Position numbers and translations under genes: made by a program. From Vitrella brassicaformis CCMP3155 (lineage: Eukaryota > Protista > Chromerida): DNA of 64,000 bases. The notes beneath the pieces were generated by a model. The model was not told where the DNA came from. It worked only from the letters and a program-made list of their open reading frames with translations, and did no database searches. Of this stretch, positions 1-64,000 are shown one piece after another (positions within the stretch are counted from its first letter, which is position 1; every line of letters starts with the position of its first letter). The DNA lies in NCBI GenBank assembly GCA_001179505.1, contig CDMY01000305.1, positions 372,001 to 436,000 of the forward strand, in the 5' to 3' direction.

Positions 1-43
1 GCATTTGTGTGGTGCCTCCCTGATGTGTGTGTGTGTGTGTCAG

Positions 44-2050
44 TGCTCTGGCTGGGTCTCAAGAACATGCTCTCCGTCAAATTTGCCCAGGTGGGTGCGA
101 CCATCTGAGCTGTCGTCAAACGCCTGGATGACGCGTGTGTGCGTGTGGTTTGTGCGTGCAGGACCAGCTGAAGGTTGTGGATCACTTCTACCTCCGCTCA
201 CACAAGACCAAACACGCAGTCAGATACCTAAGACGCATCGTCGGTGAGTGAGTGCACTCACTGATGGGGAAATGGGTGGGCGGGCAGATGGGCACAGCAG
301 CTCAATCGAATCCCCCTCTCTCCCTCTGTATGTGTGTGCAGGGAATCGGTGCAACTCAGCGCTGCTGGTGCATGAGGGTCGCGGCGACGTCAATGACAAC
401 TTTCGATGGGCCGTGGCGCACCTCACAGCCGTCAGGACGGAAAACGTGGAGGTGTGTGAAGACACACACAGATGCAGACAGACGTCAGAGGGTCTATCCA
501 TGTCTGTCTGTGTGTGTGCATCAATCAGGGTTTGAATGTGTATCAGCTGCTCAAGTATCGTCAGCTGGTCATCACCGAGAAGGCGCTGCAGAAGCTCATG
601 TGGGAGATATACCACTACCCCGAGAAGAGGGGATGGGTCAGAAGGTCAGACACACACCCACACCACCCGTTGCCCCCCTATCCCACACATGGCTGCCATA
701 AGTAAGTGGACCGGTGCTGTCATGCCGTGTTTGTTGTGTTTATGTTGGTCAGGGCGGCCACGCCGGACGGCAAGCCCGTGAAGCTGCCGATGAAGGTATG
801 CACAAGCATCGCCATGCCATGGGCAGGGCAGCCACATCCATAGTATGGGTGGGGGCATGGCATACCCACTGTGGGTGTGACGGCGTCTGTAGGTGCCCGG
901 GTGGAACAAGGAGTGGGTGGAGAAGAAGGAGCGTCAGAAGAACACGCAATACGACAGGGTCTGCAGCTACACACACGATGGGCAGCGGGCCGTATGCGTG
1001 TGTGTGAATCGACTCGTTCTGCCTGTTGGTCATGTGCGTGTGTGTATTAGTCTGCTTTGTTCCGCGAGCTGCGCAAGTGGAAGTGGAACTACGAAGAGCT
1101 CAAAGGACCGCTGGTATGCATCCCTCCCATCCAAGCACACCCACCCACCCCACCGACACACGCACCAGCTCACATGTGCCCATGTGGTGTGCGATTCAGA
1201 AAGTGCCGCGCCACGACCCATTCAAAGGTACCCAAAGAAACATACCAATCAATCAGCAACATGTGTATACGTGTGAGTGTGTGTTCAGATTCCGTCCGTT
1301 TCATCTGTCCATGTACGCCAAGCGGCCGCCATGGGAGAAATTCGAGGAACTCTACAAGGCAAGGCAGACCATTGCACTGCACACCACACATCGAAGCATA
1401 CACATGATGACCTGCTCTGTGTGTGCGTGTGTGTCAGGACGACGAGCCGCTTGAAGAGGAGGAAGACCTGCAGGCGCTCGAAGACATCAGGAACGCACTC
1501 GATGTGAGGGAAGCGAACGAAGGGTCATGACACGTCCCTTCCTGCATGTGTGTCGACTCCACCTCCTGTCTGTCTGCATGTCCGTGTGTGTCTTTCGTCG
1601 ATCCATCAGGAGAGGGAGACGCTGCACACGGCGGACTTTGACGTGATTGACGACACGGGCGAGCTGAGATCGAGGTCACTCAGCGACATTGCACGAGGTG
1701 GGTGCGTGAAGATACAGACAGACACCCAAACCCATCCATCCATCCATCCACACGCAAACCTGTACGTGTCGGTATGTTGCCGTGTCTTTCTCAGGTTCGT
1801 CATCTGATGGGTACCTCTCAGCCCGCCACAGCCGAGACGATGAGGCCGACAATGAGGAGGAAGCCGACGATGAAGAGCAAGAGGCAAGCGACACTCACCG
1901 TACATACACTCACCAATCGGTGCATTGCATGTGTCTGTGTGTGTGCAGGGTGACGAAGGCGACATGGGTGACGAAGGTTTGTCCGGCGATGAGGATGCGG
2001 ACGAAGACATCGAGGATGCCGCCACGCTGCCACCTGTCGACCGGACATAG
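44..2050 (+). CDS. Mitochondrial ribosomal protein uL4-like, 3' part (multi-exon, starts before the window), acidic C-terminal tail
   Basis: Spliced exons give DQLKVVDHFYLRSHKTK..GNRCNSALLVHEGRGDVNDNFRWAVAHL..GLNVYQLLKYRQLVITEKAL, matching the uL4 C-terminal GLNVYxLL motif. Last exon GDEGDMG...PPVDRT ends at TAG 2048-2050. Confidence 0.8.
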
Positions 2051-2699
2051 GCTGGATGGAACCAATCGTGTGTTCTGCATGATCACGTGTGTGTTAAACT
2101 TTGTCGTGTTCGTGGATGATGCGCGACCCGATGTTGGCTGCGAAGAGCCTGTATGCAGTGCGTGTGTCATAATCGCGTCTGTCACTGTCCTCTCGGTCTT
2201 TCCGGTGCGACTCGACGGCGAGATTTCGCGGAAATGTTCGGCGAGATTTTTCGCGCGATGAGACACCGCCGATTTACGAATTTTGATTTGAAGTCACAGT
2301 TCCATTTCCGTCCGCGTTTGCCTTTTCAGCCTTCCTTTCAGCCACAGATCCTTCATTTCTTTTTCTTTTCGCCTGGTTGTTGGCTTACGCAACACGCCTC
2401 ATCCCCTCCCATGCCTCCCAGCTCGTCCGGATGCCCTGCGTGTCTTCCTCCACCGCCGTGCCCCGGGCAAGGCGACAGTAGGTGGCGCCTCGCCTTCTGC
2501 CAAGCGACTGCTCCCTGGTGTCTGCAGAGGGCCTGCACCCAATGTGTGGATGCTCACGTGTCTTCTTTCGTCATGCCTTTCTCAGAAGGTTGGCACAAAG
2601 TGCCTCACTAGTCTGGTCTTCACTGCACACTTCAATGTCTTCGTTGGCTGCTGTTCCCCTACTGTTCAGACACGCGACCCCTTAGGAGCCACAGGAAGG

Positions 2700-4060
2700 A
2701 GATGGCACGACGAGGAAGAAGAAGAACACGAGGTGGAGGGAGAGGAGGCGCCAGCCCCCGCCGCAGCAGCGGCTGCTGGCCGTCCTCGCCACAAAGCCGC
2801 TCACAAGCCCTCAGGTCAGACAGAACAGAATCATATGTGTGTGCATCTACTGAGTGACACCCATGTGTCCATTTGTACGTGTATGTGTTGGTTTTTCAGC
2901 TGCTGCTGATAGGACATGCATAATGCGGCTTACATAATGCAGCTTACCGCCAAAGCCGCCATTGGGTGAGACAGATCCTCAGCCACACACACAAGGTGAC
3001 AAGGTGACAAGTGTCGTGTTTGGGTGCAGGGACCAACGACCCTCACCGGCCCAATCGACCCCTCCTGCTCTTCCAGAGCCCTTTCAGGAGGCCCCTGAGG
3101 CAGCAGCAGCAGCAGCAGTGCGGCACTTCTCGTGCCGCCGTCTCCTGGTGATGCAATCCTCCCTCCCGCAGTGTCCCTCGAGCTGGAACGCAAGCGCGAG
3201 GAGGAGGACAAGTCCTCGTCGCCCAAGAGGTCCAGGTTCGGACCGCCCCGTTCCCCGGCAGCTGCTGCTGAGATAGGAGAGGAGGTAAATATGGCCCCCG
3301 CACCAGCACCCGAGCAGCAGGAGCCGGAGCAGCAGCAGCAGCAGCAGCAGCCGTTCGCGCCACCCGACGTCGCCATGGCCGCGGCGGCCGAGGCAGAAGA
3401 GCCGCAGTTGCCGCCCCCCGCACCGATGACGGCCCCACCTGCCGTGGGTGTTCACGAGGCCGCTGCTGCTGCGGTCGTTGCCCCAGCCCCGGCCGCAGCA
3501 GCGGCCGCTGCTGCTGCTGGTCGCCTTCGCCGCACAGCCGCAATGCGGCTAACGGCCAAAGCCGCCATTGGTAATTCATGAGGGGCAGCAAGATGTCATT
3601 TACATATGCTATGGTCCTGCTGTGACACAGAAAGTGGCGTTGCGTACAGAGACAGTGACTCCGAGGAGTTTAACATCCGAGAACGAAATTTCAGGGGTGA
3701 AAGAGAGTTCTGTCTGCTCCATGAATATGCGGGTGTCTTAATCATGTAGCTGCTGCTCACTTCAAGGAGGAGGCGGCCGGATGTCGTCGCGTCAAGAAGC
3801 CCGTCAGCAAGTCCAAGAGTCGCCCTCGCCGCAAAGCCGCGCAGAAGCCGGTACCTGCAAAGAGGCACGCGATTTATCCATGGATGAATGAGTCTTCTTT
3901 GTTCTTCTTTGCTTGCTGTGGGGGCGCCGTCAGGAATCGCTAGCTACATTTTGTATTTGCAAGTGCCTTCATTTTTTCATCCGCAACTTCAAGGAAAGTG
4001 TCCCGGCTACTGTACCGGCCGCTCGGTCCCGAAGACAGACCGCGCAGAAGAAGAAAGGTG
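2700..4060 (+). pseudogene. Fragmented copies of the RCC1 gene 3' low-complexity region
   Basis: 3120-3540 aligns to 45230-45600 (SLELERKREEEDKSSSPKRSRFG vs SLQLKRKREEEDKSPSPKKPRFG). 2720-2890 aligns to 46270-46460 including the intron. 3770-3850 aligns to 46490-46550 and 4025-4060 to 46740-46780. Early stops; no coherent full CDS. Confidence 0.7.
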
Positions 4061-4240
4061 AGGAAAGACATGCAAAGGCACCACGCCAATTGGTGAATGC
4101 ATGTGAAGAGCAGCCGTGCGTCGTGTTAAAGTCACAGAAGCTGCTTCCGTTGTCAAGCCACCAGCAGCAGCAAGAACGCGACCGAAGCCTCTGTGATGCA
4201 CTGTGATCTGCTCTGCCACTCATGTGTCGTGTGTGGATGC

Positions 4241-4665
4241 AGTCCAAGGAGAGGAGGCGGAGGCTCTCGCGGCGCTACCGACGGGCCGTCATAGCCGTCA
4301 TACTGGTGTCTCTCCCCGCCATTGTTGGCTACTTCGGCGGGCCATTGATTCAGCACTATCTCGGTGAGGGGTTTTGCAAGGGCTGGAAAGCTGTTGTGTG
4401 CCTGTTCGTTCGTCCTCTGCTCGCCTTTGGAACCGGCTGTGCGACCATCGTCCTTGCCGTTATTGACCACCACGTCTGCCCCATGTGGTGTGACGCCGCA
4501 TGGGGCTGGTGCTGCTGCTGCTGCTGCCGCTGGCAGTGGATGGGTTCGTGGTGCCAGTGGCTGGTGCTGCTGCTGCCCCGGGCGTCGGTGGTGACGGGCA
4601 TGGCGGGGTTGCTGACGCGGCCTAGAGGGCCTGTGGCGACTGTCCTGGACACAAGATGTCATTGA
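4241..4665 (+). other. Exon-like fragment encoding two hydrophobic helices after a basic stretch
   Basis: Follows acceptor gtggatgcag. Reads KERRRRLSRRYRRAVIAVILVSLPAIVGYFGG...VVCLFVRPLLAFGTGCATIVLAVI. No clear start or family. Confidence 0.3.
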
Positions 4666-5236
4666 TTTACATCGAAACCCCAAGGGTGAGAAAGGACAGA
4701 CACACATACATGGTTGGCTTCTGCACGGATATGTGTGTGTGTGTGTGTGTGTGTGTATTCATTGTTCATTCAGCTTGGCTTCATTCACTTGGGCTCCTCG
4801 TGTGTTGTGATTGTTTGTCATGAGCGGTGGGTGATTGTCTATGTTGGGTGTGGGGTTGATGTAGATTCACTCGTGAGGCCTCTTCACATTGATAAATTCT
4901 TTCCTCTGTTGTTTGCTTTCGAACACGCAGATGCCATTCGAATTTGTCTGAAGGACGCGCAGAGGTCGCACCTGTATGCAGCCCCCCCGCTCGTCACCCT
5001 CGCCCTCCCGCCCGACTGCTGACGCCGCCCGCTGAGGAGGACAGCGGGTGGACCTACCACCTCTACCGAATCCCTGAGGAGGCTGAGGCGGCCATCAACA
5101 CTGTCCCTGATGCCTGGAAGCTGGCGGAGTGGGACAGGGTGGCGAGGGAGGCCGCTGCTGTCAAGGCGAAGAGAGAGACGGTAAAAGGGGTCACTGTTTC
5201 AGCAAAGACACGACGGAATCACCATGAAATCTTGTC

Positions 5237-6604
5237 ATGAATTCTTGCCTTGTATTGCGGCCACCCGCACCACCCGACGTCGAAATGGCCGAGGCGGAGG
5301 GAGAGGCCGCAGAGCCCCTCGCACCACAACCGCAACCCACAGCCCCTACGACGGCCCCGCCTGCCGTGGCCGTTCACGAACCCACTGCAGCTGCTGCTGT
5401 TGCCCCGCCAGCGGGTGACGAGGAGATGGCCGCACCTTCGCCACCATCACGGCCCCCCGCTGCTCAAGATGAGGATAAGGACCAAGAAATGGCGCCTGCA
5501 CCCCCTCGAGACGAGGAGCACCCGCCCCCCCCATTGGCCCCTCCTGGCCCTCCTCCCCTTCTTGAGCTATCCTTGGAGGTTCCCGAGGCTCCCGAAGCAC
5601 CGCCAGCCGCCGAGCAGGCCGAGCAGGAGGCTGCTGGGCCGGGAGAGGAGGGGGCTGAGGGGGGGATGGGGGAGGCCGCTGCTGCTACTGGCCGCCCTCG
5701 CCGCAAAGCTGCGCAGAAGCGATCAGGTCAGAAACAACTTACACACATGAACGCATCCCCTCACTCGTTGAATGACACCAGCATGTCCGTCTGTATGTGT
5801 CTGTCTTGACCATTCAGCTGCTGCTGGTGTTCATGAAGGTGAGGAGGTCATTGGATGGATGAACGGATGGAGGGATGCGTATCGGTGCATGTGTGTGTCT
5901 GAGCGTGGCTGTCATTTCAGACAAGGCGAAGGGCAAACCGACGGGGAACGGCAAGGCCAAGTGTGGTGGTGGAAAGGCGCGTGCTGCTTCGAAGCACTCT
6001 TCGTATGAGGAGATGATCAAGGAGGCCATCGGCACACTCAAGGACCGGTCAGGCAGCAGCTTGTTTGCCATCAAGAAGTTCATCCAGGCCAACTACTCCC
6101 TCGACTTCGAGGACGGACGCACCAAGGGCCACCTCAGCCGCTCACTCAAGAAGATGGCCGAAGCCAAGAAACTCATCAAGCTAAGAACTTACACACACAT
6201 TCACCGTATCCACAGGGGAAGGGTAGGTGACAATGGTGTGGTGGGATGGTGTGGTGGGTGCATCTCGACGTGTGGCGTGTGTTGGTGTGTTGTGTGTTGT
6301 GTGCAGATCAAGGCACCGTTGTCGGCCAAGAAATCCAAGGCCGCCCCCGCCCACATACACACCCGGCATGGCCAGCAGGCAGGGCGCCAACCACACGCCC
6401 ATCAACAGGGACATCGTCACCGACACAACACAGCCACAGCCACCTGCACCGGCCGCTGCTGCAGCAGCTGCCATTCCGGCCACGTCAGCACCATCCGGAC
6501 AGCCACGGCTGCAGCCCTCGCCATCCTCTGAGGAGGACCCGGCGGCTGTCGACACACTCACTCCGTCACTTAAGCAGCAAAAGCTCTCGACGCACAAAGG
6601 GTGA
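5237..6604 (+). CDS. Linker histone H1/H5 globular (winged-helix) domain protein with RCC1-tail-derived Pro/Ala/Glu N-terminus; 3' end possibly disrupted
   Basis: Exon 5921-6180 encodes KHSSYEEMIKEAIGTLKDRSGSSLFAIKKFIQANY...LSRSLKKMAEAKKLIK, close to the H15 consensus (HPxYxEMIxEAIxxLKERxGSSxxAIKKYIxxNY). Exons 5237-5727 and 5818-5838 splice to it in frame (phase 1). Confidence 0.75.
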
Positions 6605-6870
6605 GCGTTCGTACACACGACAGGGAGAGACACGCACACACCTCTTCATCGTGTGTGTATGTGTGTAAGTGTGTGTGTGTGTCTCTGTCGTCTGCTGGAT
6701 GCCTTGATGCAGTCTTGGTGGCGTTCAGTCCCCCGAAGCGCCCGAAGCCTCCCGTGTGTCGTCTGAGGAGGACCCAGCGGCCGTCGACACACTCGGACAG
6801 GGAGAGAAACAGATCTCGAAGCGCAAAGGGTGCGCGTCCATACACACGACAGGGAGAGACACGCAGACAT
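6527..6870 (+). repeat. Duplicated ~110-bp exon-end/intron-start module
   Basis: ctgaggaggaccc(g/a)gcggc(t/c)gtcgacacactc...gcaaagggtg...tacacacgacagggagagacacgca occurs at about 6527-6640 and 6762-6870. Confidence 0.75.
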
Positions 6871-7277
6871 TGCGTTCCCTTCAGGGCTGCGGGAGGCCAT
6901 GAAGGAGTACTACTCAGACGGGGGAGCAGATGTTGGTGGTGGTGAGATGGCCGGGGAGGATTGCAAACTGCAATCGCTTCCTACATTTTATATCTTCCGG
7001 CTGTGAAATTATCGTCATGCTCTTTTGCATCACTGTGCTTTCCAATCCACTTCGCACAGAAGAAAGGGCGAAATGGAATGTACGCATATGTGGCGCCTGG
7101 TGCGCATACCACACATGAGTGGATGTAGATTCCGTGAGAGGCCCCTCCTGACTGACCCATCGGCGTGTGCGGGAAGTTCGGATGCGTTCAATCTCTCACA
7201 AGAAAAACAAAAGCTCGCAAGGTTGGGATCGCGAGAAGCCGCCTGGGGCAAAAGATCCCGTGATGCCCTAGATAGCG

Positions 7278-10200
7278 ATGGATAAAGCTGACGAGGAGCC
7301 AAGTATGGATAAGGCTAAGGCGCCAACCGAAGAGGACGCCCAGAAGGGCGAAGCGGAGGCCCCTCACGCTATCCACGAGAAAGAGAGGGAGATTGCTGAC
7401 GTAGCTGCTGCCGACGGATCAATGGTGTGTCAACCAAACCACGCATTAAACAAGTCAACGCCTCATGTGCATGATTTCTATGTGTGTCCAGGCCGCTGAT
7501 CTTCTGGTGAGTCCTGACAAGGCTCCTGCCGAGTCGGCATCAGCATCAGCTGCCGTAGAGCATCCCTCATCGCTCCTCGTGGAGCCACCGGCGGACTCGC
7601 ACTCTCCCCTGCACCGACCCAATACCATGGACGCCCCCTCCCCATCGCCTCTGCCACAGCTCACGCCTTCACCAGCACCACACGAAACCCATGAGCCGTC
7701 GTCGAGCATCGCATCGCCCAACATTCCAGAGGTGACGCGGTCGATTATGACCAGCGAGCGGGCCGATAGAAGGCTGGAGGGAGAGGGCGGTATGGGTGTG
7801 GGTATGGGTATGGGTGTGGGTATGGACGTGGGTGATGGTGTTGTTGGTGGAGCCGATAGTCCTGCGATAAGGCATAGTGGCGGTGTGGCGTGGGAGGTTG
7901 GCGGGAGAGGCAGGGGCAGGATGCCGCACCTCTCGTCGATGGACCGGGAAGAACGGTGAGGCGACAGACACACAGGCACATACTCATGGAGGGAAGGCAT
8001 GCTGCTGTTCCTTCACTGCTGTCTGTTATCTGTGTGGGCAGCAAGCGTCCGGAGCCCGTAGAGGATCTGCCCAACCCTCACCCCCTCCCCCCGCCCTCCA
8101 TCCTCTTCCCTCCACACCCCTCCTACCTTACATCGCCCTCGTCGCCCTTCGACATATCGCAGTCACGTGAAGAGTCCAGGCGCCTGCTCGACTCAGCCAA
8201 CAGCTTCTTGGACTCGTCGGCGCGACAGAGGGAGCGGGGCTTCCCCCTGGGATCGATATCGCCCCCGGCATGGCAGGTGGAGGAGGGCCGGCGCGACGAG
8301 GGCGGCGGTGTGGTCGACATGGGACCCCCCACGCTGCGTGACGAGGGCGAGTGTCGGTCGCCGTCGATCGACGCTGACGAGGAGGCGAGGCTCATGCAGA
8401 TGGACTTCCGTGCGAGCCCCGGGCCTGCGCGGCAGGAGGAAGCTGCGCCGGGCATGGTGGAGCAGATGCCTGGCCCCCCTGCTGCTGTAGGTGTCGGTGT
8501 AGGTGTGCCAGTGCCATATGCGGATGGTGGTGTGCCGCAGCTGGGTGGCGGGGAGGCGACTGCTCGTGTGGAGGGGGAGGGAGAGGGAGAGGGGGAGGAG
8601 GGGCCCAGAGCCACAGAGCTGCCGGCACCTGGTGAGAAAGAAACGCAGCAGGTGATTCTGTCTGTCACGTCTGTCTGTGACGTGTGTGTGCATGTCATGT
8701 CATGTCAGTGTCTGTGGGCGGCGTGTCGAGTGAGGGCGGCCCCGGCCCCTCTCTGCAGGACTGGCAGCGACTCAACTCACGACTTAGAGCCAACGGATTC
8801 AAAGTAAGCTCTGACAAACACACGGACTCACACTGCACCAAAAAGAGAAGACTGCTCCCTGCGTGTTGTGTGCTCAGAGCATCCCATTGCTCGCGCCGCC
8901 CCCCACGCCCCAGCTGGGCCTGTCACCATCGCCATCGCCGGCCGTGTCGTTCTCGTCGCCCGAGCGCGGCAACGGCCACTCGAGGGAGGAGGGGGTTTCG
9001 GTGGACGTGACGGCCATGCTGTGGATCTGGTTCGACGTCATGCAGGAGCTCGAGAGAAGGTAAGATGCGGACAGATGCGGACAGGCAGGCAGGCAACACG
9101 AGCCCACACAAAGGCATGTGCTGAATGGTGTGTGGTGTGGTGTTTGTGTGGTAGGGGTCGTGTGATCCATGACTTGGCGACGTCCGGTGGCCCCCGCCGC
9201 GGCGACGCGGCGTCGCTGGCCATGCTACAGAAGGAAAAACACAGGCTGGAACAACAGGTACCATCCATTGGTCAGGCAGGCAGGCGCCTGCACGTGTGTG
9301 GTTGTGGTTGTGGTTGGTGTGTCAGGTGCGTCAGCTGCAGGCGGCCTTGTCGTCGAGCGCCAGTAGTGCGTCGAACCCCCTGGCGCTCGAGCAGAGGGCA
9401 AGACAGGCAGAGGCGAGGCTCAAGGTGACCATCTATCCATCCACCCATCCATCCACCATACACAACACACGACACAGATGTGTGTGTGTGTTTGTTGTTA
9501 GGTGTTGGAGAAGGAGGCGAGCGACTTGCGTCTCAAATATGCGGCAGCCGACCACCAGTCCAAGAGCAAAGAGAAGGACCTCGACAGGGTAACAAAGACA
9601 CATACAGTCACATAACATGCGACACCAACCCGGGTCTGGCGCCCCCATCTCTCCCTCTCTGCATCTGTGTCAGCTTCGTGCTTGTCTGGACAAGTTGGCA
9701 GAGGCGGACGAGCGGCGGAAGGAGCGGTGCAAGCAGACCCTGCAGCGGCTCAAGGGCAAGAAGGTCACCAGTGCCAACGACGGGGCCGCGATTGACATCA
9801 TCAACTACTTTGAGAAAAAGGCACGCGGGCGGCGGCAGGCATCGAATCGGGGGAGAGACGCCTGCCTCATACCTCTTTGTGTCTGTGTCTGTGTGGTGCA
9901 GGTGGAGATACTAGAGGAGGAGAACCAGCTGCAGCAGAGGCAGATACGCAATCTTAGCGAGTGAGTAACCACTCTTCCTTCAAGCGCGTATTTCGCTGCT
10001 CCCCTCTATCGGTTCCATGTGTGTGTGTGTGGTTGCTTGTTTCGTTTAACGTTCGTGCAGCCAATACCTGGGTGTGTCGGAGCAGCTGCGCCGCCGGCAG
10101 GCTCTCGAGCAGCACTTCCCCCAGCAGCAGACACAGACCCAAGCACAGACACAGACACGGCTCCTCAAAGACCAGCCACAGCCGCAGCCACAGCCACCCA

Positions 10201-12758
10201 CACAACACACCAAACAGGTACACATCGATGCATCCTCCACTCTCACACCGTGTATGTGTTTTTGTGTGTGGGGGGCGTTCTGGTATGTGTCGCTATATCG
10301 CAGCCCCCTGCACCCTCACCCTCACCTCCGCCCCCTCCGCGTGTGTATGACCGCTCCATCGAGCGGGAGACGTCTCGACTGCGTGAAGCAATGGAGCGCC
10401 AGATCGGTGACATGAAGCGCGAGCATGAGGCCGAGGTCAAGGGCCTCATGAAGAAAGTTCGACAGGTCGGGTCGGTGGGCGGGTCGGTGTGGGGTGAATG
10501 GATGGATTGATGGATGGATTGATGGATGGATGGACGTCCTGTGCTTGGCGTGTATGTGTGCAGCTGGAGGACAGTTTGGGCAACGCCGAGTATGAGGTCA
10601 AGAACCTGCCCACACACAGGGAGGTCCAGACGCTCAAGAACGAGATACTCAAACTCAAAGTGAGTGACTGACCAACCACACACAACACGCTGATATATAT
10701 ATTGCATCTCTCCGCTGCCATTGCAATGGTTAGGATGAGGTGAATCCGAGAAAGCGCGCCGACTGGCGTCACTCAGACCCCCGCACCCTCATCCGGCGCG
10801 ACCGTCAGCTGCATCAGCTGGGGCTCAACCAGCTGAACGACATGCCACGAAATGACGCCATCGAGCTCGTCAAGGTAAGATGGGGAGGGTGGGTGGGTGG
10901 GTGCGTATACACGGGGCGCGCCGTCGTCCACCTCGGCAACGCATAGCACACGAGACTGTGACTGTCTCTTGTTTGTGTGCTGTCTGTGTGCAGGAGAGCT
11001 GCCGATTGATGAGTGTGTCTGACCCCCAGTCGCTGCCGTCGGCCATCTCAGAGGCGCAGAAACTCAAAGAAGAGAACCGGACGCTGGAGCAGTTTGCTAA
11101 GGTGGGGAACATGACACGATCACGCCCAGACAGACAGATAGACAGTCACGCTCACACGGCTTCCTCGCATGTGTGTGTGTGTGTGTGGTGTTGTTTGCTC
11201 CAGTCTGTGTCAGGGATTCTCCTAGGCGACTTCGCGAAGAAGGACCTCGGCCGCGCACAAGACGCCCTGCTGTCATGGCGGTCACAGATCAGACGGGTCA
11301 GTAAATTAAGCGGCTGACTGACTGACCCGCCACAAAACACATGACTGTCTGTTTGTCCGTGTGTCTGTCTGTCTGTCTGCATGTCTGTCTGATCTGTACA
11401 AACACACAGCTCAAGGACTACACCAACTTCCACCTGGCCATCGAGTCGATCATCCGCAGCCGCCCTCTGGCCCCGCCGCCCGCCACGGCTCTCCCCCATG
11501 GGCGTGAGGACCAGCCGCAGTACTCTTTGGTGGAGCTCATGGCCATTATTGAGGAAATGGTCAAGGCGGAAGAGGCCGACAGACGGCATGAGGTGGGTCT
11601 GATGGATGGATGGGATCCGTCGGCGGAGAGAGAGAGGGGTGTCTCGTGTGTGGTGTGTGTGTGGGTGGTCAGGCCGCTGTGATGTCCGCTGCTGTGGCCG
11701 AGCAGCCCTTATCGTCGTCGTCGGCTGCCGGTGGAGCTGGTGCTGGTGGTGGCAGTGTGTCTGATGCGGTGAATCAGCAGGTAGTGCGGCGACTGATGAC
11801 GCTGTTTGAGGTGCGCGACGTGGCGGGGTGCATCGCTCTACTCGAGAGGCTCTACTCTAACGTAAGTAGCAGCAGCAGCAGCAGCAAAATGCCTTCAGCA
11901 CGCTCATGCACACAGCGGATGGATGTGTGTGTGTGTGTGGGTGGGTGGTGTGTGGGTGGGATCAGCGGTTCGAGCAGCAGCATTTCTGGCGGGCCGTCTG
12001 CACGCACCTCGGCCTCGACCCACAGAAGACCACCGCATACCACGTACGCAACGACGGCCGACACGAGCCACTGTCCCCACTGTCCCTCCCTCCCTCCCTC
12101 CCTCTCTGTCTTCTTCAGTGCCAGGAGCGGCTGGCCGCCGCGCTCAAGGCCACCCACGTGCCGTCCGTGGCACTCATGCGCAACACCATCCCCAGCCCCA
12201 CCGCCACCCACCCCCACACAGACACAGAGCCACCCAGATGGCCGTCTGACGAGAGGGAGAGGGAGAGGGGCGTGACGCCGCGGGAGGCTATAGGCATCAC
12301 TAGACGGATCATGGACAGGTCCGTTGGGTGTTTGGGTGCGTGGGTGGGTCACCGGTGGGTGGGTGGATGTCTGATCTGAATGTGTGTGTCTGGTGTGTCA
12401 GTTTGGGAGTTTCGCGTACGGAGGAGGTGCCGGTGGAGATCGACAGACTGCGTCGGCTGGCGGAGGACAACATCGTGGACGGAAAGGTGGTGGCGGACCT
12501 GCAGGCACTCCTGCGACTGCAGTCGGTGTCGGACATCCTGCCAACCGTCCAAAGGTCAGTCTGTGGCACCACACACATCCTCACGCACATCGTCAGATTG
12601 ATGGGAGGACGGTGCGTGTGTGTGTGTTGTGTGGTTTGTGTGTGGTCAGCCTACTGGAGAGGCTGCGTGCCCGTATTGGCGGGATTGGCGGTGGTGGTAC
12701 TGATGTGGTGGAGCGGCCCTCTCCGAGCCCATACGGCCCATCGTCCTCGTTCCCATGA
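7278..12758 (+). CDS. CEP70-like centrosomal coiled-coil protein with long disordered N-terminus (multi-exon)
   Basis: QDWQRLNSRLRANGFKSIPL resembles the CEP70 N-motif (EWESINxLLxxHGLKPL). LKGKKVTSANDGAAIDIINYFEKKV resembles [25 protein letters not shown]. C-terminal RRLMTLFEVRDVAGCIALLERLY resembles [22 protein letters not shown]. Extensive coiled coil. Family comparison from memory. Confidence 0.6.
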
Positions 12759-13429
12759 CTACCATGACGACCCCACGGGCTCACACAGAGGGTTGGGTGC
12801 GGCACGGTGCGTGGTTGTTGTCCGGCTGTCTGCTAGTGTATGGCCTGGATGGTGTGTATGCGTGTATGCTTAAAGGGAGGTGGTGGAAGGGATGAAGGGA
12901 GCTTTGAAAGGCATGGTGCTCGCCTCGCTCGGGAAATGTATCTGTCTGTCTGTCTGTCCGTGTGTATGTGTTGTTATGTGCACGTGACGTGTACACTTCT
13001 GCATATCTATCCATCACATGACATCACTCGTCTGTCTTTTTCCGTTGATGGTCGGTCGAAGGTTTCAGTCAGCTCGATAAAAAGTCTCCACAAATGTAAT
13101 CTCTTCTACAGACGGCATGGACATGGACATGGACACCACCCACCGCTAGCTTCATTCAAGCAGTCCAGCCACGCATCGAGTGAGTGAGTCTCACTCTCTT
13201 GAATGAACACCGACCGAGTCACTCCAGACATCAATCAAGAAAAGAGTGCAGTGCAGTGCACCTCGACAGCAAGAATTAGTTCATGAGTGACCACCAGACA
13301 CATCACACACACGCGCTACAGGGAGTCCGCCCACCCACCCACTGACCTCTCTCACTCTCTCTCTCTCCTCGATCTGCTAGCGTGGAGCAGAGAAGCACTC
13401 TCATCCTTCCTGATCCACTTGTGCTTCTC

Positions 13430-13998
13430 TCATCCTTCCTGATCCACTTGCGGAGTGCCATCCTCGAGGAGTGCCGGGTCGAAGTCGGGGTCGTAGTCGT
13501 CGGCGGCCTGCCTTCTCGAGGGCCAGTCAAAGGGCGGGATGTTGGTTTTGTCCCCGAAGCAGCCCAGCGGGAAGAGGCTATCAGGGTACTTGCGCTTCAT
13601 CATCCTGGTGGATTGACGGACACAGAGAGACAGGGCAGGAGAAGATGGCGTCCGCGCGTCTGTCTGTCTGTCTGTCTTGGTGCACCCGTCACTTACTCGT
13701 GTTCCTTGGCGAACCTCTGTGCGCAGTAGTCAGCCAACTCGATGAACTCCTCGGTCACCTCGCCATCCGCCTTGGTGAGCATCGCGTCCAGCTTGGCTAT
13801 CTCCTCGTCCGTCATGCGATTGGGGGTGCAGACGTACTGAGCCGGCCTTGTACCATACCGAGATCCGGCTCGCTGCCAGTTGAGCTTTCCGCACGCCACG
13901 CGGACGCGCCAGAACTGGTGGTCTGGATGCTTCATGCGCGGATTCCGGAAGAGCGGGGGCTGCCTCCAGGGGCAAGTCCAGGGGCAAAGATTACCCAT
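13430..13998 (-). CDS. Two-exon hypothetical protein (~155 aa) with MGNLC N-terminus
   Basis: ORF 13998-13697 ends at donor gtaagt. Acceptor ccaccag at 13605 continues in frame as EMMKRKYPDSLFPLGCFGDKTNIPPFDWP...DQEG, TGA at 13432-13430. Confidence 0.65.
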
Positions 13999-14201
13999 TC
14001 TTGCTCTCTCTCTCGGCGGTCAGCTGCCTTGGACTCCTTTGCATTCTCAGACAGCAGGCTTCTGCGATCTCATTCTTGCCAGACTTTGATGTGTGAGCGG
14101 TGTGAAGCACGTCAAAGTCACAGATCTTGGCCCTCCCTTTGCGAGGCTTTGCGAGGGCTTGCAAGCTTAGCCGGGGAAGAGGCAGGAAAGATCTCCACAG
14201 T

Positions 14202-15391
14202 ATGACCTTCCTCACCAACGTGCAGAGCTTTCTGAACCGCTTCGTGTGCAGCTCGCTCATCCCGCCACCTCCGAGAGCAGCTGAAGAAAAGTGAGCCTAG
14301 CCTCTCCATCCGACACACAGCGCACAAACGCACAGATAAGCTGCATGCCCCGCCTCACCTTGCCTTGTGTGACGCGTAGGAACCGAATCGCGATTGTGTG
14401 GGGACATCCAAGGTAGAAAGGAGAGCACCTTTCTGTCCGACGACGATGTGGTGCTGGTCTGCGTGCGATGGATGGATGAATGGATGGATGGATGGATGGC
14501 AGGTTCGACAGCTACAGCGCGGCACTGCTGGCGAGAGCCAAGGCGGGGCTGGCAAAGGCTGGTGAGTGCAGCAACATCATCATCACACAGGCGGGCACGG
14601 ACAAACGCACACACACACACACAGACACACATGGCCGTCCGCTGTGGCACGTCGGTCTTTCGTTATTGCAGGTCATGAGGTGCAGCAGATCGACCTCTAC
14701 CACGAGGCTCCTGGCGCTAAGCTGGGGCCTTTCGAGTGTGCACTGAGCTCGTATGAGCACGAGGGCTACTACGACCCATCGACCATCCCCGCCGACATCC
14801 AGGAGCACCTCAAGATACTCAAATGGGCCGACAAAGGTGGGTGGGCCAGCCAAGTGAAATGAATGACCTCTGTGTGCCTACCCTGTGTGTGGTGGACGTT
14901 TCTCCTGCTCTCTCTTGGTTGCTTCCTTCTCCAGTGCTCTTCATCTACCCGACTTGGTGGTTCGGTCCTCCGGCGATGGTCAAGGGCTGGATGGATCGCG
15001 TGCTGCGGATGGGCGAGACCTTCGACCTTCCCGGCAAGAGCACCCCATCCACCAACCCCGCCAGCACTGCCGCGTCGGGCCTGATTCCCATGCTCACACA
15101 CATCAAGAAGATCGGCCTGTAAGCACACAGACGCCAGCCAACACAAGTGCCACCGAATGGCTTGTGTGTGTGTGTGTGTGTGTGAGGATAACGACGTATG
15201 GCGCACCGAAGTGGTATTTTCTGGTGTACAGCGGCGACTACAGCAGGAAGATCGTGAGCCGGGTGTTCGCGCCGGCGTGTGTGGGGTTCCCCGAGCTGCT
15301 GATCCTCTGGATGATCAACCTGGACCTGTCGGACATGAAGGCCAGGGAGACCTTCCTACAGAAAGTCGAGGCCTCCTGCGAGCACTTCTGA
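14202..15391 (+). CDS. Flavodoxin-like fold NAD(P)H dehydrogenase (quinone), Flavodoxin_2 family
   Basis: Spliced RIAIVWGHPR-FDSYSAALL..HEVQQIDLY..FIYPTWWFGPPAMVKGWMDRVL..ITTYGAP. PxWWxxxPAxxKGWxDRV is the family motif. Confidence 0.88.
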
Positions 15392-15398
15392 TCTATCC

Positions 15399-15432
<34 letters not shown>

Positions 15433-16341
15433 CCGTCGTGTGTCCCTTTTGTCCCCGACAGCAGCCTTGTTCTGTCTCGGTTCACTGCTGGGGGCGAAAG
15501 GCCGTTGCTGGCGGGACTGGCAGGAACGCACTATGGCCCATGTATTATTTTTCCCGGACCGCATGGCATGGCATGCGGTTCCGTCGGCTTTTTTTGTGTG
15601 CTTTATGAGATATCGAACTGCCCGTGTGTGGCTGCCTTTGCTGTTTTTTTGGTAGCTTTATAGGGAATGGATATGCTGGCTGCATATGATGATGATATGC
15701 GTGAAAAGAGAAATGGACCAAACCATTTTGGGATCTTGTTGGCAGTGAGTGAGTGTCCGTTGCTCGCTCTACAAAGCTACATGATTCCATTTATAAGGGA
15801 CCAGAAGCGAATAACCCGACCGACACCATTTCCGTGTGGCTTCTTGTGTGCGTTGTATGAAGAAAAACCGAGCGGCCTCTGTGTGGCCGCGTGGCTGACA
15901 TGCGGACAACTGGCCGCTCATCGCTTCATGTAAGCGCAGGGCATAGATGAGTTTGAGCGTTTCTGTCATGTGCATATGTGCAAACCCAGTCAGTCGGTCA
16001 GTTGCCACACACACATACACACATCCGTCCATCCATCCATCCAGCAGCACCAACACATGCTCGTTCACTCCGTTTATCACCGCATTCACGTCGGTGACCC
16101 TCGACTAGATGAGTGCCATTGGGTGAACATCATGAGAATGACTCACACCCACCGGTGCCTGTCTGTCCATCTGCTGGCCTGCCTGCCTCCCATTTGTCCG
16201 TCCACCCACACCAGGGAAGCAGCGAGTGAGGCAGCGACACCAACCTAGTCATGCGCACATCAAAACCTGCCCGCCCGTCTGCCTGTCCCTCCCTCTCATC
16301 CATCCATCCATCCATGTGGCTACGTGCCCCACTCGCTCATC

Positions 16342-18100
16342 TCACGTCAGCTGCAGCGGTCTGAAGGTCGCTCTGCCGTCCCGGCCCCTCTCGACGCACC
16401 CCAGCTGCTGCCACTGGAACTGGCACTCGTCATTGTCCAGGTGCTCGTTGAAGCCCTTGACCAGCCCCGCCACGCCATGCTGGGCCGCCTCGTCCAGCCG
16501 GGCCCTGTGCGCCACCTCACGCACACCCAGCAGCAGGTGCTGCCCGCCCTGCTGCCCCCTGATGGCGAAGCACTGCAGCGGCACCCGCACCATCTCGCCA
16601 CCCACATCGGCCATCCCGCCCACCACCTCCCTGTTGCTGCTGGCCTCGTACACTGCCGACCGGACGAAATGCTCGACAGCCGCACGCACACGCCGGGCCA
16701 TGGCGGAGTGCCGCACGCCGATGGCCTCGGAGATGGTCTGGGTGGCGGCTTCCATGTCGAACAAGTACGATGCGATGCGCCAGGCGAAGATGGGGGCCTC
16801 CTGCGGGCCGACGGCCAGCCGGGGGGCGAGCAAGGCCGCGAGCGACCGCTGAGGGGCTAGGGCGGCGTTGATGGCAGCCATGACGTCATCCGGCAGGTTG
16901 TTGAGCACTGTCGCGTACTCGGGCAGCATCAGCTGGCGACCGCGGCGGTCCTCCCCTATGGCAGTGGGCATGAGGGCGATGTCGGCACCCGCCTGCAGGA
17001 GCACACGGATGGTGGTCCTGAGGTGGGGGATCCGTCTTGTGGCTCGGTCCCTCTCGGCCTGCCCCGTGTTGCCTTCATGCAGCTGTTGGGTGGCCTCATC
17101 GAGCCGTCCGGCAGCGACGGCGAGGGGTGTGCAGGTGGGGAAATACGGGAGCCATCTGTTGATGCCGGTAGCGGCGAGACGGTGGCAGAGAGAGGCAGCC
17201 ACACAGTGGGAACCATTGCAGGCCGTGAAATGCAATGGTGACAGCCCCAGGTTGTCCACGGCCCTGACGTCCGCCCCGTTGGTCACCAGCAGGTCGATGT
17301 AGCTCTCGATGAACTGCTGGGACCAGACGGGAGGTCTGCAGGCCACCCAATGCACCGGATTCTTGCCATCCGGGTCCCGCTCGGTTGCGAGTGTGCCGTC
17401 CCGCTGGATGAGCTGCCGGTGGAAGGACAGCAGGATGGCCTCGTGAGCCTCAGTCGGCTGATCCGTCGGCAATGTGAGCGGCAGATGGAGCAGGTATCGC
17501 CCCCGCAGCTGGAGGCCTGGAACAGACAGACAGACAGACAGACATCCACCATGCTGTGTTTTTACGTGTCGTGAGTGCTGTGAATGGGTGTGCACCTGGC
17601 TGGCCCATCAGAAGATTGAACGCGGCCCGGTTGCAGGAGGCGACGGCCACGCGGATGGGCAAAGAGGCATTCCTCCCCGCGTTGATATCGGCACCGCTCT
17701 CGATCAGGGTGCGCATGACGGAGAGCTGTAGGGCGCGGGTCCGCCACGTCGACAAGGCGACGGGAGTCATAGTATCAACATCCACGCCGTCGGGTGCCCA
17801 GATGGACGTCACGCGGTTGTCGGTGAGGTTGTCGCTGCACAGCGACAGCAGAGGAAAGGCAAAATAGCCGCCCGTGGTGCCCGCCACCCGCACCCTCGGC
17901 ATCACATTGGGGTCGGCTCCCTGCTGCTGAATCAGCTGGGTCACCTGCTGTACGTCAAGGATGGTGCGCTCTATGATGATGGCCAAGGACAGCCGACTGC
18001 TGGCGTCGCTGGTGCCACGGGGGAAGCTGACGACCACCCCGTCCCCGTGGCTCTTCCAGCCACGTGATAACGGCGGACCTGCGGCTGACAAAGCAGACAC
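16342..18100 (-). CDS. Ankyrin-repeat protein of a lineage-expanded family (2 exons)
   Basis: LIESGADINAG, DGKNPVHWVAC, LLVTNGADVRAVDNLGLSPLHFTAC, VLLQAGADI. Intron about 17519-17595 with GT..AG. Confidence 0.85.
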
Positions 18101-19067
18101 ATTAGACTAGCAATGATGAATGAGGGGCGATTCTGATTTGTGTGTCTGTGGGTGTTCAGCTACCTCTGTTCTGTCGGCTCCGGTTCTCTCCGCTGCGCTG
18201 CTGCCCAACAAGACCCCGACCAACACGGCTAACATCTCTACCTGCACACATGCACAAACAGGATAGTGAGGCACATATCGACGGAGTGTCCTGCTTGCTC
18301 GTGCGTGTGGTATGATGGTCACTCACCACTATCGACACCATTGCGATCTGGTTCATCTGGTTGTGCGCTGCCGTCACGCTGTTCCTCCTCGGCTACACCG
18401 TCTGCAAAGGAACACACACATCCACACGCGTGATGCTTGGCGATGATGCTGTGTGTGTGATGTGCTGCAATTTGTCTGAGTTGAGTGTACCTTCATCGCC
18501 ATCGCCACCATCCGCCGGGCCACCAGGGGCCATGTCGGTGTCGTGACGACCTGACGAGATCGCTCTCACTCACCCACACAGACTGCACGAACCACACACA
18601 GAGAGAGATATGGGCAGGCACCTGGTGCATGTGTTGTGTTGTGTTGTGTGCATCAATCAGTGCTTGCCTGTCAGATTTGAGTCGACGGCTGACTGCACAC
18701 ACTGTCGCTCAATCAACCAGTCCGCCCGTCGACAAGGCAGACCTGACGGCCACCTTCAACACACACAGACAGCGAATAGATCATCATGGTGTGCTTGTGC
18801 ATGCAACCAATCGCCGCATCTTCACTCACCGTGGACGAGAAGCCGCTACGTGGCGATAGCGATGGATACGCTGTTGATGGAACTCTGGTAGAATACCACC
18901 AGTGGATCAGCAGGAACTCACTTCTTCACCCACGGAATCATTCCCCTCTCTCCAGCTCGCATGATGTGATCTCCGCCATGAGTGCCACGGCCAACGGCAC
19001 CTTGAAGCCGTACTATCTCCCATCCTCTGCACCTCTCTGAAATCGCTGGAACCGGCTGCAGCTCAAG

Positions 19068-20503
19068 ATGAGTTCGGACTCGGAAGCCTTCCCTCTCATT
19101 CTCCCTCGCCCGCCTCTACACAAGCCGCCCCGCCCCCCCCTGATCAGCCGCCTGTGCGTCTATGACCTGCCTGTTGCCGTGGATGGCGAGCAGCTCATCA
19201 CCGACCCATCGCTGCTGCGCAAGATCCAGTCATCCATCCCTTCGCCATCTGTCAGCGAAGAGCTCAAGGCGCTGTGTGTGGCCTTCGCTGTGGTGGGGTC
19301 TTTCTTGTATGTGCCGATAGTGCTGGTGTGGGTGTATCGGAGATACTGCAAGACCAGGTGGCAAAAGGCCGCCCTGCTGGCGGGGCTGCTGCTCGTCTGT
19401 CTGGTTCCGGTGCGCCAGCGGCCGTTCATCCGCTTTCTCGGCGCATGGCGGACGCTGCTGAGGTACCTGACTGTGGTGGTTGCGTTTGAGGAGCCTGAGA
19501 AGGTTCCGCTGCAGGAGAGTGTTATCATGCCTGTCGTTCCCCATGGTGTCTTCCCTGTCGGCCAGGTGGGTGGGTGATTGTTGTCCTGTCGGATCTGTAG
19601 ATGGATGGATGGATTCACACGTGCATCGCATCTCAGGCGTTTCTGAAGACCCATGACATGAATGCGCTGCTGAGGTGGCCGCGGATGGTGGTTGCGTCCT
19701 CGGGGTTCCGCTTCCCCATTTTTAAGCAGCTGATCGAGCTCAGCAACTGCGTTCCGGCGGCGCTGAACAAGGTGCATGAACCGAGCCAGGCCAGCCACGT
19801 ATCGCGTCCACCGTATCGTGCCCTGCCGCTGCGTGTGTGTAGATGACGGCTGCCCTGCGCGATGGTTCTTCTCTTGCACTCACTCCTGGAGGTATTGCGG
19901 AGATCTACGAAGCGGACGACACACACGTAGGCAAGGAACCACACGCACACAGACAACGGACAAGGGCATTGTGTGTGTGAGTGCAGGAGTCGGTCATCAT
20001 TTCTCGGCGGAAGGGCTTCACGCGTCTGGCGATGCAGAGCGGCCGCGGAATCCTCCCTGTATATATCTTCGGCAACACCAGCACATTCAAACAGCTACCA
20101 ATCAGCAAATTCCTCAGGCCGCTGGCAAGGTCCGAGTACACAGACTCACACACATGCCGACGAACCATACCGCTGTTGTGTGTTGTTCAGGTTGACGCGG
20201 GCGGCAGTGAGTCTGTATTACGGTCGGTTCGGTCTCCGGGTTCCCTTTCGAACGCCCCTCCTTTATGTGGTCGGCCGGGAGATTGACACACGGCAGTACC
20301 GACAGAGCGGAAAGCCCATTACTGAGGAGGTGATCTGAGCTTCGGACGCTTTCAACCAGTGCCCTTACGTGTGTGTCTGTCCCTGTTCTGTTGGTCAGGA
20401 TGTGGCTTGTGTGCATGAGCTCGTCATAGACGAGCTTGTTCGTATTTTCGAGAAATACAAGGACGTGTACGGCTGGGGGTACAAGAAGCTCGTCGTCAAG
20501 TGA
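19068..20503 (+). CDS. Diacylglycerol acyltransferase 2 (DGAT2/MOGAT family)
   Basis: N-terminal TM helices, VVPHGVFP (HPHG-type motif), LALTPGGIAE, ESVIISRRKGFTRLAMQSGRGILPVYIFGNT, GRFGLRVPFRTPL..VVGREI. TGA at 20501-20503. An extra 5' exon near 18801-18886 is possible. Confidence 0.9.
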
Positions 20504-20918
20504 ACGGAGAGGGGAGGGAGCCGTGATGGTTGGGTGTCTGTTTGCTTTGTGTGTACATAGTGTGCACGCCTGTAGCTCCTACACATTTGTGTCGATGAAG
20601 GGCGCATTGTTGGCGTCTGTGTGGTTGAGTTGACCATGGACAATGTGTCAGTCAGCGTCTCCCTCGATCTATGAATGTACTTCCCCGTACTGACTGACCA
20701 TTGGCCTACCCATTCATCCACGCACCACCACTGCAACCACGAACGTCTTCCCCACGCCCATCCCAGGCTATATATCGAATTGTCCATGCACACATGCCAC
20801 TCCAAACAGCGATAATTAACCAGCCATCCCCCGTTCCTCTCGTATGGGTCTACTCTACAAGCACGAAAAAACGTACCGCCCACCTCACACACCAGCAGCC
20901 CCTCCGCCCACCCATCGG

Positions 20919-21197
20919 TCAGTCAGTGAGGGCCAGCCATGTTAAGGCGGCCACAGAGCCCCAGACAGCCAGCGATGTCGCACCGAACACCACACACGAC
21001 CGCGCCTTGGAGCCGTCCCCGAGGCCGAGCATCGATGCGGCCATCAGCGACCCGCTGAGCACGGCACTGGTGACGCTGATGCCGCCGATACAGCCCAGGG
21101 AGAGGTAGAAGCGCCATGACGGCGGCCGCCTTGCCTCTCTGTCTTGGTTTCGGCTCTCGGCAGAGATGAGCTGATCTGAAGCTTGCTCCAAGGTCAT
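20919..21197 (-). CDS. Small hypothetical membrane protein (~92 aa)
   Basis: Intronless ORF MTLEQASDQ...FYLSLGCIGGISVTSAVLSGSLMAASMLGL..VVFGATSLAVWGSVAALTWLAL with 2-3 hydrophobic segments. Confidence 0.4.
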   Translation of the reverse strand: MTLEQASDQLISAESRNQDREARRPPSWRFYLSLGCIGGISVTSAVLSGSLMAASMLGLGDGSKARSCVVFGATSLAVWGSVAALTWLALTD

Positions 21198-21796
21198 GAT
21201 CCGTGGCGACGACATGCGGCACACCCAGGCAAGGCAGGCACGAGAGGCAGGCGTTTAATTCTGCGCACACGAGCCTGAATAGGGAAGCTCACAGGGAGGG
21301 TGAAAACACAGCCAATAAGTGTTGCGGCTGCAGGCGCGTACCAGAGCTTTCGTAGGCTTGTTCAGGAGAGACCTGTTCCTCCTTGTCCATCAGAGAGCGA
21401 TTTCACGGAATCTCAAAGCTCGCAGTGTTCTCGAGTTCTGGCGTTTCCTCACCTGCTTCTTCCCCTGGCAGGTGTCTGGTCTCGCTGTGAAGGGATTGAG
21501 CCAATTCAATTGCAAAACAAATGTGCCAGGTTCGAGAAAACCAGCAGTTCGACCCTGGCTCGATCACCTTGCGACATCGACGCCTTTTCGGCCCTGCTGT
21601 CCCGCGTCGGAGGCCTCTGAAGGCTTTCGGGTAGTCACTGCCCACCTCCCAGGCCGCCACAAGCTATACAGCTTCACACCGATTCTGCGACACACAGCTA
21701 CGCTTCAACACTTCCTGCGGTAAGTAAGATGCGGGTGTGTGCATGCTCTTTATCCCTGTGTTGTGTGGTCATCGATGCAGGTCATCGTCTGATCTG

Positions 21797-22483
21797 ATGC
21801 CCCGCTCCGCCCTGCATCGTTTGTCCCAGCACTTGTCGCCCGTCCGCCGCCTGGCCACACACATTCAGCTCTCGCCCGCCGGCAGACACGCATGGAAGAC
21901 ACTGACTGCATCCCACTGGCAGCAGCTGGCCGCCCGCGGCACGACAGGGTGGCAGGCCAACATCGAGAGGCGACTGGTGGATCTTGAGAGGCAGCACGGC
22001 ACCAAGCCGGCCATGGGTGTCAAGACCGAGCCATTCGACGACGAGATGGCACTCACGGTGGGCACCTGCAAGAGATATCTAGCGCATCATGACGAGACCG
22101 AGGCCATCATCAAGAAGGTCGAAGAGCATCTGCGGCGTAGCGAGCGTTTCAAGAAACAAATCGCCGGTATGTGCGGGAGCTTGTCGACGTGGGGAGAATC
22201 TATTGAGAGAAGTGAGGAGAGACTGATGGCTGCAAAGAACCGGCTGGGGAAAGCAGCAAGTTGCGAGGTCCAGTCTTCTCTCAATCAGCAGGTGGCCCAT
22301 GGGGATGCCAGGGCAAAGCCTCTGAAGGAGCGGCTGCGTCGGGATCCGGTGGGCAACGCTGACCACACTGCCAAGCGAGAGCAGGTGGACTTATTTGAGT
22401 CACGTTTTCCTCAGGTTCTGCTGTGGTTCTGCTGCATCCCACTCGGGCTGATTTTGTGGCGCTTACTTTGCTGGTCACTGTAG
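21797..22483 (+). CDS. Hypothetical coiled-coil protein with transit-peptide-like N-terminus and C-terminal membrane anchor
   Basis: MPRSALHRLSQHLSPVRRLATH (Arg/Ser-rich, no acidic residues), heptad-like middle, terminal VLLWFCCIPLGLILWRLLCWSL. Confidence 0.5.
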   Translation: MPRSALHRLSQHLSPVRRLATHIQLSPAGRHAWKTLTASHWQQLAARGTTGWQANIERRLVDLERQHGTKPAMGVKTEPFDDEMALTVGTCKRYLAHHDETEAIIKKVEEHLRRSERFKKQIAGMCGSLSTWGESIERSEERLMAAKNRLGKAASCEVQSSLNQQVAHGDARAKPLKERLRRDPVGNADHTAKREQVDLFESRFPQVLLWFCCIPLGLILWRLLCWSL

Positions 22484-22545
22484 TGCTTTGCTGGTCACTG
22501 TAGTGCTTTGCTGGTTACTGTAATGCTTTGCTGGTCACTGTAGTG
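22466..22545 (+). repeat. 20-bp minisatellite, 4 copies
   Basis: ctttgctggtcactgtagtg x4 with two substitutions in copy 3; overlaps the stop codon of the preceding ORF. Confidence 0.95.
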
Positions 22546-23499
22546 GACTCTTCAGTGAATGTGATTCTATCTGTCGGAGCGTTCAGGGCTTGTTTCAGCG
22601 TGTAGGGAATGAAACATGGCGTGATTTCTGTGTAGTACTTTGTGGACTGGCAGCATCCTTCCCTGCGCTGGCTGGCTGGACTTATTCGACATGCCTAGAT
22701 GGATGGATGGATGTACAATCGGTGAGGTCGCATGCGTCTGTCGTTGAGTGCCGATCTGGTAGCGGTAGGCTTCTTGGCGTGGATGGACGAGAACAGGGGT
22801 TTGTGGGGCAAGACAACGATGGCCAATTCAATGCCATGTACAATGATCATATTCTAGTATACACGCAGGGGCCATTCTCGACGTGATGCGCTGCGCATGG
22901 TGGATGGCAACACACAAAGTACACGCACGCCCAGCCAGCGCCCTGATTCATGTGTGAGCTTTTCCCCTACCTACCTAGTGCTTCGGTACCTTTTGGCGGC
23001 TTGGCTTCAGTTATTTTTCACCCATGTGTGCGTGCGTGGGGGAATCAATAGCATTAAGTTTGAATTGATCTCGTCCCGTCTCCCTTCCCCCCCACCCCTC
23101 TCTCTCATGGTTTTCCCTCCGTGTGCGTGGGTGTCTGTGTGTGTGTGGATGTCCACATATCGCGCCCACACCGAACAGCAGGACACCTTCTCTGTCTGTG
23201 AGACATTTGCTCTTGTGTGTTCGTAATGATAGTACTGCATCTGTGTGCGTCAGCCCATAAATTAACCATTCACACCGTGACGTCCATGTGCGCATGTTCA
23301 CCGAGTCCTTGCCTCAGCTTCTCTCTAGCAGCCAGTCACACGAAGGAGACACCGATTAGCAATGGCCACGTACGCACCGATATAAAATGTAGGCAGCGAT
23401 AAATGAGCGGAGGCACCGCTCCTCCCCTCTCCCCCGCAAGCACATGTAGAAGAGCGATTCACCCGATGAGCCGCCGCCGCCGTGTCTTGTGTTTCTGCT

Positions 23500-25269
23500 T
23501 CAGTTTTTCTACAGTATACCAACCACAGCACAAACAGCCAAACACATATATGTGGGCATCCTTCCTGGCCGCCATCTTGAAAACACGTACCGGATTGTGG
23601 TATTGGATTTTCTGATGATCGAGACAATCTTGTAGACCCTTTGCGTGAGGTTGTCGACATTCTCCGTGAGGTTGTCGATTGCCCTGTCCCTGTCCATGGC
23701 GTCCCTCTGCTAATGTGCTGTGTTGTGTCCTTTGACTGTGTCGCTGTCTGCCTGTCTGCCTGTCTGCCTGTCTGTCTGTCTGTCTCTGTGTATGCCTACC
23801 TGAAGTACAAGTCCAACTCCCTCTCGGTGATGTCGTTGTGTGTGGGCGAATGGCTGTGAGAGTGGCGCGAATATCCTGCTTCACGCCGGCCTCGTCCAAC
23901 ACAGGAACAAACGGCATCTGTCAACCCTGCAGAAGTGCATCAATCACATATCGTGTCGCACAGGAGTGTTCTCTCCCCGCCCAACACGGCTCTCTGTGAG
24001 TGAGTTGGTGAATCTCTGCTGTACGCGTCCCTGGGCATCCTGTGGCCAGAAGAGGCCGTTGCTCGGCGCTCCGAAGATCCCCATCATACCCTCGAGGGCC
24101 GCTGCGTCCGACCCGTCTTCGTACACGTTGCACGCCTGGTCGACCCATTGTACAAACGGATACAGCCCCGCCCGCAGCTCCATCAGGGCCTGGATGTATG
24201 CTTGCACATCGCCCTTGGGGCCGTACGGCCTCTCCCTCAGCCTCATTTCTGTGGGGCGGGTGGCGGTTGGGTACTGACCGACAGACAGGGGCAACACACA
24301 CACGGAAAGACAGAGAGGCACATAAAATATATATGTCTCTATCTGTCTGTCTGCCTGTCTGCAGCGGGCTGGATGGGCTGGGTAAAAGAGAGTGCACGTA
24401 CATACCATGTTGTGGTCGACTGCGTCGTCGGGTGGGACCTGGTCGTCCTTGGCGCACCCCAGGTCGATCACGTGCAGATGGCCCTGGGCATCCCGCGTGA
24501 GGTTCTGCTTCTTGACGTCATTGTGAGTAACTGAAATGAGAAAAGAGGAAGAGAGAGAGAGTCATGTGTGTAGAGCCAGAGGCATACGTCCGTGCGTTCA
24601 TCTCTGTATGTGTCTTTCTGGCTGACCTCCATCCTGGTGCATGGCTTGAAACCCCTGCAGGCCCTGTCGCGCGATGTCGCGACACTCGGCCAGTGGCGGT
24701 CCCATCGCGAGATTGGCCGTGTGGATGGCCAGGTCCTCCCCACAGTCAGGGAGCACGAGGTAGCCGTGCTCGTCGTCGACCTCGAAGTAGTACGTCAGGG
24801 GCGTCACGACATGCGGGCTGGCCATGGTGTTGGGCCGGGTGAGATACATGTGCTCATCTATGTACACCAAACGAAGGATCCGAGAGAAAGATCTTGGCGC
24901 GCATGCACTTACTGTCCAGCGCCGCTGCAGGACCCTCACCCTCAGCCTGAAAATGCATTGCAGGCACGCAGAGAGGAATTCAGAATTATAATCGCCGAGC
25001 TGCAGTGCGTCCCTTCTTGATGTATGCACGTTGGCCTCTCCATCCATGTATCGGGCGGACTGACGCGTCCAGGTCGGGCGCCCCCCTTCGCTCCTCGCCT
25101 GCTCGATGAGTCTGTCGCGCGCCTCTTCCATCTGAAAGCACATGCGATTGCTGCAGACGTGCAGGAGGTTAAGTCTGAAGCTGATACTTACTACTTTGAC
25201 TTTCTGCTTCAGACTGCATGACACCCTATACAATGCATGCTTGGCGCGCTTCTCGCACTGCATCCATCT

Positions 25270-25300
<31 letters not shown>

Positions 25301-26580
25301 AAAAAGTATGAGGTATGTCTGCTCGGGGCCGATGGAGAGGCTGCCTCCCGCCCATCTGCAGCTGCTGCTCCTCCATCTCCTCCATCTTTCGCTCGGCATC
25401 CCTCAAGCGACTCTCGTACTCAGACGTGTCGTCATCATGCTTTTGCTGATATTGGAACCACAGGACACAACGCCAATGAAGGATGTGTCTCTGCCCCACC
25501 TTTAGTTCTTGGTATTTGTCTTCCTGCTCGGTGAGTCTGTTCTGCCAGTCCTTTTCGCCGCCGTCGGACGCGTCCTGTATTGCAGTCTTGGCGCCTGTGT
25601 GTGAGTGCCTGCACCTGGCGCCCGCTGTCTTTGAGCATCTGCGCCTTGACCTGCACTGCTATGTCCTTGCCTTTCACCTTAGACTCGACCGTCTTCAATC
25701 TCCCACGCATCTCACGTGCCTACAAGAAAGAGAGGTCCGCCTGCGTTGCGGTGGTGGCCCTGCGGCCGCTGTTTCAGTCACCTCCTGCTGCAGAGTAGTG
25801 ATTTCTTGTTGGAGCTCTTCTCCAAGGGAGGTTTGGTGGCGTAGGTGGCTTTCGGTCTCATCGGCCTGATGGTTTATGGATGACACACGCACAATAGATG
25901 CCACAACAGGATGGTGTGTATGATCATGGTCACCCACACACACAGAGAAACACAGACACACAGACATATATACGCAGAGAGAGAGGCTGACCTGTTTTCG
26001 GAGGTTGCCTTTGGCCTTTCTAATGTCATGTAGCTTCTCTTGAAGCCCACGGACGTCTTCACCATGTTTTTGCTGACGAGACCACACACACAGAAACTTC
26101 CCCCGCAAGCATCTCGCACCATACCTGCAGCTCCTCATAACGCATCATTTGGTTGTTGAGCTCCTGGGCGTACGGCAACCACACAAGATGGTAAGGAAAC
26201 GGACTGATGCCGGGCAGTGGCCTGCCCCTCCCTTTTTTGCTTGCCTCCTGCAAACGCTCCGCACGAGATCTTGGCGTGTGTGCACTTACTGTCCAGCGCC
26301 GCTGCAGGACCCTCACCCTCTGCCTGAAAGTGCATTGCAGGCACACCCAAGTAGGACAATTGGTGAGCTGAAGTGCATGAAGTGCGTATGTACCTTCTTG
26401 ATGTATACACGTTGGCCTCTCCATCCATGTATCGGGCGGGCTGACGCGTCCAGGTCGGGGGCCCCCCTTCGCCCCTCGCCTCCTGCTCGATGAGTCTGTC
26501 GCGCGCCTGACAATCTGAAAGCACATGCGATTGCTGCAGACGTGGCGTTGGTGCCTGGAGTGCCTCCTGCCGGCTGCACG
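23500..26580 (-). CDS. Divergent Ser/Thr protein kinase with coiled-coil segments and duplicated N-lobe exons; possibly a pseudogene
   Basis: GEGRRG and GQRVYIKK (about 26480-26400), ALDNEHMYL, YLVLPDCGEDL, MHQDGVTHNDVKKQN (HxDxKxxN, exon from 24530), HVIDLG, TRPTE..PYGPKGDV. 24900-25160 duplicates 26280-26545. Confidence 0.65.
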
Positions 26581-27515
26581 TCAAAAAGGTTCCTCTTCAG
26601 GAAGTCGTCTTGCGTTCAGATAGAACGCATCTCAGGACGACGACCATCTCACTTGAGTCTCTTGGGGACGGGCCTCAACGAGGTGCCTCTGAGAAGCCCG
26701 AAGAGAGCCGGTGCAGCTGGTGTTCGTGTGACTTGAGAGAGTGAAGACAGGCTCTGTTGACGTTGACCGGCACTGGCTGCACCGCTCTCCTCTCCTTGGA
26801 CCCCTCCCACACTGCCTCCACCCTCTTGGCCTGCAGGACGATTGCGGAAGACTCTTCCTTGACGGCTTTGGCTGCGCGGCGGGCCACATTTGCAGAAGAA
26901 TGCCCGCCATCCTCCTCCAACCTCCTGGCTGTGTTTAAATTTCGTCTATTGAAAGCTCATGATGCTGCTCTTCATTCATCCACGGCGGCTGGGAAGGATT
27001 GGCTGCTGCCAAACAGACTAAAACAGACGGCAGACTGAGAAGGTAGGGATTAATTTGTCTCCCGTCTCGCCCATCGAGAAATCTCGCCGGACCCTTTTTC
27101 GTTGAGAAGACAGATAAACAGCACAGAGGCAAATTTGACGGTTGTTCTTCTTTCTTGTTGTTTTCTGCAGACAGTCTGAATGGGTACGATGCAGGCGGCA
27201 GACCTCAGGGTAGGTGCATGGACTGCACATAATATTGTCCATTCTTGTCGTACTTTTGCCCATTCCTCCAACACGCGACCTCCCCCCGACTCTCCCCCTC
27301 TCCGTCAACACACTCAAAAGAAACGACCACCACAAACGACTCCCCACGTGAGTGTCTCTCGTCTCTCCCAGTGTCTCTCACTCAGAGAAAAATATACTAC
27401 GAGGAGATATCATAACTACTGAGTTATCATACTGACTGTACAGCGTCGTCTGCCGTACGATCGTAGATGTGTGGACCCATAGATGAATGCATTCATATAG
27501 AGATCTGCAGACATA

Positions 27516-30500
27516 TCAGGCCCTCGCCTCTGCCGTGGCGAGGACGATGTCGTCCTCCAACTGGTGCCCGTGGAGGGCCTCGATCTGCTCCTCAACCTCC
27601 TCCTCATCTGCACACACACACACATCCACATACACAGCCACACATTCGCACCAACCAACACCTGAGAAAAGACTTGGTGTGTGGTTCTTGTGGCATACGT
27701 GTTGTGTGGGTCGCCCCGTTGAGCCACACGCGATTCCCGTTCAGATTGGCCGGCGGCACCGGTGCGGCCTCGCTGCCGCTATTCTGCTCCTCCTTTGTGG
27801 CTGTGGGTGTGGGTGTGGGTGTGATGGTCGCCATTGGTGCCCCACCTTTGGCCTCGTACCATGTCTCGGCCACTCGCGCGTCGACCTCGAGGGGCACCGA
27901 GAGGCCGTAGCGGGGGAAGGGGTGGCGCATGACGTCCAACACGATCTCACACGCAGCGGCCGCGTGAGCCTCAGGGCCCTGGCAGATGGACAAATGGATA
28001 GATGAGATATGTCATGTGTGGCTGGGTAGTCGTGATCAACACTGGCAGACCTCGAGTAGGAATTCGTCGTGGACCTGCATGATGAGTGTGTATCCCATCT
28101 GCTTGAGGGCCGGGTGGTCCCGCAGCCGCAGCATGGCCGCCATGACCAGGTCGGCAGCTGACCCCTGGATCACGTGATTGACCGCCGCACGCTCAGACTT
28201 CTCGCGGAAACGCGCACACTTGTGACTGCACACAGGCAGGCAGACAGGCAGACAGGCAGACAGGCAGATGCATCGAGAGGGTGGGTTGATTTGCGGCTTG
28301 TGAGGATCCCCGCCCCCTGACTTGATGAATGGGAGTTTGCGCACGCGGCCGAGGAGGGAGCGGCTCTCGTTGGTGAAGCGCGCCTCGCGAACCATACGCT
28401 GGCAGCCAGCATCCGACAAGAGAGACACACAGACGTTCTGGCGATGGGGGTGGGGGTGCAGAGGTACTTGGGTGGGTGGCCTACCTCTTTCCAGAGCTGC
28501 ACCTCCGTCTTTTGCTGATACCAACGATCGAGGAAGTCCTGAGCCTCAACGTACTGATGCGTGACGCAATCAACACAGAGACACATCGAGAACCGCCCGT
28601 GTGTCGATGCGTGTGTGCCAGTAAGTGACCTTGCAGCCGAGGTCGTCAGCGAGTGCCGCAGGCCCCTTGCCGTACGCAATGCTGAAGTTGATCATCTGAA
28701 CCACACCCAAACACACACACACACATATAGAGCACACAACCAACGGAGTCGTCCGTGCGGGTGTCTCTCCATCGATGTGCGTGTGAATTGGTGGGTACCT
28801 TTGCAACGCTCCTCTCGTAGCGGAACCTGTCCTTGACCGACGGCCGACCGTCCAACGCCCCGCCGCCCTCCGCATTCCGGTCACACACTTCGCCTTTCTC
28901 AACAGCCATGCGTACCTGCCCAGCCACACACACAAATGTCCGCTTGCACGAAGCCTATGTGTGTGTGTGTTGTGTGTGTGTCATCTCGCGTACGTGTTCG
29001 AACATTTCGATGGCAGTTTCCGAGTGCAGGTCGGCCCCCTGCTGAAACTTGTCGATGAGGAAGGGGCAGCTGCTGGCGTGGGCGAGCACACGCAGCTCCA
29101 GCTGGCTGTAGTCGGCAACAACCAGTCGGTGGCCTGCATGAAATGGGGAACAGGGGAAGGAACTCATGGATGGATGGATGTGTGTGTGTTGTGCAGGTGT
29201 GTGTGTGTTGTGCAGGTGTGTGGCAGCCAGGCATCCAGACCTTCGGGAGCTTTGAATGCCCGCCGGACGCCATATATGTCGTTGTTCTTGGAGGGCTGGT
29301 TCTGTAGGTTGGGGCGGCGGGACACGAGCCGACCTGGGAGACACAGGGGAGACCGCGCACGGGCGATGTGTTTGCGTGCTGGTCTGCCATCTACCTGTGG
29401 CTGTGTCTGGCAGCAGGGAGGAGTGGATGCGGCCCTCGTCGTCGGCCTTGGCCTGCATTGATCCACCAGCAACGGCCAGAACTGTGTGTGGTGGGGGCTT
29501 CATGATTGGTCGCGCCTGCCTGCAAGGGCCGTATGTATGACGACAGCAGCCGCCGCGCACGGACGGCCTCACGCAGGTGCCACAACCCCTTGCACGCCTG
29601 CACATAACACAACCACATCACATCAGGATCACATCAGGATGGATGCATCAGCTATGGGTGTCGTGTTGTCACCTCAAACGCCCTCTCAGGTCCGATCTTG
29701 AGCTCGAGTTGGTGGAATGCCTCTCCCAGCAGCGGGGGGTTTCTGAAGGGCTCGCCGGCGAACCACCGCAGAATCTGCTGGCTCGTCTTGGGCCAACCCG
29801 TCTCCGTCCACGCCGCTTTGGACTGAATGAATGAATGAACCGCCAACAACACCCGCACAAACACTATCCATGTGCGTGTGCGTGTGTGTGGCCCCCCGAT
29901 GCAGCGGACCGGACCTTCTTGCCGGCCTTGACTTTGAGCCCGATGCCTGTGATGGTGAACGAGATGTTCTTGGTGGCCCTGATCTTGCCCTCGGCGACCT
30001 CCTGTCGCGTGTTGGGGGCCTGGAAGCTGCTGGAGGGATTGAGTATCTCGGACGTCTTGAGGTTCATCTGCTGGTCTTCGGGCGGACAGTCGGGGTCGCC
30101 GTACAGAAACTGCCTGCACACACACACACACACAGGGAGAAGGCGTGTTGTCTTAGGTGTTAGGTGTTAGGTGTTAGGTGTTAGGTGTTTGGTATGTGTG
30201 GCACCTGATTTGCATGGCACTGATGATGTTGATGCAGTCTGCCCGCGGGTTCAGGGGCTGCCGATCGGAGCCCTCGAAGGACTGAGCCCAACGGACAAAC
30301 GCATCCTGGTGGCTCTGGGTGACATGAGACATACATGCAGATGTGTGTGTCAGCCATCCATCCATCCATCTATTTGTGGGCGGTTTGTGCTGAGTGACCT
30401 GTGTGCCCATGGCGGCCTCGTGTTCGATACGCTTGAGGTGCTGTCTGTCGAGGTACATGCCCTTCTCCTCAATCTCACACAACAACCCACCCAACGGCGT

Positions 30501-31926
30501 CCAATACGTCTGCACACACACCCACCCACCCACCCACCCACACACACAGACAGAGAGAGAGAGGGAGAGAGAGAGAGAGAGATCCAGCCAGCCATTCGTC
30601 CATATGAGACATACATTTTCCCTCAGCCCACCCACTCACCTGCACGAAGTCCCACATGTTCTTGCCCGTCACCTTATCCTTCTCCCAATGCCGCTTGCCC
30701 AGCACGGCGTCACCCACTACCACAGCTGTCCCCTCCCCCTCTCCCTCTCCCACCCCACCCCCAATGCCCGCATGCACCTCGGTCAGCCACTGCTGGTCCT
30801 GGAGTATCTGGCGGAAGTGCTGGTAGAGAAAGTAGGCGCCCCTGGCGTCCTCACACCCGTACCGCACCCACTTGATCAATGTCGGCTCGTCCGCAGAGTC
30901 GTGCACGTCCTGCGCGTCACGACCGCCGAAATGCTTCCTGCGTCAGTCGTCAGTCGGACACACGATAGACGATACGTGTGTCCAGGCCCTTCCCCTCCCC
31001 CCCATTGTGTGTGTGGCCTACTTGAATTCATCGATGGTGACGCGGCCACTGACGTAGTGCTGCGTGAGGCTCTTGAGCGAGTAGGGCTTGCCCGACACAG
31101 CAGGGGGCTGGGAGGAGCCCGCCGCCTTCCTGCCGGCCTTCTTGCCCCCCTTGCCCTTGCCCTTCTCCCCCTGACCACCGCCACACATGATCGAGTACAT
31201 GCGGGCGGCCCCGATGCCGCCATCGAAGGTGAAGCGGACCGTGGAGCTGTGGCCCATCTTGCGCCTCAGCAGCCCCTCCTGCACCGCATCCCTCTCGTCC
31301 TCAAGGATGCCCTCCCCCTCCCCCAGCTCCCTCTGCAGGTCCTCCTCGTCTTTCTGCCGCACGCGCCGCTCCCACGAGGAGAGGGAGGTGTCTATGAGCC
31401 GGGCCAGGTGCCATGTGTCGGCCTCGAAGCCCTCCACGCCGATCTGCTGGCGCTTGAGGAGGTGCCGGTCGAAGGAGAAGTTGTGGAAGACCTTCCTGAA
31501 GATCGGGTTCTCGAAATACTCCTTGAAGGCCAGCAGCCACTCCTGGCCGCCCTCCCCCTGGTTGTCGATCCACAGAAAGGGCCCGCTGCCGAAATCCACC
31601 TCCTCGCCGGCATAGCAGGAGCCGGACACCACTCTGCCGTGACTGACGGGGCTCTGCACCGTCGGCAGGATTTCAGTGGCCTCGACGTCCCACGCGTGCG
31701 CCCTCTCCCTCAGCGCATCACAGGTCAGCACCTCCAGCGCCTTGCATGCACTGCTGCGGTCGGTGACCATGGTGATGCCGGAGGTCCGCCTGAGCTCATG
31801 GTCCGATATGCAAAGACCCTTCTGGGCGAGGCGATGGCGACGCTGGGCGGCCGAGAGGGTGGCGAAGCGGGATGCAGAGGTCCCGGGAAGCACCCGGGCG
31901 ATGCTATTCACCTTCAAGAGACCCAT
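27516..31926 (-). CDS. Organellar family A DNA polymerase of the POP type (plant/protist organellar polymerase) with 3'-5' exonuclease
   Basis: ExoI AWDVEAT, SPVSHGRVV..YAGEEVDFG..LWID, ExoII KVFHNFSFDRH, GFEADTWHLARL, ExoIII WVRYGCEDA; motif A VVADYSQLELRVLAH, motif B RSVAK-MINFSIAYG, motif C LIMQVHDEFLLE. Confidence 0.92.
30153..30187 (+). repeat. (TTAGGTG)5 heptamer array inside a POP intron
   Basis: Five perfect tandem TTAGGTG copies read directly. Confidence 0.95.
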
Positions 31927-32162
31927 TACTCACTCCGGAGGATGAGCCATTCCTTTGTTTGCCTTCAAACCCCAATTGTCAAACCCTGCACCCTAATTGT
32001 TGACCCCAACCCTGCACCCTTCGGACGAGCGAAAAAGAACCGTACACCAAAACACCAAAACAACACTCAAAGGCACACAGGAGGCCACACCAGCAAACGA
32101 AACCCACAGAGCACGCTTGGCGCAAGAAGGAGAGCTGCGTGAATATTCGGCTGTTGTTCATC

Positions 32163-33974
32163 ATGGCAACCCAGCCGAGACCTCCCCGTCCCCCTCCGGT
32201 AGGCCCCTTCTTCTTCCGTCCTCCCTACCCATTCCACCCATTCCCGCGTCCCACGCCCCGTCCGCCTGCCGCTCACTCAGTCCCAGCGATGCGACCGTCT
32301 ATGACCGCCGACCTCGCCGTCGCACAGACGCCGGGCGACAGGAGAGGGCAGGGAAGAGGAAGAGGCTATTATCGAAGCTTCAGTGAGGGCGCTCCTGCTC
32401 GGAGCGACAGCATTGAGCCGGAGAGGGAGGCACAGCCGCAACAGGTGAGTCAGGGAGGCAGGAAGGAAGGAGTCAGGGAGAAGATATGGTTGGTATGCAT
32501 TGCATTGCATGTGGGCGGTTTTGGTGCTCTATCTCTCTCAGGTGCGGTGGACCTTCCACGAGCTCGTGTATGCGATATTCGCGCGGCACCTGCTGATCGT
32601 GTTTGTCTTTCTGGTGATCTTCTACTTCAGCGTCTTGGGCATCGAGTCGTCGCGCTACTGGGACACCTACTGCGAGGAGCCCATCCTCCCCTGGATGTGC
32701 ATCTTCGCCGCCAACCAGCTCGGCCGACTCATCTACGCCATGTGGAAGAACTACCACATCGCCCTGGTCGGCTCGGGCACCCGGCCGGAGGACGTGTGTG
32801 GCCACCACTACATGTACGGCTTTGGCATCATCAACGAGTTTCTGCGGATGGGCGTGTGGAGTGCGGGGTTCTACTACATCGTGTACAATCCGCCCAAGGT
32901 GTGTCCGCGGGAGCTGGTGGAGTGGAGCCAGACGCTGTGGTGGCTGACGACCGTCATGCTGTTCGCGCCCCTCCTGCTGGTTCTGCTCATCCTCTCGATG
33001 CTGCCGCTGCTCCTCGTCATTCTGCCCTACTTCGTCAGGTGAATAATGGGGCGGTCGGTCGGTAGACTTTCTTTGTTTCTTCATGTTTCATACATTCATC
33101 AGACGCGGCCCCAATCAGACGGCCACCGCCGAGAGTCTGCTGGAGCAGCTCCAGAAGATGCCGTACGAGCAGCTCGTGAGGCGCATCAAAGAGACCCACG
33201 GCCTCGTCACCTCCGAGGCGGCCAGCCAGGAGGGCGGCGGTCCGCCACTCGGTCTCACCGAAGCAGCTGCCAACGGGCAGGGAGGGGGGCAGGAGAACGG
33301 CCTGCAGCAGCCGCTGTTGGGCATCACGACCGAGGGCGGGGCTGAGGGCGGCGTTCGGGGCGGGCAGACACAGCCGGTGAGGCGGGGCAGTCCCACACGA
33401 GAGAGCGCCGCGGCTGCGACGTTGGAGATGCAGCGCATCGGCGACGAGGGGCCGAGTGCCGCAGCTGCTGCTGCAGCAGCAGGGGCCGGTGTGGGTGCTG
33501 GGGCGGCGGAGGCTCCGGCGGACACGAGCTGGATTCAGACTGAGTGTAGCATATGCCTCCAAGAGGTAATTGATGAAGCTGTGGAGAGGGAGGGAGGGAG
33601 CCATGAAGGAAGGAAATGGGTTTCTGGTCTGGTCTGGTCTGTGGTGTGCCGTGGTGTGCTTTGGCATCATCAGTTTCAACCTCAGGATGAGGTGATATGT
33701 TTGCCGTGCGATGAGCGACACTTCTTCCACACCTCATGCGTCACAGGTACTTACACACACTCCCTCACTCACCCGACGTGATAATGCGATCGACGCCGTG
33801 TGTCTGTTCTGTTGTGTTCTGTTGTGTTCTGTTGTGTTCATTCGTGCAGGTTGGCTGCGTATGAGTCAGCTGTGTCCCGTCTGCCGCACCAACATCAGCG
33901 ACCTCCTGGCCTCACAAGTCGCTGAGGCCCGGGCGCAGGAGGACTCCAACGCTGCTGGGCCACAGAACGTCTGA
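32163..33974 (+). CDS. Multi-pass membrane RING-H2 E3 ubiquitin ligase
   Basis: Hydrophobic exon 32542-33038. Spliced C-terminus ECSICLQE-FQPQDEVICLPCDERHFFHTSCVT-GWLRMSQLCPVCR (C3H2C3). Confidence 0.9.
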
Positions 33975-35033
33975 CCTTTCTTTCCATCCTCTCAGAGATG
34001 CACGCACGCAGGAGGGCAGGCGCGCTGCAGCCCTTTGTTGTCTATCGAGGGTGAGTGGCACTGACTTGTGCAGGTAGAGATCTGCGTGCAGTGCATGCGT
34101 CGCCTTCAGCTTCCTCACATACATCACACAAAGGATGCAGCGCAGCCCAGCGCACTGCCTGTGCTGTGAATGTCACAACATCGTGTGTGTCTGTCGACAG
34201 AGTGAATGTTTGTTTGCTGCCGACCGGTACGCTGTCTGACAGACTGACTGACTGACTACCTGGCTGAGAGAGAGACAGAGAGAGTGCGCATGTTTGTATC
34301 ATGATGATTGTGTGGATGACACACTGAGTGAGTGTTCGCGACCAACACGATGGACGAGGAATGCCTTTTTTCGTAGTGGCGGTCGCGCGTTCGTTTGTTT
34401 GTTCGTTCGTTGGTTTGTTTGCCAGAAGGCGGATGTACCTACCTGCATTTTTGGGTTGGTCTCTCTCACTGACTGCATCAGCATCAATGAATCAACGTCG
34501 TTATGTGCACTTCGGACGAACGACTGACCAAAGGGGTGTGAGTGAATGTGTCCATCCATCTATCCATCGTGTGTCCACCACTCACTCCACACAAAGACGC
34601 TATAGCATCTCATACGTCCGACCATCTCACCAACCAAAAGAACACAGATGGGATGGCTGTGATGTGCCCCTCTCAGGTCTGTGACCGGCATCGGAGGACT
34701 GGCTGCTTGCCGTCTTTCAGGAAAGCAGCCAACCCTACGACACTCATCTCTGACCTGAGTGAGAGCTGAGCCTCTCCCCAAACCAACACCTAACCGGCTA
34801 AACCACTCAATCATTACCAGAACAGTGATCCGCTCCCGTCACTCACCCACCCATCCACACGACGAGGGAAAGAGAAAAACTCAGGCTCTTCCATCCAGCA
34901 CACACGCATCGAAGAGAGGGCAAGACAAGACAGCCATGGCATGCCGTCAACCACACCACACCCAGCCCTCTCACCCACCTGTGCGCATCGCAATGCCATC
35001 AACAACCCTAACGTGCAGTCGGTGCAAATCGGC

Positions 35034-35330
35034 TCACTTCCGCCGCCGCAGTGTGTCGTTGAGCAGCAGCAGCGACGGGAACCCATAAATGAAGGTCTGC
35101 ACGAACCACAGCAGGCATGCCGACCCGCTCATCGAGGCCTTGCGCGCCCTCGACACGGCGTAGAGGCCTTCTGCGACGTGAATGACGACGGCAATCGCGA
35201 AGATGGCCTGAAAGTGCCATCGGTGTGGCAGCAGCAGCATCGGCACCTCCGTGAACCCCGCAAGAGCCACGTAGACACAGCCAGCGGGGAGGAAGAGCCA
35301 CAGAGGGTTCACGAGGGCAAACTCCTTCAT
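35034..35330 (-). CDS. TMEM254 / DUF4499-like small membrane protein
   Basis: AVVIHVAEGLYAVSRARK..ACLLWFVQTFIYGFPSLLLL fits the family pattern IHxxEAxYA...WFxQTxxxGxxSL. Confidence 0.75.
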   Translation of the reverse strand: MKEFALVNPLWLFLPAGCVYVALAGFTEVPMLLLPHRWHFQAIFAIAVVIHVAEGLYAVSRARKASMSGSACLLWFVQTFIYGFPSLLLLNDTLRRRK

Positions 35331-35641
35331 CGTGAGGCAGATCTGACGGCCTCAGAGGCTGATAGCCAGTGGTTTCAGACCATCACCTCTCGAGCTCGCA
35401 GTCGAGAAGCGGTCGCTGCAAAAGGAGCCTCGTTTTGAGGACGTAGACGTCAGTTTCCTGCAGCATTTGGTCGGCGGACAGACCACTGTTGGCGGCACAT
35501 CCACAGGCGAGCGATGGAGGAGGCAGATCTCTCAGCCGGACAGAGAGATGCGATGCGGGTGTGGTACAGTACGGATGGTGCGGGTGTGTGTGTGCAGGCG
35601 AGGCGCATCGGTTTCGGTAGCTAGCTGGCCGTCACGTCATC

Positions 35642-36773
35642 ATGGCGAAAGTCAAGGGCTCGTGCAAATGGTCAGCGCACGACGCACGAGGAGGGTGGAG
35701 GGGAGGAAAGCTCTGCACGACGCATCGCATCATGTTCTCTCCTCTCTGTGTTGCGCCAGGTTCAACTCAAGCAAGGTGAGCAACGCCGTGACGAACACGT
35801 GACGCGCACACGGGCGCGGCGCATGCGACAGGCGTGTGTGGGTGTGGGTGTGTGGTGACTATGTGGTGCCAGGGTTTCGGGTTTATCGAGCCTGACGACG
35901 GTAGCGGGGACGTCTTCGTCCACCAGAGTTCCATCCATGCGCGTGGGTTCCGCAACCTCGCCGAGGGCGAACAGGTCGAGTTCGACGTCGAGACAGACGA
36001 ACAGTAAGTAACCGACAGACACGCCACACACCCACCAACATAACACACCCACTGCACTGCACCAAGGCGTGTTCCGCTCCGTGTGTGTCCTGTCCAGGGG
36101 ACGCCGCAAGGCCGTCAACGTGACCGGCCCCGGTGGAGACTTCGTCAAGGGCGAAGAAAGACGCGTCAGACCCCAGCCCAGCCCCCCTCTCACCGACACA
36201 CAGCAATTACACACATTCATGCCATGCGTGTGTCATCTTGTCGCCATTTACCAACAGGACGGCGGAGGCGGCGGCTATGGCGGTGGAGGGTATGGCGGCG
36301 GCGGGTACGATAGCTATGGTGGAGGTGGTGGGTACGGGCGTGGGGGCTACGGTGGTGGCGGCGGCTATGGGGGTGGGGGGAGGGGCCGCGGGGGCTACGG
36401 GGGCGGAGGATACTCCAACGGATACGGCGGGGGAGGGTAAGTAAGCACCAGTCCACTCAGGGTGGCCCTGACTCAGGGGATGCATCAGTCCACTCACATG
36501 TGACACATGGATGTGGTGTGTCTGTGCTGTGTTGTGTCCACAGGGGTGGCTCCTACTACGGCGGCGGGGGAGGCGGCTATGGGGGCGGCAGAGGGGGATA
36601 CAACGACGGGGTACGCACAGACGGCAGCATGTCAGGCAGACAGACAGACAGACAGACCGACACAGAGGAAGTTGCCTACACATCTATGTGTGTGTGTGTC
36701 GGGGTGTCTGTGTGTCCTGGCTGTGTGTGGTTTGCAGGGCTACGGCGGGGGTGGCGGCTATGGGGGCTACTGA
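35642..36773 (+). CDS. Cold-shock domain protein with Gly/Tyr/Arg-rich tail
   Basis: Spliced [67 protein letters not shown] then GGYGG/RGG repeats; includes a 16-nt exon (35760-35775). Confidence 0.95.
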
Positions 36774-38458
36774 TGCGCTCGCCATACTACACCACACCAC
36801 ACAATGGGGGGGAGGCGGGATGCGTTGCGGTGCGTGGGGTACATGTACATGTCTGTCTGCTGGATGGTGCATACACGATTCATTGATACAATGAGGTGGT
36901 CGTTCGCTTGTGTGTGCAGCTGCCAACTGGCACATGACGATTTGACTCATCAATCCACTGACTCACTCACTCGTTTCTTGTCTCGCTCTCTGCTCTCTCT
37001 ATATTTCTTTGTTGGCCTTTTTTCTCTCCCCGTGTGCGGAGCGCGTCCGCACACCGGATCGGACCATAGCCGTAGCACAGCACAGAGGGGTCGACTCAGA
37101 CAGACACAGAAACAGACGCAGGCAGACCGACAACCACAGACGCGCGCGTGTGGCAGGCCAGGCCAGCAGCCCCACTCACCGCCTCGCCTCCCTCCTATCT
37201 ATCCTCCTAGAAAGAAAGAAGCTAACTAATTCGGCATGCCTTTGGGTGCATGTGTGCATTGATTGCATTGCTTCAGCTGCAGACAGACAGAGCAATGACT
37301 GGATGGGATGGAGTGGGGGTGGAGTGTGGGGATGGATGCGTGGGCATTGCATGCGATGCGATGCGTTCGATGAATGATTCGTGCCTGGATGGATTGATGG
37401 ATGGTAGGTGATGTGCTCTAGTGACTGGGGCACGGGCGAGGCCGAGAGGGCGGAGGAGCGACCAACAAGAGAGAGGGGTTTTAAGCCGGCTGATAGACAC
37501 CAGACGTGTGTGTGTGTGTGTGTGTGTGCGTGTGCGTGTGTGTGCATGTTCGGTGGCGGTGGACGGACCTTCGTGTGTCTTGTGTGTCAATACGAGCCAC
37601 AGGTAGTCGAGAGTGAGTGACATTGACACACGAGCCACAGGTAGTCGAGAGTGAGTGACATCTCACACACACCCGTGTGCATTCCTCCCGTCTGGTTCGT
37701 ATGGAGGTATGCACACAACACACACACACACATGCACACACACACACATGCAATTCACTCACCACACTCACATAACATGCAGACACGCACACACATCATG
37801 ATGCCCATCCGTCCACAGACAGACAGACGGAGGAAGGCAAAAATGCCTGCAATGCATCGTCATTGTTTTGTTTGGATGGTTCCATCCATCCATCCATTCG
37901 TCCGTCCATTCCACTGCCGGCCAGGTCAGGTAGGTCTCGGTGTGTGTCCCCCTCCGCCCTGAATGACTGCTCACCCAGGCATACTGATCCAAGTGAGCAG
38001 TCGTCCACCACCGAGAAGTTAACAAGCCGAGACCGACTTGGCTATCGCGCATCGCATCAAAGGGCTCACCCGACACAACACATGCATTGCATCCATCTGT
38101 CTCAGTCAGTGTTCCGCAGCCAATGTGTTTGCACATCAGTCAGAAGTATGTGTGTGTGTGTATCCTATCCGCTGTGGTGCGTTTATGCCTTCAAATGCAC
38201 CACAAAGGTCAGGCGCCCACATGCACTCACACCCCCACACTCACAGAGAATGCCACTCCATTCCCAGAAAGCACCCCACCCCCCGCATGCCCGGATGAAT
38301 AAAGCACCCACCCATCGCCACACACACAGGTACATATATAAAGCAGTTACTGAACACACCGCCCACTCGCCCCCACGCACCCCTCCATCAACACAGAACA
38401 TGATTCAGTCAAAAGTATGTCCTAATCGCCAATCGAACGAACGGCTAGACGACGGCGG

Positions 38459-40140
38459 CTAGACAACGTTCGGCCCCAGCAGCAGCGACCCGACGGCAAA
38501 GACGAGGAACAGAGTGCCGGCCGCCAGGGCGACGGCACGCTCGCTGATCGAAGCCGCCAGCATCTTTCCTCCGACCACAGCGATGCCCGTGCAGATGGCG
38601 TGGCCCAGACAGCCGCCCACCGTCACACCCACAGTCTCCTCCAACTTGGCACTGAAGCACACACACACACACAGACACAGACAGAAAGAGACAGACACAG
38701 AGGCCCATGTGTGCATGGAGGGTTGGGGGAGGGGAGAAAGGCTGAACTGCCTCTCACACGTGTCGTGTGAGTGTGGGGCATGGCATGCTTACGCGAGGGC
38801 TATGGTGGTGATCTGCGACCTATCCCCCCACTCGGCGCAGAAGGTCATCATGAACGCCTGCAAAGCACAGAATGGACAAACGGTATCTCTCTCCCTCCAT
38901 CCATACGCTTGCCACCACACCTGACCTGCCAGAATGTCTTGTTGACGATCCACGAGAGCCCCCACCTCTCCACCCAGGTCCCCCTCACGCGCCGCCGCAG
39001 CCGGCCAGGCACACCGCCCACACCTCCAAGACGCGAACTCGCCGTGGACGTGTGACGGACAAAATCCAACGGAGGAGACGGCACATAGCCGTACGTGGCA
39101 CCCTGACCCTGACCAGCACCGTCAGTGTCTGTGTCAGTGTCAGTGTGTGCCGGCTCCTGCTGCTGCACAAGGGGCGTGTTGAGATCGGGTGGTGGTGCTG
39201 CTGCTGTGGGGGGGAGCTGATTGCTGTGGTCATGCTGGGAGGTGGAGGTGGAGGTGGGCGGGGAGGCGTGTGAGCTGCCCTCGTCCGCGATGGAGCTGAA
39301 GGGCCGGTCGAGAGCGTCAGAAGACTCCGCCGCCGTGCTCTGCTGCTGCGACCGCTGTGACTGCTGCGACCGCATGTGAAGGTGGTGGTTGCTGTTGCTG
39401 TTGCCGACGCTGCTGCCGACGTGCTTGTCCTCCCCTCCCCCGCCCTCATCCTCATTGCTGTCCGGCAGAGCCGTCTCTGAAAATGGCGATGGCACAGCCG
39501 TGGATGGCAGGGAGGGGTCGTACTTGGCGCGTGCCGTGTGTGTGGGGTGGCTGTGGCTGTGGCTGTGGTTGTGGGTTTGTGCGTGGGGCTCAGAGGGCTC
39601 TGGCCCTGACGGTTCGGAGGGCAGCAGCCGGAAGCCCTGGGGGAAGGAGGTGATGGGCATGGTCATGTCGTTGCTGTGATTGTTATTGCTAATGAGGTGG
39701 TGGTCGGATAGGGGGGTGGCGTCCTCTGAGGCTGCGTCGAGGTTCATCTCCTGTTCGAGCTCGCGGATCTCCTCCTCCGGCTCCTCTGCACATATCACAA
39801 CACACACGACCATCACATCAGTATGCCCGTGGAGTGGAAGATGTGTTGAGCTGCCAGTCCCCCCCCCTTCTCCTCTCTCTCTGTGTGTGTGTGTATGTGT
39901 GTGTGTGTGGTTGGTGACCACACTGACCAAAGGTGTTCATGCAGGCGTCGTAAAAAGACTTGACGGCGAAGACGAAGAAGAGGACAATGGCGGCATAGTG
40001 CGTCCATATCTTAGGCAGTAGTGTCGGCAGCAGCTTCCCCAGCAGCGCCGACAGCAACGTCATCAGCGCCAGACACGCAAATGCCGCCCAGAACACGACT
40101 GCATCACATGTGTGTGGCGGTGATAGGGGGGAGGGAACGA

Positions 40141-40172
<32 letters not shown>

Positions 40173-40761
40173 GCGTTGATGAGGCGTGTGTGTGTGTGTG
40201 TCTTCCTTACTGATGTGTGATCCCCTCATCGAAAGAATGGCAGCGATGAAGAAGGTCTTGTCGCCGATCTCCTGCATCCGACGCCAGCCACACCTTTGAT
40301 TCCCTCCCTGTGACAGCCCTGTGTGGCCCGATTGCCCGACTGACTGACCGAGAAGATGATGTTTAAGAGGCTTGCAGCAAATGCCGTCCAGAAGCCCGCA
40401 TGCGACTGCTGCCCCTCCCCCGCCGAGGACGCCATGCCCTCAAACACGCCCTGGATCTGATTCCACGCGGAGTCGACAAGGGAAGGATGCAGCCCCGCTG
40501 CCGGCGTCGACGCATTGCCGTCATCATGATGAAGGCCCTGCGCGACACGCGCCACGTCACACGCACACACGCGTGTGCCAGATCAGTGCATTGCATGTGA
40601 TTTGCTGTGTGTAAGTGTTTGTGTGCCTGGCGGACCTTCAGGCCTCGGAGGAGCAGCGCCGCATCGGATGCCAGATCTGCCGCATCCTGCGCATCCCCAC
40701 TGGGGGCGGCGATAAAGATGAACACAAACGAAAGAAACACAGAGAGGCGAGATATAAGCAT
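38459..40761 (-). CDS. GDT1/TMEM165 (UPF0016) Ca2+/Mn2+ transporter with enlarged central loop
   Basis: Both family motifs present: EIGDKTFFIAAIL and FCAEWGDRSQITTIAL. Terminal GVTVGGCLGHAICTGIAVVGGKMLA. N-terminal signal-like sequence. Confidence 0.92.
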
Positions 40762-40965
40762 GGCAGCCGCCACCGGTTCTGCCTCAAAGCCCTCGGCACT
40801 GGGGAACGCTCGAAACCCCTCGAGCTCGCACAAAGGCTCGCATTTCCCTGATCGATGCGTTTCTCCCCTTGAGGTTTCTCTGGCCCTCTGTAGCGTGTGA
40901 AGGCCACAAGCATGCCCACCATCCATCCCGCTCTCGCCCAAACGACTGACTAGACAGACAGACAC

Positions 40966-43900
40966 ATGGCATCGCTCGGCACCACAACAGAGGCTGCAGC
41001 TGCAGCCGCAGCAGCTGGGGGAGAGCCTGCAGCACAGCCTGCAGCAGCAGCTGCAGCAGCGGCTGCCGCTGCACCATCGCAGGCACCTCCTCCCGGGTTC
41101 GGCGCGGCGGGCCTCGTTCGTGAGGATGAGTGGCGGTGCGACGGTTGCAGGACCCCGAACAAAGAGACGGATCTCAAGTGTGTGGCATGCGACGACGTCA
41201 AGCCGGGGCTGGACCAGGAGGAGGTTGATGCCGCCGTCCGCAAGCAGCAGGAGGACCTCAAACGACGCTTCCTCGGCTTAGGCAGCGGCGCTGGTGGAGG
41301 TGGAGGTGGGGGAGAGGGGGGTCTCCCCGCTCGGCCGCCGGGAGCAGTCTTCCACCCTGCCCCTGTGGTAGGTCAGCAGCCGTCTGTTCAAGTGCCGCCT
41401 CCCACAGGCGCGGCGCTCTTCGGGTGGCGGCCTCCAACCGCCGCTGCCGCCGGCGGTGGTGGTGGTGGGGGTGGTATTGCGTTGTTCGGCCGTGGTGCTG
41501 GGGAGGCAGAGTTCCGCCTGAGGTCCAACGAGAAGACGCCCAGGTACGGGAGGGAAGCCACAACACGACCCCCACCGATTCGTAGCGTGTGTGCATATCT
41601 CTTCCCTCCCTCGGTGTCTGTCTGATGCATTTGTCTGTGCAGTTTCGGTCCACCAGAGGAGCCCGCAGCAGCAGCAGCAGCTGCCGCGGCCGCGGCCCCT
41701 CCCCCCCAAGTAGAGAGCAACGATGCCGCCAACCCTCCCCTCTTTGTGTTTGGCGCTAACCAGAACCAGCCGCCTCCGCCCCCCTCCCTCGACCCAATGC
41801 CCGGCGAGCTCTTCGCAGATCAGCTCCAGCAGCAGCCTGCCGCTGCAGCAGCACCAGCAGGGTGGGTGCCGGTGTTGGCCCCCGCCCCGGGCGCCCCTGT
41901 TGTTGGTCTGAAGAGCGGTTTGCGTGTGCCTGATTTGAGCGTGGGGGTGTTGGATTTGGGTGTTGAGGAGCAGCGGATTGTCAATGGGGTAGCGGTGCCG
42001 CTGGGAGAAGTATTCTCGCATGGATCTGGTATGTATGGGGGGATTGGGATGCAACTGAGCGCACACACGAATGGATGGATGGATGGACGGATGGATGGAT
42101 GGATCTCTGTGTTGGTGGTGTGTGTGTCGTGTGTTGCAGGTGAGTGTGATCAGCTGGGTTTGGGGGACACTAAGCTGCAGAGGAAGAAACCTGACCTAAT
42201 CAAAGTACGTTTCAGCCACACCACACCCATACCACACAAACACACGTGTGTTGATATCTGATGCTTGTATTGGCCTCTGTGTGCGTGTGTGTGTGTGTGT
42301 GTGTTTAGGAGTTGGAGGGCGAGGAGGTGTGGGAGATAGCAGTGGGCGGCATGCACTCAGCAGCGCTCACCAAGAACGGAAAAGTCTGGACCTGGGGTGA
42401 GCTGAGCTGTCACACAGACATCCACGCCCTCGCACACCGCCCCAGGCACACACGCATGACATGACATGTGTGTGTGTGTGTGTGTGTGTCCATTGGTTTG
42501 TTCAGGGTGCAACGACGACTACGCACTCGGCCGTGACGGAGTGCAAAACCGACCCGGTGTGCTCGAGCTGGACATCACTATCAAGATCAAGAAGGTAACC
42601 CCACACACGCACCACACCACACCACACCACACCAGCACAGCCATCCCTCCCTCCCTCCCTCTGTCCCTCTGTTCCTCTGTCCCTCTGTTGATCGTCCCAT
42701 CACCCGACCAGGTGGTGTGCGGCGACAGCCACAGCGCCGGCCTCTCCTTCACCAGACACGTCTACCTATGGGGCTCCTACAAGGTAGGTGCCTACCACAC
42801 CCACCCCACACAGACTCACAAACGCCCCCGCATCCCTCTCTCCTCTCTCCTCTCTCCCTGTGTGTGTCCTGTTGTCATGTGTCGTGTGTCAGTGCAACGA
42901 CTTCCACATCGGGTTCCCCCATCGGGAGGTCAAGGTCACGGGCCTCCCTGAGGGCGCGTCGGCCACCAGGGTGCGGCAGTTCTTCGAGAGCAAGCTGCCG
43001 GACGTCGCAGTGCAGGAGGTCCGCCTCGACAGAGACAGTGGGTACGCTCGTCGGCACCATGCCCTGCACACACAACACAGGGAGAGACAGAGAGAGAGGC
43101 TCTGTTTTGCGTGTTGTTGTGAGTGATGTGTTTGTGTTCAGGAGTGCGCGTGTGTCCTTTGTGGACGAAAGCGCTGTGGAGAAGGCCGCCGGCCTCGACA
43201 ACGAAGTCGTCACGGAGGACACATTCCTCGACTCCACCACACAAGAGGACCAAAAGGTGACCATCCCCCCCGCCCCACCCACACCGACACCGACTCACAC
43301 ATCTGCCTTCCCATCTCTCTCTGTCTCTCTCTGTGTGCGTGTGTGTGGGGAAGGAGTGTCGCATCCGCGTGTCGTCATGTCTGTGTGAGAAGCAGCGCGT
43401 GCCCGTGAGAGTTCCCCATCTCGACAACATCCAGCAGCTCGCAGCCGGCAACAACCACACCATCGCCCTCCGGGGCGACTCAGAGGTGAGTGACCCTCTA
43501 TCTGCCCATCCACCCACCTCGCACCCTCCCCTCCCCCCCGTCTCTCTCTCTCTCTCTCTCTGTGTGTCTCTTTGAGTATGCAGTTGTATGTGTGGGGCAA
43601 CAACGAGTTTTCTCAGCTGACCTTCCCCCCTCTCCGGCCCGCAGACGACGAGGAGGCCCGCAGTGACGGATTCCAGAAGCGCAAGCGCACCGCAGCGCGG
43701 GAGCTCCTGTACCCCAAGAAGCGCACACTCGCCGAGTAAGAGAGAGAGAGACGCGGGGGAGAGAGAGATGGATAGATGTCATTTGTCTGTGTGTCTGTCT
43801 GTCTGTCTGTGTGTCTGTCTGTGTGTGCAGGCTGGGCATTGGTGCGTCGTGTGGGTCGATCAGCCGAGTCTTCGCCTCGGCCAACTGCACCTTCCTCGGT

Positions 43901-44341
43901 GTCAGGACCACCAACGGCGTATCGAAGCTCTACGGGTAAGTCACAACACAGACACACACACAGTGGACACACACACACATACGGCTCATGTGCGTGTGTG
44001 TGTGTGTGTTGGTGCGCTGTGAGTTCAGGTGTGGTTCGAACTCATGTGGTGAGGTGGGCATCGGGACGCAGAGCGAGACGGTCGACGAGATGACCGAGGT
44101 AGCAGCGCTCCGCGATAAGGACGTAAGCACCGCCTCTCTCCATCCATCCATCCATCCATCCATGGGTGTGCTGTCTCTCTCTCTCCTGTGTGCAGGTGGT
44201 TCAGCTGTGCGGCGGCAGTTTCCACACCGTCGCCCTCCTGCGCGACCGCCTCGACGCCAGCGACGGCACCGTCATGTCGTGGGGCAAGGGTGCGTACTCA
44301 CACATGGACGCGCGCATGCATACTCATGCAATCCCATCTCC

Positions 44342-44377
<36 letters not shown>

Positions 44378-44919
44378 CCAGGTGAGTGCACTGGCACCGG
44401 TCGCTCGGGTCAGGACAATGTGCTAGAGCCTCGGGAGATCTCTGTAGAGGTACGTTTGTTTCGTTTAGTGGCTGACGAAGAGAGGGAGGGAGGGAGAAAC
44501 ACGGACACGGACAGGCAATCACGCCCTCCCTCTCCCTCCCTCTCTGTGTGCGCGCGACCATTCATTCACACCACACAGGGAGTTCGTTTCCGCACTATCG
44601 GCGCTGGAGCCACACACACGCTCGCGACCACCCGCGCGGGCGATGTCTTCTCATGGTGCGCACTCACATGGACACACACCCATCCCCTTCATCGGTGCCT
44701 TATCTGTGTGTGTCTCTTCTGTGTGTCTGGTGGTGTCATGTCATGTCAGGGGTGTTGGCGTGAACCATCAGCTTGGGAACTTGACGCAGGAGCCGACGGA
44801 CGACGCGGCCTACGTAGAGTTGAAGCCCCATCGCATCGAGTCCATGAAACTAGCGGACAAATTCGTCCTGAAGGTAGGTACCACCACACAACACACACCC
44901 ACACACAAACGTGCAAACG

Positions 44920-44968
<49 letters not shown>

Positions 44969-47615
44969 TGGCTCCATTACCCATCCATCAGGCCGACGGC
45001 GGTGCGCAACACTCTGTCGAGTTGGTAAGACACACACTGCACAAACACAACAGCACTTGCCCCTCATCTGATTCCACTTGTCTCTCTGTCTGTCTGTCTG
45101 TGTGCTCCACCCCGCCCCCACCACATACGGCACACAGGCGTGGACCGGCAAGACCGACTTCCTCCGCGGCGAAGCGCCAGAGGCGGTGGTGGCCCCTGCA
45201 GCGGCAGCGGCAGCAGCAGCTGCTGCAGCTGCACCTGTCGTGCCGCCGTCTCCCCCTCCCGCAGTGTCACTCCAGCTCAAACGCAAGCGCGAGGAGGAGG
45301 ACAAGTCGCCGTCGCCCAAGAAGCCCCGGTTCGGCCACCTGACGGCAGCTGCTGCCGAGATGGAGGAGGAGATGGACATGGCCCCCGCACCACAGCCCCT
45401 GCCCCCTCCAGCCATACCCGAGCAGCAGGAGCAGCAGCAGCAACAGCCCCCCGCACCATCCGATGTCGACATGGCCGAGGCCGAGGCAGAGGAGCCGCAG
45501 TTGCCGCCCTTCGCACCGATGACGGCTCCGCCTGCCGTGGGTGTTCACGAGGCTGCTGCGGCTGCTGCTGTTGCCCCGCCAGGGGGCGACGAGGAGATGG
45601 CCGCACCTTCGCCACAACCACCGCCCCCCGCTGCTCAAGATGAAGACGAGGACCAAGAGATGGCGCCTGCGGCCCCTCCAGAGGAGGAGCACCCACTACC
45701 CCCACGGGCCCCTCCTGGCCCTCCTCCTGTTCCTGAGCCATCCCAGGAGGCTCCGGAGGCTCCCCAAGCACCGCCAGCCGCCGAGGAGGCCGAGCAGGAG
45801 GCTGCTGGGGCGGGAGAGGAGGGGGCTGAGGGCGGCGGGGAGCAGCTCGAGCAGCCTGCTGGGGGCGTTGAGGGTGCGGAGGGCGGAGAGGAGGAGGCTC
45901 CAGCTCCCGCGGTGCCCAAGGCCAAAGGAAAGGCCAAGGGGCGCGCCAAGGGCAAGGCCAAGGCGGGGCGCGCTAAAGCCAAGCGCGCCCCGCGCAAGAC
46001 CAGGGCTGCTGCAGCTGACGACGATCACGAGGAGGAACAGGAAGAGGGGCAGGCTGCAGCAGCGGCAGCAGCAGCAGCAGCTGGTGGTGGGATGGGGGAG
46101 GCCGCTGGTGCGGCAGTTGGAGAGGGGGATGTAGAAATGGCCGAAGGAGTTGGAGGAGAGGGCGAGGGCGCTGCGGGCGAGGGCGAGGGTGCGGCAGCTG
46201 CCGTGGCTGGCGAGCAGCAGCCTGAGGAGCCACAGGAAGAACACGAGGACGAGGAGGAAGAAAAAGACAAACCAGAGGAGACGGAAGAGGAGGCTCCCGC
46301 CCCAGCCGCAGCAGCGGCCGCTGCTGCTGGTGGTCGCCCTCGCCGTAAAGCCGCGCAGAAGCCCTCAGGTCAGAAACAACTTACACACATGAACGCATCC
46401 ACCCACTCGTTGAATGACACCCCCCGTATGTCCGTCTGTGTGTGTCTGTGTGGATTGTTCAGCTGCTGCTGGTGTTGGTGAAGGGGAGGAGGAGGAGGAG
46501 GCAGCCGGCGGGCGTCGCGTCAAGAAGCCCGTCGGCAAGACCAAGGCCAAGAGCAAGGCGGCGAGCAAGGCTAAGGCGAAGGCCAAGAGCGGCAGTAGTG
46601 CTGCGGTGGCCGCGCGGCCGAAGCGGACGGGGGCGAGGAGGCAGCCGCCACCTGACGAGGAGGCAGAGGACGAGCGCGAGCATGACGAACAAGCAGAGAA
46701 CGAGGAGGCGCCGCCCGCCCCGCCTGCGCGTCCGCAGAGGCCCCGCAGACAGGCCGCACAGAAGCAGCAGAAAGGTGCGCCGAAAGAGAGGAGAGGCAGC
46801 GTGTGGGTGGTCTTGTTCTGTGTTCCATGGATGGACTCTTTGTGCTGTGCTGTGCTGTGTTGCAGACGTAGCCGAGGAGGAGAAGGAGGAGGAGAAGGAG
46901 GAGGGCGAGGCCGAGCCAGTGGCGGCGGCTGCTGCTGCTGCGGCCGCCAAGCCCCCACCAGCACCGAAGAGGGCCGCCAGAGCGAAACCGAAACCCAAAG
47001 CACAGACAGAAGGTCAGTCAGTGAAAGAGTGCGACATCCGCCCAACCACTCATTGATTCTCTCTGGTTGCATCTGCTCAGCCAAGGCCAAGCCGAGGCCT
47101 CGTAGGGCTGCCGCGGCCGCTGCACACCACGACCAACACGAAGAGGAGGATGAAGACGAGGACGAGGGCAAGGAGGAGGGTGGAGAGGAGGAGGTCGCGC
47201 AGCCTGCCGCTGCTGCTAAGGCCAAGGCCAAAGCTAAGGGCAAGAGTGCGGCTGCCAAGAAGGCCGCTGCCAAGGCCAAGGCCAATGGGAAAGCACCAAA
47301 GCCTGCAGAGGAGGAGGAGGTACGCGAGAGGGAGAGAGATGTAGCTCACCCACATCAACCGGTCGGTGGAGGGACGGTCGTCATTTGTGTGTGTGTGTGT
47401 GTGTGTGTGTCAGGAGGATGAGGGTGAGGACGAGCCCGTGGCGGCCCAGCCCAAGGCTAAGGCGAAGGCGAAGGCCAAAGGTGCGTGGGGATGAACAGAC
47501 ATGGGACCATTCATTGGGTCGATGGATGGACAGATGGAGGGATGTGTGGGTGTCATTCATGTCAGGCAAGGCGAAGGGCAAAGCGAAGGCCAAGGCTAAG
47601 GCCAAGGCCAAGTGA
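40966..47615 (+). CDS. RCC1: RCC1 (Ran guanine nucleotide exchange factor) orthologue with N-terminal RanBP2-type zinc finger, internal RRM and acidic/Lys-Ala C-terminal tail
   Basis: Blades GEVFSHGSGECDQLGLGD..RKKP, VGGMHSAAL..VWTWGCNDDYALGR, CGDSHSAGL..VYLWGSYK, AAGNNHT, CGGSFHT, GDVFSWGVGVNHQLG, DGGAQHS match RCC1 proper. ZnF WRCDGCRTPNKETDLKCVAC at 41131-41190. TGA at 47613-47615. Confidence 0.88.
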
Positions 47616-48342
47616 CGATACATACCCACACACGCATCGATCCACCTACCAGGTAGGTATATATGTCAGACAGACAAGTGCACAGGTCGAGCGTCGCATC
47701 TCATGCACTCATGTCCGTCTGTCTGTCTGTCTGTCTTCGCTATGTGTGTGTGTATCAGGGGCCGTCGGGTGGTGATATACTTCTCCGTGTGTGTGTGTGC
47801 GAGTGACACCTATGGTACCTATGGTTCGATAGAGGCGGGATGAGTGAGTGGGTCGATGGCCGACGGACGGACAGACTGCGTGTGGTGGCTCACACACCAT
47901 GCATACTACCACACCACACCACACGACATTGCATGCCATCCCATCCCTCTGCATGGCGCTGCATTTCACTCATCGCATGCACTGGGTGGGTGCATCCATC
48001 TATCTATTGGGTTGGAGAATTGCGTGGAATCAATGCCTGCCGGCCGTGGCTGTCCGTCTGTCCGTGTCTGTCTGTCTGGCCATCTGCATCGTACAGGGCT
48101 AACCAAGCTGGCTGGCTGTTTTCAACGCCTGGCTGACCGACTGGCTGTCTGTCTCCTTCCTCGCCTGATGGTTGTCTGATCGTTTAGACCCTGATGGACT
48201 CGCATCGTCCTCTGGAACACAGACAACGCCGTTCTCTGGGTGGCGATGAATCAAGACCACTGGGGCAGTCTTGCGATGATGATTGGGCTCACGCGCAGAG
48301 CTTGTCAGAAGCTTGGCAGAGTTCACCTTTCCCTCGCCCGTC

Positions 48343-48358
48343 GCTCGCACTGCGAGCT
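48343..48358. promoter_or_regulatory. Candidate promoter element AGCTCGCA (here as an inverted pair)
   Basis: gctcgca-c-tgcgagct about 250 bp upstream of ATG 48604; the same octamer lies near six other start codons (see findings). Confidence 0.35.
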
Positions 48359-48603
48359 TTGGAACATTCTTTTGCGAATTTCGTCCCCTTATTCGTCTCA
48401 GTTGACGTAGCACAACTCAGTCGGTAGCCGTTGGTCACCCGCTCCTCTGCTCGCCTCAGCGCCTCATTCTTCAATCACTCCTCCGGCACTTTCGGCGCAT
48501 TGCCGCTGCGTAGAGCCGAATTGGGGTGCCCCCGGTTCTGCACGTGAGCGACAAGAAGCGCCAGTCCACCTATTGCCGTCACCGCATCCATCGCTTGCCG
48601 CCG

Positions 48604-50882
48604 ATGAAGCGCGATAGCGTTCCTTCCTCATCATCCAGCTCTCATCACTTTGCCCGCGGCTCCGGCGCCTCCTATGTCCGCACCACCCACCATGCCCAGC
48701 ACTCGCAGACCGCCCACCGACGAGCACGGGACTCTCAGCCTCCCACGTCGTCATCGAACCTCTCGAGCCCGCTGCGCCCGTCGGCCAAGTCGCCATCGAA
48801 AGGCCCATCCCATCGGGCGTCGGGCCAGCATCAGCAGCATCAGCGAAAGGCCGCGGAGAGCGTCACACGAGGGCCGCTGGTGGGGTTGAACTGTGCGGTG
48901 AAGGCCAATGGTGTGGGCGCCCACCCGCTGGAGGACCCGCTGCGGGACTGTCTGCTGGAGTATCTGATGAGTGTTGGGCCGGTGGAGGGCGGCGGGGACG
49001 AGACGGTCGTCTACCAGCTCAGCAAAGAGATGGAAATGAGGTACGTCAGTCAGGGAAGGCATACATCTCACTCACCAGCACTCTCTCTGTGTGTATGGAC
49101 CATCTCGAGATGTCTGTCTGCCTGTCGGTGTGTGCGCCTGTCTGTAGGAATGGCGAGTGTCGTCGTGAGCTTCGGCTGTCGTCGTTTCAGCTGCGGCTGC
49201 CGCAGCCGCTCTTCTCCAAGCTGTGGGACGCCGTCAAGAACGAGGACTCATCGCTACCACACATACTCAAAGTGGCCAAGCAGATCACCGCACCACCACC
49301 ACCACCAGAAGACCCCGTCATGGCTCAGATCACCATGCAGGAGGCACTGCAGGTGGGTGAGGATTGTGTGTGTGTGCGTGTGTGTGCGCGATGGGCGGCA
49401 ACATGTGTGTGTGTGTGCGGTGTGTGTCCTTCGCTGGCGTAGACCCGGCTAGAGGTTGCGCGATGGATGTTGGGGTGTGTGGAGCCTGCTTCTGAGGCCC
49501 TGCTAGACTACGGCACCCTGCGGGCACTGTCCAATCAGATACACCAATGCGTGCAGGTCAGTGACAGACAGACACGCCCTCACCCACCTTACCTTCCATT
49601 ACCTCACCACGCCACACACACACATGCATCCATTGGCTCTGTCTGTTCCCTCCCTCCCTCCCTCCCTCCCTCCCTCACTCCCCCTCCTCCCAGGCCACAG
49701 ACGAGGCCGCCAACGCCCTCTCGCCTATCACACAGGCCACCGATCGCACCCCCCTCCCCCCACCGGATCCCTTCCGCTCCACTCCCTCTTTCCGCCGACC
49801 CGCCGACACGCACCCACACCGCGGCCGCAGACTCTCGCACTCAACCATTCCCACCAACCTCGCACACATGGCCAGCCCAGCCTTCTCGCGCAAGGCCGGC
49901 GGCGGCAGCGGCAGCGGCAGCCTCTCAAGCGAGCTCAACGCGCTGGACGAGCTGCTGTACTCGTCGCCTGACAGGAGGAGGGGGTCAGATGAGCATGAGC
50001 ATCAGAGTGACGACGGTGACTGTCTGAGGTCGCTTGACGTGAGGGGGTACAGTGGGCTGGGCGGCGTCATCGCCGGGCTGAGGTCGGTCAACATCACCGA
50101 CGAGGCAGGGGCACCACCCAGCGGCCCCCGACGGACCTTCTCGTCACCCCTGGGCGATGTCACCCGCTCAGATGACACGCCCATGATGCGCCGGCTCGAG
50201 TCGGATGGTGGGCTTGGGGGGTGGAGGAACAATCGGCGGGATGCGACTGAGCACCAGCGGGCCTCTGCGACCCTGTGGCGGGCCTTTCTGTCCGAGCGGC
50301 CCACACAAATCCGCGAGAGGTGCTCCAGCGTGGCGCAGAAGCTGGCAGAGGACGCAACGGCCAATGCAGGTGTGCCGGTGGTTACGCAGTGAGAGAGCAC
50401 ACACGCATCCACTGTGTGTATTGCCGCTATCTCATTTTCCCTGATCAGCTCGCCAGCGTGCGCTTCGTCGCGACTCAGTGGGATCCCTCCCCTCCGAGCC
50501 GCCCCCCGCCGACCACCCCGATCCCTCCTCGCCCCCCGTGACGGTCAAGGCCTTCGCATCGCTGGCCAATGCGCTCGCACTGGTCGGCCTCAAGTCCTTC
50601 CGCGTGGCGGGGGCGCTGTCTGGGAGTCTGCTGGGTCTGGGGAGGGAGCTGATGGACAGGATGGTGTGTCGCGGCATCACGCGAGTGCTGGACTGGCACG
50701 TGGGCATGGACGACCCCTTGAGCGGCGACTTCATGCGGACCCTGCCCAAGGTGCGGATCAGAAACCCCACCACTCTCGCGCTGGTGGAGAAATTCAACGA
50801 CGTGCTCCAGGTCGGCAAGTGGGCCAAGGGGAGAGAGAAGAGAGAGAAGAGAGGGAGAGAGGGTCGTGGGGGCGTGACATCT

Positions 50883-50923
<41 letters not shown>

Positions 50924-53900
50924 TTGCAGGAGCGTGTGTCGTCCTGCAGCCCCGATCAGATCGACGCTGTTCACCAGCTGCTGCACCGACTGCTCGCCAA
51001 TGTGGAGCGCAGGGACGCCCAGCTACACAGCAAGAACAAGGACAAGGACAAGAAAGACACCACAGACGGCAACAAAAAGAACTCCGACAACGGCCCCTCT
51101 GCTGCTGCGGCCAGCAACAGCGACGACGACCCCTTCTCGGCCTTTCTCAAGGCGCGCGGGCCACCCCACCCCGCCCACAGCACCAAATCCAAGATGCAGA
51201 AGAAAAGGAAAAAGAAGAAGCACGCAGCGAACGGTGCTGGGGCGAAGAAGGCTGTGTTGCACGAGGTGCCCCCAGTTCTGACGTCCATCAAGACCCCCGA
51301 GAGCGCCCACAGCGGCGCCCGCATCCGCCCGGGCACCCTCGACCGCGATGACTCGGACGACGACATCCTGCTGGACGATTTCGATCCCTCCAACACGCTC
51401 ACCCGCGCAAAGGCGGCGCTGCGCAGCAGGCGCCTGGAGCTCTCCAAGTCGCGAGAGAAGGAGAGGGAGAGGGAGAGGAGCAAGGGGGAGACGGAGGGGA
51501 GCGGTGCGGGCGGCAGCGGGAGGAGCTCGCGGGAGGGGGAGAGGGGCACATCCACCACCACCACTGGGCGGTTCACCGTGTACCCCATGAGGCGCGAGCA
51601 CATGACTCCTGATGGAAACAGGTCAGGCAGGCAGGCAGGCGCGGAGAGCGGCAGGCAGGACACCCACGCATCTCTGCGCCTTCATGTGTGTGTGGCCGTC
51701 TTCATGTTCAGGATGTCTCGCAGCAGCATGGGCGGCGCTGATGGCGGTCTCTTATCATCACCCAGCACCACCACCAGCGGCCGGTTCGGCTCCACAGACC
51801 CCCTCTTCAAGGTCTCGGCCGCTGCCGGTGACACCCCCTCACGCCCCCTGCGCCGCTCGCCCCTCCACTACGCACCAGAGGAAACACACCCACAGCCATC
51901 ACAACCGTCCCGCCCCCACCTGTCCTCTCGGTTCGCAAGCGTCTCGTCGGGCACGCCCGCGACAGACAACGCGGCCGGCGACCTGGGGGACGACTTCGTC
52001 TATGGCAGCGGCAGCAGAGGCAGCGGGGGCAATGGCAGCAGCAAGAGAGGGGCGGGGCTGAGGATCGATGACGACGACGACGTGTTGATTGAGGATGGGG
52101 GCTTGAGTGATGATGACGATGACCTCGCTGGTGGGGGTCTGTTTGGCGGGACAGATGAAGAGGGCGAGGGATGGGGGGAGGAGGAGACCGATGATGAGGA
52201 GAGTGAGAGTGACGATGAGAGCCAAGATGAAGACGAAGAGGAGGAGGAGAACGAGGAGGACATCGACTTTGCAGAACGGCTGGAGAAGGCGCTCAATGGG
52301 CTCAGTGCACAGGTCAACCACTGGGCGGGGCGGGGCGGGTGGCGTCGTTCAACACACAACCCGACAGATGACATGACGTGGGGTGGGTGATGCGCTGCGC
52401 ATGGCATGTGGGCAGGGTTTGAAGCATCTGGCGTCCATCGCATCAGCCTTCCTGACCTTCTGCGAGCGGGTCGCCGACGGCATCTCGACCGAGTACAAGA
52501 ACCTCGACTTTGAAGTCGCTCTCGCCTTGTACGCAGCGCAGCCACACACACTCCCCCCCTACACACACATCGCACCATCTACTCTACGTGTCTGTGTGTC
52601 TCTCTCTCTCCCTGTGTGTGTCAGCTTTGGTTTGGAGTTTCTGCCCAGGAGCAAGAAGGACCTGCGGAAGCGCTACCTGGAGCTGTCGCTCAAGCTGCAC
52701 CCCGACAAGAACCCCAACAGCACCGCTGAGGACTTCCAAATGCTCCAGAAGTACAAGGAACAGCTCGAGGTACGCCAGACGGACAGACACATCAGAGCTC
52801 TAGATGGCATGGCGGAAGTGGGTACGTGTCATGTGTGTGTATGGTATGGTCAGAATGAGATAGGTAAGAAGGGCAGTCGTGTGGAGGACGAGGCCGACAG
52901 CCCATCGGTGGGACTCACCCGGCTCAACGAACACCTCAGCAGATGCGCAGAGTCCATGGCACAGGCACGTCTGAGACACACACACACACACAACATCCGT
53001 CTCAGTAAATGATCTGATCCGTCTGTGTCTGTTTCTGTGTGTGTGTGGTGTGCAGGGTTATGTGTTTGATTTGCACAAGGACAAGGCGATGCTCAAGGCC
53101 TTCCTCAACATGACCAAGAACAGCAGCAACCCCAAGGACGTCCTCTTCATGCTTCTACTCACCACCAGGTCAACCCCCCCCCCCCCCCCCNNNNNNNNNN
53201 NNNNNNNNNNNNNNNNNNNNNNNNNNNNNNNNNNNNNNNNNNNNNNNNNNNNNNNNNNNNNNNNNNNNNNNNNNNNNNNNNNNNNNNNNNNNNNNNNNNN
53301 NNNNNNNNNNNNNNNNNNNNNNNNNNNNNNNNNNNNNNNNNNNNNNNNNNNNNNNNNNNNNNNNNNNNNNNNNNNNNNNNNNNNNNNNNNNNNNNNNNNN
53401 NNNNNNNNNNNNNNNNNNNNNNNNNNNNNNNNNNNNNNNNNNNNNNNNNNNNNNNNNNNNNNNNNNNNNNNNNNNNNNNNNNNNNNNNNNCACACACACA
53501 CACACACACACACTCCCCTGCCCCTCCCCTCCCCGTTCACCTCTCTGTGTATTGTATGTGTTTCTGTGCGCAGGATGGAGTGCATGTTGGATCAGCTCAC
53601 CGGCCCCGAAGGCGACACCACAGAGAAGCCAGACGACCCCGATGCGGCAGCAGCAGACAAGGACAAGGACAGCAAAGACGGCCAGGATGACGAACACAAG
53701 GATGACAACGACAAGAGCAAAGACGCTGATGACGAGGATAATGAGTCCAAGGCCAAAGAGGGCGACCCCAGTGAACCCCCGCCGGCAGCATCCGCCTCGG
53801 CCGCTGACGACGACAGGGACGACGCGGGTCGAGAGGACGACAGCGACGCGCCAAGACAGCGGCAGAAAGGTGCGGGGCGTGTGTAACGGGGAATTGATGG

Positions 53901-54937
53901 ACAAAGAGGGAGGTTGCTGTGTGTTGGTATCGTATCGTCTGCCGTGTCAGTGCCCGTGACGACTCGGGAGAAGGTGGTGCATGCGCTGCAGGCGTCGCTG
54001 CCCACATGCCTCAACTCAATACACTCCGTGCAGCAGAAACTTGTAGAACGGTAGGTAGGTACACAACCGCACACACACAGAGCCTCGTGTTGTGTTGTGT
54101 CATGCCCTGTGTGCCGTGTGTGTCATGTGTGGGTCATGACAGGCACATCGAGATAGCCCAGAGCAAGGCCAAGTGGCATCTCCGCACCAGCCGGAAACAG
54201 CTGGAGGACCTGCTGGGACAGGCAACCGACAAACATATACCAATCAGAAAGGCTCCATGCCTCCCATCTGTGTGCAGGTGGTGACTGCCATTCAGACAAA
54301 GGTGCTCAACGACCCCCCCAGCCTCCAAACCAGCATGCGACACAGATGCCGGGTGAGTAGGTCGGTGGGGTGGGTGGGTGTGCTGTCTGATTTTATTTCG
54401 CAGCACACGTCGATGTGTGTGTGTGTGTGTATTTTTGTGTGTGGTGCAGGTGGTGTGGCTGGCCTTGGACCTGCTCCCGCCCGAGATGACGTCTCTGCTG
54501 CACCTGCACGCCCTCAACGAGCTGCCGCAGACGTCAGCCGTCCTGCGACACAGACTTATCGACCCTCTCACTAACATAGCAGAGGTACCCACCTACACCA
54601 AACAACCACACACACACACACACAAAACCACAACCACCCCTCCCTGCGTGTCTTGTCCACCCACCAGCGTGGCGCCACATCGGCGTCAGTGTCATCATCC
54701 CGCGGCGGCCACATCGTCACGCTCCACGACACAGACGAGGGCCGCCGGCTGCGTCATCGGCTCGAGGGCATCATCACCGACCTTGACCACACCGTCAGGG
54801 CGGCAGAGATGCAGGCAATAGCTACTGCCACAGGCCCCGGGGCAGCAGCAGCAGAGGCCGCTGGTGGTGCCAATGATGCGACCCCGGCGAGACCGTCGGC
54901 GCACCGTGGCTATGCGGGCAAGAGAGAGAGGGAGTGA
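48604..54937 (+). CDS. Large multi-exon protein with an internal J-domain (HPD); spans an assembly gap
   Basis: Exon 52625-52769: KKDLRKRYLELSLKLHPDKNPNSTAEDFQMLQKYKEQLE. Many in-frame GT/GC-AG exons; acidic and Ser-rich low-complexity blocks. Flanking helical regions unassigned. Confidence 0.65.
53191..53490. other. Assembly gap (300 N)
   Basis: N run flanked by poly-C and (CA)n, apparently intronic. Confidence 1.
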
Positions 54938-55970
54938 CTGACTGACTGACTGAGAGCCGCCAGACGGCGTCGTCATCGTTCATGGGGCAGCTAGCTAGCG
55001 TAGAAGGGATGGCGGGGCTGAGGAGATGGGCTGGCCGAGCAGCTCAGCTGTGTGTCTGTGTCGGTGTGTGTGGTGGGGTCGGTTGGGATGGGTGGTGTGG
55101 GACGGGGGAGGGGGGGGGTGTGTGTGAATAGACTGACTGACTGAATTGATGTGGTCGAATGGCTGGGCTGCTGATCGACGCGCCGCGAGTGTGTCCTGTC
55201 CCTGGATGAGCCCTCGTGGATGTGCCTGCATTTCCTTTTGCGTGGGTGTGCCTGCATGTGATGTGTCGATGGATGGATGGATGGATGCGTGTGTGTGTGC
55301 TAGAGAGTAATGACGCAGACCAGGACAACTGTGACACCGACCGCCATTACACGACGAGACTCGACCAAACGATTGTCCGTCCGTCCCGGCCCCCTACTAA
55401 AATCCGACAGACACATGACCTGCTGAATGCATGCAGCTGCCTTACTGACTGACTGACACAGCCAGTGAATGAAATGAATGCCACCCGGCCAAATCAATGA
55501 ATTGTCTGCCTTTCGCAGGAGCACCCTCGTACGGTACGGATGCATAGCACACAGGGCACCCACCCGCAACGACCAATTAGACGCACACGTCAAGAAGGGT
55601 CACAACAGAGCAAACGTTGAAACTTGACACGGACGAAAAAAGTCCCAAGCGGTCTGTCTGTCACCACGCCGAAGCACAGCACACCGCTCCTCCCTCACCA
55701 ACCCATTTCAGGAGGGTCCGCACACTCCATCACCTTCTCTTCTCCATCCCTCCCTTCATCCATTCCTATCTGCCTGCGTACCTGCCGGCCGGCCTCCTCG
55801 GTACACCACCGTCCGGCATCCACGCAGGCACTGCCAGACCGTCAAGCCGGAAAGCAGACAAGGCAGCCGTAGGATCGCACCAGAATCGCCCCAAAACCAT
55901 CAAGTCTCAGTATGCATTGCATACACACACCCCTTGGCTCTCGATTCATGCAGCGGTCGCATCCATCTGT

Positions 55971-56249
55971 CTATGGCTGGCAAGTGATGCCGTTGAACTC
56001 TCCCACAGGGCACCGCGGCTCACACGTGTCCCCGTCAGTGCGGAAGCCGAAAGGGCAGGTGCCCCCAAACCGGGCTCTCGGCAGATCTCGCCGCCCGCTC
56101 GGGATGACCCGCTCGTTGCAGAACCGTGGGTTCCTGCACCGCTCTTGCAGCACCGTCTGCAGCCGACGTCGAAACGAGGGGCGGGGAGAAAGAGGGCTGG
56201 GGTGATGCGCTATCAGCAGTAATAAAGCCGAGACCACGACGGCTGCCAT
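55971..56249 (-). CDS. Small secreted Cys-rich peptide with CPxG motifs (oocyst-wall-protein-like)
   Basis: MAAVVVSALLLLIAHH signal-like start; CRNPRFC..GTCPFGFRTDGDTCEPRCPVGEFNGITC. Confidence 0.4.
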   Translation of the reverse strand: MAAVVVSALLLLIAHHPSPLSPRPSFRRRLQTVLQERCRNPRFCNERVIPSGRRDLPRARFGGTCPFGFRTDGDTCEPRCPVGEFNGITCQP

Positions 56250-56779
56250 AGTCTCCAGAATGGTCCACCGTGGCTTGCTATGAGCGATGCGTTGGGGAGA
56301 TACAGATGGCGGCGGAAGGGGGATGAAATGGCCGAGATCTCTTCCACTATCGGTTAAGTGAATAAGCAGATGTGCAGCCATGCTTTTGAGCATCGTTTCC
56401 CTCCCACAGAGTGCGAGCTGCGAATGCGATCCTCTCAGCTACCCCACCCCTGGAGGCGTTGAGAGGCTTTGCAGCACTCTGGCTGAGTGTTGTGGTGCGC
56501 TGCAGCTCAAGAAACAGGAGATCTTAAGATGGCGATGAATCTGCGACAATGTGTCTTGTCGATGATGGTGGCGGGGGTGCTTATCCATTCATTGGTTGCC
56601 GTTCCCCCTGCCCTCTGCTGAAACACACCCGCGCCACGGCCACTGCTGCACGGGAGATCAGCAGCTTCGCCCTCTCTTCAGGCCAACACAAGACAGCCTT
56701 GGGTCAGTCGGCTACCTGCCGGCCTTCATGAAGGCCGACAACAGCAGCCGACGACAAGGGATCGGAGTGGTGCACCAGA

Positions 56780-57286
56780 ATGGCGAACAAGCATGAAGGC
56801 GATGCTCAAGCGTGCGTTCATCTCCTGTGCGGCTTTCCACTCATCGCCCTCATCTTCCTGACGCCAGCCATGCCGGCACTGGCCGACACGCCGGAGGCCC
56901 CGCCGCCCTCGCCAGCCGCCGTGCAGCAGCTCTCCTTGCCTTCTCTGATGGTGCAGGAGCAGCCTGTCCGTCTGGATGTGGGCGGCCAGCCCTTCGCCGT
57001 CGCCAAATCAACTCTTGCTAAGCATCCCGACACTGTGCTTGGGCAGCTGGCCAGTCAACTGGGGACGAGCAAAAGAGATCAGCCGGTGTTCATCGACGCT
57101 GATCCGGCGTACTTCCCTTACGTCGTGGATTACTACCGATTCGGCGCGCCCATCTATGTGGACCGATCGGTGGACATTCGCAAGCTGGTGCGCGAGCTGA
57201 GTCGGTTCGGCATTGCGATTGACGAGGTGCAAGACATTCAGCTGCCAAAGGAAGAGGCCCTCGAAGCGCTGGCTTACCGAGTGGCC
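56780..57286 (+). CDS. KCTD/T1-type BTB/POZ protein, copy 1 (runs into gap)
   Basis: VRLDVGGQPFAVAKSTLAKHPDTVLGQL..VFIDADPAYFPYVVDYYRFG. Confidence 0.8.
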
Positions 57287-57586
57287 NNNNNNNNNNNNNN
57301 NNNNNNNNNNNNNNNNNNNNNNNNNNNNNNNNNNNNNNNNNNNNNNNNNNNNNNNNNNNNNNNNNNNNNNNNNNNNNNNNNNNNNNNNNNNNNNNNNNNN
57401 NNNNNNNNNNNNNNNNNNNNNNNNNNNNNNNNNNNNNNNNNNNNNNNNNNNNNNNNNNNNNNNNNNNNNNNNNNNNNNNNNNNNNNNNNNNNNNNNNNNN
57501 NNNNNNNNNNNNNNNNNNNNNNNNNNNNNNNNNNNNNNNNNNNNNNNNNNNNNNNNNNNNNNNNNNNNNNNNNNNNNNNNNNNNNN
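57287..57586. other. Assembly gap (300 N) between BTB duplicates
   Basis: N run. Confidence 1.
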
Positions 57587-57771
57587 CTGCCCTCTGCTGG
57601 AACACACCCGCGCCACGGCCACTGCTGCACGGGAGATCAGCAGCTTCGCCCTCTCTTCAGGCCAACACAAGACAGCCTTGGGTCAGTCGGCTACCTGCCG
57701 GCCTTCATGAAGGCCGACAACAGCAGCCGACGACAAGGGATCAGAGTGGTGCACCAGAATGGCGAACAAGC

Positions 57772-58605
57772 ATGGAGGCGATACTCAAGCATGCGTTCAT
57801 CTCCTGTGCGGCTCTTCCACTCATCGCCCTCATCTCCCTGACGCCAGCCATGCCGGCGCTGGCCGACACGCCGGAGGCCCCGCCGCCCTCGCCAGCCGCC
57901 GTGCAGCCGCTGACCATGCCCGCCCTGTTCGAGCAACAGCGGCCTGTGCGTCTGAATGTGGGCGGGCAGACCTTCTGGGTCGCCAGATCGACACTTGCCA
58001 AGTACCCCGACACTGTGCTTGGAGAGCTGGCCAATCAGCAGCTGGACACAGGCAGCGGCACTCTCGCTCGACTGGTTAATCCGTTTTTCATCGACGCTGA
58101 TCCGGCGTACTTCGCTTACGTCGTGGATTACTACCGATTCGGCGCGCCCATCTATGTGGACCGATCGGTGGACATTCGCAAGCTGGTGCGCGAGCTGAGT
58201 CGGTTCGGCATTGCGATTGACGAGGTGCAAGACATTCAGCTGCCAAAGGAAGAGGCCCTCGAAGCGCTGGCTTACCGAGTGGCCCTGGAGATGCTCGGCA
58301 AGCAGCGTTGAAGTGCATTTGTAAGGGGTGGGACGTTTTCTGCTCCGACTTTCGACTACGACAAGCTGATCTCGAGTATCGGGGGCTCTCTACCGGGTGC
58401 GGGTGCCTACGTCGATTCCATCAAGGGCAACAATCCTCCAGAGGCCGACCGGTTTAGGCTGATGATACAGGAGCAGGCTGGGAAGGTACTGCGGAGTCGT
58501 GTAGTCAATGTGAAGGAACTTCAATGGGATGAGAAGGCACAGACCTACCTGATCAAATGGGATTATTTACCAATCTACCCTCAGTGGTCTATTACAGTCA
58601 AGTAG
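57772..58605 (+). pseudogene. KCTD/T1-type BTB/POZ protein, copy 2, with in-frame TGA at 58309-58311 followed by 97 open codons
   Basis: VRLNVGGQTFWVARSTLAKYPDTVLGEL..FFIDADPAYFAYVVDYYRFG. The same frame resumes after TGA (SAFVRGG...WSITVK) to TAG 58603-58605. Confidence 0.6.
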
Positions 58606-58762
58606 ATGCATGAAACGGGCTACAAAGTTCGTCTAAGCATCAGTTCGTATCGAGCAAGCGGAGGGAAACAGTACATGCAGAAACAATGGACAACGTTCGT
58701 CAACTGTGAAAACATGTCGAACACTGCAAAGAAGCGTGAGCCATGTAACATGACACACACAT

Positions 58763-59250
58763 TCAGAACTCAGGTCCAGCCAGCCATCTCACAGCCCCGC
58801 AGCGGGGCTGGTGCACGTGTGGCCTGTATGGCCCGCGGCTGACGAAGTCCTCCGCAAACGCGCTGGCCCTCCGTGGCCCTCTGGCGGCCGCCGCGCGCTG
58901 CGCATGACTCGCCACTTGGAATGCGTTGTGCTTCATCAGCTCGACGGACAGGAGCTGGCTCCAGTGGTTGACGATACTGTCTCGGAAAGCTGTGTCCTCT
59001 TCCATGGGAATGGATGTGGGGCGAGGCTTTCGTTTGTCGATCATCTTGAGAAAATCCATGGTTTTCTCTCCCCATCTGCCAAATGTCTCCGCAGCGAGGG
59101 GCACGAAGCGGAAACCGGCTGCTTGGGTGATTGGTCCATACTTGTTGATCTTGTCTTTCTCCGCAAGCTGAGCCGCCTTGCCACCTGGAAGCTGTGCACC
59201 ACGCCAGTTGACTGTTCGGTGGAAGGGGTGGGCGACGACACCGTTAGATT
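58763..59250 (-). mobile_element. 5'-truncated non-LTR retrotransposon relic, C-terminal restriction-like endonuclease (REL) region
   Basis: PGGKAAQLAEKDKINKY..GFRFVPLAAETFGRWGEKTMDFL matches the AExxKxxKY..FxPxAxETxGxWG tail of R2/CRE-like ORFs. No RT upstream. Confidence 0.8.
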
Positions 59251-59634
59251 TCGATGCGCTGGTTGTTGGGGTTGTCGTCAGGCGGGGTAATGCCGAGGCT
59301 GTGCAGAGACACCTCCACATTGGAGGGAACATCTGCCTCAGCCTGTTATCCTATATGTATCATTGAAGCTCATTCACAAATGACAGGACATTTTACCGTG
59401 ATCTGTTGTCCTATATATAGCATAACGGATAACACCTATATGATATCCTGACAGCGCTTTCTGCTGGGCCGCTCCTCCCTCCTGGCCACGACCACTCGAA
59501 ACTTGCTTGATGGACGGTAGACATGGGTCAGTCAAACGGTCAGTCCAAATGTTCCCATCACATCCCTCCATCAAAGTATCTAGTACACTTCACTTACGAC
59601 ATCATCTCATCGGCCCACCCACTCACTCATGAAA

Positions 59635-60977
59635 TCAATCTATCCCTCCATATCGTATGGGCACCTCCTTCTCACTGCATGCGGCGTCGATGCCGCTCTC
59701 TTTGGCATCCATCTCGCCCAGTATCCAATCGTGGATCAACCGCCGTGCCAGTGCGATCTTGCCTGGCAGATGGAAGCCAGTTGGTGCCTCGCCCGGACGG
59801 TCGAACACGTCAAACCGCTGCCTGCAAACAGACAAACACAACAGACAGCACCCACGGGCAGAGGACTCTGTGTGTGTGTGCGGCTCTGCCTCGAGGTGCG
59901 TGAATGCACTGGTAAGTTAAATACCTGATAAAGGACCTGTGAAACCACCGAACATCCTCCATCTCCTCCATGTCCACGTGCACAGAGGGCAGCCACACGT
60001 GGCCCTTGCCGGCAGCAGTGTAGTGGCCGCCGTATGACACGGCCGGGAGGCTGCCCCCCTCGACGATCGGCAGCTCACCCAGCTTTGCGTCAAGCGGGGA
60101 GGGACAGGGAGAGGGGGAGGGGGTGGGGGTGGGGGTGGGAGGGCTCTCATCGCCTGCTGGCTTTGCTGCCTCGACCTGGAAGCCGATCATGAGGCTGGCT
60201 GGGAAGAGCCACGGCTGGCTGGCGATGAATCGCAACGTCGAGAGATCCACCGACACGCCACTCTCCTCCATCACTTCCCGATGCACCTGTGGACCAACCG
60301 AAGAGTCAGCCACACACAACACACGCACACGCACACGCACACGCTTACAGACGTGGGTGTGGCTGCCTCTCGCTCGTCATTCATTCATCATACCGTCTCT
60401 TCTATGGATTCGCCCATCTCACAGAAGCCAGCCAAGGTGGAATATCGACCGCTGTTCCAGGCAGCTTTGCGGCCCAGAAGGGCATAGTCGCCACACGTTA
60501 CAAGCGTGATAATCGCTGGGTCTGACGCAACCACATACACATAACAAAACGAATCAGTCAGTCGCTGAGACCTCTACCCACCACTGTGCTGTGCAGGTGC
60601 AGCTCACCTTGTCTGGGATACTGTGTTATGCCGCATGATGTGCACTTGCGAGAGGTGCCGGCCTTCTGCGCCAGCATGCGGGCGCCGCAAGAGGAGCAGA
60701 ACACAGTGCTGCGGTGCCACGCGGCTATGCCCCGGCTGGTCGATAACAGAGAGGCCTCCTGCTCATCGCTCATCGCCAGAGATGCACTGCCAAGCACCAG
60801 CAGGAAATGAATGGGCCCGTGCGTGCAGCTCTGTGACTTTGCGTACCGTACCCTCTGAGGTTCTTCATGATCCACCCATCAGGCGGGACGAAGTCCTGCA
60901 GCCCACTCAGATCAAGCGCATAATACGGCTCCTTCTGCTGAGTCGTGCCGAGCAGGATCACGATCACCGCCTCCTGC

Positions 60978-61012
<35 letters not shown>

Positions 61013-61357
61013 GCCTCCCCCACCATGCTTCTCCAGTAACGCGGCGGCCTCCATGTTGGTCAGGATGAGAGCATTCAGCTGCCCCTTGCTCTCTCCCTGT
61101 GTGAAGGTGCTGTTGCCTTTGTGCACAGGGACGAACCGCGCACGTGAGTCAGCGAGCGCGTCAGCCAGCGAGATGTCAGGCGGGTTGAAGGGGCGGTCAA
61201 TGCCAGGGGCGGTGAAGTAGACTGGGCGCCACGGTGACGCGAGGGCCGTTGTCTGTGTGAATCGAGAGGAATGCGACGCTTGGCGGAAAGCGTTGGCGGA
61301 CATGATTGAGTGCACGTGCAGGAACAGCAGGGGATGCCGATTCCGCAAGAACAACAT
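59635..61357 (-). CDS. NADH pyrophosphatase / NAD-cap decapping Nudix hydrolase (NudC/NUDT12-13 family), transit-peptide-like N-terminus
   Basis: [29 protein letters not shown] zinc ribbon; REVMEESGV Nudix box; [17 protein letters not shown] (SQPWPFPxS signature). Confidence 0.92.
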
Positions 61358-61568
61358 GTAAGGCGCCCGCTGACGCCTGCGTCCTTGCCTTCGTCACCTA
61401 CATGACACAACAATGAATCACGCACAATAGATATGTTTGATGGGTCTGGTGCAAGATGCGATTGAAATTTTCATAGATCTCACCTGCAATTGTGCAGACA
61501 GGCCTTCCTCATCTTAGAACGGTTTTTCCAAAAGCGCGCAACGGTCAAACGGCAGGTCTGACGCAGCC

Positions 61569-64000
61569 ATGGCGATGCACCGGCGCATCGTGTGTGTCCT
61601 GAAAGGTGGGGACAAGACAGAGGACCTTACATCTGAAGAGCAGCACGAGTTGAAGCAACAGGCACTCGAACGAATCAAGAAGCAAAGAGAACAGCAGCAA
61701 CAACAGCAGCATCAGGAGGTAGACGCCAATGCAATGGAGGAGCGGCCCGACCAGGCGACAGCCGATGATCAGGGCATCGTCCCAGCGGGTGGGGCTCACG
61801 CACACACAACACATATCTGCCTGTCTGACACTAGTACGTGTGTTTCTGTCCCTCTCTCCCGTCTCCCTCCTGCAGAGTTTGAGGTGCCTCCGATGGAAGC
61901 GCCAGACACGCGCCCTCCCCTCGCCTCCATTAACACGCAGGAGCCTCCCGCCGCCACACAGCCCACCAAGAAGCCACGCCGCGCGGCCCGCTCCAAGTCA
62001 CATGGGGCGAGGCTGGACCGACTGACAGTGCAGGAGCGGCTGGACGACACGCGGGAGCAGCGTGTGCTGGAGAGGTTCAAGCGGGCGAATGCCGATTGGC
62101 AGGGGCTGAGGGAACGGCTGGCGCAGAGGTCAGGGAGTGGGTGTTGTGTGTTGTATGAGTGGATGAGATGATTGAGCTGGATGAGCATCGATTGGACTGT
62201 CTGTTGCCTCATTTCATGGACATGCAGGCTGAATGTTGGCATCGAGGACTTGGCCGTCTCCCGGGCGGAGGAATATCGGGAGAAAATCGAGGTGACAAGA
62301 CGGAAACACATGCAGATCAGATCCACTTCACCACTCCTTCTTAGAATCACGACATCATGTCTCTCTCCATCTGTCCACCAGGTGCTCGAGTTGCTGGATG
62401 AGTCCATCCCGGTGGCAGACAAAGGTTGGCAGGCGCCGACGACCACAAGAGGCAGGCTTCTATTCGTCGATCTTGATGTCTCTTGTCTGTGGGTGCAGGG
62501 GGCTACAGCTGGTTCATGTCGCTGCGCAACAATGACTCACAGCTCATCAACGTGGGCAACCGCTTCTCGGGCCTCACGCTCGAGATCAAGAAGGAGTGGA
62601 GCAAAGTCAAGGAGCTCATCAGAAAACCATGGCAAGCACACGTAAACGGTGTGAGACACAGAAGAGGCGTCTCGTTTTCTACAGGTTGACGGAGCTGCAC
62701 ACATTGCGCAAGGCGTCCTCCCACCACCCGCCGCCGCTCACGCCCCTCTCCTACACGGCGGCCAAGTGGATTAACTTCGAGAAGACCGGCCGCACCTCGC
62801 CAACTGATGCTGCCAGCTCCCACCATGGGATTGCGGGGCCAAAAGTGCAGATCAAGACGTGGAGGGAAAACAGATACCTCGTCGAGCGGTGCGGGCATTA
62901 TTCGTGACGACAGATCAGACGGACCCTCCAGAGTCTGCTCGTGTGTGAGTGGATGCGTGCCGTGCAGGCTGGCCAAGTACGGCAGGAGGATGGAGAAGCT
63001 GTCTCCAGCAGCTGTGGCCGTCGATGACCACCTCACAGTAAGACTCTCCATGCACATACAAACATAAACAGACAGACGCACCTCTTTCTCCGCCTCTTCA
63101 CGTCTCAGCTGTATGGAGTGGGTCTGAACCCGATAGCAGAGGAGGGTGTCGGTGAGGGTGTGGGGAGTGAGTACCCGCAGAACGGCGAGGGCAGCCCCAT
63201 GACGCCATCACGCATGTCAAGACACTTCGAGGAAGAAATCGGTAAGCCGGCCGCCATCTCACCGACCGTTGGATCAGTGCTGCTGTGACTGATGTGCACA
63301 GAGCGTGGAGAGATCGCTCTTAAGACCTACAGGTAGGTCGCGGGCACAGCAGCTGTCTGTATGCGCCTGTCTATGGCGTTGTGCAGGCCAGGCGGGACAG
63401 TGCGCGGCAGCCTGAGCCAGCCAGAAGAGCTGGTAAAGGGGCCCAACATCCAGACATTCCCGCAAAAGGTCAGCGAGACACAGAGAGATGCACGCTCATA
63501 CGTGCCATCCATCCATCCATCCATCCATGTGTCTGCAGTTGTTGTTTGACACGCGGATCGGCAAGACGACCACCCAGACTGTTCGCCTGCGCAACACGGG
63601 CACATGTGTGCTCTTCTATGAGTGGATACTTCTCCCACACACGGTAGCTTTCTTCCAGAGCAACCATCCCTTCCCACATACACACACACACACACACAGG
63701 CATCCACCAATTGCACCGCATGAATGTCTGGCTGGCGGTGTCTTTCTCGCTGCTCTTAACGTACAGCGGTCGGTAGAGGTGGCGGATGGTGTGTTGCCAG
63801 CTCCTCCAGTGGAGCCACAGCGCTTCTTCTGTCACCACGTGAGCACCTGGCTTACACACATGAGTACGTCCCATTGCATGCCCTGTGTGTATTGGTTGCA
63901 GCCGAAAGGCTCTCTATTGCCTGGTTGTGACGTGGCGACCTACTTCGCCTTCCGATCAGAGCTGCCGGGCATGTTCCAGGAGACATACGTCCTCCGCACA
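61569..64000 (+). CDS. MYCBPAP-like ciliary protein, 5' part (continues beyond window)
   Basis: REQRVLERF..LAVSRAEEYREKIE..GYSWFMSLR; ASH/MSP-like TVRLRNTGTCVLFYEW; GSLLPG..FAFRSELPGMFQETYVLRT. Family comparison from memory. Confidence 0.6.

What the first reader, a model, noticed from the sequence alone, without database searches (positions are those of the whole stretch)
5237..6180. Linker histone H1 globular domain fused to an RCC1-derived tail through a newly formed chimeric intron
Seen: a clear H15 winged-helix sequence at 5992-6180. Its upstream exon and intron (5270-5838) are paralogous to RCC1 45460-46475. RCC1 exonic gaaggggaggagg reads gaag|gtgaggagg here, which creates a donor. The rest of this intron (tcattgg..gatggatgaacggatggagggatg) and the next exon start (acaaggcgaagggcaaaccga) match the last RCC1 intron and exon (gcaaggcgaagggcaaagcga). 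The frame is kept throughout. Established: described alveolate linker histones (ciliate macronuclear H1, apicomplexan H1-like proteins) generally lack the globular domain. Inference: a young chimeric gene joining an H1 globular domain to an RCC1 tail, implying a globular-domain H1 source in this lineage.
Basis: partly seen in the sequence, partly recalled or inferred. Interest (0 to 1): 0.78.

Follow-up and report, generated by a model that had tools for sequence, protein, structure and literature searches.

The report
Chimeric RCC1-tail/H1 gene, partly decayed
In the alga Vitrella brassicaformis, a copy of the 3' end of an RCC1 gene has been fused at the DNA level onto one of several linker-histone (H1) gene copies, creating a new intron; the histone part of this copy has since lost pieces that working H1 proteins keep, so it is a neat example of gene shuffling but probably not a working linker histone.

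Summary
Window 5921-6180 encodes a linker-histone globular domain (PF00538, E 2.6e-19). The 5258-5942 stretch upstream is an 87-89% identical, internally deleted copy of the C-terminal tail of the RCC1-repeat gene at about 41-47.6 kb. The intron 5839-5920 really is stitched from an RCC1 exon (with a G-to-T change that makes a GT donor) and the 3' part of RCC1's last intron. The public Vitrella brassicaformis gene model (345 aa, "H15 domain-containing protein") uses exactly these splice sites.

- The RCC1 piece is an N-terminal leader, not a tail.
- Vitrella has at least three more H15 loci, so the histone source is native.
- Pfam linker-histone domains are already reported from dinoflagellates.
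- This copy alone has lost the ancestral donor after the H15 exon (GT to CT), 13 codons with the conserved "SYKL" wing strand, the next donor, and any lysine-rich tail.
- AlphaFold gives three helices and no wing; a paralog run as control keeps its wing.
- dN/dS is about 1.
- No RNA data could be laid, so splicing is untested.

Best reading: a real DNA-level chimera, most likely a decaying or repurposed paralog. Moderate-to-low interest.

The parts
5237..5726 (+). Annotated exon 1: an acidic, Pro/Ala-rich leader ending in an AT-hook-like GRPRRKAAQK. From about 5258 it is a copy of RCC1 tail exon A (45446-46368) with two in-frame internal deletions.
   Evidence: Self-BLAST at 87-88%. Pairwise alignment. 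A 19-nt island, 5663-5681 = 46089-46107, shows the deletions happened in this copy. Part of the exact reconstruction of P0001. No Pfam family.
5727..5817 (+). Intron 1, inherited whole from RCC1 (46369-46462). Donor and acceptor are conserved.
   Evidence: 80 of 90 aligned bases identical. Alignment.
5818..5838 (+). 21-nt mini-exon (AAAGVHE): the first 21 nt of RCC1 tail exon B (46463-46483).
5839..5920 (+). Chimeric intron. Positions 5839-5847 are former RCC1 exon B sequence, with G-to-T at 5840 creating the GT donor. Positions 5848-5920 are the 3' part of RCC1's last intron (from 47511). RCC1 46493-47510 (about 1 kb, including several exons) is missing.
   Evidence: 67/75 identical; score 86 against shuffles 13.5 +/- 4.5.
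5921..5942 (+). First ~22 nt of the H15 exon, derived from RCC1's last exon (47566-47587). The RCC1/H1 recombination point follows, inside Lys/Ala/Gly-coding microhomology.
   Evidence: Homology to the H1 paralogs starts at 5943. Alignment A1..
5943..6180 (+). H1-derived part of the exon: a KAKxGGGKARAA leader plus the three helices of the linker-histone globular domain (PF00538 about 5995-6180).
   Evidence: PF00538 E 2.6e-19. 90-92% nt identity to the paralogs L001, L002, L003. AF2 gives three helices at pLDDT 74-85. Foldseek top hits are H1.0/H5 globular domains.
6181..6182 (+). Ancestral splice donor destroyed: CT here, GT in all three paralog loci.
   Evidence: Alignment A2. An exact DNA contig covers 6076-6274 in run X4, and no variant letter is reported at 6181 in X1 or X2.
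6181..6222 (+). 42 nt of former intron that the public model reads as coding (LRTYTHIHRIHRGR), up to a cryptic in-frame donor AGG|GTAGGT at 6222/6223.
6223..6306 (+). Annotated intron 3. The acceptor at 6305-6306 is shared with the paralogs.
6307..6531 (+). Annotated last exon. Only IKAP..AKKSKAAPA is H1-derived. A 39-nt in-frame deletion removes SYKLNMNVVGAAK, the conserved wing strand. The paralogs' next donor (GAGG|GTACGC) is lost at about 6350, so the frame runs about 60 codons through former intron to a stop. There is no Lys-rich tail.
   Evidence: Alignment A2. L003 exon structure. The Pfam match stops at profile position 62 of 74, against 69 of 74 in P0003. AF2: no hairpin, pLDDT 45-55, against a hairpin in the control.
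45138..47615 (+). Parent sequence: the C-terminal tail exons of the RCC1-repeat gene, from exon A (45138-46368) and exon B (from 46463) to the last intron (47481-47565) and last exon (47566-47615, including the stop).
   Evidence: In-frame GT-AG continuity with the last RCC1 blade exon (ends 45024) was read. RCC1 repeats by Pfam.
2680..4060 (+). A second, degenerate copy of the RCC1 tail, with stop codons and rearrangement, upstream of the chimera.
   Evidence: Self-BLAST at 78-90%. Reading of the translations.

Best explanation
The locus is a DNA-level chimera produced by segmental duplication and illegitimate recombination in Vitrella brassicaformis.

How it formed. A copy of the 3' end of the nearby RCC1 gene was joined to a copy of a native H1 gene. 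The join lies inside the Lys/Ala/Gly-coding start of the H15 exon, at about 5943. The RCC1 copy then lost two in-frame blocks from its first exon. It also lost about 1 kb running from the middle of exon B to the middle of RCC1's last intron. A G-to-T change next to that junction supplies a consensus AAG|GTGAGG donor. The result is a 21-nt mini-exon and an 82-nt intron built from two unrelated RCC1 pieces.

What it encodes. The public 345-aa model reads an acidic, proline-rich leader, an AT-hook-like GRPRRK motif, and then the three helices of an H15 domain.

What has decayed. The H1 half is damaged in ways the paralogs are not:
- the ancestral donor after the H15 exon is CT;
- the conserved beta-strand of the wing is deleted;
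- the next donor and all lysine-rich tail exons are gone.

Conclusion. I take it to be a degenerating, or at most repurposed, H1 paralog and not a working linker histone. If translated, it could bind DNA only weakly through helix 3 and the basic flanks, and could not seat on the nucleosome dyad in the canonical way.

Shown: both parents, the junctions, the lesions and the open frame of the model. Inferred: the order of events, loss of function, and any expression.
For: Origin:
- BLAST blocks at 87-88% to the RCC1 tail, including a shared intron.
- Chimeric intron 67/75 identical to RCC1's last intron and exon, far above shuffles and above the H1 paralog introns.
- H1 homology starts at 5943.
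- The island 5663-5681 = 46089-46107 places the deletions in this copy.
- P0001 is rebuilt exactly from GT-AG exons.

Native H1 family:
- P0003, P0004 and the environmental P0002 are 75-83% identical in the H15 region.
- L003 shows the intact architecture: H15 exon, wing exon, and three Lys-rich tail exons.

Decay:
- The donor is CT here and GT in all three paralogs; there is a 39-nt deletion of SYKLNMNVVGAAK; the next donor is lost.
- The Pfam match ends at profile position 62 of 74, against 69 of 74 in P0003.
- AF2 gives three helices and no hairpin, with pLDDT 45-55 beyond residue 70. The control P0003, with the same alignment, gives a hairpin at residues 70-79 with pLDDT 83-86.
- On this copy's own branch there are 10 non-synonymous and 4 synonymous changes. 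Pairwise dN/dS is 0.6-1.1.
- The RCC1-derived exon is no better conserved than its intron: 0.877 against 0.889 identity.
Against: - Under the public model there is no frameshift or in-frame stop.
- The cryptic donor lies exactly 42 nt downstream and is in frame, and the wing deletion is 39 nt, also in frame. The two leader deletions are multiples of three as well (255 and 216 nt). This is what selection for an open frame would give. It is also what slippage in codon-periodic GCN/AAG repeats and a frame-seeking gene predictor would give.
- dN/dS between the leader and the RCC1 tail is 0.42-0.49, not 1.
- dN/dS rests on about 20 substitutions and is near 1 for the paralogs too, so it does not single out this copy.
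- The three helices, including nearly all family-invariant positions, are intact.
- No RNA data were available, so expression is simply unknown.
Confidence: 0.55

Rival explanations
1. A working young chimeric chromatin protein. The locus is transcribed and spliced as annotated. It yields a protein with an acidic/AT-hook-like leader taken from RCC1 and a wing-less H15 domain, with a new chromatin role that is not classical linker-histone binding.
For: - The open frame is intact across four GT-AG exons and equals the public model.
- All indels are in frame.
- The new donor AAG|GTGAGG and the cryptic donor AGG|GTAGGT both fit the consensus.
- The helices and family-invariant residues are kept.
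- dN/dS of the leader is 0.42-0.49.
- Both parents are chromatin binders, so the fusion makes functional sense (inference).
Against: - The ancestral donor, the conserved wing strand, the next donor and the Lys-rich tail are all lost.
- About 60 C-terminal codons are former intron, and they overlap a more gene-like frame.
- dN/dS is about 1 on the H15 exon.
- The exon is no better conserved than the intron.
- There is no transcript evidence.
- No second protein of 190-604 aa carries this leader.
Confidence: 0.28
2. An annotation-only fusion. The RCC1-tail fragment and the H15 fragment are adjacent relics of duplication that are not parts of one transcript. The ab initio predictor joined them because the frame happens to be open. 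Any H15 transcript would start elsewhere or belong to the downstream unit.
For: - A second RCC1-tail copy at 2680-4060 is clearly pseudogenic, yet it carries a 168-aa gene model.
- Gene models came from Augustus with RNA-seq hints, and about 22% of models had no expression support (PMC4501334).
- An unannotated, more gene-like frame (6369 to about 7005, with a repeated exon and conserved GT donors) overlaps the model's last exon.
Against: - The splice signals of all three introns are canonical.
- Two of them are inherited from functioning RCC1 introns.
- The mini-exon can be skipped without loss of frame, since both flanking introns are in phase 1 (read).
- Nothing positive shows separate transcripts.
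Confidence: 0.14
3. The reverse direction. This locus, or an H1 gene, is the parent, and RCC1 acquired its tail from it.
For: RCC1's last two exons resemble the last two exons of the intact H1 on L003. They share the same AAAG|GTGCG donor, the same phase and a 27-nt identical Lys/Ala-coding run. Some H1-tail ancestry of the RCC1 tail therefore cannot be excluded.
Against: - For the 5258-5942 segment the polarity is clear.
- This copy keeps a 19-nt island from the middle of a block that RCC1 has in full.
- It lacks about 1 kb holding several coding exons of RCC1.
- Its GT lies within what is open coding sequence in RCC1.
- The Lys/Ala similarity is low-complexity and has many alternative alignments.
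Confidence: 0.03

Closest known systems
Linker histone H1/H5 globular domain (Pfam PF00538; GH5 and H1.0 structures such as 1HST and 7XVL), especially the plant/algal type with the short wing motif GKLVKVKASYKL
   Same: Strong HMM match (69.7 bits). Three-helix core with the family-invariant L, G, S, A and the near-invariant HP..M..A..LK.R.GSS..AI.K positions. The best structural matches are H1.0/H5 globular domains, over 57-68 columns at TM 0.6-0.7 by target.
   Different: The conserved wing strand (ASYKL) is deleted, and no hairpin is predicted. There is no Lys-rich C-terminal domain. The N-terminus is a 170-aa acidic leader of RCC1 origin.
The other Vitrella H15 loci: P0003 (CDMY01000891), P0004 (CDMY01000200) and the environmental contig L003 (ERZ893784)
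   Same: 90-92% nucleotide identity over the H15 exon. The intron position after the domain and the acceptor of the wing exon are shared.
   Different: Each has a different context. L003 has a canonical Lys-rich tail in three exons. P0003 and P0004 have an unrelated N-terminal extension and no Lys-rich tail. This copy is the outgroup of the three and alone has the CT donor and the wing deletion.
Chimeric genes born by segmental duplication and exon shuffling with de novo splice sites (the class that includes Drosophila jingwei and sphinx; from my own knowledge)
   Same: Two identifiable parents. A junction inside coding sequence at microhomology. Exonic sequence turned into intron by a point change that makes a donor.
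   Different: Expression and function are unproven here, and one parent's domain is visibly eroding.
Alveolate linker histones without a globular domain (Toxoplasma TgH1-like, PMC9769792; Tetrahymena macronuclear H1, from my own knowledge)
   Same: Same broad lineage and presumed chromatin context.
   Different: Those proteins are only Lys-rich tails. This locus is the opposite: a globular core without the tail. Pfam-detectable linker-histone domains are reported for many dinoflagellates (PMC4751559).

Membership tests
Linker histone H1/H5 (PF00538) | Sequence match to the globular-domain HMM above the curated threshold | tested here: met
   69.7 bits for the exon and 66.7 bits for P0001, against a cut-off of 22.4. 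Only profile positions 1-62 of 74 are matched.
Linker histone H1/H5 (PF00538) | Complete winged-helix fold: three helices plus the C-terminal beta-hairpin wing | tested here: not met
   AF2 on the annotated product gives helices only, with pLDDT 45-55 after residue 70. The paralog control gives the hairpin. A 39-nt deletion removes the SYKL strand. This result depends on the annotated splicing.
Linker histone H1/H5 (PF00538) | Lys/Ala/Pro-rich C-terminal domain | tested here: not met
   The annotated C-terminus is former intron and is not Lys-rich. The tail exons present in L003 have no counterpart here.
Linker histone H1/H5 (PF00538) | Binding at the nucleosome dyad and linker DNA | not testable with these tools
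   Needs biochemistry or ChIP.
Chimeric (fusion) gene from segmental duplication | Two parental sequences identifiable, with defined junctions | tested here: met
   RCC1 tail and the H1 family. The junction is at about 5943.
Chimeric (fusion) gene from segmental duplication | Single open reading frame across the junction with usable splice signals | tested here: met
   Exact GT-AG reconstruction of P0001.
Chimeric (fusion) gene from segmental duplication | Fused transcript exists | tested here: inconclusive
   The only runs that hold the stretch behave like DNA. The one run guessed to be RNA has no contig on the gene. No transcript-derived protein fragment was found.
Unprocessed pseudogene | Disabling lesions (stops, frameshifts, lost splice sites) and neutral evolution | tested here: inconclusive
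   Two ancestral donors are lost and a conserved strand is deleted. dN/dS is about 1. There is no stop or frameshift under the annotated model.
RCC1 repeat protein (the parent gene at about 41-47.6 kb) | RCC1 repeats detected by HMM | tested here: met
   PF00415 at 22.7 and 22.8 bits (cut-off 21.7) and PF13540 at 24.6 bits (cut-off 22) on separate exons, plus PF25390 partial hits.

The most novel reading that the evidence does not exclude
The H15 core is a shuffled module in Vitrella. Four loci show three different architectures: a canonical Lys-rich tail; an unrelated N-terminal extension; and the RCC1 leader. In this reading the present locus is an expressed, lineage-specific chromatin protein: a wing-less H15 domain driven by an acidic/AT-hook-like leader borrowed from the chromatin-binding tail of RCC1. 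None of the three annotated CCMP3155 H15 genes carries a canonical Lys-rich tail. The family might therefore record the dismantling or repurposing of globular H1 on the branch leading to apicomplexans, which lack it.
Probability: 0.2. Interest if true: 0.6.

Novelty: new member of a known kind. Interest (0 to 1): 0.3.

Why it matters
The locus is a clean, fully traceable example of how a new intron and mini-exon arise. An exon-to-intron deletion plus one point mutation creates the GT. It also shows how a chromatin-protein tail can be grafted onto a histone domain.

It corrects two assumptions. Globular H1 is present, in several copies, in a chromerid. The public "H15 domain-containing protein" model of this locus is a chimera whose last 75 residues are probably not real H1 sequence.

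If the copy proved to be expressed, it would be a natural experiment on what an H15 core can do without its wing and tail. As it stands it mainly matters for annotation quality and as a case study. It is not a new kind of system.

Tried and rejected
1. RNA evidence.
- The look-up of sequencing runs listed no holder on record as RNA.
- Read laying was given 5,901 letters. X1 and X2 are uniform and DNA-like.
- I first read the patchy run X4 as RNA. I dropped that reading because its contig depths are a near-constant 2-4 times those of X1, and because it holds intron-containing paralog contigs.
- X5, guessed to be RNA, touches the gene only with 18-20-nt low-complexity matches.
- So nothing can be said about splicing.

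2. Word search for short, transcript-derived fragments of the H15 exon: no hit.

3. Search for other proteins carrying the RCC1-type leader in the 190-604 aa range: only the protein itself.

4. Junction 21-mer in JGI metagenomes: 0 hits. H15 in the same collection: one relative at 44% identity.

5. Naming the nearest non-Vitrella H15 relatives.
- They are 35-52% identical and come from plants, a green alga, a fungus, Tara metatranscriptomes and unnamed contigs.
- This gives no specific donor lineage and no sign of transfer. A tree on about 75 residues was not attempted.

6. ESM Atlas look-up: only generic H15 clusters.

7. Splicing of the unannotated upstream exon (ends 5180, phase 0) onto the mini-exon or the H15 exon: rejected, because both give early stops (my reading).

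8. Homology of RCC1's Lys/Ala exons with the H1 tail exons: left open, because the matches are low-complexity with many alternative alignments.

Full report
**What is there**

The window is from Vitrella brassicaformis CCMP3155. The exon at 5921-6180 is 100% identical to an NCBI/UniProt protein of that organism, P0001 (345 aa, "H15 domain-containing protein"), on the 520-kb contig CDMY01000305.

Its translation hits Pfam PF00538 (Linker_histone) at E 2.6e-19, 69.7 bits against a cut-off of 22.4, covering profile positions 1-61 of 74. The best sequence matches among solved structures are yeast Hho1p and avian H5 globular domains.

The public protein is reproduced exactly by four exons, 5237-5726, 5818-5838, 5921-6222 and 6307-6531, all flanked by GT-AG.

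**The RCC1 paralogy**

Self-comparison of the window gives three collinear blocks:
- 5260-5306 with 45446-45492, 87%.
- 5350-5661 with 45521-45832, 88%, E 1e-104.
- 5674-5847 with 46316-46492, 87%, E 7e-52.

The last block spans the end of an exon, a whole intron with its donor and acceptor, and the start of the next exon.

The partner is the C-terminal tail of a multi-exon gene on the + strand.
- Exons at 42.4-44.7 kb hit the RCC1 repeat models PF00415, PF13540 and PF25390.
- Its N-terminus has a RanBP2 zinc finger.
- The last blade exon (ends 45024) joins the first tail exon (starts 45138) in frame through GT-AG (read).
- Two earlier first-reader notes on this window also treat it as RCC1.

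**The chimeric intron**

RCC1 reads GAAGGGGAGGAGG at 46480-46492, inside an open exon. This locus reads GAAG|GTGAGGAGG at 5835-5847, so a T at 5840 creates a consensus donor.

Directly after it, from 5848, the sequence switches to RCC1's last intron at 47511 and runs through the acceptor into the first ~22 nt of RCC1's last exon.
- 67 of 75 aligned bases are identical.
- The alignment score is 86, against 13.5 +/- 4.5 (maximum 31.5) for shuffles.
- The score is 19-30 for the equivalent intron and exon start of the H1 paralogs.

About 1 kb of RCC1 (46493-47510, several exons) is therefore missing.

In the first exon, a 19-nt island (5663-5681 = 46089-46107) sits between two missing blocks of 255 and 216 nt. 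This shows the deletions occurred in this copy and are not insertions in RCC1.

**Where H1 begins**

DNA homology to the other Vitrella H15 loci starts at 5943, about 22 nt inside the exon (alignment A1). The junction lies within Lys/Ala/Gly-coding microhomology. The fusion therefore happened inside an exon. The RCC1-derived part is the N-terminal leader, not a tail.

**The H1 family**

The word search found two more annotated Vitrella H15 proteins, P0003 and P0004. It also found an ORF on an ENA metagenome contig, P0002. They are 75-83% identical to this copy in the domain. Their loci were fetched as L001, L002 and L003.

L003 shows an intact canonical gene:
- a small leader exon;
- the H15 exon, with donor ACG|GTAAGG;
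- a wing exon, IKASYKLNMNVVGAAKKAAPKKPKAAAE;
- three Lys/Ala/Pro-rich tail exons.

L001 and L002 share only the core and carry a different N-terminal extension. They have no Lys-rich tail exons and have lesions of their own: a 4-nt insertion in the wing exon of L001 and a 10-nt deletion inside the H15 exon of L002.

The source of the globular domain is therefore native and multi-copy. The copy in this window is the outgroup of the other three (identities).

**Lesions specific to this copy (alignment A2)**

1. The donor after the H15 exon is CT at 6181-6182 and GT in all three paralogs. The public model instead uses a cryptic AGG|GTAGGT donor 42 nt downstream, which adds 14 residues.
2. A 39-nt in-frame deletion removes SYKLNMNVVGAAK. 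This includes the S and K of the near-invariant "KASYKL" wing strand (alignment A4).
3. The paralogs' next donor (GAGG|GTACGC) is gone, so the annotated frame runs about 60 codons through former intron to a stop.
4. No Lys-rich tail follows.

Pfam coverage ends at profile position 62 of 74, against 69 of 74 for P0003.

AlphaFold2, with a 57-sequence alignment, predicts three helices (pLDDT 74-85) and no hairpin for this product, with pLDDT 45-55 beyond residue 70. The same alignment with P0003 as target gives the helices plus a hairpin at residues 70-73 and 76-79, with pLDDT 83-86.

The best structural matches of the model are H1.0/H5 globular domains over 57-68 columns.

**Selection**

- Over 237 nt of the H15 exon, pairwise dN/dS to the paralogs is 0.6-1.1.
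- Changes unique to this copy are 10 non-synonymous and 4 synonymous. The numbers are small, and the paralogs look similar.
- The RCC1-derived leader against its parent gives dN/dS 0.42-0.49. Exon identity (0.877) is no higher than intron identity (0.889).
- All indels are multiples of three. That may reflect selection, slippage in codon-periodic repeats, or the predictor's choice of model.

**Expression**

No run on record as RNA holds the stretch.

On laying 2600-8500, X1 and X2 are uniform and DNA-like. X4 is patchy, but its contig depths are a near-constant multiple of X1's and it holds intron-bearing paralog contigs, so I treat it as DNA. It confirms the sequence at 6076-6274, including the CT.

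X5, guessed to be RNA, has nothing on the gene and a 221-nt contig on the downstream gene.

The genome paper states that models came from Augustus with RNA-seq intron hints, and that 18,240 of 23,503 Vitrella models had expression support (PMC4501334). Splicing of this model is therefore untested.

**Comparison with what is known**

Pfam-based scans already reported putative linker histones in many dinoflagellates (PMC4751559). Toxoplasma has only a tail-like H1 (PMC9769792).

The exhaustive protein search gave 710 hits at E <= 1e-3. The nearest non-Vitrella hits are 35-52% identical and come from plants, a green alga, a fungus and marine metatranscriptomes. The domain is a generic eukaryotic H15 of the plant/algal short-wing type, with no sign of transfer.

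No other mid-sized protein carries the RCC1-type leader. The junction was not found in JGI metagenomes.

**Verdict**

The chimeric origin is secure; I put it at about 0.9.

The functional claim is not secure. The H1 half is eroded in exactly the parts that define a working linker histone, and expression is unknown. I favour a decaying or at most repurposed paralog (0.55) over a working young gene (0.28) or an annotation-only fusion (0.14).

Chimeric genes of this kind and H15 domains are both known, and the gene model is already public. It is a new member of a known kind, with modest interest.

Noticed in passing
window 2680-4060: A second, degenerate copy of the RCC1 tail. The modules are in RCC1 order, it contains stop codons, and a repeated ~35-nt insert (ATGCGGCT.ACGGCCAAAGCCGCCATTGG) occurs at about 2924 and about 3541. 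The public 168-aa gene model at 2937-3581 sits on it and is probably a pseudogene fragment.
   Followed up: partly
window 6369-7005 (+): An unannotated, gene-like frame starting MASRQGANH. It has a duplicated exon-plus-intron unit (6524-6640 and 6759-6869, 80% identical) ending in conserved KG|GTG donors, and a final exon ending about 7005. It overlaps the annotated last exon of the H1 model in another frame.
   Followed up: partly
window 4944-5240 (+): An unannotated open frame (..WTYHLYRIPEEAEAAINTVPDAWKLAEWDRVAREAAAVKAKRET..) with no Pfam hit. Its TGA overlaps the annotated ATG of the H1 model (ATGA at 5237-5240).
   Followed up: partly
window 47430-47615 versus L003 1645-1840: The last two exons of the RCC1 tail mimic the last two exons of the intact H1 on L003: the same AAAG|GTGCG donor, the same phase, an exon starting GCAAGGC, a 27-nt identical Lys/Ala-coding run and a stop soon after. 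This is either shared ancestry of the RCC1 tail with an H1 tail or convergence of low-complexity sequence.
   Followed up: partly
L001 2270-2330; L002 about 7140 and 7300-7320: The other two annotated Vitrella H15 genes carry lesions relative to the intact L003 gene. L001 has a 4-nt insertion that shifts the frame of the wing exon. L002 has a 10-nt deletion inside the H15 exon plus 5- and 24-nt deletions. Neither has Lys-rich tail exons. No annotated CCMP3155 H15 gene looks canonical.
   Followed up: partly
P0003 residues 45-100; P0004 residues 45-115: The paralogs share an N-terminal extension (..GRVYGQREWKLI.PWLKVGDKVSVLNANPLYVEA.CVEG..) with no Pfam match. It may be a small beta-rich domain.
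   Followed up: no
window 56608-57286 and 57587-58284: A 90.5% identical direct repeat of about 690 nt on either side of a 300-N gap (57287-57586). It may be an assembly duplication of two haplotypes or a real tandem repeat.
   Followed up: no
window 24889-25161 and 26266-26544: An 86% identical direct repeat of about 280 nt, 1.4 kb apart.
   Followed up: no
window 42790-43120 (+): An RRM-like frame (VKVTGLPEGASATRVRQFFESKLPDVAVQEVRLDRDSG) lies among the RCC1 blade exons. An earlier first-reader note on this window records the same thing.
   Followed up: no
run X4, loose end at window 6319: A contig continues ..ACAAGTTCAACATGAACGTGG (IKASYKFNMNV). This wing-exon variant matches none of L001-L003, so at least one more H15 copy exists in the sequenced material.
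   Followed up: no

What the first reader, a model, noticed from the sequence alone, without database searches (positions are those of the whole stretch)
42923..43380. RRM domain inserted inside the RCC1 propeller right after the Ran-contacting beta-wedge
Seen across three in-frame exons: WGSYKCNDFHIGFPH-[REVKVTGLPEGASATRVRQFFESKLPDVAVQEVRLDRDSGSARVSFVDESAVEKAAGLDN..ECRIRVS]-CLCEKQRVPVRV..AAGNNH. The bracket has RRM topology with RNP aromatics mostly replaced. Established: in human RCC1 the equivalent GSFRDNNGVIG segment is the beta-wedge and runs directly into KSMVPVQV. Inference: an RNA- or protein-sensing module placed beside the exchange surface could couple RanGTP production to RNA or RNP cargo. 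I know of no described RCC1 with this insertion.
Basis: partly seen in the sequence, partly recalled or inferred. Interest (0 to 1): 0.8.

Follow-up and report, generated by a model that had tools for sequence, protein, structure and literature searches.

The report
RRM-like domain inside Vitrella RCC1
The RCC1-type gene of the alga Vitrella brassicaformis really does carry about 85 extra residues, whose first 56 resemble a PARP14-type RRM domain, spliced into the propeller loop right after the Ran-contacting wedge; this layout appears undescribed, but nothing yet shows that it senses RNA.

Summary
A 23-exon GT-AG model on the + strand (40966-47615) gives 1488 residues. That is exactly the start, stop and product length of the public Vitrella brassicaformis CCMP3155 annotation. 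Skipping the two insert exons would give 1400.

Exon 6 aligns to human RCC1 126-147, so the wedge (146-153) reads YKCNDFHI. The extra segment starts four residues after it. About 100 residues fill a loop that spans 13 positions in Pfam's RCC1-like-domain profile.

The first 56 insert residues match PARP14-type RRM repeats:
- E 1.2e-4 against 1.84 billion proteins, using exon 7 alone.
- hhalign 95.6%, E 1.2e-8 once exons 7 and 8 are joined locally.
- The match runs across the splice junction.
- The last ~30 residues match nothing.

The RNA-stacking aromatics are absent and the insert is acidic (pI 4.6). I therefore favour a protein-docking or regulatory module beside the Ran face over an RNA sensor.

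Not done:
- A fold of the joined protein: it has no reference.
- An ortholog survey.

Earlier notes of this scan report other RRM-like insertions in this genome, none in RCC1. This is a new variant of a known kind, of moderate interest.

The parts
40966..47615 (+). Whole gene: 23 exons, 1488 aa. It encodes a RanBP2-type zinc finger plus FG-like N-terminus, a seven-blade RCC1 propeller carrying the insert, and a long acidic/KAKAK tail.
   Evidence: Model with GT-AG introns. Same range and product length as the public annotation. Pfam hits on single exons.
42712..42783 (+). Exon 6 (aa 403-426, VVCGDSHSAGLSFTRHVYLWGSYK): blade-3 strands and the first two wedge residues. D407 corresponds to human D128 and K426 to human R147.
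   Evidence: Aligns to human RCC1 126-147 (5tbk_I) and fly RCC1 134-155. Pfam RCC1_2 E 5e-4; WD40_RLD profile positions 95-114.
42893..42922 (+). Head of exon 7 (aa 427-436, CNDFHIGFPH): the rest of the wedge (to I432, human I153) plus four linker residues.
   Evidence: Numbering carried on. The likeness to human DNNGVIGLLE rests on my recollection of the human sequence.
42923..43041 (+). Rest of exon 7 (aa 437-476): the β1-α1-β2 part of the RRM-like module (REVKVTGLPEGASATRVRQFFESKLPDVAVQEVRLDRDSG).
   Evidence: Pfam RRM_PARP14_3 E 0.092. hnRNP H quasi-RRM E 0.036. P0002 E 1.2e-4. hhalign 90.8%, E 1.2e-6.
43042..43141 (+). Intron 7 (100 nt, GTACGC...CAG), phase 2, inside the RRM-like module.
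   Evidence: Similarity to PARP14-type repeats continues in frame across it.
43142..43256 (+). Exon 8 (aa 476-514): β3 (SARVSFVD), the start of α2, then an acidic stretch (NEVVTEDTFLDSTTQEDQK) of unassigned structure.
   Evidence: hhalign places residues 2-12 on template columns 48-58, directly after the end of exon 7 at column 44. Adding it raises the hhalign score from 34.1 to 47.5. No PDB or Pfam hit on its own.
43257..43353 (+). Intron 8 (97 nt, GTGACC...AAG), phase 0.
43354..43380 (+). Head of exon 9 (aa 515-523, ECRIRVSSC): end of the insert. It is either β4 of the module or a return strand; undecided.
   Evidence: No similarity detected; assigned by position only.
43381..43485 (+). Rest of exon 9 (LCEKQRVPVRVPHLDNIQQLAAGNNHTIALRGDSE): outer strand of blade 3 and the first strands of blade 4.
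   Evidence: Pfam RCC1 E 3e-5; WD40_RLD profile positions 128-160. PDB RCC1 and UVR8 hits.

Best explanation
This is the RCC1-type (Ran exchange factor-like) gene of Vitrella brassicaformis. Its blade-3 loop, four residues after the β-wedge that in human RCC1 reaches the Ran P-loop, has taken up a domain of about 85 residues, encoded by the end of exon 7, exon 8 and the start of exon 9. The first 56 residues are homologous to PARP14-type RRM modules (β1-α1-β2-β3-α2). In an RRM, β1 and β4 are neighbouring antiparallel strands, so the two ends of the fold lie close together. Such a domain can therefore sit in a loop without disturbing the propeller. It lacks the RNA-stacking aromatics and is acidic. 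I therefore think it most likely acts as a protein-docking or regulatory surface at the rim of the Ran-binding face: an extra contact with Ran, or a site for a partner that tunes or localises exchange. I think a canonical RNA reader less likely. Shown here: the exons, their frame, agreement with the public gene model in length, the RRM-type similarity, and the position relative to the wedge. Inferred: the complete fold, the location on the Ran face, and any function.
For: The gene model equals the public annotation in start, stop and length (1488 aa). That annotation came from Augustus with strand-specific RNA-seq intron hints (PMC4501334). Coding scores and GC3 of exons 7 and 8 match the other exons. 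The RRM-type similarity is supported. It continues across the exon 7/8 junction, and the hhalign score rises from 34.1 to 47.5 when exon 8 is added. For position, exon 6 aligns to human RCC1 126-147. Pfam's RCC1-like-domain profile leaves 13 positions (115-127) between the matched parts of exons 6 and 9, where Vitrella has 103 residues. The wedge protrudes from blade 3 on the Ran-binding face (PMC7522611), and R147 contacts the Ran P-loop (PMC2898669). Against canonical RNA binding: Lys, Ser and Arg stand at the RNP aromatic positions (read from the sequence), and the insert has pI 4.6.
Against: No structure was predicted, because the joined protein has no reference. The last ~30 residues of the insert match nothing, so a complete RRM fold is not shown. 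Pfam's RRM_PARP14_3 score for exon 7 alone (13.3 bits) is below the curated cut-off of 24. Non-canonical RRMs such as the hnRNP H/F quasi-RRMs do bind RNA through loops, so missing aromatics do not exclude RNA binding. Whether this protein is the Ran exchange factor of Vitrella is not shown. By my recollection of the human sequence, the residue at the D182 position is Asn.
Confidence: 0.5

Rival explanations
1. RNA or RNP sensor: the inserted RRM binds RNA, and through its position beside the wedge it couples RNA or RNP presence to RanGTP production.
For: The module is of RRM type. It also resembles the hnRNP H quasi-RRM, a class that binds RNA without the RNP aromatics. It lies within ten residues of the residue equivalent to the P-loop-contacting R147.
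Against: The RNP1 and RNP2 aromatics are replaced. The insert has net negative charge and pI 4.6. The nearest relatives are PARP14-type modules rather than classical RNA-binding RRMs. No binding data exist.
Confidence: 0.17
2. Neutral decoration: a lineage-specific domain insertion tolerated in a surface loop, with no effect on Ran exchange. It would be one of many RRM-like modules that spread through Vitrella genes.
For: Earlier notes of this scan list several RRM-like insertions and fusions in this genome (unchecked). The C-terminal third of the insert is acidic, low in complexity and unmatched. No relative of exon 7 was found elsewhere.
Against: The reading frame, codon usage and RRM core are maintained. 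The site is one of the most constrained surfaces of RCC1, where an inert 85-residue domain would be hard to tolerate.
Confidence: 0.18
3. Cassette or mis-annotation: exons 7 and 8 (264 nt, in frame) are skipped in most mRNAs, and the main protein is a 1400-residue RCC1 without the module.
For: 149 + 115 = 264 nt, so skipping keeps the frame. No read evidence was obtained here. The acceptor of exon 9 (GGGGAAG|) is weak.
Against: Skipping would also remove the second half of the wedge (CNDFHI). The public RNA-seq-hinted model has the length that includes both exons. Both exons show coding signal and a preserved RRM core.
Confidence: 0.08
4. Not a Ran exchange factor: the propeller is an RCC1-like domain serving another partner, or is a poor exchanger, and the module occupies or replaces the former Ran site.
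For: The D182 position appears to be Asn and R147 is Lys (for K426; recollection of the human sequence for N). D182A strongly lowers kcat in human RCC1 (PMC2898669). The genome holds many RCC1-like fusions.
Against: A wedge-like WGSYKCNDFHIG follows the RCC1 pattern at the right blade, and D128 is kept. The RanBP2-type finger, FG-like motifs and NLS-like, lysine-rich stretches fit a nuclear Ran-system protein. Lys/Asn could still form the Arg/Asp-type contact.
Confidence: 0.2

Closest known systems
Human RCC1 / yeast Prp20(Srm1) / Drosophila BJ1 (Ran guanine-nucleotide exchange factor)
   Same: Seven RCC1 repeats in the same order. The GDSH motif with D128 is kept. The wedge follows the WGS(F/Y)(R/K) pattern at blade 3.
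   Different: About 85 extra residues directly after the wedge. An N-terminal RanBP2-type finger plus FG-like region replaces the short basic tail. There is a ~680-residue acidic/KAKAK C-terminal tail. R147 is Lys, and D182 is probably Asn.
PARP14-type RRM modules (Pfam PF23085 / PF23222)
   Same: The best sequence match, covering β1 to the start of α2, with the shared pattern V-K-V-T-x-L-P-x-G-x-S...FFE...V..V..D.....A.V.F.D.
   Different: It lacks the KKSGGG loop of those repeats. Its C-terminal third is unmatched. It occurs once, inside a propeller loop, not in tandem at a protein's N-terminus. It is below Pfam's cut-off when tested as exon 7 alone.
hnRNP H/F quasi-RRMs
   Same: VKV(R/T)GLP...S...V..FF start, and no canonical RNP aromatics.
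   Different: Only a weak match of 21-29 residues (E 0.036 to 0.8). Quasi-RRMs bind G-tracts through loops whose residues I could not compare.
Toxoplasma gondii TgRCC1 (divergent apicomplexan Ran exchange factor)
   Same: It is described as highly divergent yet active as a Ran exchange factor (PMC5785795), and it belongs to the sister lineage of the chromerids.
   Different: I could not fetch its sequence with these tools, so whether it has an insert at this site is unknown.

Membership tests
RCC1 (Ran exchange factor propeller) | Seven tandem RCC1 repeats forming one propeller | tested here: met
   Pfam RCC1, RCC1_2 or WD40_RLD hits on exons 4, 6, 9, 13 and 15. Repeat motifs (G-x-N-x-x-G-x-L-G, G-G-x-H-T) are visible in all seven units of the model. 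The fold itself was not predicted.
RCC1 (Ran exchange factor propeller) | β-wedge in blade 3 (human 146-153) | tested here: inconclusive
   Exon 6 aligns to human 126-147, ending in WGSYK against WGSFR. The continuation CNDFHIG against DNNGVIG rests on my recollection of the human sequence. No structure was predicted.
RCC1 (Ran exchange factor propeller) | Residues needed for exchange (D128, R147, D182) | tested here: inconclusive
   D128 is kept and R147 is Lys. D182 appears to be Asn in AAGNNH, by an alignment from memory. The roles of R147 and D182 are taken from PMC2898669.
RCC1 (Ran exchange factor propeller) | Nucleotide exchange on Ran | not testable with these tools
   Needs a biochemical assay.
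RRM clan, PARP14-type RRM (PF23085) | Score above Pfam's curated cut-off | tested here: not met
   Exon 7 alone scores 13.3 bits, E 0.092, against a cut-off of 24. The joined insert could not be given to the Pfam tool.
RRM clan, PARP14-type RRM (PF23085) | Significant similarity to accepted members | tested here: met
   P0002 carries 7 RRM_PARP14_3 hits (E 9e-107). Exon 7 matches it at E 1.2e-4, library-wide. The local HMM gives 24.3 bits versus 12.4 for the best of 5000 shuffles. hhalign gives 95.6%, E 1.2e-8.
RRM clan, PARP14-type RRM (PF23085) | β1α1β2β3α2β4 fold | not tested
   The joined sequence has no reference, so the fold step was left out. β4 is unassigned: it could be EVVTEDTFL or ECRIRVS.
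Canonical RNA-binding RRM (RRM_1) | Aromatic residues at RNP2 position 2 and RNP1 positions 3 and 5 | tested here: not met
   β1 reads V-K-V-T-G-L, with Lys at position 2. β3 reads S-G-S-A-R-V-S-F, with Ser and Arg at positions 3 and 5. This is read from the sequence as aligned.

The most novel reading that the evidence does not exclude
A ligand-gated Ran exchange factor. The RRM-like module, tethered by 4- and ~7-residue linkers next to the wedge, binds RNA, an RNP or another nuclear ligand and thereby switches access of Ran to the wedge. RanGTP production on chromatin would then be tied to the local RNA or cargo state in chromerids, and possibly in apicomplexans if they share the insert.
Probability: 0.1. 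Interest if true: 0.85.

Novelty: new variant of a known kind. Interest (0 to 1): 0.45.

Why it matters
[quoted passage not shown] A folded domain inserted there would be a natural experiment in how exchange can be regulated or targeted, particularly in a protein that also carries a RanBP2-type finger, FG-like motifs and a long charged tail. It comes from the closest free-living relatives of apicomplexan parasites, whose Ran system is described as atypical (PMC5785795). If the insert is shared with them, it would bear on parasite nuclear transport. If it is confined to Vitrella, it is mainly one more example of the domain shuffling this scan has noted in that genome.

Tried and rejected
2. Exon 7 against 1.84 billion representatives. 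There was no self hit and no ortholog. P0001 is a translated tandem repeat. P0003 and P0004 are bacterial surface proteins. I rejected all three as chance matches from summed short stretches.
3. Metagenome scan with exon 7: nothing.
4. PDB searches with exons 5, 8 and 10 gave nothing useful for anchoring.
5. hhalign of exon 9 against the RRM repeats, and a forced global alignment of the insert tail: no signal.
6. I could not fetch the annotated 1488-aa product. No stop-free reference in the gene is long enough for the word search's length rule. The record shows no Pfam hits for that product, and the representative library did not return it. I considered padding an alignment with a long unrelated protein to widen the length range, and rejected that as unlikely to work and not a proper query.
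7. Literature searches for an RCC1 with an RRM and for TgRCC1 architecture described no such insert.

Full report
**What is there**

The window is GC-rich eukaryotic DNA with many short exons and TG/CA-rich introns. Reading the + strand from 40966, I built a 23-exon model in which every intron is GT-AG and 68-129 nt long. The neighbouring gene's product (P0005) is 100% identical to a GDT1-family protein of Vitrella brassicaformis CCMP3155. The contig that carries it, CDMY01000305.1, matches window 28459-50761 without a mismatch. On that record a gene is annotated at exactly 40966-47615 with a product of 1488 residues.

My model gives 1488 residues as well. Leaving out the two exons in question (149 + 115 = 264 nt, which keeps the frame) would give 1400. 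The public models were made with Augustus using strand-specific RNA-seq intron hints (PMC4501334).

**Corrections to the coordinates**

- Exon 7 is 42893-43041. Its Gly codon is split GG|G.
- Exon 8 is 43142-43256.
- Exon 9 is 43354-43485.

**Are exons 7 and 8 coding?**

I trained a codon table on the other propeller exons, with the gene's introns as background. Exon 7 scores +0.75 and exon 8 +0.40 bits per codon in the model frame. Both are negative in the other two frames, and the flanking introns are negative in all frames. GC3 is 0.90 and 0.74, like the neighbouring exons.

**Where the insert sits**

Exon 6 (VVCGDSHSAGLSFTRHVYLWGSYK) aligns to human RCC1 residues 126-147 in the full-length chain 5tbk_I, and to the matching residues of the fly protein. 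This gives the following equivalences:

| Vitrella | Human RCC1 |
|---|---|
| D407 | D128 |
| K426 | R147 |
| YKCNDFHI (425-432) | wedge, 146-153 |

GFPH follows the wedge, and the extra segment starts at R437.

In Pfam's RCC1-like-domain profile, exon 6 ends at position 114 and the matched part of exon 9 begins at position 128. Thirteen profile positions therefore correspond to 103 residues in Vitrella. The wedge protrudes from blade 3 on the Ran-binding side (PMC7522611). R147 contacts the Ran P-loop, held in place by D182 (PMC2898669).

**What the insert is**

- Exon 7 alone gives Pfam RRM_PARP14_3 at E 0.092, below the cut-off.
- It gives hnRNP H quasi-RRM chains at E 0.036 in the PDB.
- It gives language-model neighbours named PARP14-type RRM, NID and RRM_1 at scores of about 0.8, which are leads only.
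- Against 1.84 billion representative proteins, the only meaningful hit is P0002 at E 1.2e-4. P0002 carries seven RRM_PARP14_3 matches (E 9e-107), KH domains and a macro domain.

I joined the exons only inside scripts. The joined insert aligns to each P0002 repeat, and the alignment runs through the exon 7/8 junction...RLDRDSG|SARVSFVDESAV against ...KYDEDTNSAIIWFEDADVV. An HMM of the seven repeats scores the model at 24.3 bits, against 12.4 for the best of 5000 shuffles.

Tested by reference, exon 7 matches template columns 3-44 (hhalign 90.8%, E 1.2e-6). Exon 8 matches columns 48-58, exactly where it should continue (E 0.063). Joined, the score rises from 34.1 to 47.5 (95.6%, E 1.2e-8, 56 columns). 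That the similarity continues across the junction is itself evidence for the splice.

The remaining ~30 residues (AAGLDNEVVTEDTFLDSTTQEDQKECRIRVS) match nothing. The last strand of the presumed fold is therefore not assigned, and a complete RRM fold is inferred, not shown.

**Would it bind RNA?**

In the aligned register, β1 is V-K-V-T-G-L and β3 is S-G-S-A-R-V-S-F. The three aromatic positions that stack on bases in classical RRMs are Lys, Ser and Arg. The 85-residue insert has 12 K+R against 18 D+E, pI 4.6, and no Tyr or Trp. Quasi-RRMs show that RNA binding without those aromatics is possible, so RNA binding is not excluded. It is not the first expectation, however.

**How it most likely works**

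In an RRM, β1 and β4 are neighbouring antiparallel strands, so the chain enters and leaves at nearly the same point. This is established topology, and it suits a domain inserted into a loop. With linkers of four residues (GFPH) and about seven residues (SCLCEKQ), the module must sit right beside the wedge at the outer edge of blade 3.

My estimates are:
- About 45%: a docking or regulatory surface for Ran itself or for a partner.
- About 17%: an RNA or RNP reader.
- About 18%: a neutral passenger.

Separately, there is about a 20% chance that this propeller is not an efficient Ran exchanger at all. R147 is Lys, and D182 appears to be Asn; the latter depends on my recollection of the human sequence. 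There is about an 8% chance that the exons are mostly skipped.

**Novelty**

No paper in the held library describes an RCC1 with an RRM. No relative of exon 7 turned up in the representative library or in the metagenome scan. This absence is weak, for three reasons:
- The protein's own annotated product was not returned either, and it has no Pfam hits on record. That points to a gap in the collection.
- An ortholog as distant as Chromera's would probably fall under the cut-off for a 49-residue query.
- I could not fetch any alveolate RCC1.

Earlier notes of this scan report several other RRM-like insertions and fusions in this genome (unchecked). That makes the event less singular, though none of them is in RCC1.

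**Limits**

- The joined protein was used only in local scripts. It was not folded and was not sent to Pfam, PDB or the homology searches.

**Verdict**

This is a new variant of a known kind, of moderate interest.

Noticed in passing
window 40966-42028 (exons 1-2): The N-terminus carries a RanBP2-type zinc finger, WRCDGCRTPNKETDLKCVAC (Pfam PF00641 E 4.2e-6, 26.4 bits against a cut-off of 27). It also has FG-like motifs (LFGW, ALFGRG, SFGPP, FVFGANQNQ) between poly-Ala and Gly runs. This is a nucleoporin-like head on an RCC1, already listed by the scan as s1-201926.
   Followed up: partly
window 45138-47615 (exons 18-23): A tail of about 680 residues alternates acidic blocks with KAKAK/poly-Ala and RPRR(K/Q)AAQK stretches, and ends in GKAKGKAKAKAKAKAK.
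   Followed up: no
window 43584-43735 (exon 10): A blade-4 loop holds the basic stretch FQKRKRTAARELLYPKKRTLAE, which looks like a bipartite nuclear localisation signal. It has no Pfam or PDB match.
   Followed up: no
window 42893-43256 (exons 7 and 8): Together the two exons are 264 nt, so skipping both would keep the frame and give a 1400-residue protein without the module and without half of the wedge. A possible cassette; untested.
   Followed up: no
window 42775-42783 and 43435-43452: The human R147/D182 pair, which positions the contact to the Ran P-loop, appears as Lys (K426) and Asn (in AAGNNH). The Lys follows; the Asn rests on my recollection of the human sequence.
   Followed up: partly
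L001 3147-9796 (= window 40966-47615): The annotated 1488-aa product has no Pfam family on record, although single exons hit RCC1 and zf-RanBP. It was also not returned by the representative search with its own exon. The neighbouring products are in the collection. This is probably a database gap.
   Followed up: partly
window 38600-40900, minus strand: A GDT1/TMEM165-family gene (P0005, 554 aa) lies directly upstream, head to head with the RCC1 gene.
   Followed up: yes
window about 53.2-53.6 kb and 57.3-57.6 kb: Runs of N (assembly gaps) interrupt open reading frames.
   Followed up: no
window 42649-42688 (intron 5): A CT-rich simple sequence tripped the reads tool's filter. It was not searched further.
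   Followed up: no
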